Shown here: piece by piece, positions 1 through 64,000 of the stretch
Numbering within the stretch: the stretch's first letter is position 1
How the letters are laid out: every line of letters starts with the position of its first letter
Origin: Guillardia theta CCMP2712
Taxonomy: Eukaryota > Protista > Cryptophyta
Length of the DNA stretch: 64,000 nt
Direction of reading: 5' to 3'
Assembly (NCBI RefSeq): GCF_000315625.1
Contig: NW_005434620.1
Coordinates: forward strand, 207,694-271,693
Program-made: the position numbers and the translations under genes
The notes under the pieces: model-generated
Told to the model about the DNA's origin: nothing
The model's database searches: none
What the model saw: only the letters and a program-made list of their open reading frames with translations

Positions 1-148
1 GTAGGCATGGTTTCGTCTTTGCTGCACCGATGTAGTTTGCACCACGGATCACTTTAGAGTTGTAAAGGCCTCGCTTCAAGGTCCCGTACACAAACACTAG
101 GTTGAACGCATTCATGGCGTTAGCTACCAGACCACCATTGCAAATCAT
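1..148 (-). CDS. gamma-glutamylcyclotransferase / AIG2-like (GGACT family) protein, 5' part, runs off window
   Basis: Manual minus-strand translation MICNGGLVANAMNAFNLVFVYGTLKRGLYNSKVIRGANYIGAAKTKP contains the VFVYGTLKRG family signature; alternative ATG at 115. Confidence 0.75.
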   Translation of the reverse strand, partial: MICNGGLVANAMNAFNLVFVYGTLKRGLYNSKVIRGANYIGAAKTKPCL

Positions 149-499
149 CTCGATGCCTTTTTTCTGTTGATGTAGATGTCACTGAGTAGATAACTTGTCT
201 TGCTTGTCTGTCTGTTTTCCCTCTCTTGCTCTCTATCTCTCCTCTTGTTTCGTCTTGTTGACGGCGCGCTCCTCAGATTGTTATCTTGATGTGGTGGAAC
301 TTGCGGATCGACAGGGGACGACCTTTCTTGAAATAACCTCGCACTCTTTCTCCAGTTGGCGGGATAATTTCAATGTACAATAGAGTTTTCACGCCAACTG
401 TGAAAACAAATCTAATTCCATCCCCTTTTGTCGTCTCCTGCAGTACTGTTCAATGATTCTTACACGACAACTTGAAGTTGGCATGTAAAGAACCAGTAT

Positions 500-870
500 G
501 AATCTTCAAAATTACGCCAACGTTGATAGCCCCTATCTCTTTTTTTCCTCGAACACCAGCATGCACAGGTCAACAGTTGACCCACCCTCAAATCACCCCA
601 GGATTTTCCCCACCCCCCTATGCACCTCCCACTACCCCGTATTGTGGTCCCCACATCCAACGTACCGCCCCCTGATACGAGACCATGATACAATTAAGGG
701 TTCATTCGATTAAATACACACCTTCTGCCCAATGGTACGTAAAGGTTCTAACAGGCAACAACCCCTACCCCCATGGATGCCTTTGAGCTAGACCGCCCCA
801 TCAAGGCAAAGGTACGAAATGGGTACCCCACCCCCTTGCCCCTTGAAGTCCCCCAGAGCCTTGGGAAGGA
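500..870. other. TACCCC/GGGGTA-rich intergenic block (followed by AT-rich 880-1100 and CCGG-rich ~1730-1790)
   Basis: Repeated tacccc/caccccc motifs, gggtacccc; lies between divergent genes. Confidence 0.6.
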
Positions 871-2560
871 TGGGGAATCAAGGGAAAATACATTTAAATA
901 TTGCTATATAATAACGGTACGAGGATAGTAGAGGATCAATACAAATCAATTATGATTATCCAAAGTGTATATGAACACACAATATTTTTCGTAGATTTCG
1001 TTACAAAATGTCTCAAATATCTAATTATTAAAAAGTGATTTTTGGTACAAACTTTACTATATTGAATCACTTTATAAATTATAAAAATATTTTTTCTACG
1101 AGTGAAAGCGAGTGGTACAGCCGTGGTACAGATTGCTGGAGACGTGCATCTCTAAATGCGGATGGAGGATTGATATAGGCCACACTACCGGTACAAAGTC
1201 CAAATTTCTGCTTATAATCGGTCCGGGTGGGGTGGTCACCATGGCCCAACATAGAATTGACGGGACAGGAGTGAACCTTTGTCGTCACTTTCCAAATATA
1301 CAGATAAATTTTGAATTCTACCGAAAATATCGCAAATATTTAGCAGGTAGAGTGGGTCAACACTCCAAGGTTTCAAAAGCTGAAAACTCGTAGCTCTTGA
1401 GAATCGAGTCCTTTGATCAAAGGCTACAAGATTAGAGCCTTCCATCCTCCCACGTATCGGCTTACTTCCGGCGTGTCATCAAGACTCCAACCGTTGAGTT
1501 ACAGAGTCCCAAGTCATTGCTTTACTTCGGCTCCAGTTTGACCACATTTTGACCAAATTTTTGACCTCCCAGCTGACCAGCAATCTTGGTACACCTGGAG
1601 ATTTGACAGGTTTTGACCGCTAGTTGACTGATCTGCAGGCTTCAAGCTCGGTTGACGCACGGTTCCGATCACGGCCGCAGTTAACTTAAAAAATTGTCCT
1701 CCCTGATTTGAGTGAATGGCAACCCACGGGATGGCCGGAGCCGGCCCAGCCCGGGGCAAAGGCTAACCTCGTCATTGAGGCGGGCCGGTAATATTTTGAG
1801 TTAAATATTTGAAGTTGAGTAAAGAATCACGACGAAGAGACAACGACATGCTCTGGGGCTGGAGGGAGAAAGAAACGGACAGAGGAGAGAACGCGAGGGA
1901 GGGCGAGGAGAGGAGGATGAAGATCAAGTTGTAGAGAAGAAAGATGCACGATATATGGGTGGAAAGAGAATGGTGAAGGAGGGCTCCGAGGGCATGGAGG
2001 GAGAGATAAAGAAAAGAGAAGCCCAGGAATCAACATGGAGGGGCGAAGGTATAAACGATTGAAAGGTGAAATAAGGAAAGGTAAAGGAGAGAAAATGAGA
2101 ATCACAAGGACGAGATGAGGGAAGAGTGGAGGATCAGAGAAAGGTACACGATGAAAAGCGGATGAAAATTAGCTGGCGGGGCTTCGTGGTTGCGAGGAGT
2201 AATGGTATGTAGGATAATGCTATTTCGGAGAAGATATGAACAATGCCAGAGAGAGAGATATTGCGTGGAAGAGACCGATTATCAGGGAGAGAAGGAGCAC
2301 CTGGTAGCAAGATAGAGAACTGGGGAAAGGTTCATGGCATGGATGTGCTATAATAGCTGATGTATGAGAAATAGCTGGTACATGAGGGGAGGAGCTGCTG
2401 TATGAGAGCTTCTTGTGACGTCATACCGCAAGTGTGACGAGTAGACTTATACGAAGCGATGCCGCACGTGGAGTGCAAGAGCGATTTTTTCAACACAAAA
2501 GCACTGATAATGATTCATCCAGCTAGATCAGCCCTGCATCGGTCGCTCAGGCCTCAGACC

Positions 2561-3615
2561 ATGGTTGCTAACCGAGGTAGACGTTTTGTGTGGCAGCCTC
2601 CATCATCAAGGCTGACGGGCCCCCGCAGGAACCTTCATGTTTCTCGGGGACAGCAGCAGCAACCTTCGGGCTGTAAGGATTGCGGTCTTGTTCTCATGTA
2701 TGGCAGCCGCTCTCGTACTGGTCACGCTCGGGGGCAGGGATCCCGTCTTCCTTGAGAACGGTATAGACGAGGATATGAAGACGGCCGTGGACAAAATCAT
2801 GGCACGCCCAACAGAAGAAGATAACAGCGCCAAGACCGTCGCAACGCATGAAGCAAGAGCTGTGAAAGGCGACTTGATGATGGAAAGGGATCTGATCAAG
2901 CACATGAAGGTGAAGGCAAGTGCTATGGTCTCCTGAACTCACTCGCCTGCTCTCTGCAGATGGTTCGCGCACAACTGGTGAATGGAGAGCCCATGGGCAC
3001 GAAAGACATCGAATCTCAAATCAAGTTTCTCAAGGAGGATATCGACTTCCTCCTTCTCAACCCTGAGTCTGCGGGGTATACCAAGATCCCGTATGACAGC
3101 AGGAAACGAAGGCTGGAGCTTGCGCAGCGGATAAAATCACTTGTCGACTACTTGCAGTATCGTCTCGTCACCGAGCATGGGTGCAGCATTCACGCTGTTC
3201 TCAACGATGGGAGGTGCATGCCTGACCCTCTGCCCAACAAGCTGCAGGGAGACTGGGAGCAAGAAATGTACGGCAACTCCTATCGTGCGTATCAGCCCTA
3301 CTACTACGCTCAAGGGCTCGCGAATGGAGCGTACCCTGGAGGATTGGCAGGAGGAGGAGGAGGAGGAAGCACAACCAAGACTGTGGGCACGGAGATCAAG
3401 GCTAATGGCAAGAATAGGTGAGCTCCGGCCCTGTCTTGCCTCTCAAGTTTCTGACGCTTCGAACGTACAGCCGCAACGACTTTGTCATTTTTGGTGGGCC
3501 TGTCAGCGTGAAGTTTCCTGCTCCTGCTCCTGCGTACACTACCATTGTCTCAGGGATGCCGGGAGGGCAACCCATGGGCTCGCTGCTGCAGCCAGGGCCT
3601 GGCATTGGGCGGTGA
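2561..3615 (+). CDS. hypothetical type II (single N-terminal TM) membrane/secreted protein, 4 exons
   Basis: Exons 2561-2576, 2629-2909, 2960-3417, 3471-3615 join in frame across GT-AG introns; MVANRGTFMFLG...IAVLFSCMAAALVLVTLGG hydrophobic segment; Gly/Pro-rich C-terminus. Confidence 0.7.
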
Positions 3616-3812
3616 AAGTGTGGGAGTACTGTAGAGTAAACTGTTTGAACCCGGCAGCCTTCCCGCAGAGTGAAAGCAACTATCATGGCATGACAGCAGG
3701 GTCTGTCTCTGCAAGTGTTCACACTACTGTTACCGCCTCAACAACTGAACTGTGGCCCGGCCGTTGAACGTCAGTGACGCGGTGCATCACCCTGAAGTCG
3801 GATTCGGCTAAG

Positions 3813-3886
3813 CAAGCTTCTGATTCGACTAACCAAGCTTCTGATTCGACTAACCAAGCTTCTGATTCGACTAACCAAGCTTCTGA
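3813..3886. repeat. 21-bp tandem repeat (CAAGCTTCTGATTCGACTAAC) x ~3.5
   Basis: Direct reading; degenerate extra copy just upstream. Confidence 0.9.
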
Positions 3887-4061
3887 GTAACTTGAAAGAC
3901 TGAGAGAGCCATCACTGTCAAGAAAGTGCCCTGGCATTGTCCATGTTTTTACTGGGTTCGAGAATCCTGCCATTAGTTTGCAAAAGTTTATTACTAAATT
4001 AGATGAACCCTTACTTGCTTTGCCGCCCCAGCTGCAAGCCACTGATGGAAATCAATTCACG

Positions 4062-6156
4062 TCAGTTGTTCTCCCTTTTCGATGCCCAAAGTTGTGACTT
4101 CTCCCTTCCTTTCTTTCCGTCAGTTCTCCAGGGAATTCTCATCAAGTCAGGGAGCTCCTGACTGGCTTCAACGCCACACCTGATCGCCTGCTCCTGCTGC
4201 TGACTAGAGAACTCGGAAGAGCGATTCTCTTGCGGTTGAAAGCCACTCGAGCCGCAGGGAAGGTACTTCTTTGCCAGCTCTCGAAAGGAGGAAGAAACCC
4301 AGCCGTCTACTCGAGCTTTAACATGGAAAAGTTTCATCTTCATCCTGCCGATCCCCCGAGGAACGCGAAACCGGGCGCAGCGAGTCGTAAAGATGGCGTA
4401 TGGCAAGATGAAGTCACAAGAAACAACAATGAAGACGGGGGCAAAGGTCTTTGTGAGGGCAAGGTCAACCAGAATCTTTGTTGAGGAGTAGGTAAACCAA
4501 GTGCCGATGATGATGCCACCAAAGAGCCAAAACACGACCAGCCCGACTCCTATGAAGAAGAGAGAAACTCCGGTAACGTACAGGAGCACCGCGATGCAGC
4601 CTGTGCAACCCTCTTTCCTCCTCTTTCTCCTCCTTGTCCGAGTTCCGGCTGCACATCATGACGAAAAGAGGCCACCAGCCATAGAAGGAACTCCGTATGG
4701 TATCCCTGCGATAGACCACTTGTGCCAGCACGCGGCCAACCGTGAGGTGACCGGGAGATCGCTCTGCAGCTCGTAGCAGTGCGGTGTGATCTCCATCGAG
4801 GTCAGAGGAAGCAGGACAAGCGACTGCTGACTCGAAAGAGCTGTTGAGATGACAAGGAAGGAAATTTTGCGCTTCAGCCATGTCCATTTCGTCTCGAAGC
4901 ATCCTTTCTGTTTAGTATCGACGGTTCGGGGCTGCTGACTGCAATCGCGGTCTCTTGTCTTGGCTGCACCATAGCTCTGACACCAGGAATAACACCACCA
5001 GCGCTGTAAGACTGTTGCTCCTCCTCCTCCTCCTCCTCCTCCTCCTTCTCTCCCTCCTCCTCCTCCTTCTCTCCCTCCTCTCCCTCCTCCTCTCCCTCCT
5101 CCTCTCCCTCCTCCTCTCCCTCCTCCTCCTCCTCGCCACCTTCAACAGGAGAGGTGTTGTTTTCAACGACAGGTTCACTCCTGATGGTATCCGGCAAAAT
5201 TCTTGAAGTGATATGCTCTTCTCCTTTTAACTCACTTTCAAGATTCGCATCCTTCATCATCATGTAAAAGGAAATGCAGGCCCAAATGATCAATCCCAGG
5301 CCAACGCTCAACTTGGACGAGATGTTCTCGTATGAGCTCTCATCTCCAAGAATACTGGTCGTGAATTCATAAATGCCAAACTTGCACAATGCCTCCTGCC
5401 CGATGTAGCTGAGCGAGCTATGTGGGGCACAAGTTCGATTATATTGATAGTCATCTTTTGACAACAGCCATACGAGACGGTCAGGGTTGTCACTGACATA
5501 GTATGCCTTCATCACCCTAGCCTCCGACGATGTCAGGAACCAGTTGAACCTTGCGCTCATGAACGCCATATTATAAACGATCCAGAGCATCGGGAGCAAG
5601 CACTTGCCGATGAAACGGATATCTCCTTGATCGACCGTACAGTTCTGCAAGACGATGGTGATGAAGAGTATGAAGAAATGGAACGTAAAAGCGAATTTGA
5701 AAATGGTAGAGGATAGACCGTTCTGCATGAACCAGGACTTCTGGTCATGATTTTCAGGCCTCGGATCTTGGCTATCCGAGTTATTGCGTTGAATGCAACC
5801 GGTATCGTTGACCATCTGATCTTGCAAGCAAGGGAAGCAAACTGATCGATGAGAGGTGTTGGTTGAAAATTCCCCGGGGGGCATGGTGTGCAGCAGTAGT
5901 CGAGCATCGCAATCTTGCATGAGCTTGTTGTACAATTGGCTCCGCTGCGGGACGTCGCCGTACAGTTTGAGCCAATGCAACAAGTCGAGTACCCCTTGTC
6001 TGTCGAGCAGGGGCGATTTTCCATGTCGCAACAGCTGGTACACATCGATTGGTTGAGAATCTTGTCCTTACCACAAATGCGATCACCTTGCACTGAGCTT
6101 GTGATGAGAAAGGAGAGAATACAAGTGCTGCACAGCTTGGAATGTATGAACAACAT
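4062..6156 (-). pseudogene. signal peptide + Cys-rich (GCC2/GCC3, ephrin-receptor-like repeat) ectodomain + multi-TM protein, interrupted by a frameshift and an in-frame TGA
   Basis: ORF 5557-6156 N-terminus ...CCTPCPPG joins ORF 4874-6043 EFSTNTSHRSVCFPC only through a -1 shift at C6G4 (5872-5881); GAG-repeat intron 5139-5012 joins the frame of ORF 4062-4589, which has TGA at 4656-4658. Confidence 0.55.
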
Positions 6157-6553
6157 CTCAACGTCTTTGCCTCAAACAATTCAGACTACAACTGTGCTGG
6201 AACAAGCGAGGTCCTCGAGGAGAGGAGGCTGGGACAGAGGACGCCAGAGGTCTAGTCAAGAAGCCACCCTCCACCCTACCCCTGCCAAGGCCAGAGTCAA
6301 CATGTCCAGAGACCCGGTACTCAGCACTGCTGGACATTCGGAGGCCGCCGCTGCGCGGCCGCGGCCCCGCGGGGGTCCGACGGTCACGGGTCCGACCGTC
6401 GGCGCGACGAAGCCTTGAAGCCTTTGCGGCCTACTTGCGGCGGGCGGCCCGGCGCGGCACGATGTGAAAATCGCGGCTCAAAGTTAAGTCAACCCCCCGG
6501 CGAGTCAAATAAAATGCTGGACCGTACTGCACCAAGATTCGAAGAGACAAGAC

Positions 6554-7250
6554 TGATGGAACGTATGTCAGCCGTGCCATCAGATAGCGCCGAGTTAACA
6601 AAAACTCTCCTGTAAACCAAGACGACTTACGTGTTTCAAGGCGGCATGTAGCGTGTGGACGAAGAGGGGGCTTTCCTAGCCGTCTTGCTAAGGTCCTCTC
6701 ATGTCTGGATGCTTGGGTTTCACATCCTAGTATACAGTCTATCTCTCATGTGCTCCTCAATTCTGGTTTTGTGTGCATTAAACTCGGTCTTGAGCAAAAA
6801 CTGCCAGGCTTGTTTCAATAAGGTTGATGTGATATCTGCGTTACTTTTGGCATAGTACAAGTCTAACAAACTTGTATTCCGTCAAAGACCGTACGGAAAC
6901 ACTGTCGAGTCACTGAGAGTCCAATCGGATCGCACCCCGGAAGTTCAAGGTGCCGCGCCTCCATTGTATTTCCAACTCGGCCGGTAGTGTTAGTTGTAAC
7001 AAGACAGTTTTTGCTCAAGACCGAGTTTAATGCACACAAATCCAGAATTGAGGAGCACATGAGAGATAGACTGTATGCTAGGATGCCAGTGAAACCCAAG
7101 CATCCAGACATGTGCAAGACGGCTAGGAAAGCCCCCTCTTCGTCCCACACGCTACATTGGCCGCCTTGACACGTCAGTCGTCTTGGTTTACAGGAGAGTT
7201 TTTGTTAACTCGGCGCTATCTGACTGGCACGGCTGGCATACGTTCCATCA
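6554..7250. repeat. long inverted repeat: arms 6554-6803 and 7005-7250, ~200-bp spacer (foldback/MITE-like or hairpin RNA)
   Basis: Arm 1 TGATGGAACGTATG...GAGCAAAAACTG is the reverse complement of arm 2 CAGTTTTTGCTC...CATACGTTCCATCA with few substitutions and small indels. Confidence 0.9.
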
Positions 7251-7630
7251 ACGCCGGCGTGCGCGCGGCGGCCCGGCCGCCGGGGCCGGGGCCGCCGGCC
7301 AGGGCGGCGGCGCCCTGGGTCAAGATGGGGATGAGGCTTCAGTTACATTCATCGCGTGACTCTCCTACCCCCTACCCCTTGACTTCTGGTACCCTACCCC
7401 CTTCAATAGCTGACAACTTCATAGGTTAGTACCCCTACCTGTGTCATAATCAATACATCCTACGTCAGTTCAGTAAACCCCTACCATACCCAATGCCACC
7501 TGAGATTATGTACCCCCACCCACCAAAAAGTACCTTCACCCAATATTCCTATTATATTTGCTCTAGTGGTACCCCTTATATATTCACCCTCACCCCTTCT
7601 GGAGATACCCCCACCCCCCAATTTGTATTG
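7250..7630. other. CCGG-rich then TACCCC-rich intergenic block
   Basis: ggcccggccgccggggccgggg followed by cctaccccctacccc, ggtaccc repeats. Confidence 0.6.
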
Positions 7631-8084
7631 TACCAGCTGTCTTCCTCTTGCAGGGCTCATGCAGAGGAGCGAGGAGGAGGCGGGGGAGGTGGGGGGTAGG
7701 GAAAGTGCGAGGAATGCAGGAAGCGAAGGCGGAGGAATGGAACGAAGATGGTGGAGGAAGAAGACTCTGCAAGACTGTATTGAAGAGACAGAGAAGAACA
7801 TACCTAATTCACAGCTGAGGAGAAATGCTGTTGTATGCATGCCCGCACGATTGGAAAGGATGGGAATTTTGCAAGGCTTCATTTTCTGAATTTGCAGGAA
7901 AAACATTTTGATGAGACATTGAAGTAGTTTTGGAAAAAAATGATAAGATACGATAAGAGCGCAACAATGATTGTCCAGTTTTGCGCAAACTGAAAGTTTT
8001 CATGTTTAGTGGAATGTGCAGAAAAGGGAAATTGAAGACACACAATTTACATGGTCTTTAGTTTCATTTCAGGGGAATTATTGA

Positions 8085-9870
8085 ATGAGCACAGATGATA
8101 AAGTCTTGCCACCTATTTCGTATCTCGTGAAATCGGAACAAGAATTTGACTCTTTGGTGAAGGCAGAAAAAGAACGATGCCTGACGAAGACCCAAACAAA
8201 CAGATTCCACGTATCTTCGTGGGAGGTTGAATCTTGTAGCATGAAAGAAATTTACGCTGACGAATGTGCGAAGGTATGGCCCACGGTCGAGATCCTCAGA
8301 AACCTGTGAACGAGGAGATGATTCGAACAGTTTTTGGCAAGTTCGGAGAAATCGTCACCATCAAGACAGGTTTCTGACTTTTAGTTCTGTCGTGTTGCCT
8401 TGTGACACTGTCGAACAGGCATGAAGGATTTCGTGTTCATCGACTACAAGGACCATGAGAGTTGTCAGCGAGCAATCGAGACAATGCATCAGAAACCCTT
8501 CGATGAGGACTCGTCGGGCCCGATGAAGGTAGGAGGGGGTGAGTTGGGAACGACAGGGTGTGAAGATGCTTGTGTGCAGGTTCAATATGCTGAGCCGAGA
8601 CGCGAGCGCCGCGCGGACACTCGGAGGTTTGAAAGGCGTTCTCGCTCCCCGGGAGGACGGGGAAATTTCATCCGACGTCCTACCCCTCCGCCGTTGGAAC
8701 GTCCGAGAATGCCGGAGGGATATCCTCAAGACCGCCCCCGACATTATGAGGATTTCCCACCAGAACGTGAGTGGATGGATAGGCCAAGGTCCAGGTCCAG
8801 GTCTGGGCGTTTCGACCCTCGGAACGATTACAATCGCCCGCTCCGAAGCCGATCTCGCTCCCCCGGCCCTCCTCCAAGTGCCTACAACGACAGGTACATG
8901 GATCGTCGCCACGAGCATCATGGCCAGTATCGCAATGGAGGGGATCACGGATACAACCGAGACATGCCCCGTGACCCGACGATGCGTCATCCGGGCGATA
9001 TGAGAGGTTCCGACCGCGATTACGGTCGTCAGCCAATGTATGCATATCGACTTGTGCTCGCCGCTTGCTTTGGTATTGAAGCTCATTGGTGTTTGCAGGC
9101 CTGATGGAAGGTATCAACAGCATGGAAGGGGAATGCCGGATAGAGGATATGACCGTCAAGCTCCAAGGGAACCATACAATGCTGGCCGTGATGACCGTTA
9201 CGATCGAAGGCAACCTTATCCCAGAGACGATCGATACGACAGAATGCAGCCTCGCCGGGAGGATCGACCCAATGGAGGCCCCAACGGCCCAGGAGGATAC
9301 GATCCAAGAGCTGCTCCTCGGAACGATCAATTCCGAGGGAACCCGCGACGCCCCCCCTCCCCGGCTAGGCCACCGGCTGGAGGGCGGAGCAGGAGCAGAG
9401 AGCCGATGGAAAACACTTCCGTCAGGAGGGATGACTACGGGCAGTATGACATGAGGGGAGCTCGAGACAACGCATATGATAGACCAGTGGACCCAAATGC
9501 TCGGTACGGCATGGACAGGCCTGATGGAGGGAACTACGATCAACCAGGTCGAGGAGGGCGTCCTGAGCCGGAGAACTTTCCGCAGCGATACGATCAACAG
9601 CCTGGAGGAGGAGACATGAGAGGCTACGGCAGGGATGCCCCCATGGATAAGTTCTCTTCCTACGGGAACGGCCCCAACGATGACGACCGAGGCCTGCCGC
9701 CGAATGAGCAGTCGAGGAGGAGGCAGCGCGAGGAACGCTTCTCGTCCAACAACCCGGGGGAACAGGTCCAGCTCCTGATGATGATCGACGTTGTCTTACC
9801 CTTCCTGCAGGATGCTCCTAGAGACCAAGGACGGGCCGCAGCGTCTGACTTTGATGATGGAGACATGTGA
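8085..9870 (+). CDS. SR-like RNA-binding protein (one RRM + RS/RD/RG-rich low-complexity tail)
   Basis: Spliced RRM IPRIFVGG (RNP2)...FGKFGEI...KDFVFIDY (RNP1)...MKVQYA, then RSRSP/RSRSRS and YD/RDD repeats; start codon uncertain. Confidence 0.85.
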
Positions 9871-10153
9871 AACTGCACACGAATGGCAGGGGCACAAGCA
9901 CCCCGTGGTAGATGAATGGCACATGGTTAAGGTGACAGATCGTAAGGAGAGGTAGGAGTTGACTTCTTGAGTACGAGTATGCACACCGGACAACGAAGCA
10001 GCAGGAAAAGATTGGAATTTAAGGAAAGAAAGAAAGAAAGATGAATTCTGCTTGCACTCCTTGTCAGGCTGCGACAGTGGCTTGCTTGAGGGAGAATGAG
10101 TCTGTTGAACATTCACATGTTTTCACTAACATCACTTTAGAAACATCGCTAGA

Positions 10154-13100
10154 TCAGATGTCGGAAGTCTCCCTGTAGCCCTTCCAAGATGCGGGAGACA
10201 CGAAGTTGTGCTCTGCCATGGTCTGCAGGACGAGCTTGCCTGCTGCTCCGTCAGCCAACTCCAAGACACGAGGAAGGGAAGAGAGAGAAGGAACGAGAGC
10301 AGACGAGAAGAGGAGGCGGGGGAGAGGGAGAGAAAAATGAACTTGGGGAGCAGGGAAGAGATGGAGGGAGGGAGGGAGGGAGCTCTACAAGAAGAGTTGG
10401 CGGGAGGGAGGAAGGAGCTCTACAAGAAGAGTTGGAGGGAGGGAGGAAGGCATGAAGGAGTGGAGGGAAGGTGGTCAACCTGGCTTGTCGTTGGGATAGA
10501 CTTCCATGCATTCTTCCATGAGCTCCTTTGCCACGTCCCACTGCCCCTTGAAGTAGGGGACGAGGGCCTTCTCGAACTGCCGGCGCCAGTCGGCGGAGGT
10601 GATGGGAGGGAAAGTCTCCCAGAAGTCGTTGCCAGAGGATTCTGAAGGAGGAGTCAGCTGGGGAGGAGGGAGGAGGATGGAGAGGCTGGGCGGATCAGGA
10701 GGAAGGAGGCGGAAGCAGTCCAAGGAGGGCACAAGGAAGAGGCGCTCAAGGCACACAGGGGACGGAAGACGCGGAGAGTCGGGGAGGGAGGGAGGGAGGG
10801 AGCAAGAGGAGAGGAGAAGCTACCGAGGAAATTCATGTCGTAGTCGTCGAGGCTGAAGGCTCTGGTGTCGTAGGTGAAGAGGTCGATGGGGGTTTTACTG
10901 TCAGGAACTTTGATCTTGTCGACCTGCTGCTGAGTCAGAGAGAGAGAGAGAGGAGGCGAGGAGAGAGAGAGAGAGGAGAGAGAAGACAGAGAAGAGAGGA
11001 AGAGAGAGAGAGAGAGAGGAGGAGGAGGAGGAGAGATGAACAAGTGGGAGACAAGGAGGGTAAGAAGAGGAAGGAGACAGCAGGAAGGATTGAGGACGAG
11101 AAAGGAGGCAGGAGGAGGAAGAGGGTGCCCGAGACCTTGCGGCAGAGCTTCTGGACAGGAGGGGAGAGGAGGTCCCAGAACGCGTCGGTCATGAGCACGA
11201 GAACGCCGTAGATCTTCGTTGCAGCCTCGAGCCTCTCCGACCACTTGACGTTGGGGGAGAGGTAAGTCGGGTCGATCTTGAGAGCTGAGCCGATGGCTCC
11301 CTCGATGGCCCAGCCAGCATGCAGCCCGAAGCCGAAGGTGATGGTGTAGTTGGGGATCCTTGCCTGAAGCTTCTCGTTGGAGGTCAGGCGAAGGAGAGCT
11401 GGGCAGGTCGAGGTCTCGAAGACGATTCTCAGCACAGTCCGCAGAGCCGCGTCAGCGGTCGAGACGACCTGGCCGACCGTCCGGCGCTCCGGCAGGCGCC
11501 ACGCGAGCTGGAAGGCGTCGCCGACGTTTTGTTGGGAGCGCCCTCGTTCTCGGAGACCGAGCGATGCACAAAGTCAGCGACGCGATTGACGAAGATCATC
11601 ACGTCCTCTTGCAGACACTCCGTGCAGTCAGTGAAGGATCGGATGTCGCAGAAGCCCCAGACGCCCTGGATGCGCTTGCCTGGGATCAGAGCGTTCACGT
11701 CCTTGCCGCTGTTGAGATTCTCGGTGATGATGGTGGAGCCAGCCTCTCCAAAGGCAATCTGAAGCATCGTGGACAACTTGATCAGAGCTGCTGCGATCGA
11801 CTTCGTCTCTGCGTCCCCGTCTATGATCTCCGTCTCTGCGTTCATCCTCGCCATCGGGTCTGCCATAAGCCCTCGCACCATCGCCGTCATGGTCTCCAGC
11901 GGCACGATCACCAGCTTGTTGGTCAGCTGCCCGAAGTTGAAGGTGGCGAAGCCCAGCAAAAAGGTCACGAAGATCACCGTCGAGCAGCTCTGCATCGCTT
12001 GGCTCTTGGAGTCCTTGGTGGTCTTTAGAACGAGCATGGTACAGGGGTCCGCGTCCGCCAGGGAGGAGCAGGGGTAGCTGTCGCACGCGCCCCCGTAGAG
12101 GGTCCCGAACCCGAGCCGCCATGCTGCGATGTCGGGAAACCAGCGGGAGAAGGTCGAGTTGGGGTCAAGCCGGACGCTCTGGTTGAACTCAGTGCCCCAG
12201 GGGTAGGTACCTTGACAAGTTTGACTGCCGTTGAAGATCTCGATGAGCTGCTCGGCCGGGTACCCTCGTAGGTCGTACATCCAAGTCCTCTGGGAAGGGC
12301 CGTAGCCCCACACGTCAATGCCATTCACTCGCAGATACCGGAAGGTGCAGCCGATGGTTTCTTGCCGGGTTCCCAGCGTCGTCCGGTCAATGGGCGGGCA
12401 GCCGGGGAGGCAGGTGGAGTTGACCTCGGGCTGGTCAAGGCAGTTGTACTTCTGGAGGAAGCGGAGGGAGGCGGTAGCGAACGGCTCTGCGCTGACATTG
12501 TTGTCTGCGACGGTGAGGAGGTAGTCGAGGCGAGAGAGCTCGTCTTGGAATGTGCACTCGGAGGACTGGAACTCAGACGCAGTCTGGATGAGGAGGAGTA
12601 GCTCCCCAACGATGAGCATGGTGGCGATGATGACGATGATCTTCCGTTGGATCCCGTCGTTGATCAGCTGGCCGACTTTCGACCCCTCTTGCTGTGTCCT
12701 TGATTTCTTCTTGATGAGCGTCAGGGCCTTGAAGATTCGGACGATACGCGCTGCTCTCGTCCCTGCTCGCGCCGCTCGCCCGGCTCGAGCAACGGTCGCG
12801 CTCCCCCCCTGGCCTCCTCCAAAGAGGCTGATGTCCCAGAGGAGAAGGAAGTCAGGGGCGAGGGAGATGGTGGAGATGAAGTCAAGGTAGAAGAAGAAGG
12901 AGAAGCAGTAGCCCGGCTTGAAGAGCGTGTAGAAGATGAACTCCAAGCTGAAGAGGCAGAAGCAGAGCAGGACGATGGTGTAGAACGAAGGGTCACTCTC
13001 CTTAGACACATCCGCCATGGCGTAGATGTCGGTACCCCACAAGGAAAAGACAGTCACGACGATCATGAGCATAGTGAAGGCACTTTCCTCGGGATTCTCA

Positions 13101-14884
13101 ACCACACCAGGGATCAGCGACTGAGGGCCCTCCCGCCTCCTCGCCCGCGCCTCCTCTTTGGCGATCCGCTTCTCCTCCGCCATGCGCAGCTTCTCGGCCT
13201 CGAGCCTCTCTTGCGCCGTCATCTTCTTCTCCGTCGTCACCTGCAGCACCTGCAGGTCCGATCGCCCCATGGAGCGCACAAGGTTGGAGATCTTCGCCAT
13301 GTCCGCCTGCCGCTTGTTGATCTTCCGCTCCCACAGCTTGCGGTTCTTCGGGTCCCACTCGACCAGGTCGCTATCGTCGTCCACCTCCTTCTTCTCCTGG
13401 TACTCTTCCTCGTCGACCTCCTCGATAGGGTCGAGCAGGTGGGGGTTGAAGTCCTGCATCAGCTCCTCGAAGGTCTTCTTCCCTGCTGACGCCGACGGCA
13501 AGTTCTCTCCGTCGCTCACGATCTGCTTCGTCGCTACTCCGCTCATGAGCGCGCTGGTGCTGCGCCGAGGAGAGACGCTGCAGGAGTAAGGAATCAGACA
13601 GCAGCAAGAGAAGGGGAGGAGGACGAGCAGGAGCAGGAGGAGAGGAAGTGCTCGACCTGCTGCTGCCACCGGTAGAAAGCTGCCTCTCCATGAAAGCATG
13701 CTTCTTGGTCAGACTCTCCAGCGAGACTCGGATCGGCAGCTCTCGGATCTCGTCGGGGAGTTTAATCCAGTACTTAGTGACCTGGAGGACTGTCAGGAGG
13801 AGACGGCAAGACTTCGAACGAGCAGTCACTCTTACCAGCCCGTCGTCGCTCTTCTCGATCGCCTGCACCTCCCCAGTTTTGCCCTCGTACCTGCACCCAA
13901 CAGACTCACGACAAGACCCCAGGGCCCTCGCACGTGCCTGGAGAAGTTGGGAGGGAGGTTGGAGACGATGACTTGATTTCCAACTTCGATCGTGTTCCTG
14001 GACGAGGACTTGGAGTGCAGGAGGGGAATGTCAAAGTTGTCGTCCTGCAAGGGCGGAGCCGATTCTGGCGAGGACGGTGGAATCATCTCGGATCTTGCCC
14101 CGTCCGTCGCCTCCGCAGGCAGCCTGATGCTGTCGGGGAGGGCAGGAGGACGAGAGTAGAGGCGAGGAGAACTCTCACTCTCCTCCAGCTTCGCCTGCTC
14201 CCGCGGGTTTGCAGCAGCGGGCATGGGAAGAATTTCTTCGCTCGCGCCTGCACAGACAAAGGGAACGTAAGGGGAGCCAAGAGCTCGAGGAGGCCGGCGA
14301 ACCTTCATCCCTTCCAGCGCTAGAGGAGACGGACGTGTGCTGGTCGTAGACAATCGTAGCAGCAGCCTGGGGGGCTGCTGGAGGGAGCAGAGGAGTTGAC
14401 TGAGGAGGTCAAGTCAGTTCGGCACGTGAAGCAACAGGGCCCTCACGTCTGATTCTTGTTCCCCCCAGTCTTCTCCTGGATCTGACGTTTCTCTTCCAAA
14501 CTCTCCCCCGCTCACGGTCAGGGGCAGGTCAGCCCCTTCCTCCTGCCGCCTGCTCGACGACGGCAGCGCCATCCGAGCGACGAGCGCGTCCAACGGGTTC
14601 AACTGTGACCGACATCAGCGGCAGCCTCCCTCCCCTCCCTTCCCCGCACGCACATGCTGCTGCGCGGACGACATGTCCAGCGAGTCTTCCCTGCTCGAGT
14701 CCGCATCCATGTGCCCAGGAAGGTCCATGAACTGCACTGGAGTCTCGAACTGCCATGGGCCGTCAGGGCTGCTAACTCGAGGAGGCAACGGCAGGACCTG
14801 ACTGTCAGTATCGTCCTCCTCGTCCGCCAAAGAGTGCATCGGTGAGGGACCCAAGTCCCGAAGAGCTGGAGGAGCTCTGCCCAT
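10154..14884 (-). CDS. ion-channel (voltage-sensor)-class III adenylyl cyclase fusion, alveolate AC type, with C-terminal TPR-like tail; one frameshift in assembly
   Basis: TM helices, S4 ARAGRAARAGTRAARIVRIFK, FGEAG, FCDIRSFT, NK/NVGDAF, FGLHAGWAIEGAIGS..KID, RLEAATK, last exon ...HNFVSPASWKGYRETSDI* (TGA 10154-10156); 5' end uncertain next to the gap. Confidence 0.85.
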
Positions 14885-15098
14885 GTCTCTTGCCTGCCGC
14901 AATGGAGCATGAGACGGTTGAGATTCTGACAGCTGCAGGAAGAGCAGGAGGGGCACAAGCAGAAACAGAAGGAGGAGGAGGGGCGCAAGCAGAAACACGA
15001 GGAGCGGGAGGAGGAGGAGCAGAAACAGGAGGAGGAGGAGGAGGAGGAGGAGGAGGAGGAGGAGGAGGAGGAGGAGGAGGAGGAGGAGGAGGAGGAGG

Positions 15099-15198
15099 NN
15101 NNNNNNNNNNNNNNNNNNNNNNNNNNNNNNNNNNNNNNNNNNNNNNNNNNNNNNNNNNNNNNNNNNNNNNNNNNNNNNNNNNNNNNNNNNNNNNNNNN
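15099..15198. other. assembly gap (100 N) at a (GAG)n tract
   Basis: Run of N. Confidence 1.
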
Positions 15199-16399
15199 AA
15201 AAGAACCAAAAGCAATATAAACATTATAAAATAGAGACCCCTTTGCCCCAGGTGTCGACATTCAAGCTATGTTTTGTAAAACATTCCAATCAGATTTTGA
15301 AATCAATTCAAAGATCTTGAAGGAAAATCTGGCAGAGGATGAAAATTCTCCGGCACAGCGGTTCGGGACGGGGGGTGGGTCCTTTTGGCTATTCGGATTG
15401 AGTTCATGACAGCAGCCTGACGGAATTCCTCAGTACCAAACATTTTACTTATTTAATAGGGTTTAAAAAAATTCGGTTCGTTGTCCCGCTGCTGACTCCG
15501 TGACCCCACCTACTAACAACCTGTGTAAAGTAGACTTAGGGGTGGGGTTGTTGGCAATAGTCATTCCGCCACTGGGCAAGGTAGTCGGGACGGTTCAAGT
15601 AAGGTTGTAGATTTAACATCTCTCAGAACAACCAAGAAAGTGCGAGCGAGCTCCAAAGGGAAGGGAGGGGACAAGACACTCTGACAACCAAGAAAGACAG
15701 AAACGATGCAAAAACGGAAGGAGGAGGAGGAGGAGGAGGAGGAGGAGGAGGAGGAGCAAACCTTGTCAGTTTTCGATCGCTCAGATTCAAATTCTTCTCA
15801 TCGCGCAGGCTCAAGGTGCGCGAGATGCCGGTAGCAACCTGCGCAGAGTCAAGAAAGGGATGAGCAAAGAACGCCAACAGGAGCAGAAGAAACGAATTCA
15901 ACTCAGAGTTCAGGCCAGGGAGGGAAACGAATTTAACTCAGGGTTCAGGCCAGGGAGGGATGGAACGGATGGGAAAGTGGGGGGAGGGTAAGTTGGAGGC
16001 TGCTGTGGATACAGAGGAGTGGAGGAAGCGAGAATTTTCTCATCTTATCTAAGTAAACATGAGATGCTATCAACCATGCTTCCGAGCATGCGTGCTCCAG
16101 CCTCGTTCTCTGCGGAGTATGAAAGCCATGCTAATTCTGTTGCTGCTGATCTTGACCCTGATTCTGACGCCACCTCCACTCACCGCCCTGCCTTCCTTTC
16201 AAATCGTCCGCTCTCCTCAAGTCTGACCCTGTCATCGTTGCATTCTCTCAAGACTTTGATCCATATCCTCCCTGTCTTCTTCTTCTTCTCCTCCTCCTCC
16301 TCCTCCTCCTCTTCCTCCTCTTCCTCCTCCTCCTCCTCCTCCTCCTCTTCTGTCGTGCTCTGGCCCGTGCATCACGCCCGCAATGGCGGTTGAGTCTTC

Positions 16400-16800
16400 A
16401 AGGGGGGTGGTAACAAGAGGGTGGATGTAAAACAGGGGGTGGGGGTAGTCTCCTCAAGATACTCAAGGGGTAGTGGGGACGGACTGAGCTGTTGACTAAA
16501 CGGGAGGGGTGGTCAGGAGTTGTAGTAATTGAGGGGTACAAGGGTGGTTTCAGTTGCCATCAGCAGGGGTGTATTGAACAGGTAAAGAGGAGGTAGGGGT
16601 ACTCGATTAGTGATGTGTAGCAGGTAGGTAATCTGGGGAGGGACGTAGCCACCGAAGGTAGGGGTACACAGATATATGAACGTTGAGTTCGAGGGGGGTA
16701 GGGGGTGGGGGTACGAAATATTGACGAAGGGGTTAAAAGTTGCCAGAGAGGGGGGGTAGGGGTTATCGAGGAAGTTTGACAAGGGGAGTAGGAAAAAATC
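16400..16800. other. GGGGTA-rich block (TACCCC on minus strand)
   Basis: Many ggggta/gggggtac motifs. Confidence 0.6.
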
Positions 16801-16942
16801 TGAGTGGAGGAGGAGGTCGAGGAGGGGGAAGGAGGAGGGGGAGGGAGGGAGGAGATGGAGGACGGGGACGAGGAGAAGGGAGGACGAGGAGGGATGAGGA
16901 GGTGATGGAGCAGGAGGAGTAGGAGGAGAAGAAGGAGGAACC

Positions 16943-18804
16943 TGACACGTGCGGTGTTGCTGGTAGAGACGGATCCTCCATCGCAAGGCTCCACTTTGCC
17001 TGCCTCTGATCAGGAAAGGAGGAAGAGGAGGCGGTTGAAGAGCACCTCCGTGGTCCTTGATGGATGGAGGTTCGCATGCGACCAGATCAGCTGCATGGCG
17101 ATCAGACGAGCATAGGAGAGGAGAGAGGAGAGAGGAGAGAGGAGAGAGGAGAGAGGAGAGGAGAGGACAAGAAACTGTAATACGAGGATCGACAGAAAGG
17201 AAGGGGGGGGATGGGTGGGACACGAAGGTATGCAGGTAAGGGATACTTGCCTCTAGGCTCGACACCGTGCTGTCCAGCTTGGAAAGACTCAGACCCTTGA
17301 CACAACGACGTCAGACGCAGCGGGAATGAACGACAGGAGAGGAACCATGGCAGCACGTTCCTGCTCCATCAGGGCTACTTGGTTCTCGAGCTGGAGGACG
17401 CGCTTCTGTGAGAGATCATTGTCTCGCCGAAGCTGACTGTTCTCCTGCTCAGCAAGACGTGAGAAAGGACGCTCCCGTCTCCCTCCTCTCACCTCCTCGC
17501 TCTGCTCGAGCCGTTTGATCGCCTCTCTTGTTGCCTTCTCTGCTATCGAGTGCGACTGCGAGCGGCTCTCAACCTGCCATGATCTTAGCGAGACAATGCT
17601 GAGCGACAAACGGAAATGCAGCAGGATAGACAGGCAGGCAGGCAGGCAGTCAAGTCAGTCAGTCAGTCAGTCAGTCAGTCAGTCAGTCAGAGAACAAGTA
17701 TCTACTGACCTTGACCTGCAGCTCCTTGAGGTGAGAATAAACTTCATGCAGCTGGCTCTTGAGCTCTTCGATCTCCTTGTCCTTGGATGCATCTGAGTCC
17801 CTGCCTTCACGGGCTTCGGGGCTCACTGGATGAGGAGCAGAAAGTTTGACCAGCCGCGCGCTGGTCGGTCGCGTCTCAATCCCTTCGTTCTTGGGAGCGG
17901 GAGGAGAGCTGTTCACTTTCTTCGAGCTCCTCTCCTTCTGCTCGCCGGCAGGGCTGCCAACAACCTTCCTCGGCAGCCTCAGGAAGTTGGGAGAATTCTT
18001 CGAGGGAGAGGAGGAAGCCTCAAGGATTTCGATGCTGTCGACGTGAATCTCCACCTTCGTTGTGAAGCCATCGGGACCGCACAGTTCAGCATCCTGTGAG
18101 GCTCGTAACGACAGACTGTACACGAGCTCGCCATCGCGTTCGCTGCCTTCGCCGCCTGGCACAAGGTCATACCCAAAGACCTTGGCAAATCCGTTCTTGA
18201 CGTCGGCTCCTCGGCTGTTGTACTCCCAGAGGATGAAGACGAAGGCGTCTGAGCGCGAGGCGGAGATTTGAAACTTCTCTCCATCGAACTGAGCATGCGA
18301 TTTCTTCTCGCGCGACCAAGTCTTCTTGACACGAGACGTGCGCACTAGCTTGTTGCTCTTCCTCTCGAACTTTCCTCTCGCCAACACCCTTATCTCCACG
18401 TAGAACTCCCCGGCGCTCCGTGAGTTTATCGGCAGGTTTACCACGTCAGCGATGGACAAGTTCAGCCTGAACCTTTCTTGTGTCGTCTCCTGCGTGGGTG
18501 GTCGGTCGCCATGGCTAGGGGAAGCTCGCACGGCAGCAGCCTCCTCATCCTTCTCCGCCTTGTCAGCCTCGGCAGGATGGTCATCAGAAGCCTTGCTGGC
18601 AGAGTCCGAGAGAGACTGCGAGTTCTCGGAGAGCAGGAAATCAAAGTCCTCGTAGGGATCCGCAACCTTCTTCTCTCCCTTTATGTGTGCTGTGGGGAGT
18701 TCTTCCACGTCCATGGCGACCAAGAGTGCAGCATCCAGGCTTGCAAGCAGTTCGTTATGATCATTGCTCCCACCGTTGTGGATCGTTTCGCTCATGGTTT
18801 GCAA
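16943..18804 (-). CDS. C2-domain + coiled-coil protein (3' exons uncertain, may extend to ~15760)
   Basis: RLNLSIADVVNLP...FYVEIRV...VRTSRVKK...FVFILWEY...GFAKV C2 pattern; heptad coiled coil KDKEIEELKSQL... continued across small introns. Confidence 0.65.
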
Positions 18805-19456
18805 ACACGTATTCAGATCTCAGTCCTTGTAGTACTTGACACGTTCACTGTCGGATTGTAACCCAGTCCATCCGCTGGCTACAGTCCCGTCGGAAACATC
18901 AGCGTCAGCCTCTCCTACCTACCAGGCTGCAGTTTCACCCTCTCCTTTCAATTCTTATCGGGTCTTTATCAAAGTACCTCCCAATGTCACGCAAGCTTCT
19001 TCTCGGGCCTTGCTTTCAAATTTCTGCTCCTCCTCAAGGATCTTGATCTTTCTCCCTCACCTTCCTCAGCTTCTCTTCGTGCTTGTACTCTTTTTGTTCA
19101 TAACTTCTCATCGTCGTCATCGCTGTCTCTTCATCGCTCCGCTGCATTCATTCGTCTCCCTTCAAAATAGCGCATTTATCGCCATGTTCAAGTGGGTGTG
19201 ATATTGTCCTTCGTCGTACCCCCCACCCCCTACAAATTCATTGTACCCCTGATGAGAATAGTGATTATTGATTATTTGCACATGGGGGTAGTATCACCCT
19301 ACCCTACTCGGTGTTGTCTACCCTACGGTAACTTGATGGACATCGTCAGGCCGTGCGGGACTCGAAGCAAAACAAAACCAGTGCAAGAGAGTGGAGATGA
19401 GCACAACTGAGGAGATGACGATGTAGAAAGATCAGAAGAAGTGATGAGGGAAGAAG

Positions 19457-19577
19457 ATCAAGAGACATCAAGGAGAGACATCAAGGAGAGACATCAAGGA
19501 GAGACATCAAGGAGAGACATCAAGGAGAGACATCAAGGAGAGACATCAAGGAGAGACATCAACGAGAGACATCAAGG
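19457..19577. repeat. 13-bp tandem repeat (GAGAGACATCAAG) x ~9
   Basis: Direct reading. Confidence 0.95.
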
Positions 19578-19845
19578 AAGCGGGGAGAAGAAGTGAGATG
19601 TAGAGATGTAGAAAACAGAGAGAAGAGCGAGAAGTTTTGAGAACTCAAAGAGCGATAAGGTGAAGAGAGATACGGGGAGGAGAGTGAGAAGAGAATGATG
19701 AGAGAACAACGGCAAGAGAGTGAATGTAGTAAAATTCACGACATCTCACAAAGGACTCGAGCACTAGATACATTCATGACACGAGAGCAATCAGGCCAGG
19801 GGCAGCACGTGATGTTAAGACAGGAGCAAACACGTCTTTCATTCC

Positions 19846-20784
19846 TCATGCTTTCTTCGCTCTCTTCTCGAGCTCCAACGTCTGATGTCTCAGCTCCTGC
19901 ACGTCCTGCGTCAGCGTGTGGATCGCGATCTCATCTGCCTGCAGCCGAGCCTCCAGCGCCTGCACTGCCACGTCGTCCGTAGGGATCGCGCACAGAACTC
20001 CTCCTGCACACCCATCGTCGGAAGAGGGGACGGGAGGGATCGCAGAGCGGATGCTGTTGGCAGCATCGTTGGCATCCGCCACAGGCTGCTGAGCTGGAGG
20101 AAGGGCGTTCAAGGACGGGCTGGTTTCAGCCAGAGACTGTGTCCTTGCCTTGGAAGCGGTCGATCCGCGCGTCTCCTCCTTCCTGCTCTGCTGAGAGCTC
20201 CCTGTAGCAAGGGAGCTGCTCTTGGCTGCTGCCGCATGAGGCTTCGCAGGCTCTTTCAGCTCCTTGGAGAGTTTCGCGTCTTTGTGCATGCCGTCCCGTT
20301 GGTCTTGCCGTACACTGTCAAGGGTAGCCTGCAGCAAGCCGAGATCCGAAGCGGGAGGTGAGACTACTGTCCTCTTCCCGCCCTCCTGCGGCCTCAGGCT
20401 CTCATCCTGCGGCTTTCCGAGCGAAGAACGAGCGTTCCATGGAGCATACACCGTCGAAGCAGCGCGCATGATCCTCCCCTGACGCCGAGCAAACTTGTAC
20501 CCCTGTGAGTACGGGCTGTAGTCCTCGTGTCCTCTTCCTCCCATCTGTGATGCTGCTGACTTTGCATACTCCATCCCAATCTTTCCGTGCTTCATCTCTA
20601 CGACTTTCACATTTGCATCGCCGCCGTAAAGCAAGGAAGAGCCATCGGGAATAGGGAGACCTCCGATAGCATAGCATACCGTGATCACAGCAAATACTGC
20701 AATAATTCCAGACATGAACCCCCGTCTGTTATGCACATAATTTCCACTTTGGTGACACTTTGAAGGTTCTTCAGCCTGTACCAT
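19846..20784 (-). CDS. hypothetical type II membrane protein with C-terminal coiled coil
   Basis: 312-aa ORF, single TM (GIIAVFAVITVCYAIGG), C-terminal heptads VQALEARLQADE... Confidence 0.7.
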   Translation of the reverse strand: MVQAEEPSKCHQSGNYVHNRRGFMSGIIAVFAVITVCYAIGGLPIPDGSSLLYGGDANVKVVEMKHGKIGMEYAKSAASQMGGRGHEDYSPYSQGYKFARRQGRIMRAASTVYAPWNARSSLGKPQDESLRPQEGGKRTVVSPPASDLGLLQATLDSVRQDQRDGMHKDAKLSKELKEPAKPHAAAAKSSSLATGSSQQSRKEETRGSTASKARTQSLAETSPSLNALPPAQQPVADANDAANSIRSAIPPVPSSDDGCAGGVLCAIPTDDVAVQALEARLQADEIAIHTLTQDVQELRHQTLELEKRAKKA

Positions 20785-20914
20785 CCTGACTATTTGCTTG
20801 TAGAATGAAACTTGCTCCCGAGCTCCTAAACAGCCGCTTCACAAACCACAGCTTGTTGAGGTTCCCTGCCTCTTCCTCTGAATCTATATCTCCTCCTCCT
20901 CCTACGATACTCCT

Positions 20915-21016
20915 CCTCTTCCTCTCTTCCTCTCTTCCTCTCTTCCTCTCTTCCTCTCTTCCTCTCTTCCTCTCTTCCTCTCTTCCTCTCTTCCTCTCTT
21001 CCTCTCTTCCTCTCTT
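20915..21016. repeat. 8-bp microsatellite (CTCTTCCT)n
   Basis: Direct reading. Confidence 0.9.
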
Positions 21017-21480
21017 CAGGCACGAAGAGCCATGGAGGCGTGGAAACTTTTAGGTTTAAAACTGTTTTCATCCCCTTACCAAATAGTGATTGATAGAATT
21101 AACAAAACTTTGTATTGTATCATATATACTATTAAGATTCCAGTACTGAGATCCTTTTAAAAACATAGTATGAATACTGTTCACCCACGAGAACGCATCT
21201 CAGCAGGTTTTCACGCAGGGGATCACGAACGAAGGAGGTATCAGCGTCAAGAAGGTCAGATGAGATCGAGGTATGAGCATCAAGACACCTTCATAGAGAT
21301 ATCAGGGTAAGATAAGGGCATCGGTAAGTCAGGTCATCTCATGTCCTGAGACCAAACAAGGGCTAATACGAGAAAGAAAAGAAAGTGGTCGAGAGAGGTG
21401 AAGGCAACCTTGCAAGAAGGAAGCGGCGAGGAAGAGACATAACTGACAATAGGAAACGATGTTTGAGATCGAACAGTACA

Positions 21481-22476
21481 ATGAAAATAGAGAGAGTATA
21501 TAGATTCTCCAGCCGAATCTACGTTGCAATTCTGATCCCAAGTTTCTTGGGTGTGTTTGTTAGCACGACGGAAGAACCACGTTGGGAACACGATCTGGCC
21601 TCTTTCTCCAAGCTAAGCACGAAACCTCAACCATCTCCATCCTATCTCTCGCAGAACTGCGCAAAGAGCATTACAGATAGCATGGCAACATGTTCGAGTG
21701 AGAAGGAGCAAGCCCTGGTGGTGTATAACCCCGATCCCCTGCTGGCCTCGTTGCATGAAACCGAGCACGAGTTTCGACTTGAATGGACAGGGACCGGGCG
21801 CTCTCTTCCTGACAGTGTGAAACTGCAGCAAGGAGGTAGAGGAACAGGGGCCACGACGTGGGCGGCGGGATACATCCTCGCTACTTTCATCGCGAAGTAC
21901 CACTCGAACATGGAAGAGAAGTTGCCCAGAACCTTCGTGGAGGTCGTGAAGACGAGGGGGCAGGAGTTCAAGTTCGAGGATCGGACTGTGGTAGAGCTGG
22001 GAGCTGGTCTTGGACTTGTGTCGATCGTCTTGGGGATGTTGGGAAGCAGGGTTGTGTCTACAGATGGGGATGAGACGGTCATTCCTTTCCTTGCCAAGAA
22101 TGTGCGCGCGTACAGGCAGCATATGAAACACGTTGTCAAGGTTGCCAGGCTGCACTGGGGTTCTAGCGAGGATGTACAGCTATGCATGTCCAGGCTGCCG
22201 GCAGAGGGAGTTGAAGGGGGGACAACGGTAGATATCATCATGGCGGCTGATGTTGTTTTCGGTCAAGATACGCGCGTGTGGGAAGCACTTCTTGCTACAA
22301 TGCTTAAACTATCGCATCGGGGAACTATCATATTCTTCGGCTATTCAAGTCGGTACGACTTGGACAAGAAGTTCGTAGAAAGCTTATCAGAGTATTTCCT
22401 AACTGCGGAAATCCCTTCGGAAGACTGGAGAGACACTTACGAACAGACTTCCGTACAAGTGATGATAAGAAAATAA
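21481..22476 (+). CDS. SAM-dependent protein-lysine methyltransferase, METTL21/Methyltransf_16 family
   Basis: GTGATTWAAG, VVELGAGLGL (motif I), VSTDG, LHWG, IMAADVVF (DxxY-like); start uncertain. Confidence 0.88.
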   Translation: MKIERVYRFSSRIYVAILIPSFLGVFVSTTEEPRWEHDLASFSKLSTKPQPSPSYLSQNCAKSITDSMATCSSEKEQALVVYNPDPLLASLHETEHEFRLEWTGTGRSLPDSVKLQQGGRGTGATTWAAGYILATFIAKYHSNMEEKLPRTFVEVVKTRGQEFKFEDRTVVELGAGLGLVSIVLGMLGSRVVSTDGDETVIPFLAKNVRAYRQHMKHVVKVARLHWGSSEDVQLCMSRLPAEGVEGGTTVDIIMAADVVFGQDTRVWEALLATMLKLSHRGTIIFFGYSSRYDLDKKFVESLSEYFLTAEIPSEDWRDTYEQTSVQVMIRK

Positions 22477-22603
22477 ACAGCATTGAAAGAATCCGACAAG
22501 GACAAGATCTTAACACTAGTACTAGTTCCTACGCAATTGTCTGTTTACTGTAACATTTCGAGCAAATTCAGCATGCAACAATCAAAGCCATGGGGATTCT
22601 AAT

Positions 22604-23571
22604 TTACTGCTTGATGTTGTTCTTAGCCTCGTCAACAGCTGCAACAAAAATGAATCACATCAGAAATCAAACAATCAAAAATTTGAATTGTAGATAGTTA
22701 ACAGTGGGGCAAATCGAAGGGAGAGCCAAATCAGTCGAATTCTCACCTCCCTTGATCTGCTCAACGAGCTTCTTGCTGATACCCTCCTCCGCGTCCTTCT
22801 GCTTGACGAAGTCGAAGGCCTTGAGGGCATAAGTTCCGATGAGAAGAGAAACCTGCTTGGCAGTGTCGCTGAGTCCCTTGTCTCCCTCCTCAGGCAGCTT
22901 AGCTGTAAACCAGTGACGTCAGACGACATGAAGTCAGAAGCACTTGGAATACCGCAGTACACGCCAGCTCCTCCAGCAAGAACGGCAACGAGGATAGAGA
23001 ACTTGGAGAAGATGAGACCGACAACGGCGAGGGCGATGCCAGAGGCCTTGGCCTTGTCATCCTCCGACTGCATCTTGAGGGCGGTGGCGCGAGCGGGCTT
23101 GGCGACAGCAAAGGAGCTTCTCTTCAAACCAGAGACAGCAGAGGCTCCCTGGCGGAGCATGAGAGTCTGGGAAGGGGTGTACGCGAAAGCATCGGCCTGT
23201 TTCCGAAAACGTAAGCAATGGGGCATAACAGAACTACACAAGGCGCAAGGCAAAGGCGGCATGGAAAGAATCATGAGGAACAAGAAGAAGAGAGTTATAG
23301 GCAGAGTCATAATCAAATCTCTTGATAGGTTTGAAAGAAAAAGATTGAGGACCACTCTGCATCGGAACAATCTGCTCTAACCCATTGCATCCCCTGAACA
23401 ATCCGAGAGGTTGCGGGATCACGGACACAAGGAAGGAGGCAGGGTTGGAGGATCAGGAATCAGAGGGAAGAGAAAGGGACACTGCATTATTAGGATCACG
23501 ATGTACAGCATTGAGCGACTCACGGAGGCGAGCATGGCAGCGACGAGCATCAAGCTTCTCATCATGAGCAT
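22604..23571 (-). CDS. plastid-targeted small membrane protein of unknown function (bipartite signal + transit peptide)
   Basis: Spliced MLMMRSLMLVAAMLAS|ADA-FAYTPSQ... (AxA-F motif), Ser/Ala/basic transit peptide ending LKMQ, hydrophobic hairpin, 4 exons, ends AVDEAKNNIKQ*. Confidence 0.8.
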
Positions 23572-23599
23572 TGTGGAACGGCAGACAGCGAAGCGCGGC

Positions 23600-24900
23600 A
23601 AGGGACCCCTACTACCCCCACCCCTGGTGGATCCTGTCTATACCCCATGTTTGATCTAGGACCCCTGTCTGATGACCCCCACCCACAGATTTCCATCTTC
23701 ATCTCCGAACGGCAACCCAGACCATTTAAAAATACACCCCACCCACAGTGGAAATTGACCCCCCGGCCTGCACCGGTACCTTACAACGAGTAGAGGGCCA
23801 CCCCCACCTAAATAAATACGCCACCCACCCTTTCCTCGACTACCCCCTACCATTTAGATTCTCGGTGTTGAACCAGAGCACAACTACCCACCCCTACTTT
23901 GAAAATAAGGGAGGGGCATCTGCTGAGATATGGACCGGTACCTTGAACGAGGGATCCTGGTATTCCCACCCCCTGCTTTACCTCAAAAAGTGGGTAGGGG
24001 TAGTCTCAATGCTGACTTCACCGTCATGAAAACCTCGTCGGATCAGATGCAACCACAGACTACCCCTACCCCATCTTTATATCATCAACCCCCTCCCCTA
24101 CCCAACCGGTGGTGTCCTTCACTCTACTACCCCTATTCACGACTCAAGAGATTCTAGAAAACTCAGAGGACCCCACCTCCTAAAATACCACCACGATGCT
24201 TCTCCTCTCATTCTTGACTACCCACCCTATTGTTGATCGAGGCATCCACCTCCGGACCCTGACCGATCCCTTCATAAAGCCGTAAGGCTACTAAAATCGA
24301 TGGGGTGGGTTATCCCTCTTGCCACCCCACCATGCTCTCATGATTGCCTGTTGTTGAAAGGACCCTACCCCAGACCTGCCCTCCACTCAGTGACTCGGAG
24401 TCCGGCCCGGTGACCGGCCGCACCCGTGACCTGGCACTGCCGCAGTGAGTGGTCCCAACTCAGTTACTGGCCGGGCGGGTTTCGTCGAAGTAGGCTTGCT
24501 GGTACGGTAGGCTTGGGCCAGTGCCGTCGAACTTCGGAAGTAGGCTTGGGCCCGGGCAGTGGCATCGGGCCGGCGGCCGCCCTTCCGGGGCGGCGGCGCC
24601 CGGCCGGGGCCCTTGGTTTAACGACTTGAAAGATCCGAAGATAGAGGTCCGAAGTCAAATTCGCAATTTATGTTGTACGTTTTGCTTTCTTCAGAAATCC
24701 CTTCGAGTGAACTCGGAAAGTTGACTCGATCTCCCGGCCGCGACCGCCGCCGGTATCGGAAGCCGCCGGGGCCTGTCACGGTAAGTTCACCTCAGGTAGT
24801 ACGGTACGGTCACGGGGTCACAGTGGCCGGGCCGGGCCCGCCGGGAGTCCCGTTTTATGAGTCGGCTACGGGCAATGCCGGGCATGCTCCGATTAGCTAG
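23600..24900. other. TACCCC-rich block (23600-24380) followed by CCGG/GTCAC-rich block
   Basis: Dense taccc(c) motifs then ccggcccgg, gccgggcccg; between divergent genes. Confidence 0.65.
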
Positions 24901-24966
24901 CAAGGAGGACAAGGAAAGCAGCACCTGAAGCAGCACAGAAAGCAGCAGGTCAGAGAGCAGGTAGGG

Positions 24967-25717
24967 ATGGAGGTCGGGCGGAGGGAGGTGCTGCTCTTGT
25001 ACCGGTCGCTGCTCAAGGCTGCCAAGCGCCTGACGGAAGAGAACCAGAGGAGGTTCGTGGCCGATAGAGCTAGAACTGACTTCAGGTGCGGTCACCCCAC
25101 CCCTGCCTCCTCTCCGTCCTTGGAGTGCTGCGAGTGCGGTAGAGCTGTGGCGAGAGGTGGATCTGGGAGGTGTACTTCATACTAGAGGTATCCTGGGGTG
25201 ACGCAGGGAAAGGAAGAGGGATATGATGAGGATGATATGGTGTGCCGGCGGGAGGATGTGTGATGTTCCTCATGGCATGCGGATCCCTGGAGGAGTTTGC
25301 GCTTGGATGTGTGGAGGTTTTGTCGTGATTGCACTCATACGATGATAGCGAGCAATCAGTTGAGAAGGCTTCGAGATGCAACTTGAAGCTTTTTCAAAGC
25401 TGGACCTTCTGTCTTACAAGCATGCACTGAAAGCTTCTTGCTCAGGAAACACAAGACCCTGACCGACCCTGACGAGATATTGCTCGAGTATGGGGAGCAA
25501 GGTTGAGAAAGGCAATTCTTCTCTGACGCTCTCTTTCACGCGTGCAGGTATAGAATGGGGCTGACATATCTAGACACTGTAGAGATCCGCGTGAATCACA
25601 TGGAAGTGAGTGAGACTGCTCGTGTTCTTCTCCCTCGCCCCTCCTGCCTCGTGTTCCTCCTGCTATCTGCTTTGCCTGTGCATCCCCAACCAGGGTGATG
25701 ACGAGGATACTTCATGA
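24967..25717 (+). CDS. LYR-motif (Complex1_LYR) mitochondrial protein
   Basis: EVLLLYRSLLKAAK...RARTDFR|KHKTLTDPDEILLE|YRMGLTYLD...|GDDEDTS*, 4 exons in phase. Confidence 0.85.
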
Positions 25718-26036
25718 TGTGGGACGTCCGCTGTACCGTCTCTGACCTGCTCGACCGCAGGCGGTGCTGTCGGCGTCGCCGGCGGTGATAGAAGGGGGTC
25801 ACATCCCGAGCTCAGGCCAGCATTGATGGGTCATGGGCGGGAGGACTGACGATCATCAGCGACACAAGTCGAGCTCGTGTACATGTGTAGCTGTTGAGAA
25901 TGAACCGATGACGTGATCGAGCCGGAATGTCTTCGACAACCTCGACCGCGAGGAAACAGCACGAGATTGCTGGTTGGATGCGTCATGGAGGATCTTTACT
26001 TCAACATGCTATGGTTACAGCAACCACTTGGCTGTC

Positions 26037-26609
26037 TTACAAGTGAACGTTCCAAGTCTGCGCGATGTTGGTGCCGAGCTCACCCTGCCGGCAGCATCAG
26101 AAGGATGTATGATAACAATAGAGATAAGGCGACACACAAACACAAGGACAGGTCACATCTCTTACGTTGTCGATGTCGGCGGAGTTGACGGCTTCAGCCT
26201 GCTTGTAGGAGAAACCTCCGAGGTGAAGCTTGAGGTTCTTGAGGGGATCGCGCTTGAACAACTCAGTGAACTGGACGAGAGTTAGCGAAGAGGAAATCAA
26301 TGTCTGCAATGACAAGCAAGACAAATCATCGCAAACATGATACGGTCCGGACAGGCAGAGGAGCCTATGAATACATGGAACAACAAACAAGCAAAGCTAC
26401 GGGTCACATATGCACTTGATGTTTCATTCATCTCTACTACAATTACTACTGCAATATCAGCACAGCATCAGCACACATTTCAATCGAAGCATATCGCTAC
26501 AACATTCACTTGCACACTCGCCTCCATAAGTGATATCACGAGTGTTCTTGCCATTGAAACATCTTCTTATCCTCATAACTTTCTCCTCTTGCTGAAACAT
26601 TCTCACCAT
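26037..26609 (-). CDS. 51-aa microprotein MFTELFKRDPLKNLKLHLGGFSYKQAEAVNSADIDNGELGTNIAQTWNVHL
   Basis: Exons 26609-26607 (ATG only), 26270-26166, 26084-26037; phase-0 GT-AG introns; C/G-biased third positions. Confidence 0.6.
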
Positions 26610-26614
26610 TGCAC

Positions 26615-27150
26615 AGGGGGAAAACTGATGGCTCTTCAAGTACCCACCCCCCTCAACAAGGACATCGACTACACCCCCTCCCAAACTCTGAACCCAAGTT
26701 ATACAGAACCGGAATTACCATGCGGGTGGGGTGGAGTCAAGAGGTAGGGTACTCTTTTACGAAGGGGTACTATCAGAGGGCTGAGGTCCGGTGGGAAAAG
26801 CCAAAGATTGGGGGAGGCAAGTGATAGAGAATTTAGAGGGGTGGGGGTGGTGGACATTTAAAACCAAACTACTGTTTTAAGATTTTGTGAGCGATATTTA
26901 TATTATTGGCAGATACCAAAGATTTATGATCCGCATTGTATTATTTGTTTTTGTTCTGATATATTTTTAAAATAGTAGCTATTCTAAAATTTACATCAAA
27001 GAGGCTCTTTCCAGTAATTTTTATAACACTATGATTGAACCAAACTGCTGTTACTCTCGTTTTAAAAACTAACATAATTGTTTTTTAATACAAAATTTTT
27101 CTCTTAAAACGAATATTGATAAGCATATACATTCAAAATATCTTTTTAAA
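26615..27150. other. TACCCC/GGGGTA block then AT-rich block, divergent intergenic region
   Basis: tacccaccccc then ggtaggggtac, then very AT-rich 26860-27160. Confidence 0.6.
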
Positions 27151-27195
27151 AATCGCTCTAAAACGTTTTGGCCTCGCCGCCGCCGCGTGCCCACT

Positions 27196-29053
<1,858 letters not shown>

Positions 29054-29194
29054 TCGATGCGCCTGGAGCGAGAGGCACGGAGGATGAAAGGGAAGAGAAT
29101 CTTAGCATGTGGAGGAGATAAAAGTAGAAGCACTTTCCACTTTAGCCAGGACTGCATGAGAAGTTCTTGTGTACTTAAGAGATAATTTTTCAGT

Positions 29195-31851
29195 TCACAT
29201 GGTAGATTCAGGTTCGATTCTTCTGCCGCGGTTAATTTGTCCCCACCCAATGAGACGCCAATGCCTGCCACGGCTCAAGTCAGCAACAGGGTCAAACTCC
29301 GCGTGCACCGCCTCCCCCAACATCACTTGTTCCATCCCTCATCCACTCTGACAGCATCCCCATCCTCTCCTCCTCCTCCTCACTCACTTGTCAACACGGC
29401 GAGACAAGGCGATCTTCTCGCCCACCTGCCATGCTCACGTCACATCTGGAAGCAGGTCATGTCAAGACAGACCTGCGTGCAAACCGGGACAGTCAATTCG
29501 ATCTTGGCCAAGTCAGCCTTGACGGCCCTAACGTTTCCTCCAGTTGAGGTCGATCCGACGTTCACCTACACTTTCCGTGAGCACCTCCTCCACACACTCG
29601 CTCATTTTCCCCTCCCAACCTCCAACATATTGTCACCACTATCTCCTCCTCCTCCTTTGATAGTTGCCCAGTCTCAGCATCATCGTGATAATCTGCCTCC
29701 TTTCTCCAGCGTCCCGCACTCCCTCCCTCTCCCTCCCTGCCTCCTCACCATCAAAATTTCTCCCTTAGTGAGCTTCTCAACTTTTCCAGCCTTCTTGTCT
29801 CCTTCCGTCTTCACGCCTGGTAGAGTTGTCAGCCTTCTCACGCAATCCACAGCTGCAGCCGACCGAGCAAGCGACGGAGAAGGAAGTAGTTGATCTCCAG
29901 GTCCGAGAAGATTTCAGGAAGCTTCCCCTTCTCGCCCAGAACCTGTGGACCATCTTTGAGTTCCAGCTATGTCAGCAACTTGACCTACTTGTCCGACAAG
30001 ACGGTCAGCTCGAGACAGCGTCGGGTCGATCTTCGTGCCGACGCCGATGAGGCCGCCAGGTACAGCAAATTCGAGCTCGTTGTGCTCGGCAAACAGCGAA
30101 ACGATGCGACTGAGGATAGGACGGCAGGTGACCTGACGGTTGAAACAGTGAGGAAGCAAAGACCAAGAGACGGCAGGCGAGCAAGAGAGAAGGGCAAGGA
30201 GAGGCTTCACACCTTTCCCTCCTGATCCTTCTTGACAATTCCTGGTCTGATCTCGATCTCCGCATGCTTCTTCAAGACACCACAGAGGATAGAACCTCCG
30301 GCCACTCCTCCTTTCAGGTCCTCCACCTCTTCTCTGTGAGCGATCGAGTCAAGCAGGAGAAGCCGAGAGGAGGAGGTCTGGCCTTACCCGGGCTTGTTGA
30401 CGTCAAAGGAACGAATAATGATCATGCGAGGGTCGCTCGTGAAATCGCGGCTGGGGATGGGGATGCACTTGGCCATGTACTCGGCGACCTGCGGGAGGAG
30501 AAGGTGAGAGGCAGCAGGGACGAGCAGGGGGCAACTTACAACGTCGATGTTGTAGCGAAGCTGAGCAGAGATGGGGATGATGGGAGACTTCTCGGCGACA
30601 GTGCCCTCGATGAAAGCCTTGATGTCATCGTACTGCAAGCAAGGGCTTGTCATGTCCGGGGTCGAGCCAAGTTGAGGCGAACCTGCTGGAGGGCCGCGCT
30701 CTCTTTGACAAGATCGATTTTGTTCTGAAGGATGATGATGTTCTGCAGTTTCATGATTTCCACAGCAGCAAGATGCTCTGCAGTCTGCAGGCAGGCAGTC
30801 AGGCTCGGGAATAAGCGAAGGGAAGTAAATCGCAAGGAGGATCAGGTTCAGAGAGGATCGATCGCTACCTGGGGCTGAGGACAAGATTCATTGCCAGCGA
30901 TGAGCAAGAGCGCAGCATCCATAACGGCAGCACCTGGACCCGCAAGTCAGACGACGAGGCTGTCGAGCGAGAGTTGATTGGAGGGGAGGAAGAAGAGGAG
31001 ATGGCAAGGACTTAGTGTTACCGTTAAGCATCGTAGCCATAAGAATGTCGTGCCCGGGACAATCAACGAACGAAACATGGCGAAGCAGCTCCCACTCCCC
31101 CTCAGACGCCTGTGACAACACCAAATGAGCCACTGGCAGATCCTATTCTATCTTCACTCACAGATTTGTCCAAAGATCCTGGACCAGTCTTGACTTCGTA
31201 CTTGCACTTAGTGTCACCTGGCCTACAAGAACCGAGTTACAACGGGAACACAAAGCATGTGCTGTAAGAATGGCATCATCCACTGTGCTTACTTTCCAAG
31301 GGGCAGAATCACGCGCTTCTTATCGTCAAGGAAGGAAGAAGAGCCGAACGCCCTGTAGTGGCCCTGTAAATCCTGTCAGATGGCCCTGCATGCTCAAGGG
31401 ACGACAGGAATACAGGTTTCTCGTCAGGGGGATTGATGCGCTTGTAGATCTTCGCGTTGGCATAACCCAACTTGATGGTGATGTTACGCTCGAGCTCGTT
31501 CTTGAAACGAACGGTCTGATACGTTGATGATCAGTCAAATTACTCTCGATCCTCCTCTGAGCACAGTAAATCCTCACCATCACGCCGGACAAAGCCTTGA
31601 CAACCGTTGACTTTCCGTGAGCAACGTGACCGATGGTTCCCACATTGATCGTTGCTTGACGGCTGTGACAGTGTCAAGTCAATCAATCAACTCCACAGCT
31701 TGAGCTGACCTGATGACTTCGGGGGTGAGAGGACTCAGCTCTTCTATCTTGAGCTTGCTCAAATCCTGAGGGAGAAGACCTCTGCACGCGATGAATTCAG
31801 TGCTTGCCAGGGTTATCGCAACAGAGACATCACCCAGTGATCTCCTCCTGT

Positions 31852-31883
<32 letters not shown>

Positions 31884-32776
31884 AACTTCAGGCTCCTTTT
31901 CAGCTTCTGCGCTTTCGACTTCTTTCTCCACGTCAGCCTATCAAGCGATGTCAGGGTGAGCCAAAGATGCCAGGCAAACGTGCAATAAACCAGATATCAA
32001 TCTCAAAACACAAGAACGACCGAATTTGATTCATATGCAACCCCACCTCATTCGTGGTGCTCTGTTGCCATTTCAATCTATCTAGATTCTTGATCCTGTA
32101 CCCTGAACCTAGCTTGAACGTGCGTGCTGCGCGCGGATCGTATCTCTATCATCTTTCTTTAAAGCTGATTGGGTATAGATCTTGATGCCTTACACTTGTT
32201 GGGTCGAAGGCAGCACATCTACTGTGCTCCTATCTCTCCTCCTTGCCTCAAAGAAACTGCGCTCAGCCACGTGATCCTAAGAGCATGTTCCGGTTCCATT
32301 TCAACCCTCGATATCTCCTTCTCTATTATCATCGCGAGAACTTTCAGAATCTTACTATTCATTAAACCCTTGTATCTCCTCTCAGATCTGCCAATCACTT
32401 CCTATGCGAGCAATGTTTATCCGGATCTCAGCCTCAATCTCGATGTCTCTTCGTCTCTTCACCTCCCTCCCTCACGGCATCCCTCCCTGACCTCCTTCCT
32501 TCCCACATCTGAACATGTCAGCCTCCTCAACGCATTCCGTGCCTGTTGCAGCTGTCCTTCCCCCATTCTTCCTTGTGAACTTCTGAACAAGTACCTGCAC
32601 CTCTACTTTCTGTTCCCGCTCGGAGTTCGCTGCTGCGCTCCCTGCTCGCCTCCTCCATCACATCACATCATCTGCACTCAGCCTCCATCGTAGCCTGTAC
32701 TCTCACCGCAGCTGCCTCCTCCCTCCCTCCTCCCTCCCTTCGCTCCTCTGCACTTCCCACCCATTTCACTTACCAT
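29195..32776 (-). CDS. EIF2S3: eukaryotic translation initiation factor 2 subunit gamma
   Basis: [64 protein letters not shown]; ATG-only first exon at 32776-32774 (ATG|GTAAGT) spliced to ADVEKEVE at 31937. Confidence 0.95.
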
Positions 32777-32789
32777 TGCGAACCGCACG

Positions 32790-33800
32790 AGGAACCCACG
32801 TCAACCAAACCCTCTACCCCTACCCTAATACCGATAACCCCCACCCCCAAGTGGGATGTCCTGAAGCACTACCCTGACTTATATAGGGGTATAACAATAG
32901 TAAACCACCCCTCTTTGTACCCCACCCATGTCCTTCTCTGCACCACCGTACCCATTCTTTACCTTGTAACACATTGTCCACCCCCGATATTCTAGGGAAA
33001 AACCACCCTAGTGTAACATTACCCCTACGAAACTTCAAGTACCCCTCAAATATTCATATTCTTTTCCTTATGTGCACCCGTACTTTCCCGTTGATGTGAT
33101 AACCCACCCCTGGCATTGCTACTGGACACTTTGTTACCCCATACTTCCCCATTTTTTTTGGGAATTCTCGGGGTAGGTATGAGCACCTACCTTTTACTCA
33201 ATAACAAGTGGGGTAGTCAGCCAAACAAGTGAAGTACCCACATATTGCCTGTATTTGGAAGGGGTACATTCGGGAGAATTAAATACTACCCGTACTTTTT
33301 TCAATGAAAAGGGGTGGAATTACCCCACGGGGTTGTACCGACCCCCCTGTAGGATATGTTTTTTATTTGAAGTACCCGTACTCCAGGAACGAAGAAGATC
33401 ACCCGTCTATTTGAGTGCGGATATACCCCTCCATCCAGGCTCAACAAGGCAGAGGGCTTTTCCGTACCGCTGAACCAAACTAAAATAGTACATTTAAAAA
33501 TGGACCCCACCTAGATAATAATCAATGAAATCTCTCTCATCACAAGGGGTATATCCTCTGCTCCGGAAATAGCTCACAGCTTATAAAACATTGATTGTGA
33601 GAATTGATACAAAAATAAAACTATGTTGAAGTATTCTTTGTATAACAGATAATTTAAACTTTCATGAACAATCAAAAACCAGGGTGGATTTAATAACTAC
33701 TTTTCAATAATTTTGTACCAGTCAGAGGAAGTGTGTACAGTATTTTGTAATATAATAAAAGTAGTATTGTTGTCTTGTACCGAGAGGGATCATCCCGTAC
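32790..33800. other. TACCCC/GGGGTA block then AT-rich block, divergent intergenic region
   Basis: Dense taccc/ggggta motifs 32800-33560, AT-rich 33570-33780. Confidence 0.65.
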
Positions 33801-34080
33801 TGTGCCCGATTTAGAGAATTCTCCCCTTATAGCCTCGACCCCCACCTCTCCCGTCCAACACAGCAGGTGATGCACATCTCCGATCATGAAGCTGAAATGC
33901 GAGGCTTCTTACTGCGACCCTATGCTCCCTCTCCCTTCCTGATTAAACATAACTGTCTTCTCGTCCCTCTGTTCTGTCTCCTGTTTATGTACCCTGTTGT
34001 CTGTTCTTCTTGCTCTTCATATACGATTGCGCAAATTGTCGTTGGAGGTTGAACATGTATTGACTGTTCTTGCAGCAGCA

Positions 34081-34197
34081 ATGTTTCAGTCCCTCTGGAT
34101 GTGGCGTCAGGAGTACCAGCACCATGAGCAGCTCCCCCTTGCCTTCAACGGCACCTGGCCCTCATGGAACTCTGACCTCGACAACCGCCCCTGGTAA
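34081..34197 (+). CDS. 38-aa microprotein MFQSLWMWRQEYQHHEQLPLAFNGTWPSWNSDLDNRPW
   Basis: gcagcaATG context after a putative 5'-UTR intron (GTGATG 33867 ... TTGACTGTTCTTGCAG); strongly C/G-ending codons. Confidence 0.6.
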   Translation: MFQSLWMWRQEYQHHEQLPLAFNGTWPSWNSDLDNRPW

Positions 34198-34316
34198 ACA
34201 CCGAAGGTCAAGAGGCCGTAGATGTCGACGAAAGTAGACTGAGACGGTCTGATGTGGAATATTATTTATCATCCCAATAAACTTTTTTGACTTCAAGATT
34301 GGTTTATGCTCATATT

Positions 34317-37142
34317 CTATGCGGTTTTCTGTGCGATCTGTTCTTCTATAACCTGGAGTAGCTCCATGCACCTGGCGACAAGCGGGTCCTCAGTCGTGAG
34401 ATCGACTCTCTTAGCCTGCATGAGAAGGTCTTGAACAGCGGTGAGGGTGAACATAATGTTGTCATGCTCCTTGGTGACCAGCACCATCATCTTGGATCGA
34501 ACCTTCTCCTGCGCCTGCATCTTTTCTCTGACTTCGGCCAGTCGCTGAACGATTTCATGAGCAAGCTCGTACTCCTGCAGACGGAACCGAAAGATCTCCT
34601 GCTCCCCTCTCTCACTGACGAAGCAGCAGACAGCACGTACCTCGTGGGCTTGTTCGAGAGCCTCCAGCGTGTCTTCCTCCAGCGCATCTGCCGTGATATA
34701 AGGTGCAGCCGATGATGAAGAAGAGGACAGGAGGAAGAGGAGGAGGAGTTCAGAAAGCTGACCTCGCATCCTCTTGAAGACTTGCTGAAGGTTCGCGTTG
34801 AATTCTCTGTTGTGGATGAGCAACAGGGCAAGAGGGAGGGACTAGGTCACTTGACTCTGTGGATGTCCCACTTGGAGATCCAGGGAGGGAGTTCCGCCAT
34901 GCTTTCCTCCTGCAACTTCTTGCGCTCCTGCTCTCGTGGCGTCAGGCAGGCAGGCAGCAGCCATCCAACCTTGCGAGCTTTAGCCGCCAGCAGAAGCGGA
35001 TCGAAGTCTAGCTTGTCGAAATCAACTGAAGTGAATATGTCTCACCCTCCTCCTCCTCCTCCTCCTCTCCCCCTTCTCTCTCGCACTCGCACCTTTGAGG
35101 TTCACTGCGATGCTGGAAGCTCCCCCCCCTCTCCGAGTGAGCTGGTGCCAACCTTGAAGGGAAGGCTGCTTCTCGAGCTTCCTGACCTGACAGACCGACA
35201 AGCGTCATCAGCTTGCTTCCTGTCCAGCTAGCGTCCACCGGCAGCTGGACCATCCCGACGGGCTTGTAGAAGCCCTCGAGATCCATGACCATGACCTGCC
35301 GCCACGTCATCAGCTGAAACATGACAAGCTCTCTGCCGTCACCTCCAGCTCGATAATGGACTCGACGCCTCGCACGTTGAACTTGAAGCTGCTCTCCCAC
35401 TGCTCGTGTCAGCCTGGACATGCCAACAGCAGCGTCACCCGCGGCTTCAGCGTGCGAGCAACGACGTCGCGCGTGTACTGATTGGGGGTCTTGTCCTCGA
35501 AGTCCTGGACGCGAGAACCAGGTCAGAGCATGCGAGGCGGCGGGGGAAGGAGCACAGGTTTGCTCGTTTGAATGGTCGGGAAGACTCGGATATGGACGAA
35601 CGAATCTGCGCCTGAAGCAGGAGGAGATGTCAGACAGAGACAGGAAGGGGGAGGAGGCTGACCGTGATGGTCGTCGACCTTGTTGATCCCCCGAGCTTCG
35701 ACCACTAGCAACTGAAGAACGTCAGAGGTCATGCAGGCAGGAGGAGAAAGTCACATCAACAGTGCCGTAGGTCTCAACGCCCCCAGCCCCGCTGATCTCC
35801 TTGTTCCTGTCATCTATCATCTTGCTCTTGGCCGAGATCGCCGAGGATCGTAGCAGCCCGACGGTATTGTCCAGCTCCTGAGGAGGAGACGTCAGTCACA
35901 GCCTCTTGCTCCTCCTCATACGCAGTCACCTGATTCTCTTTGGTCAGAGCCGACCACATCTCCGAGCTCCTCGGGTCCAAGTTGAGCCTCACGCGGTTCC
36001 CCTCCCTCGCGTTGCTCGTTGACTTGGCGTCTCCTCTCGACTTGCTTGAGTCCGCTTGCGCTCCTTCTCCCGCAGCTGCCTCCTCTAGGTCCAGCTCCTG
36101 CGTCCTCACGTGAGGCAACGGAGAGGTTCCTACCGAGCCACCTCTTCGATATCCGCTGCAGCCTCGTCATCCGGCAGCTCCTGGGGAGCTGCTGGGCTCT
36201 GAAAGATCTCCTTATCCAGCTCCACAGCGTCTGTCGCCTGTAAGACGGTCAGAGGCGTCAAGGAGGGTCATCGGCCACCGGCTTCCTCGACCCCTTGGAA
36301 GAGACTCGCTTGAACTTGTCCTCCTCCCCCTCCTCCCCCTCCCCCCCTGTGGTTCGATCAGCAAGATCGTTGAATCGACTGCTCGCACCTGCTGATGGCG
36401 CTTGCTCGGTCTGATAGTAGGGGAGCACCTGAGGGGAGGGGGCGCGGTCGGGGCCTCTCCTCCTCTCCCTCAGCTTCCTCCACTCAGCGGCTGCTCGGCT
36501 TGGCTTCGGCAACCTGACGAGCATCCAAGTCAGACAACGGGCAACATGCGCGGATACTGACATGCGGCGAGAGGAGACGGACAGGCGCTGGAGCTCCTGC
36601 TCCTCCTCCTTGAGCGAGGGGGCTGGGGTGCTGGCAACGCTGTCGAGCTTGTGACTGGACATCCTCTTGACCGCAGGCTTCGGCGCCTCCTCTGCCTTGC
36701 TCGCTGTTGGCGTCTGACTTGGCGCCTCGTCGATCTTGTCGGTCAGGACGTCTGCGAGCTGCTCGCGGGTGGTGGCGGACCAGTTCACGTCACCGTTGAG
36801 GATGTCTCGGATGTCGTCAGGGCAGATCTCAAGGAAGTCGCTCGTCCACACGAGGAAGATCACTTGCTTCTTCAGGTTGTTAACCTCCGACCGCACGAAC
36901 CTGAACGCCTCCCACTTGGGGATGCGAACGGACGACACGTCGATGATGTACAACATGACGCTCGCGTCCTCCGACGTCTCCTTCAGCTCCTCGAGGTCTG
37001 AGGCAAGGACGGGGAGAACCTCCTTCCCCTGCAGGATCGTCTGAACCTCCTGCACCAGCCCCCCCTCCTTGAGCTCGCGCTCCTCGGCGAAGATGCAGAG
37101 CTTCTTCAGCGTCTGCTTCTTCCTGCGAAAGAACCTGAACAT
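34317..37142 (-). CDS. multi-exon protein with central C2 domain and C-terminal helical/coiled-coil region
   Basis: LLVVEARGINKVDD..DSFVHIRV..WESSFKFNV..LEVMVMD..KPVGMVQLPV C2 pattern across short exons; start 37142, stop 34317. Confidence 0.65.
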
Positions 37143-37288
37143 GGCGCTCCTGCTTCAGCTTGCAGCCCCGAGGAGCGAGTTTGCTGCCATCCTCTTCCTC
37201 ACATCGCTGCTGGTAGCAACAGGATTGCTGCGAACACCATGTGGACAGTGAATATGGAGGAGGGAGAGGGAGGGAGAGGGAAGAAGAG

Positions 37289-37411
37289 GAGAGGACGAGA
37301 GGACGAGAGGACGAGAGGACGAGAGGACGAGAGGACGAGAGGACGAGAGGACGAGAGGACGAGAGGACGAGAGGACGAGAGGACGAGAGGACGAGAGGAC
37401 GAGAGGACGAG
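37289..37411. repeat. 8-bp tandem repeat (GAGAGGAC) x ~15
   Basis: Direct reading. Confidence 0.95.
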
Positions 37412-37941
37412 GAGTAGGAGGGGTGCAGCAGCGTCGAAGGATGCGGGAAAGGGAGCTCCAGGTATTTTTAAGGTATTGGAACTTCGGGTAGGGAGGGCCG
37501 TTAAATCTGGGAGGGGAGGGGAAGGCAGGGGAGGGGAGAGGGAGGCAGGGGGAGGCAGTGGGGGGAGGGAGGAGTGGGAGGAGGACGGGGAGTATGAGAG
37601 GAGTAGGGACAGGAAGGCAGGGAAGCGGGATGAAAGCAGATGTGGGAGCGAGAGGGAGAAGTGACAGAAGTTGTCACATAATGCAAGAGGACAAGAATGA
37701 TGGAGGAGGATGCGAGGGAGGAGTCAGGCATGCAGCATGTAACATGCAGTATGTAGAATCTTTCAACAAGTCGTCAGATGGAGGAGCAATGCGTTGAAGT
37801 CCTCTTTCATTCTTAATGTAGCATGCTCTATGTACAACATCAAGACACACGATCTTGTTCGCAAGTCGCCTGTACGACTCTCCTCATCGACCTTGTATCC
37901 TGCTGGTCGTGAGCCCATGGAGCACAAGCATGAAGATGACT

Positions 37942-40900
37942 TCACCTGTGAACGAGGGAGGAGGAGACGGAGAAATCCTTGCGCCTTGACCCATGAGAGT
38001 CACTCGACTCCGCCTGACGCAGGGACCTGTAGCTAGGACGATTGCTGCTGTTGCCATAGTCCTCGAAGATAGTGATCTCCGGGAGAGACGTGATGTGCAA
38101 CGAGTCCAACAAGCTCTCCTCTCCCTTCCTCTCCTCCTCCTGGTCTGCCATGAAAGTCAGGCGAGCTTGTCTTGTCACCGTATCCCTCACCTGACTTCTC
38201 ACCGTCTTCTTCTGTCTCGCTTGTGCTCTGTCCTCGCTCGTGTTGTGCCTCTACAACCCGAATCGCCGCTGACTCTCCTCGCTCGTTGTCATGTGGCCTT
38301 GTCCTCGTCTGCGTCTTGGGGTTGACTGGCTTGACGGCAGTTGACTTCTTGTCGCCTCCACCCGCATGTCTTGTTCCCTCTTTCTCCTCCGGCGACTCCT
38401 TGACAGGAGAAGCGAGACTGGAACCCCTGCTGGGGGGACGGAGGCTGGTCTTGGGAGGAGGAGACTTTGCGATCTGGAACGAAGAAGGTTGCAAGAGGAA
38501 GGTTATGATGAGAAAGAAGGTGAGAGGAGAGGAGAGGTGAAGCTATAGTCTCTCACCTCCTGTACAGCTTTGAGGATCTCCGTCTTGAACCTCACTAGCT
38601 GCTCGTTCATGGCGCGCATCTCACGCTGACAGCAGGAAATTGATTCGAAGGCGAGGAGGAGGGAGAGAAACAAGAGAAACATACCTGAGCGATGAAACTT
38701 CCTTTCTCTGAGTCCATTCTGAACGATCCCCTCATTCCTGAAGCGATGATGATTGATGGAACATATACAATTGAACAATCACCAGACGTTCCTTTGTTTT
38801 CGCGCTCGAAGAACAAGTTTTGACCGTAGAGATTGTTTGCTAGTCGTTTGCATCTGAACATGCTTCAGCAATCAACACCAACTCTGTCTGCAGCTTGCCT
38901 GTCCATCTCATGTGGGAACTCGTGCAACGCGAGGAGAAACTCTTTGCGCTCGAGGAAGAGGAGCTCGCAGCAGGCGCACGCCTGACCCTCTTTCGTCAAA
39001 CCCTCAGGTCGAACCCTCTCCTCCTCCCTCCTCCCTCCTCCCTCCTCCCTCCTCCCTCCTCCCTCCTCCCTCCTCCCTCCTCCCTCCTCCCTCCTCCCTC
39101 CTCCTTCCTCCCTCCTCAGGACGTTCCTGCACATGATAAGGCCACTTGGTTTCCTCCATGAGCGCCTGTTCTCCCATGAGCTCTCCTTCCTCCTTGAAGC
39201 CAACCTCCAGCTCTCGTCAAGCTCAGCCCGGGCACGAGAAGCGGAGTACCTCGTAGAGAGAAACTTTCATGCTGCTCGCCTTCTGCTCTGCCGGCACCTC
39301 GTTGTTGCTCCACGCGTTCTTTGCGTCTGCCTTGTCGTCAGAGGCTGAGAGGTGAGGTGAGAAAATGTACGTGAGTAGTTGAGGAGCCGAACTTGTCCTC
39401 GAGCTAAGAGGTAAACTCCATCGCACTTGTCGCAAAACCGGTCAAAGTCACAAGATCGCGATGCGTTCTTCACCTTGTCATCTTTGAGTGCAAGCATGTC
39501 CTTGGAGACGCAGTAGATGGACTGATGGACTCGTCAACAAGCAGCACTCGCACACCTCCCAAGACCTGCACGACATTCGACAGACGTCGAACACACTCGC
39601 TATCCATGCCCTTCAACAAGATGATGAGGAGAAGAGCAAGCAGAGGAGCAGGAAGCGGCTCAGACGCTGCGATGGAGTCGAGGAGAAGAAAGGGGAACGG
39701 GCAGGGGGAGGAGCAACCTGAAAGTATGGCACACGAGAGACAAGAGCGATGGATCGAAAAAGAGCCTAAGGGAACAAAACGATGAGCGGTATGACAATGA
39801 TTGTCATAAGAAGGAGGGGGACATGAGGAGGAGGAGGAAAAGGAGAAGAATGACAGGAGCAGGAGCAGCAGGAGCAGGAGCAGGAGGAGCAGGAGGAGCA
39901 GGAGGAGGAGAGAGGAGGAGGATATTTTAAGAGCATTACCATGTTTGATTGTGCTCCATGGGACAAGCTCCCTGGACAACGATGAGGGTGAATTGCGATG
40001 AGACGTTCATACCAATGATCTCAGACTCGTCGAGAAGTTGATTGGTCTGCCATCGCCAAGCACACTGAGATGAGAGGAAGGAGTCAGCAAAACAAACAAA
40101 AAATCATGTGTGCTATGATGAAACAAGGCTTTCTCCTCAGCTCCAGCTCCTTCTCACCTGTTCCAGCAGCGATCGTTTCAACTCTTTCGGCAGATTTCGA
40201 AACCTCGAGTAGTTGAGAATCCGCTGGAGCTGAGAAACAGGACGAGTTAGGACTGGTTCGCCCTATTCGACGCGAGTTAAGTCTGACGTACGACGGACCT
40301 GAAGCTGAAACCTCGCGTTCTCACGGTTTCTGACGTGCATGAGGTCTGTGCAGACTGACAGTGCGTAGGTCTTGACGCCAACGAGTCAACTTGACTTTGA
40401 CAAGCCGCAACAGTCACCATGAACGCGACGCCCAACCATGTGACGAAGATGGAGTAGGAGACTTCGAGAGGAGATCTGAAAGCAGAAGCTGAGAAGAGCT
40501 GGGAAGGCGAGAGAAGAGAGCTGAGAAGAGCTGGGAAAGTGAGGGATCAGAAGCCTTTCACACCTGATGACCAAGTCGCCGTTGCCGAGTAGACACAAAA
40601 CTTGCGAGGCGAACTTCAAAGCATGTGCGTACCTGAAAGAAGTCAAGATGCAAATGTGACGAGCTGCTAAGAAGAAGGAGAGGAAGTTGATCGATGAAAG
40701 GAGACGGGAAATGGAGAGGACAAAGAAGAGGAAGGAAAACTGAGAACGGAGACGAGGAGGAGGAGTAGGAGGAGGAGGAGAGAGGGAAAAAGAGGAGGAG
40801 GAGAAAGAGGAAGAGAACTTTATCATGGGGTGTTGTGTCGACAGGTCGTTGAGCTCAAGCCACTAACTCTTCTGTCANNNNNNNNNNNNNNNNNNNNNNN

Positions 40901-43021
40901 NNNNNNNNNNNNNNNNNNNNNNNNNNNNNNNNNNNNNNNNNNNNNNNNNNNNNNNNNNNNNNNNNNNNNNNNNNNNNNNNNNNNNNNNNNNNNNNNNNNN
41001 NNNNNNNNNNNNNNNNNNNNNNNNNNNNNNNNNNNNNNNNNNNNNNNNNNNNNNNNNNNNNNNNNNNNNNNNNNNNNNNNNNNNNNNNNNNNNNNNNNNN
41101 NNNNNNNNNNNNNNNNNNNNNNNNNNNNNNNNCCTCCTCCTCCTCCGCCCTCCTCCTCCTCCTCCTCCTCCTCCTCCTCCTCCTCCTCCTCCTCCTCCTC
41201 CTCCTCCTCCTCTTCCTCCCTTCTCTTCTCTTCCCGCTATTCTTCTTCCCACTACTACTTCCCTTTCCCCGTTCCAATGCTCTCTTGCACCCGCTCCCCG
41301 TCCTCCCTGTCACCCCTCCTCCCCCTGCACCTGATCGAAGGGTCGGACAAGAACGCAAGCCCGCAAGCCACCCAGTGGCACATGATAATGTAGACGGTAA
41401 CCACCTGGAAGAGAAGGGCGAGAGCTCAGTACATGAGGAGCGAAACGGATGATCGACATGTCGACCAGCCGAGGAGGGCGATAACAGGAGCAGCAGCAGA
41501 AGCGACAGGAAACCATTCCGAAAGGAGGGGGGGAGAGGAGGAGGAGGAGGAGGAGGAGCACCAGCACCAGCCGGAGAAAGCACCTGGAGGTAGATCCATC
41601 GCTGACGTATGTTGGTAGAGACTGTGCTGGCCTGCTCGTGGGATGAGTTTCAACTAGGGGACTCACATCCTGTCACGTAGAAGTTGTAGAGCTTGCGGAA
41701 GCGATAAATGCGAAGAGCCTTGCCTGTGAAGATAAAAAGGAGGAGAGGAGGAGAGAGAACAAGGAGGAGAGAGAAGAAGAAGGGAGAAGAAGGGAGAAGG
41801 AGGGAGAAGGAGGGAGAAGGAGGGGACAAAAGAAAAGTAGAAGTCAGTAACTTCATGATGAGTTGTTTCACCAAATATTCACCGAGTTTTGAAAGTTTGA
41901 AGAAACGAATGAGAGTCGTACTTGTGTTTTGCTGTTACGAGTTGTCAGCATGTGAAACTCTTCCCTTCCCTTTCAAGAGCCTCCTCTCCTCTCTTCTCCC
42001 CTCCCCTCCCATCCCATTGGCCTCTCCCCTCCCCTCCTCTCCTCTCCTCTCCTCTCCTCTCCCCTCCCATCCCATTCGCCTCTCCTCTCCCCTCCTCTCC
42101 TCTCCTCTCCTCTCCTCTCCTCTCCTCTCCCCTCCCATCCCATTCGCCTCTCCTCTCCCCTCCTCTCCTCTCCTCTCCTCTCCTCTCCTCTCCTCTCCTC
42201 TCCTCTCCTTTGCTTACATTGCTTTCCTTCGACTGAGTCGCTATGGACCACATGATGAGATCGATAGGGAGGGAGGACAGCATATCTAGAAGGAACCAAC
42301 CCTGAGAGCCGCCAACAGTCAGACAAAGAAGCAGATGTGCTCCATGTGTTCACCTGGATGTATGCTTTTGCAATGAGCAGCGGACGAGTTTCAAACTGCT
42401 CAGAAAGGCGGGAAAGGAGCTGAAAATGTTTTTAGAGAGGAAGAAGCGGGGGAACGAGGAGGAGAAGGGGGCGGAGGAGAGAGAAAGGAGGAGAAAGACG
42501 TGAAGGAGGGATCAAGTGATCTTGTGGCTACTTGAACAGCATCTTGAGATGTCGGGTAAGCCATCCTAAATGTCAAGATGACATCGACAAAGAACATCTA
42601 AAATTGAAAATAGAAATATCAGAAACTGCAACCGTTTTGCCGTCTCTCCGCCTTTACTCTCTTCTCCTCCTCCTCTCCTCTCCTCTCCTCTCCTCTCCTC
42701 TCCTCTCCTCTCCTCTCCTCTCCTCTCCTCTCCTCTCTCCTCTCCTCTCCTCTCCTCTCCTCTTCTCCACCAGTATCACCAAATCCATTAAAGTGTGCAT
42801 GATGAACCACAGGTCGTCGATCGAGCAAGTTCCTCCGGCAATACGATACTCAATGACCGTTACTTGCTGTTCATTCACTTCATGTCATTTCATTTCCCTC
42901 TCAATCACACCATGATTGCATCATCATCACTATCACCATCACCACCACCACCACCACAATCATCATCATCATCATCATCATCTTCATCGTCATCATCATC
43001 TTCATCATCATCATCTTCTTC

Positions 43022-43054
<33 letters not shown>

Positions 43055-46009
43055 GTCATCATCGTCATCATCATCATATCCATTATCATCATCGTCGTCG
43101 TCGTCATCATCATCTACATCGTCATCATTCATCTCATCTCAATCAATATCACAGTTTGCTGGATCGTTGGGTCCCTCTTGCACAGTTTCCTGGAAAGCGC
43201 ATTCAGCCATCAACATCATCGATCGTTTTCCTCTTCCACTGACCTCAAGTCGAAACTTTGCTCTTGATCTTGTCGTCTGTTTGCAATCGTTTCATTCATC
43301 TTCTTCCTCTTCATCTCACCAACTCACGTGAACACATAGGAAGGATTCAAGTTCTGCCCTGAGCCACTGAACGTCCCGGTGAGCGAACGGATGGGAGGGA
43401 AGGAGGAGATGGAGGAGAGACCTGTATGCCGAGGGAAGAAAGGAAGAACCGAAACTGATCTGATAGGGCATGCCGAAGACCTGAACACAGGGTTGAGGTG
43501 TGAGGACAAGAGGAGAAGAGAGGAAGAGGAGGAGGATGAAGAATGAAGAAGGATGAGCAAGCGAGGAAAGGAAGCTGGCAGGGAGCGAAGGGGCGAGCAG
43601 GAGCTCAGCTGGCACAGGACGAGGAGAATGAGGAGGTGGCGATACCGCGTAGAGGACGAGGAACATGATGAAAGCATCCCATGTCAGCTTCCATCGTGCT
43701 CGAGGGTTGATGATGCCTGGAGGGAATCGAAACCATTCCTGGAGGAGGAGACGAGTTGAGGAAAGAAGATCTGAACATGCGAAGATGCTGCGACAGAAAG
43801 CGAAGCAGCAAGGGCAGGTGAACCCAGGGTTTAGGTAGCAGACAATGACGATGAGTGAGGAGGAAGACAGGAAAGAAGCGTAAAGGGAGGAAGGAGAGGA
43901 AGAGGGAGAAGAAGAGGAGGGAGAGGAAGAAGTTGATTTACTTTGTTGTCTTCATCCTCGAAGTCAACGATCTGACGCCACAGTTGCTGGTCGACACTGC
44001 AGGAACGAAGGCGGTAAAGGAGATGAGATGGTCAGAAACATCCAGAAACATGAGAAGACGAGGAGGAACACAGCGATTCGAGAAGGAAGGAAAAACGATG
44101 ACAGACAATAAGACATTACAATGGGAGGAGGCGAAAGAGAAGGAGAATGATGAAGAGAACGTTCAGGAGGTGGACGTGGAGGACGTGGAGAAGGAGGAGG
44201 ACGTGGAGGACGTGGAGGACGTGGAGGACGTGGAGGAGGAGGAGGAGGAGGAGGAAGAGTTCTGCTCTTACTCTCTATGATTCAGACGGTTAATCTCTTG
44301 CTCGTCCATGCACGAGAAGCAGCGAGAGATTGACTGATGAAATCTTGAACTCCTCTCTTCCTCTCTCTTCCTCTCACCTCCCTTCCCTTCCCTTCCCTTC
44401 CCTTCCCTTCCCTTTCCTTCCCTTCCCTTCCCTTCCCTTCCTCTCTTACCTGTCCAACGCCCTTTGAAGAAGTGGCTGACAGCTTTGACATGGACGATTT
44501 GCGATCGTTGACGAACTTCCTGTAGTCTGCCCCGAGATCCAAAACCTCCCTCCTGATGTTTCAAGTCAAAGTGACCAAGAAGAGATCCAGGAGGCAACAG
44601 AAAGGAGGCGGGAGCAACATGGAGCAACATGGAGGGAGGTGACAAGGGAAGAGGCAAGAAGATTGTTGATGAACCAAAAAATGCAGAGAGATAGTGGAGA
44701 TGGAGGGGAGAGAGGAGGCAGATAGTGAGAAGGAGAGGAGGAGGCGGAGGTAGGAGATTATAGGGTCACCCGTGTTGCTTCGAGAAGTAGTCTAGAGTTG
44801 CCCGGCTCCTCGACTCCTCCTCGCTCAACGTTTTCTTCTCGGTCGTCCCAAGTTTTTGCACCATGGCAGAGTGAAATTCTTGCTCACAGCATCGGACAAC
44901 CACAAAGAGTTTGGAGTACCTAGAACATCTTGCATCAATGGCTGACAGGACCAATGAAAAGAAAAAAAACATGTCAAAGACGCTCGAATCGATGGCTCTA
45001 ACGCTGCGAACGTGGATATCCACGAAGTGAGCGTCTTCGTGTGGATCTGCTGAGCTGTAAAAGAAAAGCAAACGAACGGGGCAGGTCACTCGGTAAGTTT
45101 GCCATCTTCTTGGACGTTTTTCTCTGCTGTGAGAATTCAGCGTTCAACCCGATGCGTTCCCCTCTAGCGCCTTACATGACTTGCGGCAGCTGGTTGGTCG
45201 CCGGCAGCATCGAGGTGAGTGTAAGTGCAAGTGACCTGCAGGAGGAGCGATCAAGACAAGCAGGAGCAGAGCAGTCTCATCTTCCCACCTCCAGCATGGG
45301 GCGAGAGACTGTTTGACCGTGCAGATGCTGATCGTCGAGCCCGTTGTCCAGCACCGGGTTGAGGTTCAGCCTACCATGCGTCATTCTCGCAGGGCAGAGG
45401 AGGTGAAGATTGCCAGAGGTCCTTGCGCCTTTGAGGATACTGGGAAACAACTCCTGTGCTAGACAAGTGAGCAAAGGGAAAACAAGCAAAGTCGGTACAA
45501 GAACCGTGAAGGGATTCGATGGCTACCGATCCATTGAAAGCCTCCCTGTGATAGCATTCCTCCTACAAGGCACGGAGCGTCATGGCTGACGAGAACGGCA
45601 TCTGGCCTTCACATTCTGTTTGTCTGAAACGCCATAGATCGAGAAGTGAATCCTCTCGTTCATGATGTCACTCTGAATCCAGTTGTCAGACAACGTATTT
45701 CTTTGTCGTACAAAACAGTCTCATACCCTCTTGATGCCGGCTCTGTACTTCTCATGACAAAACACTACAACAGCAAACACCGTCAATCAAACATGATCGT
45801 GCGAACTGAGTGAGACGTCCACTCACCCATCGCGTATTGTTTCTTCCCACTCTCAGATCTTCCAAAGACTTTCAGCACTGAAACGTGAAAGGAGCATGAA
45901 AAGACTTCAGAGGTCAACAAACAGAGGATGGGTAGAAACGCTCACCAGGAGCAAGATGCTCCATATCTTCTGCATTCATCTTTTCCACGAGCTCATCGAT
46001 GGTCTCCAT
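37942..46009 (-). CDS. cyclic-nucleotide-binding-domain cation channel (CNG/HCN/KCNH-like), many exons, interrupted by gap; linkage of 5' exons uncertain
   Basis: S1 IINPRARWKLTWDAFIMFLVLYAVFGMPYQISF, S2 FFVDVILTFRMAY, S4 ALRIYRFRKL, pore YAHALKFASQVLCLLGNGDL, S6 IFVTWLGVAFMVTVAA, C-linker WRWQTNQLLDESEII, CNBD-like CDGVYLLARGQ. Confidence 0.75.
40878..41132. other. assembly gap (255 N) at a (CCT)n tract
   Basis: Run of N. Confidence 1.
41980..43135. repeat. intronic microsatellites: (CCTCT)n with CCCATCCCATT inserts, (CCTCT)n, (CAT)n
   Basis: Direct reading; the tracts lie between spliceable channel exons. Confidence 0.9.
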
Positions 46010-46316
46010 TCCTGACGGTGAAAGAGCAAGCAAGTCATCGAAACATTCTCAGTGTCACTCCGATCATTTCGTCACTCGTCACGCCGTGTCGCTTGCAAGC
46101 CGCTGAGCCTTCGATGATTCTCCTCTCTTCTCTCTCTCTCTCATTCACTCTCCTCGCTCCTAATCCTGTCCCTTCTTCCTCTCATGATCACCTGTGATGC
46201 CGCTGAATCGCCGACCCAGCATGGTACCCTTGATGTACCTAGTCAAACAAAACTGCCACGAAAGGGGGCAACCCGGCCCGCGCCCGGTAAACTTGAATTG
46301 ATAGGCTAGTAGGCCT

Positions 46317-46615
46317 GGTACTGAAGCCTGGCAGCTGGCAGGAGAGCTTAGGGTACTGAAGCCTGCGGCATTGAAGCCTGCGGCAGCTGGCAGGAGAGCT
46401 TAGGGTTTGGGCAGGAGAGCTTAGGGTACTGAAGCCTGCGGCAGCTTGGCACTGGGAGAGCTTAGGGTACTGAAGCCTGCGGCGGCAGCTGGCAGGAGAG
46501 CTTAGGGTACTGAAGCCTGGCAGCTTGTAGGGTACTGAAGGGCCTGGCAGCTGGCACCGGGAGAGCTTAGGCCCGTACTGAAGCCTGCGGCAGCTGGCAG
46601 GAGAGCTTAGGGTAC
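46317..46615. repeat. ~37-bp minisatellite (GGGTACTGAAGCCTGCGGCAGCTGGCAGGAGAGCTTA) x ~8
   Basis: Head-to-tail copies differing mostly by small indels. Confidence 0.92.
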
Positions 46616-47090
46616 ATCCAAAAGAACCAGCGGTGACGCCAACTCAGTGATCTTGCAACTTGACAAGCCTGCCCGGGCGCGGCTGAAATGCCGCAGTGCC
46701 ATCTTCACTGAGGATGAGAATATAAGATATCACAGATCATATCTTTATAATTATAAGGTATTATATATCTTTATATAATTATAAGGTATTATATCATTTC
46801 TTTATAATTTGACGGTCAGTTGCTCTTGCGACGGCCCGATGACGACCACTGGAAATGGAGGGAAAGGAGCAAACTGACCGCGCAGAAGCGGGATGAGAGG
46901 CTGAGAGAGGAAGGAGGAAGCGATAAGCTCCTACTTGTTGGTGGGAGGAGAGCATTTGTATGAGAGAGCAGCCGTGTCGTTCTCGTTCAGGTGCTCGCAC
47001 ACGTGTTTGCTCTTGCAATCAGAAATGCTGTTTCGTTCCGGGCGCTGAACTTTTTCATCGCATGAAGGACTGACAGATCTCAGCAGGAAG

Positions 47091-49630
47091 ATGGATGAAG
47101 AATTAGATGTGAAGAAGAAGAAGAAGAAGAAAGTGAGTGGAATCCACTTTGATGACACAATCGTGGTCTCAGAGAAGGTACAAAAACTGTCAAGAGCCAC
47201 CGGGAAGCTTATCCTGTGACAGATAATCGAGGACTCAAGCGAAGAACTGAAAGAAAGGAGAGAAGTTTGGCATGATATTCAAGAAAGAGCGAACAGCATT
47301 GATTATGTAGCGCTTTGGTCGGGCAAACACTTGCAACCTGATGGATTTGTTTCCAGGGCATATCCGATGAGAGTCCCTGTGTAAGTCCAACCTTAGAATC
47401 GAACGCGGAGGAATCGAAGCGGCAAGCAATCTCAGATGCAACAAGTGAGATGTTCACACCTTCTCCTCCCGTCTGACTTCCCTTGCTGCAAACTTGTGAT
47501 CGATGCTGTAGGTAAAGAGATATCGATTACAGCACCTCCTGAGCGAGAGAGTCAAAACGAACAAGAGAAGGAAGATGCGGATCAAGCGTTCGATTTACCT
47601 AGCGTCTCTAAATCTGGAGCATCACAAAACGAGAAGCAAGAGATTACGAGGATTCCGCGAGAGGAAGAGGTAGGAGGGAGTGAATCTAGTCTGTATCTTG
47701 TTGACTCACGTGCTCTCTTGGTAGGTCCCCTCTGCTGGATGCCCGAAACTTTCGTTGCCGAGCTTGAATGAGTTTGTGTCGGAGAAGGAGAAGGAGGAAC
47801 TGTTCAACAGACTATCAAGAGAATTGCTACAGTATGTAAGCTTGTGGCCAGAAGCTTCAAAGCTCAGCAATCAAGAACAGAAACCGCAAGCTAAACAGAA
47901 ATCGAATTCAAAACCAAACACTCGTCAACAACCGGAGGACTATCAAGTACCTGTGAAGACAAGAAAGCTTGCAGAACACTTCTTGGCTGCACTCAAAAAG
48001 TGGCTGAGCAGGACATGGCAAAAAGGAATGATTTTCAACAATACTTACCATATAGGCATCTTAATGGAGAAGGATTTGGACACCCTACGGCGAGGAAGGG
48101 ATCCCATATTCGCCACAAAGCTAGAGACAGTGTGGAATGGTGATGGTTTTGAAGTGAAATCAGTGCCAATTCTCGAAATCGAGGAAGGCGATTGGTTGAA
48201 TTTAGCTCAAAAATTCAAGACAAAGCACATTACTGGAAACAACTTTTTCCCATCCGAATCCTATCAAGCGAAATTAGATATCAATGAATTGATTGGAAAA
48301 AACGATGTTTCAAATCAAGAATTTCAATCTTTGTCAATACAAGCCGAATACGAAGAAGATACCGATGTCGGCATAAGTGTGCAATTCCAACCTCGTACTT
48401 CTCAAATCAACTTGAATACGGATGTGGACGGCAGGTTCTTCACTGATACAGCTGACATGAGGCGGGAACGAATCTTGAGACCATTCAGCAGTGAACCGAT
48501 CTTGTCCGTATCCAAAACATTTGAAGATTCGCAAAACTTTGCCCGGTTTGGAAGATCAAACTCTTTCAACAAAGGATCCGTCTTCTCAAAATATACCTCC
48601 TCTAAGCCCACCAAGAGTTTAGCGCTGGACAAACCCTTCATGGAGTTTGCAAGGTATTGTTCCTTCAATCTTGAAGTTACTCGCTGACTATCGTGGAAGA
48701 GTGTATACTGGATGCTCTCGACCATCCATGCGCATACTCGAGCAGTGTAAGCAGCCATACATCCAGTACACTGAGAACCAGAAAAGAACTCAAGCATTGC
48801 TGGCGTTTCAGTCCATCTTGAAGACAGTCGAAAGCAGCTATCCAGACGAGCCGGTAACATGCAGTCCCTTGACCACACACGAACTTTAACCTCTTTGTAA
48901 TCAGTTTGTAGAAGTGGTGGATTCAGATTTAACAGTGCAGAAAGAAAATCATATAGATACCGATAGACAAGAAAAGATACGCGAGGCAAAAGAACAATTT
49001 TCGCAAGTCACAAGGTCAAATCTTTCAACAATCATTCGAAGAGCTTTTGATTATTGAGCACATCAGGTCTTTTGAGCAATCTCAGCGCAGCAAAGATCTA
49101 CTGCAGCAAGGGCTGAATCATGACGACTCGTCAGCCTTTAAGGCAAACACTGTTGAATTCCTGAGAAGACCGTTGCAACGAGTCATTCAGCGCGATTCAA
49201 ATCTTTTGAAATCTCTGCAGATCTGTGCAAAAGTTTTGGATGAACATCACAACAGCAAGAGGATTTACGCGGGCAGAAGCTGGGACAATCCATTTCATAA
49301 AGGGGCTGATCTGCTCTACGTCAATCAAGCTCCCCTGCCAGGAATCAAGTTGAGCAAATCAAGTTTGACGTCGCCAAAGCAAGAATTCTCAAACGTGAGA
49401 AACAGGAAGGGCCCAAAAAGGTTGCAGGATGCAATGCTCTGCCTCCATTCCTGCGCTGACCGACGTACCAGGTTGACAATGACCTTCAACGGGAGCGACT
49501 TCGAGCATTCGAAGGACATTTCTGTCCCTCAAAGTCCGTACTCGTATAAGGTAATCTCTTGTACATACTTCTCGTCCTGACCTGATTTGCGCAGGTGCAA
49601 TTCCCTAAATTCAAAGCTCTCAAAATGTAG
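47091..49630 (+). CDS. hypothetical protein, multi-exon
   Basis: MDEELDVKKKKKK..., long ORFs 47755-48687 and 49047-49580 linkable by short GT-AG introns; no family recognised. Confidence 0.6.
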
Positions 49631-49736
49631 CAAGTTTTCCATGTTCTATTAATTTACTATACACGTACAAAAATTGTTTCTTTGCAATCAGAAGAAAGTA
49701 CTGAACGTCGCAATCCAAGAAGAAAAGCAATCAATA

Positions 49737-50923
49737 TTAGATCTCCTTGAAGGGGCCCCAACCAGCAGTTGCAATGTCAACAACAAGTCCACAAACAAGA
49801 CCCTGGCAAAAAGAGATGTCATGCACAACCATGAAAGCTTCTAAGAGCACAAACTTTAAGTAGTGTGTTGACTCACCAGCCCTGTTATAACGCCGACGAA
49901 AGCTAAATCCAACGTGCTCAGTTTTCCTTGATACGGTTGAATTAGAGGAGGATTTTCCTACCCTTGCATGTCAGCAGGCACATTGAGTTGTTGAGATCAG
50001 AACTCACAGGATACTGCGTGGAGCTTGTTGAAGCACTGAAAGGGTGGATCAGCTTTTCTATCAACTCAACAGTTCATGATGTCAACCTTTCGATGGGCAT
50101 GGGAGTCGTTTGGGGGAGAGTAGTTTCTGTGGTAGACGCGGTTGTTGTAGTGGTTGTTTGAGAGGTTGTACCCGAGTTGGTCGAGTTGGTCGTGTTAGAA
50201 GCATTGGTTGTCGGGATAGGTGTAGTCGAAGTTATTGGTGTGGTGGAGGTAGTGGTCTGTATGGAACATCAAACATGGATTTTTGCGCAATGTTTCTTAC
50301 CTCTTGGGGACATGTGCTCTCTGTGCAACAAGTGTAATAGATTAAAATGCCCAATGTCGCATTGTTGTAGATCACTTTGTAGGATCCGGTACTGGACGGA
50401 ATCTGTAAGAAAGTCAAGGTGGAAATGACTTCCAGCCGATGGCACCATGGAATTGGAAGAAGGACTTGTAATTGGGCACACGAATATGGACGTTGTTTTC
50501 CATCTGAATTTCTAGTCATTTCGCAGGCAATCTCAAACAAAGCGAAATACGTGTCATTGTAACAACCCCTACTGTGTATGTTGGATGGAACTGATACATA
50601 CTGGCTTGGTACTGTTGCAATAGACATTAGTAAGTAAAACAGCTTGGAAAGACTTGACCTATGTAGGAGAACGATTTGTTATTTGTCGAGTTGTCATATT
50701 TTAATTCCCAGATATCATAGCAGTATGTTTCATTCTGTGTACATGATGCTTGCTGCCCGTTGCTCTGCGATATCATCGTGATCACATGTCACGAGCAAGG
50801 AGGAGTAGTTCTCACCTGATAGCACATCAACGATGAGCTTTCTGCCGACCTCATCGCCTCCATGAGCAGCAGCGCAACCACCTGCCATGTTGTCGCCCCC
50901 CTCACCATCGCCCCCTTGAACAT
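49737..50923 (-). CDS. cell-surface protein: signal peptide, three-finger (Ly6/uPAR-like) Cys pattern, Thr-rich stalk, C-terminal membrane anchor; 8 exons
   Basis: Exons 50923-50816, 50764-50659, 50611-50466, 50402-50301, 50256-50087, 50035-50008, 49957-49877, 49802-49737 all in phase; LMCYQ..CTQNETYCYDIW..RGC..C..CCTESTC. Confidence 0.7.
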
Positions 50924-50942
50924 GGATGTGCCGCTTCACTCA

Positions 50943-51012
50943 CAGTTGTTTTCCGTTGGAAGTCCGTTACACTTTCAAGTTGCTACCGCTTCCGAAACCG
51001 TTATCACCGTTA
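50943..51012 (-). promoter_or_regulatory. cluster of five YAACKG (MYB / MSA-like) sites in a short divergent intergenic region
   Basis: cagttg, ccgttg, ccgtta, ccgtta, ccgtta within 70 bp, all in the same orientation. Confidence 0.4.
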
Positions 51013-51183
51013 CCGCCTTTTCATAAGCGAAAAAGGCGGGAATGGTGCGGGAACAATGTGCAAGGGAATGGAATGCACGAAGGAGGCGCTTTACCGTGAT
51101 GTGATGATTGTTGTAAAGTACAAGCTGATTGAACAAGTTTGAACAAGTTTGAACACAAGTAAATAGAGCAGAAAGAAGACAAC

Positions 51184-53806
51184 ATGCAGAGCTGTTCTCA
51201 AGATATGTCCAGGATTCTGAATCTTCGGAAGAAGATACATCATGAAAAAGAAGCTATTGAATCATTGGAGTCCTTGATGCACCACAAAGGCAATAAAGTG
51301 CTCAACCAATTCCAAGAAATGTGTTTTGATGACGAGGAGTGCATGAAGGAAAGATTGCATGTGTTGGAGCATGAAGGTTTGAATCCCTGTCACAGGGTAA
51401 AGCCTTGCTACAGTACTGGCATCTCTCGGCGCGACTTTGAATTTTTTGCTAAGATGTGCAGATTGAAACTCTGCAGAAAAGTTTTCAGGCACTGGGTTTC
51501 CTTGAATGCTTCAATTCATTCCAAAACGAGAGATCTGAATGTTGCTCTTCTAGACCGGTATCGTCATTCGAAGGTGAAACGAAGATCTCTTCTCACATGG
51601 AAAAAGCTTACATTGCAGCAAATGTCCATCGGAGCAAAGCTTCAATTTCAAGCGTTTGCTGCAATGAAACGTGCAATAGTATCGTGGCGAGATGGCCTGT
51701 TCATAATCGCCTTACAAGTCAAGAATTGGAAAAGGCTAACACATGAAATGAAGGTCGATCGATTTGAGGTGAAATCTTCGGTGATCACTGTTTGTGATCG
51801 GTCTTTGAAAACGAATGTCCAGCTCATGGTGCTGAAGGCGTGGAGGGGTCTTTTGGTTTCTAAATCTAGAACTTACCGCTGTTTGGAAACCATCTTGTCT
51901 TTGTCATTTTCAAAAGCCCTTGTGCGCAAGATATTTATTCAAAGCATGTTTTTTCGTTGGTCCGAAGCCCTTTACACGAAGAGAAAACAATCGCATTTGA
52001 AATCTGTCACAGCCTTCTTAAGGATGACAAAAGCCCTTCTTTCAAGGAAAAGACAGGTTTCTGGAGAAGTTGATAGCCGTCAAGCTTCAAGACTTAGCAG
52101 GATTGAAATTACCCTGGATTTTGACAAGAACGAGACATCTCATAGCTCTATCTTGATGGTCAATATGGATCTGAAACTCTTCTGTGTCGTTGTGAGTAGA
52201 ATTCCATTGAAGGGAATAATTCGAGATTCAAAATTTGAACTTGTGAAGCAACTCAAATCGACCTGTATAGTGAAGAACTTCACACAAAACAGCCGTGTGA
52301 TGGAAACCAAGACCTTGCGGCTGGTGCAAGTGATTCCATTTCTTGTGAACATTGCAGTCAAAGCACTATTCATAGGATGGAAGAAAACTGCAAGCAGACC
52401 TCAAAATGTTGCTTGTAGACACAACACAAAAGAAGTCAAGACACCAGTACAGAACATCGACCAAACCGTTGTCTGTGAGAATGATGTGAAAGTTTAATCA
52501 AATGATCTTGTGACTTTTATTACAGGTATTAAACAACAATGCAAGAGCCGAGTGACTGAGAAGTGCGTGTTTCGAAGGTGTGCCAAAAATCACCTGAAAC
52601 GCTATTTTGGTAAACCCAAGCGATTTGGAGAAAAACTGAAGCACAGAATTTGCAAACCTTTTCCATCGGATCACCAATATAACCAACTATCCACAATCGA
52701 TCTGATCGACAAACGTCTATCCTCACAAATCCGCAAAGATGAAGAAACCAAGATAAGCATTGCAACCGTTCCTTCGATAAATGAGCAGAATCCGGCCGGG
52801 CTAGCAAGCAGCGTGATGGCGGGGGCGTCAGAGCTTGCAGCCGAGGACCTCGCAGCAGCAGAGCCAGAGGCAGGGGGAGCAGAGGGAGCAGAGGAAGCAG
52901 AGGAGGAGTCGCGAGGGGCGGACGTCGGGCACACGGTCAGGCAGGACGGAGGGCAGATACGGACGACGGAGGCGGAGGCGACCCCGCTGAGGCTAGCGGT
53001 AGGGGAGCAGTATCCGGCCGGGCTAGCAAGCAGCGTGATGGCGGGGGCGTCAGAGCTGGCAGCCGAGGACCTCGCAGCAGCAGAGCCAGAGGCAGGGGGA
53101 GCAGAGGGAGCAGAGGAGGAGTCGCGAGGGGCGGACGTCGGGCACACGGTCAGGCAGGACGGAGGGCAGATACGGACGACGGAGGCGGAGGCGACCCCGC
53201 TGAGGCTAGCGGTAGGGGAGCAGTATCCGGCCGGGCTAGCGAGCAGCGTGATGGCGGGGGCGTCAGAGCTGGCAGCCGAGGACCTCGCAGCAGCAGAGCC
53301 AGAGGCAGGGGGAGCAGAGGAAGCAGAGGAGGAGTCGCGAGGGGCGGACGTCGGGCTGAGTCGGAGGGCTTCAATCATTAAGTCTCGCTGTAAGTTTGTG
53401 TTTACCTTGTGTTCTTGTTTGACTTTTTTGTTTAGCTGGATGTGCTTGCGACGAGCATGAGCCGCCAGGGATACAGGTTGACTACGCCTCGTCACCTTGC
53501 TCAGAAGTGTCTAGCTCGCCGATCTCCTCAAGGGCCCTGCTGATCGAATTCAGCGAGACCAAATCCAGCGTCCACAGGTCACGGCGGGTCCTCAAACTGA
53601 TCAACTCCAACTGCTGTCAAAGTGTTGAATCAATCACGTCTGAGTTGGTGGTGGAGCAGCGCAAGTGCACTGTGACGAAGAGATCGCAGAGAGAAGCATC
53701 GCGATCGAAGGAGAACGTCATCCCACCCTCTCCGAAGGGCAAGGAGGCAGAGGGAGGGCCGAGCAGTCTTTTCACCGTTTGGGAACCTGTGCTTGCCTTC
53801 CGATAG
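51184..53806 (+). CDS. Sfi1-like Trp-repeat (putative centrin-binding) protein with acidic tandem-repeat insert
   Basis: Recurrent motifs VFRHW, LLTWKK, IVSWRD, LKAWRG, FFRWSE, FIGWKK; ORFs 51184-52497 and 52510-53460 joined by a 51-nt intron; last exon uncertain. Confidence 0.55.
52783..53355 (+). repeat. in-frame GC-rich tandem repeat, units 222 bp, 213 bp and a partial third
   Basis: Near-identical copies encoding PAGLASSVMAGASELAAEDLAAAEPEAGGAE... Confidence 0.95.
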
Positions 53807-53926
53807 AGGTCACCGGGTCAGAAGACCCGAGAGAGCCAGAGCTAGCGATTTATTGCTTCCACATGCTTGACGTCGACGATGAAAAAAAAGATGTCAAGAG
53901 ATTCAGGCCGACAGCATGTGACAGCT

Positions 53927-56650
53927 CTACAAAGGAAGTTCGTCGAGTCGGGAGCAGACGGCGTCCCAGCACTGCCATTGATTCATGTTTCCCACCTTGT
54001 GAGTTAGCTCTGCCTTCACCAGGGCAGAGAGCGCGTGAGCCTGCAGAAAATGAATGAGAGAAAGAAGATAGGAGTAGGAGGAAGGGAGGCAGGGTGTGTG
54101 TGTGTGTGGATTACAAGGCCTCAAACAATCATGATAGATTAACATAATGAATTCATCGCATATGACACAAGTCAGGCGTCCAATCAAGATGATCCGGGAT
54201 GAGGAAGGAGAAAGGAAAGGGAGAGAGAGGAAAGGTAGGGAGAGAGGTAGGTTTCAAACCTGTCGGCACATCTTGAGGCTGCAGATACATTCCATCATGT
54301 AAGTTAAGCGAACATGCTCCCTCGAGTTCTCAGGGTCCAGCAGTGTCTTGTTGGCCCTCTCCTTGGCTTCTGCTGGAGACGCGAAGCGGTACCTGACTAC
54401 CCGTCAGACCCCACCAGCTCCTCCAGCTCACTCACAGCAAGCGCTTGCCCGCGACCTCGTTATCGTACAAGTACGTGCTCTCCATCCCAAAGTAGATCAG
54501 CATGCACTCGAGAGCTGCATCAACACTCCTGAGGAACAAAGTCCGCGGCTGGCTCGTGGTGTCACATACTACTTGACTGTTCAGGTCCAGCACGGCCTCA
54601 CCTGCAAGAGCTCGAAGTCTCCTGGCTCAAGGACGAGGAAACAGTTCTCCATCTCTTTGGAGGATGGCATCTGCTGCACTGCCTGTGCCGTCACAGGAAA
54701 AAGAACGCTGAAGGCCCGATCATTCTGTGAGATCATGTCCCAGTCTCGGTTCACGACGCAGCGCAGGAGCTGGAGCATGCTGTGAACATGTTCCAGCACC
54801 ACCTGCCGACCTCGTCATCCCTCCCTCCCATCGCCATAGTATCTCTACCTTGCATGCTGGGCTAGAGAGCGGAGAGGAATCGAGCTCGTTCTTCCCCCCA
54901 AGAGATTTTCTGTAGACGTCCGCCAGCTTCCCCTTCACCAGCGGCTCAGCTGCCCCCCCTCCCCAAGCAGAAGCTCAGCTCACCTCTAGCTTGGGATTGC
55001 CCGGCGACACCCTCAGGCCCCTCATGTAAACATCAAAAGCTGCAGCAGCCCCATCGACCATCTCGACCGCCTGCCCCATGACGTCAGCACGAGGTATGAC
55101 AGACCTTTTGACATGCCTGGCCGAGCCGCACGTAGCCCTTCCACCAGTCTGGCGAGATCTCCACACACTCTGCTGCGTTATCCTTGGCTTTACCGAACCT
55201 CCTCATATGCGCGTGCGCAGCACTTCGATTACTGTACAGAACGTGATTCCTCTGAGGACAGGAGGGTTAATTGCCAAGCACGACGAGATGGTAGGAATGG
55301 AACCGGGTCGAGAGCGATGCCGATAGAGTACATGATGACGGCTTCGTCATACTGTGCTCCTGCAAGTGCGAGATTTCCTTTTTCCTTCGCCTCCTGTGCA
55401 CTCTTGGGCAGCGGCTGGTGCTTCTCCTTGACACCAGTCAGCACCATCAACCTCGACTCATCCCACCAACATTCACAAGAGATCATCTTAGACAGACACG
55501 CAACCATCACATCGACACGTCTACCTGCATGCCAGCTCCCGACTTGCTCGCATGTCCACCGATGTTCGGATGGCTCATATTGCGGTCATTCCCGATGTTG
55601 TCCAGCCCCCACTCCGACGTCTTGCCCAGCAGGCTGCCGATGGCTCTCACCACGAACCCGGGCTGCGAGCTCGAGATCAGCTGGGAAGGGTCAGAGATCA
55701 TGGGGGCACCTGTGCAGCTCCTTCTCCGCGCGGCTCCGGGATGTCCGGGGGAATAAGAAGCTGGTTCTCGTCGAAGACTTTCATCACCGAGTGGGAGGTG
55801 ATGGGCAGGGGCGGAAGCCTGTCAGCTCCGATCTTCTGCAGGAATGTGGAGACGGGGCGGATGATGTGATCGAGAGCATGAAACGAGTTGTGATCCACTC
55901 CCTCGATGATCTCAAGGCACTGCGAGGTAAGGTTGCGTCATCGACTGCCATCACAGCCGGAGAGGGGTTTACCTTGGCTTCTGCTGGGCACTTGTCGTAG
56001 AGGACGGACGCATGGCGAACAGGGATGAGCTCATCTTGTCTTCCATGGATGATCAACGTCGGCGAGTAGCAGTTGACGATGTCGGTCTCGTTGTCGAATC
56101 GATCCATGATCACATTGGCGATCGCACCCACAAGCTCCTTCGCAAGCGTCTTGATAGACCTGTAAGGGCTCTGCAGGACCAGGGCTGCCGCCTGCTTCCG
56201 CTGCTTGTGCAAGAGAGAGACGAGGTTCGTCGCTGGGCCAGTGCCGATCGACCTCCCGAAGATGATCACGCGTTGTGGAGGGATCCTCAACTTCTGGGTG
56301 AGGAAATTGAAAGCAGCTCGGGTGTGGCGATTGACCCCCCCCTCGCACGGGTTGCCAGGAACCGGGCCATAGCCAGGATACTCGACTCCGAGGACATGGA
56401 CGTTGAGAAAATCACGAAATGCCTTGAGCAGATCGTGCGATAGCCCCAGGTCCTCCGCGTTCCCGTGGAGGTACATCATGCAACAGCATGCTCCCTCCTT
56501 GCACAGAAAGAGAGAGGGGAATCTTCCGTTCTCGCCATCGTCGAGCCAGAAGACGTCGCCGGGGAAGCTCCTCTCATTGTAGGTTGCAGGAGTGGGTGCG
56601 GCGAACAGAAACTCATTCACAAAGTCGTGATCTTTGATAAATGCGGCCAT
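53927..56650 (-). CDS. ABHD17-like alpha/beta hydrolase fused to a C-terminal TPR domain
   Basis: YLHGNAEDLG, VEYPGYG, FGRSIG (nucleophile), IIHGRQDE (acid), GVDHN (His); spliced to KEKGNLAL...YSIGIALDP|RNHVLYSNRSAAH...WWKGYVRLG TPR; 3' end approximate. Confidence 0.8.
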
Positions 56651-57269
56651 GTGCGCGGCCTTTTCTCACAAGAGATGTCTTATTCCCAGCTCATGTTCGC
56701 CTGAACTAAAGACAACGAGTCAACAAACCAGAGTCAGAGCTCACAGATTATCTCCTATCATCACGTTTGGAAGAGAAACCCTCTTTCGCAATCAGGACAG
56801 TGACATAGCACAACTGTCATCCTGACTGCTTTCCATAACCACCAAGTGATTCTATTTCCCAGCAACATGGAAACCCCTCACTCCCTTCCTTTCCACTCTG
56901 TCTGATGTCTCTGGTACTCGGTGTGAGAAGTTTTGTTCATGGTTTGCCCCTTCGTTGATCCTCAATTCTTTTCACCATACTCTTCACGCTGCGCTGATCT
57001 TATCTCCTTGCTTTGATCTTCCCATGCCCTCTCTTCCTCCTAGATCCTCGACTCGTTCTCCCTCGCATGCTCAGCCTCTCTGCTCTGCTCTCCTCTCCTC
57101 CGGTCTCTCTTGCCCTGCTCCCCACCCTCGCTCCCCATTGTTGTGTCATGCCAGCGCGCATCTCTGGTCCTTGAAAAATTTCACCAGTCAACTTCAAATC
57201 TTCTCACAGATTTTCAAAAACAATTTCAAGAGTGTGTTCGCTTGCTACCGGTGCAAACTTCAAAATTTC

Positions 57270-57850
57270 CAAGTCCGATAGGTAGGGGTACCTCCATCGA
57301 AGGGGTCTGTGCAGGGAACCAGCATTCATGTAGGGGTACTTCAGGTTGTTTTTATGTTTTAGTGAGGGTAAAGTACCCACCCAGTGAAGGGTAGAAATGG
57401 TGCAGAGTGTGTCTAGTCTAGTGAGGAGGGTGGGGTATATTGAAAGAGGGGGTAGGGTCTGTTGAATACATTTGGCAACTTGAACTTTCAAAATTGTGGC
57501 ATCCATTCTATTTTTGAGAGCCTTAATTATTAATTCAAATTTCTGATTCACAATTCAAGAATACAAATCAATCTTCAAATTTCAAAATCAAACTCTACTC
57601 ATTTTACTTAACTTTCAGTTCTAAACTGGCCGGGCCGGGCCGCCGTCGCGTCTCCGATCCGGGTCGTCGGGGACCCCCCAGGACTCGGTCGGAAGAGCCG
57701 GCAGGGGGGACCCCGGGTGGGGTGGGGTAGTCCTCATGCGGGTGGTCAAAGGTCTTTTTTTTCCTTTACACGGTTTATTTCGGGGGTGCTGGAGGGAGGC
57801 AGGGGGGGTAGTGCCCATTATGGTATAAGGGTGGGTTGTGCCAGTGGGGA
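57270..57850. other. GGGGTA block, TTCAA/AT-rich block, CCGG-rich block in divergent intergenic region
   Basis: ggtaggggtacc (57281), ttcaaatttcaaaatc, ggccgggccgggccg. Confidence 0.6.
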
Positions 57851-58139
57851 AAATGGCAGGGAAAACCGGGAAAGGGAAAACGAGGGCCTGAAGTTGGAGA
57901 AGAAAGGAGAGACCAAGAGCTCAGGGGAGCAAGTGAAAGCTAGTAGAAACGAGTCGAAGGATTGAGGGGCAAGCAGGGAGTGCAGATTCGAAAGAAAAGT
58001 AAGACTTCATTGTTGATACGGATCCTGCCTGGGTGGGTTGACGAAAGAGGTGGTTTGGTGGTGGTGCTCTTTCTGATGCAAATAGTCTTCTGCATCTCCA
58101 GCAGCCCCAATGGTCGTTCAATGTTCATGTGAATGAGTT

Positions 58140-59057
58140 TTGGTTCGGAATTTCTATTTTCTCCTGATCACGGTCTTGAATCTGGTACACGGGATGCAAA
58201 AAACTTCTACGAGCTCTGGTTGTGAAGAATGCCCCTGGGTGACATCACATACATACAAGTGCCAGATCCTTTGCGTCATTCCCTTCCTGGGAAACCTGGT
58301 CAGCGACTTTCGGGAAGATCTTCTTTCAGCTCTGAGCACAAGAATGTCAGTCATTCCCTTCCGTCGGTCAGAGCTGTTAGCTCAGGACGAGGAGGGACGG
58401 GATTCTTTGTTCATTGTCTCTCATGGTGAAGTGATTGCTCACATCGAGAAAAGAACATACAAGTTTGGTCCAGGAGATTATTTCGGGGATTGGAATTTCT
58501 TTCATGTCCAAGCACACAAACACAGCAAGTATCTTGCATTAACGGACGGCATATGCTTGAGCCTCTCAAAAGCTTCCTTCGACGAGGTCCTTACAGCATT
58601 TCCTCCAGAAGTCGCTGAGCATCTTTCGATATTCAGCGAATATTTCCACGGCTTTGACTTGAACGAAGAGTTTCAAGCAGAGCGACCGGCGCAGGTTCGC
58701 TGGTTGTCAATGTTTCGCAGGTTGCTGGTCAAGTCTCAAGGGAGGCTGCAGGAATCCAGCGAGAATTGGAAGCCCAAGGCGGTCGCGTCACTCACATCTA
58801 CGATATCCTCGATGACTGCCGAAACTCAAAGGCTCCAAGATCAGCTCTTGCAGGCTTCCAGTCAGGCGGACGTTGACGAGAATGCTATGGCGATCATGAG
58901 CGCAGAGCTTCAGTTGAAGAGTTCTTTCCTGATCATGCACCGGCGGTTGTTGGCGATGTTGCTACTTCATACTTTGGGAGGACAGCTGGACATGATACAG
59001 CGGAAGTTCACTTGGGTTCAGTCTTGCTGTACAATACTTTCTGCACTCAATAAATAG
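58140..59057 (+). CDS. cyclic-nucleotide-binding (cNMP) domain protein; true 5'/3' exons uncertain
   Basis: IPFL...DSLFIVSHGEV...FGPGDYFGD...LALTDGICLSLSKASFDEVLTAFP. Confidence 0.8.
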   Translation: MVRNFYFLLITVLNLVHGMQKTSTSSGCEECPWVTSHTYKCQILCVIPFLGNLVSDFREDLLSALSTRMSVIPFRRSELLAQDEEGRDSLFIVSHGEVIAHIEKRTYKFGPGDYFGDWNFFHVQAHKHSKYLALTDGICLSLSKASFDEVLTAFPPEVAEHLSIFSEYFHGFDLNEEFQAERPAQVRWLSMFRRLLVKSQGRLQESSENWKPKAVASLTSTISSMTAETQRLQDQLLQASSQADVDENAMAIMSAELQLKSSFLIMHRRLLAMLLLHTLGGQLDMIQRKFTWVQSCCTILSALNK

Positions 59058-59215
59058 ATTTCTACTTGATGATGCAACAAACAAATATCAAAGAAGCTAT
59101 GTTACAAGCCGTTCTGATCACAGTTCTGAATCGTAAGTCGAACTGTTCTCAGCTGGGCTGTTGTCTACCTGCGTATTGGCAACACCATTATTCGTTGATT
59201 TTCCTGTTGCAGTTG

Positions 59216-60816
59216 TCAGTAGCCTTTGTCTTTGTCACAAGTGGATCGATAACACTCACTCTTCAAGCTCATGAGCATGGGCTCAGAAGCTCTGCCACGG
59301 AAGAAATATGGTTGTTTGGTCTGTGCCTGCCTCCCAGGTTTCCCAGCTGCTGCTTCCGCGTATGTCGGTCGATTGCCGTCTGCGTTGTTGACTAGGCCTG
59401 TCAAACTCGACTGACAGTCAAGAAGCACCAACCTGTTCCGAGCCCATCATCGTCCCACAAGAAGTCAGCCCCATCTGGATATCCTCCTCCCGAGCTCGCC
59501 TGACCAGTTCTTGATCGCACGAAGATAGCCTGCTCCCCTCGTCAGTGAACCAGCACCGTTGGAGAAGTAGAGGCTCCGACCGGGAGTCTTATCCTTGATA
59601 GGCGATGAAACAAGAACATCAAGGCTGGGAACGAGTTGAGGGTGCCGATGGGAGAGGTCGTGGCAGTCCTGAGACATTCATCAGGCTCCAACAGGGAAGT
59701 CACTGTAACCTGACCCGTTCGAAACCATCAGTAAGTTCACTTCCGCCTGGAAGTTCCCTGGGTCTATTGGGATTTCTTCTAGCGGGTTCAATTCAGCAAG
59801 GCCAGGGATAGAGCTCAAGTTGAAACTCGAATGGTTTTGATAGACAACATCAAAGTTTTCCGGGAGGCTCCACGAGGAGCGGGAGAATGTGTTCATATTG
59901 TCAGCTTCCGACCTCGGCTGCACGAATCTGTGTCGACTTGGTGCTGCTTGCCTGCTGATCGGATAGTCAAGGCTGCCTGCCCCATCCAACACGTTCCTCC
60001 CCTCCATCCTATGGTGGATACAAGAGTCAAGTCCTTCATCCGACAAGGAGGTCTCCTGATCGTCCGTCTCTGTGCTTGATCGCATCGTTGACGGCAAGTT
60101 AGTGAAGCTTCCTCGCAGCATGCCTGAGTTCCCCGAGCCCCCCAACGTGAGCATGAAAGGGCCGGAGAACGAGAAAGTTCGCTGCTGTGCAGGCTCTCGG
60201 GGAGGGTTCAATGGGGAGGGAGAGGGGTTTGAGTTTGCTCCTCCAGTCTCTTGGTTGATCTGAGAGAGTGACGTCAGAGGGAAGAAAACAACAAGGAGAC
60301 AATGTCAATCAAGACCTCTTCTGCCCTGCTGTCTAGACCATCATACACTGTTCCCGCTCGAGGAACAACCGCCCGTTCGCCCCCCCCATCCAACGTCATG
60401 GCAACCGTGATCTCCGACACAGCCAAGCACTGTAGCAAGAAGGTAGTCAGAGCTCTCCTCTGCTTCCTCTTGCTGCAAATCTTTTGACGCCCCGAAACGG
60501 ACTGGAGGAACTTGAACTCTCCCGTCGTCGGCAAATCAATCGAGACACCCCCCTTTCTACAGGTCGCCGGTTCCATGACGTTTGAGAAGCACCCAGCACC
60601 ACCAAGGCAGGAGCTTCTTGTTCTCCCGCTGCTCCAACATCGCATCTCATCCATCAGCCCCGACCCTCGATCCGCCCATTCCCCCCTGTAAGGACCGCAC
60701 TCACGGCTCCACGACCTAGTTTGTCCGCTCTGCGACCATCTTGCCCTCGCTCCCTCCTCATCCACGTCGCCTCCTCCATGGACCCGTACGCTGTTCTTCT
60801 CTTCTACCTGCGCCAT
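59216..60816 (-). CDS. hypothetical Ser/Pro/Arg-rich protein, multi-exon
   Basis: ORFs 60274-60816, 59681-60211 and downstream segments linkable by short GT-AG introns; no family recognised. Confidence 0.5.
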
Positions 60817-61222
60817 CCTCGTCCTGCTGCTTCAGTTCGTCTGCTCCTCTCCCTCCCCCCCCTGCTCCCTCCCTTGCCGCCTTCGCTCTCTCATGCCCCG
60901 ACAGAGCCTTTAAAAGCTTTCTTGCTAATTTCAGTTGAAAATCGGTTAAATGTAGTACTTTCCTGTTAGCCGTAGCAGTTCGACCTTAAAAGTATGCTGT
61001 TAGATGTGAAATTAGGTTACATTTGTTTTAATTTAAGAACTTTCTCTCTAAATTAAGCGCTTTCAGTCCAGTTTTAAACCGAAATTAAGCCTGGGAACCG
61101 ACAGCATGCCAACCTGGGCTGGTTGGGGAGGAGGAGGAAGAGGAGGAAGAGGAGGAAGAGCGTGGAGCGAGGAGAGGAGATAAAACGCGGCTGAAGTGCG
61201 ACTGGAGCCCGAGGACACAGCC

Positions 61223-63589
61223 ATGGCATTATCACATGATCGCGAGTACGAGGATGGTGAAGGTTTCTTTCAACCCCCAACTTCAATCTGGGAACAAATC
61301 AAGGTGATAGTTTGGATCTGACGATGAAGGGTGGGTTAACAATGTATGCGAGCAGGAGAAGTTGCACCCATCTGAGATTCAGGAAGTGAGCAGCATTCTA
61401 GGTCAGAGCCTGATCGATAAGAACAAAGAATTGCACGACGAAATCAAAAGTCTGCTGATGATTTTGGAGGACTATGTAAAAGAAGTAAGTACTCTTTGAT
61501 GGCGAATCGTCTTCAAGTTCACTGATTGTTATGTCAAGGTTGATCAGCGAGAGAAGCAAAGAAACTGGAACGTTCAACTCGGCCGAGATTCGAACAAAGA
61601 CTTCCTCGCCTCTGAAATTCGTGACTTCATCTCTGCGTTACGTGAGGGAACGTCAGACGCGGTTACGAAGCCTTGACGCCGCTGTTATGCAGGGAGCCAG
61701 ACGTCCACCCCCATCTCCCTCCGTCCCAAGTCAGCCAAGGATCGATCGGTGAAGTCCAAAATGATGGGAGACGCCCATGACCGCGTTCACAAGGTTTTGT
61801 CATTCGTCATGCCGGATTGCTATCACGAGGATGAGCTCCCATCTGCGAGGAAGCTGCTGTACGTCTTCCAGCATGTTTGCTCAGTGATCTGAATGTGATT
61901 CTGTTTGCAGATCATCTCGTGGACAGAGCCGGGGTGGAAGAGATGGGCAGGCGTCGCAGGAGGAGAGGTAAGAGGAGGCTTCAGTACAAAACTCTTCATG
62001 GGGAGTTGATTGCAAGTCTTGCTAGGAACAGACCGATGACTGCTGACCTCCTTGGAAGTCTGACAAGACAAGCAGCTGCTGGTGATATTGGTGTCCTGTG
62101 GGAGTCTTGACTGAGGAGATCCTTCAGAGCACGACAAATTCTCGCTGGAGACCGTAGAATGCCTGTCAGAGAGGTTCAGAGAGGTTGTTTTGATTGTGCG
62201 AGATGGACTTTTTTTGTGATCATGGGCATCAGATTCTCAGTCTTGAAGAGAAAGATCTCCTTGACCAAATCGATTTCCTGTGAGCTTTGTTCTTTTACAA
62301 GAAGACTTGCGATTATGACAGGCGTTGCTGATGGCATGTCTTGTCAGGCATTCCTGTATTGAGGCCGAGCAAGAACGCGACAACAAGAACATGTGTACAG
62401 ACATGCTGCCGACTGAAAGAGACCTGAAGGACCTGAGAGACAGATTGCAGGTCAGACAGAGCTTCGATCCGATAGTTTGACTTCTCGCATATTCCAGCCT
62501 GCTGACGCTGATTTGATCGAATTTGATCGCACCCTTTGCTCTTTGTGATTGCCATCTCTGTTGTTTTTGTCAGACCATCTCCTGTCCTCTTCTATGCATG
62601 ACTTCTACCATGACATGATGTTTATGTAATGTTGAACAAATCGAAGTTTTCTTTATCATTTAGCTACGAAGTTTTCTCTATCATTTAACTCTTTCTATGC
62701 CTTGAGCCATGTCCCATTTGCAACAACATTACTTCAAATCTCCTTGATCTAACTTCCCGCATTTCAGGTTGAGTTGTCCATCACTGCAGCAGAAAGCAGA
62801 AAGCAGATGCGGAGCAAGACTCTCTTCCCTCTTGCAAGAAGTCTCAAGCCCGTCAGCGACCTGCCTGCCCCTCCCCTCGCTCCTCCTCTCCCCCTTCCTG
62901 TGCCCCCCTTCAACCAGCTTGAGGGACCAACGCAGGATACGCCGGGCCCTCCTCCTCCCATTCCTCGGGCCGAGCTCGGGATCGATTCGGATGAGGAGAG
63001 GTTTCTGTTCGGAGACGATTCAGAGGAGGAAGAGGACGGGAGTGCGAAGGAGGCAGTAGCAGAGGAGGAGAGGAAGAGCAATGTGGACATCCTTGTGCTC
63101 GATCACGAAGAGGAGCAGCTGGTGGACGCGGCTCCAGCACACGAGGAGGAGAGTCATCGGTCCCGACGGGAAGGGATCGTGCTGCCTGTTCAGCAGCAGC
63201 CTGGCGAGCTTCCGACGGTGACGCAGGACGTGAGCATGACATCATTAGGAGGCAGCGGGCTGCAGGAGGAGGAGGGAAAGAGCAGACGAAGTTCGGTAAG
63301 GAGCCGACACAGGCGACTGATCGAGGACGCGAGAGCCAACGCGGCGCTCGTATCGTCCTTGAGCGCAGAGGGGGAGGACGAAGGGGAGGACGGGGGAGGT
63401 CGGGGTGTGGGAGGAGGAAACGGAAGGGGAGGCGGAAGTGCTCCAACTCCTCCAAAGGCTGCGAGACCCGTTGATAGGATGAGACCAGCCTATGCTCGCC
63501 CGTCAACGATGACGAGGAGGGACAAGAGCGACGCACCGGGGGGAGAGAAGAGGCGAGAGGAGGTAGATGGTGTGAGGAGGCAAGGATAG
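61223..63589 (+). CDS. CCDC24-like coiled-coil protein with acidic/Pro-rich C-terminus
   Basis: Spliced MALSHDREY...PTSIWEQIK|EKLHPSEIQEVSSILGQSLIDKNKELHDEIKSLLMILEDY resembles the CCDC24 N-terminal motif (recalled, not searched); middle exons not fully resolved. Confidence 0.55.
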
Positions 63590-63910
63590 TGGAGGAGGGG
63601 GAAGAGGAGGGGGAAGAGGAGGAAGGAACTTTGAGTTAAGATTCTCTTTATTCATCGCTTGCTGTGCTCGGGACACATTTTGACTTTTTTGATCTCCTCC
63701 TCCTCCTTCCTCCTCCTCCTCCTTCCTCCTCCTCCTCCTTCCTCCTCCTCCTCCTTCCTCCTCCTCCTCCTCCTCTCCTCCTCCTCCTCCTCCTCCTCCT
63801 CCAACACGATAGTGGAGTCCTCTTCCCCTTCCTTTTCTCCCCTCCTCTTCTTCCCCTCTATCCTTTCATCATATCCATTAATTTCACTTCCCCAACTTCT
63901 TCCTCTCACC

Positions 63911-63995
63911 TCTCCTTCCGGTGTCTCCAGGGTCTGCAACGAGAATTTCCCACCAAACTTCTTGACGTCCATATAGACCGCACAGCCCACCTGGC
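63911..63995 (-). CDS. probable exon of a gene continuing beyond the window
   Basis: VGCAVYMDVKKFGGKFSLQTLETPE followed by GTGAG donor. Confidence 0.35.
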
Positions 63996-64000
63996 TCTTT

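Follow-up and report, generated by a model that had tools for sequence, protein, structure and literature searches.

A candidate eight-exon gene of Guillardia theta for a predicted mucin-stalked, cysteine-rich membrane glycoprotein, and its doubtful kinship with three-finger proteins

One locus in the cryptophyte Guillardia theta CCMP2712 raises two questions: whether a gene lies hidden there across many short exons, and whether the cysteine-rich surface protein that it would encode belongs with the three-finger (Ly6/uPAR) proteins. The locus lies on the minus strand of the window, meaning the whole 64,000-nt stretch of DNA that was analysed. A preliminary description of this DNA had proposed both. 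Its proposal of a hidden multi-exon gene for a predicted secreted, membrane-anchored Cys-rich protein is upheld here by splice signals beyond chance, a signal-like start and a strong C-terminal helix, and the candidate is very probably a real gene. Our favoured reading goes further, to a single-copy nuclear gene of G. theta CCMP2712, lineage-restricted and unannotated, whose product is a type I membrane glycoprotein; we consider it rather more probable than its rivals taken together, with room left for doubt. Placement in the Ly6/uPAR family fared less well, as set out below.

A frame script applied to the minus strand from 50923 to 49737 yields eight exons which, once seven GT-AG introns are removed (51, 47, 63, 44, 51, 50 and 74 nt from 5' to 3'), join into a 268-codon frame. 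The coding sequence comprises 807 nt (268 aa) with no internal stops and closes with TAA at 49739-49737. Its ATG is the first to follow an in-frame stop five codons upstream, and the whole gene sits within a 1.6-kb gap between two plus-strand open reading frames (ORFs). Its parts, in the direction of reading, are as follows:

50816-50923, minus strand: exon 1, 108 nt, 36 aa; ATG, a signal-peptide-like segment, then L-M-C-Y-Q with the first Cys
50765-50815, minus strand: intron 1, 51 nt; donor GTGAGA, acceptor CAG, phase 0
50659-50764, minus strand: exon 2, 106 nt; Cys 44 and Cys 51 (C-x6-C), three N-x-S/T sequons
50612-50658, minus strand: intron 2, 47 nt; weak donor GTCAAG, acceptor CAG, phase 1
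50466-50611, minus strand: exon 3, 146 nt; Cys 88 (in S-R-G-C), Cys 101 and Cys 116
50403-50465, minus strand: intron 3, 63 nt; very weak donor GTCCTT, TTGAC branch, pyrimidine tract, CAG
50301-50402, minus strand: exon 4, 102 nt; closes the Cys-rich head with Y-Y-T-C-C-x4-C-P
50257-50300, minus strand: intron 4, 44 nt; donor GTAAGA, branch TTGAT, acceptor CAG, phase 0
50087-50256, minus strand: exon 5, 170 nt; Thr/Ser/Pro-rich mucin-like stalk, three N-x-S/T sequons
50036-50086, minus strand: intron 5, 51 nt; weak donor GTTGAC, acceptor CAG, phase 2
50008-50035, minus strand: exon 6, 28 nt; last part of the stalk
49958-50007, minus strand: intron 6, 50 nt; donor GTGAGT, acceptor TAG, phase 0
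49877-49957, minus strand: exon 7, 81 nt; juxtamembrane linker rich in Pro, then the first half of the predicted transmembrane helix
49803-49876, minus strand: intron 7, 74 nt; donor GTGAGT, pyrimidine tract, acceptor CAG, phase 0
49737-49802, minus strand: exon 8, 66 nt; remaining half of the helix, six-residue tail G-P-F-K-E-I, TAA stop

This model reproduces exactly the eight short exons and seven in-phase GT-AG introns of the preliminary description. The spliced frame contains the peptide stretches quoted there, the Thr-rich stalk (exon 5) and the hydrophobic end, and it shows the three peculiarities that had been flagged, namely a final CP in place of CN (the end of exon 4 reads C-P-Q-E), nine ectodomain Cys and a 63-nt third intron that is in frame. 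Intron 1, which falls two residues behind the first Cys, must be spliced, since it contains an in-frame TGA. Branch-like motifs lie near the 3' ends of intron 2 (CTAAT, 15 nt from the end), intron 5 (CTGAT, 13 nt), intron 6 (CTGAC, 13 nt) and intron 7 (TGAC, 16 nt). Intron 3 is free of stops and may simply be coding sequence; its retention would add 21 residues and one Cys, bringing the ectodomain to ten. An alternative 3' end (donor at 50003, intron 7 retained, stop unchanged) is less likely, as its donor is poor and it bypasses two consensus GTGAGT donors.

The predicted spliced product has a coherent order of parts. Exon 1 opens with a basic n-region, the hydrophobic core WQVVALLLM and a Ser-rich c-region; the 19-residue Kyte-Doolittle mean is about 1.0-1.1 at residues 2-6, and the core is short, with a Glu after it. 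Nine Cys fall in the ectodomain, at residues 34, 44, 51, 88, 101, 116, 145, 146 and 151, and a further one, Cys 251, lies in the C-terminal hydrophobic helix. The spacings within the head are x9, x6, x36, x12, x14, x28, CC and x4, and Cys 34 to Cys 151 span 118 residues (139 with intron 3 kept). The predicted mature head measures about 123 residues, or about 144 should intron 3 be retained, and carries five of the eight N-x-S/T sequons of the spliced protein. It is followed by a stalk of 68 residues (155-222) that is 59% Ser+Thr and 10% Pro, and then by a hydrophobic helix of 25 residues, whose best 19-residue Kyte-Doolittle window reaches 2.25 at residues 239-258, and a six-residue tail. By hydropathy and composition, this combination of a signal-like start, a Ser/Thr/Pro region and a single anchor is that of a mucin-like type I membrane glycoprotein, a descriptive class and no homology family. 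A GPI signal is the less likely form for the predicted anchor because the hydrophobic stretch is long, ends in charged residues and has no good small-residue site ahead of it. With an odd number of Cys in the ectodomain, one of them may be free to bond with another molecule, or intron 3 may be retained and bring the number to ten.

Structure prediction was applied to the contiguous stretch formed by exon 3, intron 3 and exon 4. The best AF2 model reached a pLDDT of 60.6 and the five models disagreed (34.6 to 60.6); at this low confidence the piece is mostly beta, with the residues encoded by intron 3 forming a strand. A Foldseek search of the PDB with the same low-confidence piece gave a best E value of 0.31 and no match at E up to 0.001.

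Searches for relatives, in which the queries were single exons or the contiguous 103-aa stretch of exon 3, intron 3 and exon 4, returned almost nothing. No Pfam family was matched at E up to 10 by any of the eight exons singly or by the 103-aa stretch, and no PDB chain was matched at E up to 10 by that stretch or by exons 2, 3 and 4 singly. A word search of a 5.8-billion-protein set, covering lengths of 81-259 aa, found no relative; phmmer against 1.84 billion representative proteins gave no match to exons 3-4, self included; and viral contigs and metagenome contigs queried with the candidate gene contained no relative. The ESM Atlas returned a single match, scoring 0.75 with low recognition. 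G. theta CCMP2712 proteins are present in the searched collection, in which GUITHDRAFT_111764 was matched at 100%, so that the missing self-match shows exons 3-4 to be absent from every public model and transcript-derived protein there. Protein and DNA searches of the organism's own genome (87.1 Mb, 669 contigs) revealed no second copy and no paralogue of exon 2; a weak match on contig C45 was judged spurious. A six-frame search of the genome with PF00021 (UPAR_LY6) found none, at low power for a domain split over four exons, and frames with CC-x4-C elsewhere in the window occur at about chance level, with no second such gene among them. The candidate gene is thus single-copy and absent from the searched public protein sets, and it appears to be restricted to the G. 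theta lineage.

The first rival to a lineage-specific head is that it is a genuine three-finger fold, enlarged and divergent, either as an ancient homologue or by convergence, and that it would serve as a membrane-tethered binding module in the manner of CD59/Ly6 or of a TGF-beta-receptor ectodomain. The LU domain comprises 60-90 residues arranged as three beta-hairpin fingers, with ten Cys paired 1-5, 2-3, 4-6, 7-8 and 9-10, of which the 2-3 pair is often lost, and with a non-glycosylated Asn invariably after its last Cys (PMC6600238). The candidate shares several marks with Ly6/uPAR proteins (CD59, Ly6, snake three-finger toxins; PF00021/PF00087). These comprise L-x-C at the predicted mature N-terminus, an early C-x6-C (Cys 44/51), a mid-domain R-G-C, and a C-terminal CC-x4-C after aromatic residues (Y-Y-x-C-C-x4-C) at the end of the domain. 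Common to both is also a secreted, membrane-anchored design, with a hydrophobic start and a 25-residue helix at the C-terminus by hydropathy, and the partial, low-confidence AF2 model agrees in being mostly beta.

Against these likenesses stand the features by which the family is defined. The Cys span of the head is 118 residues and not 60-90; nine ectodomain Cys replace the eight or ten at fixed spacing, and Pro occupies the place of the invariant Asn (PMC6600238). The loop spacings of 36, 12, 14 and 28 residues lie far outside those of the family, with candidate loops 2 and 3 two to three times too long. The anchor is a predicted transmembrane helix behind a long mucin stalk, whereas LU proteins have a GPI signal directly after the domain, and the head introns fall in phases 0/1/0, in contrast to the phase-1 exon set of animal LU genes (PMC6600238). 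The profiles PF00021, PF00087 and PF01064 were unmatched per exon, a test of low power for a domain over four exons. Searched piece by piece, the head also found no partner among PDB sequences, despite the many three-finger chains held there, in the 1.84 billion proteins or, by detectable similarity, at other loci of its own genome, where the low-power UPAR_LY6 search was equally blank. Finally, a 2026 survey reported TFPs to be absent from plants, fungi and choanoflagellates and placed the origin of the fold at the base of animals, and since it found none outside animals, the prior for a three-finger fold here is low (PMC13719153).

The candidate is accordingly not classed as a member of the LU family because three defining features (length, Cys count and invariant Asn) were tested and found wanting; the family membership advanced in the preliminary description is unsupported, given those features and the lack of any match, exon by exon, in Pfam, the PDB or the protein libraries. 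The three-finger sequence marks that it had listed hold in part: L-x-C, C-x6-C, R-G-C and CC-x4-C are there, while the remaining spacings, the final Asn and the number of Cys do not conform. A three-finger-like fold for the head, convergent or very divergent, is unlikely but keeps a modest probability. The reading preferred here is that the head, as judged from its predicted sequence, is an orphan domain which has three local Cys spacings in common with Ly6/uPAR proteins and lacks their defining features.

Two other groups of cell-surface proteins bear comparison with this predicted orphan head. The ectodomains of TGF-beta/activin receptors (Activin_recp, PF01064) resemble the candidate in their type I topology and their N-terminal Cys-rich ectodomain. 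Activin type II receptors have three Cys between R/K-G-C and the terminal CC-x4-C, which would be a further likeness. Unlike these receptors, the candidate has no kinase or cytoplasmic domain beyond its six-residue tail and no Pfam match; it is also short of one Cys of the terminal cluster and of the final Asn, and has a 70-residue mucin stalk inserted. Oomycete elicitin-like proteins combine a small Cys-rich head with Thr/Ser/Pro linkers as membrane-anchored surface glycoproteins. With these and other mucin-stalk proteins the candidate shares a predicted signal peptide, a disulfide-rich head, a Thr/Ser/Pro stalk, a C-terminal anchor and many sequons; per-exon Pfam searches detect no relation between its head and elicitin, CFEM or other catalogued Cys-rich domains.

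The second rival holds that the locus is not a working gene at all. It would then be a relic, decaying or never expressed, or else the model would be wrong in part, a low-complexity tract of Thr codons and some hydrophobic stretches having been threaded together via GT-AG pairs. Such threading comes easily. With GT-AG pairs alone and introns of 40-80 nt, a path of at least 807 nt was obtained in 67 of 100 dinucleotide shuffles of the locus; since so many shuffles do as well, in-phase GT-AG splicing is no evidence by itself, and it was dropped as an argument for the gene. The outcome is different once a YAG acceptor and a TRAY branch motif are required. Under these rules the longest path on the real minus strand is 948 nt, a length found in none of 100 shuffles; 807 nt is attained in 0-3 of 100, and the shuffle means are 302-406 nt; the plus strand of the locus attains only 168-396 nt.

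The individual signals tell the same way. Relative to a background made up of every GT..AG pair in the window that is 44-74 nt long, GTRAG donors in four of the seven introns (binomial p 7.5e-5), YAG acceptors in all seven (p 6e-4) and TRAY at 8-25 nt from the 3' end, again in all seven (p 1.4e-5), are in excess; the branch window was chosen after these introns and real introns had been viewed, and the result is stable over three windows. In five of the seven the branch motif takes the form YTRAY at 11-15 nt. The eight reference introns, from HSP70 and kinase genes of the same genome, are likewise short, start with GTR (mostly GTGAG), end in YAG and usually carry CTGAC, TTGAC or CTGAT about 11-20 nt before the 3' end. 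The splice signals of the candidate gene exceed chance. What they leave to the sceptic is three weak donors, those of introns 2, 3 and 5 (GTCAAG, GTCCTT and GTTGAC), which lack the +3 purine present in 8/8 reference introns; for introns 2 and 5, no alternative donor preserves the frame.

Codon usage, too, might be taken as a sign that the frame does not code. A model built from 37 in-frame segments of HSP70 and kinase genes in this genome gives the candidate gene -0.11 bits per codon, where true frames score +0.42 and other frames -0.56. The GC3 of the candidate is 0.49, and the median for kinase genes is 0.74. The neighbouring ORFs of 177-437 aa are equally unbiased (GC3 0.46-0.56 against the same kinase median of 0.74), and because such long ORFs in this AT-rich region show no more bias than the candidate, the missing coding signature says nothing for or against the gene.

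In favour of a relic or a faulty model, there remain the odd Cys count and the lack of any annotated or transcript-derived protein, or of any homologue, in the searched protein, viral and metagenome sets. Weighed against the branch motifs at real-intron distance in every intron, the near failure of shuffles and of the opposite strand under the same rules, the coherent order of signal peptide, Cys-rich head, stalk and transmembrane helix, and the neat fit of the model into the gap between its plus-strand neighbours, the absence of a working gene is quite improbable.

The DNA around the candidate gene supplies a possible site for its promoter:

50924-51183, no strand assigned: divergent intergenic region, 260 bp, from the ATG of the candidate gene to the start of the plus-strand ORF at 51184

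This 260-bp region is presumed to be a shared promoter. It holds a 17-nt inverted repeat (51005-51021 and 51031-51047, 88% complementary, with a 9-nt loop) and tandem TTGAACAAGT copies at 51129-51148, both of which may be promoter elements. Across it lies an ATG-started ORF of 437 aa (51184-52494, plus strand) that has no Pfam family and of which only the last 14% falls within the annotated gene GUITHDRAFT_111764. The latter protein, which gave the 100% match to a neighbouring ORF, maps to 52300-53803 on the plus strand, and the upstream ~370 codons of the 437-aa ORF belong either to a gene that lacks annotation or to a 5' extension that was missed. Further along, within the GUITHDRAFT_111764 gene, 52510-53495 comprises three tandem copies of an Ala/Glu/Gly-rich unit of about 70 residues, with long frames open on the plus strand (316 aa) and on the minus strand (274 aa) alike. 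The alignment of the annotated protein falls to 93% over this interval and has 22 gap columns, which points to either an annotated intron or repeats of unequal length.

On a broader scale, the interval 48000-52000 forms an AT-rich island with a GC content of 0.43-0.44, against 0.50-0.60 around it. Its ORFs match no Pfam family, and the island is a patch of lineage-specific, weakly biased genes. Elsewhere in the window, long microsatellites of a (CTCCT)n-like type occur at 42655-42770, followed by about 200 nt of (CAT)n-like repeat at 42920-43130.

Taken as a single-copy gene for a type I membrane glycoprotein, the candidate would be transcribed from the short divergent intergenic region, and its seven short introns, whose signals are visible in the DNA, would be removed, with the in-frame intron 3 perhaps staying in the message. 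The N-terminal signal peptide would direct the product to the ER and, judging from hydropathy, be cut near S-S-S / L-M-C. The head of about 120 residues would then fold as a disulfide-bonded module, probably rich in beta structure, with five sequons for N-glycans; its nine Cys could form four disulfides and leave one Cys free, or number ten if intron 3 is kept. The composition of the Thr/Ser/Pro stalk, about 70 residues long, is that expected of an O-glycosylated spacer holding the head away from the membrane, in which the 25-residue helix and the six-residue tail would act as the anchor. The likely role of the protein would be to present a binding head on the outside of the cell, where it could serve in adhesion or recognition or in attaching periplast or surface material. 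Its function, like its secretion, glycosylation and topology, is inferred from the encoded protein.

The candidate adds one unannotated, lineage-restricted predicted surface glycoprotein gene to a model cryptophyte, and it indicates that public annotation has missed genes with short exons where the G. theta genome is AT-rich and weakly biased. Should the head prove to be a three-finger domain after all, a cryptophyte example, and still more a set of related ones, would reopen the question of the origin of the fold, now placed at the base of animals (PMC13719153); an enlarged LU-like head in a cryptophyte would mean that the fold either predates animals or arose twice (PMC13719153).
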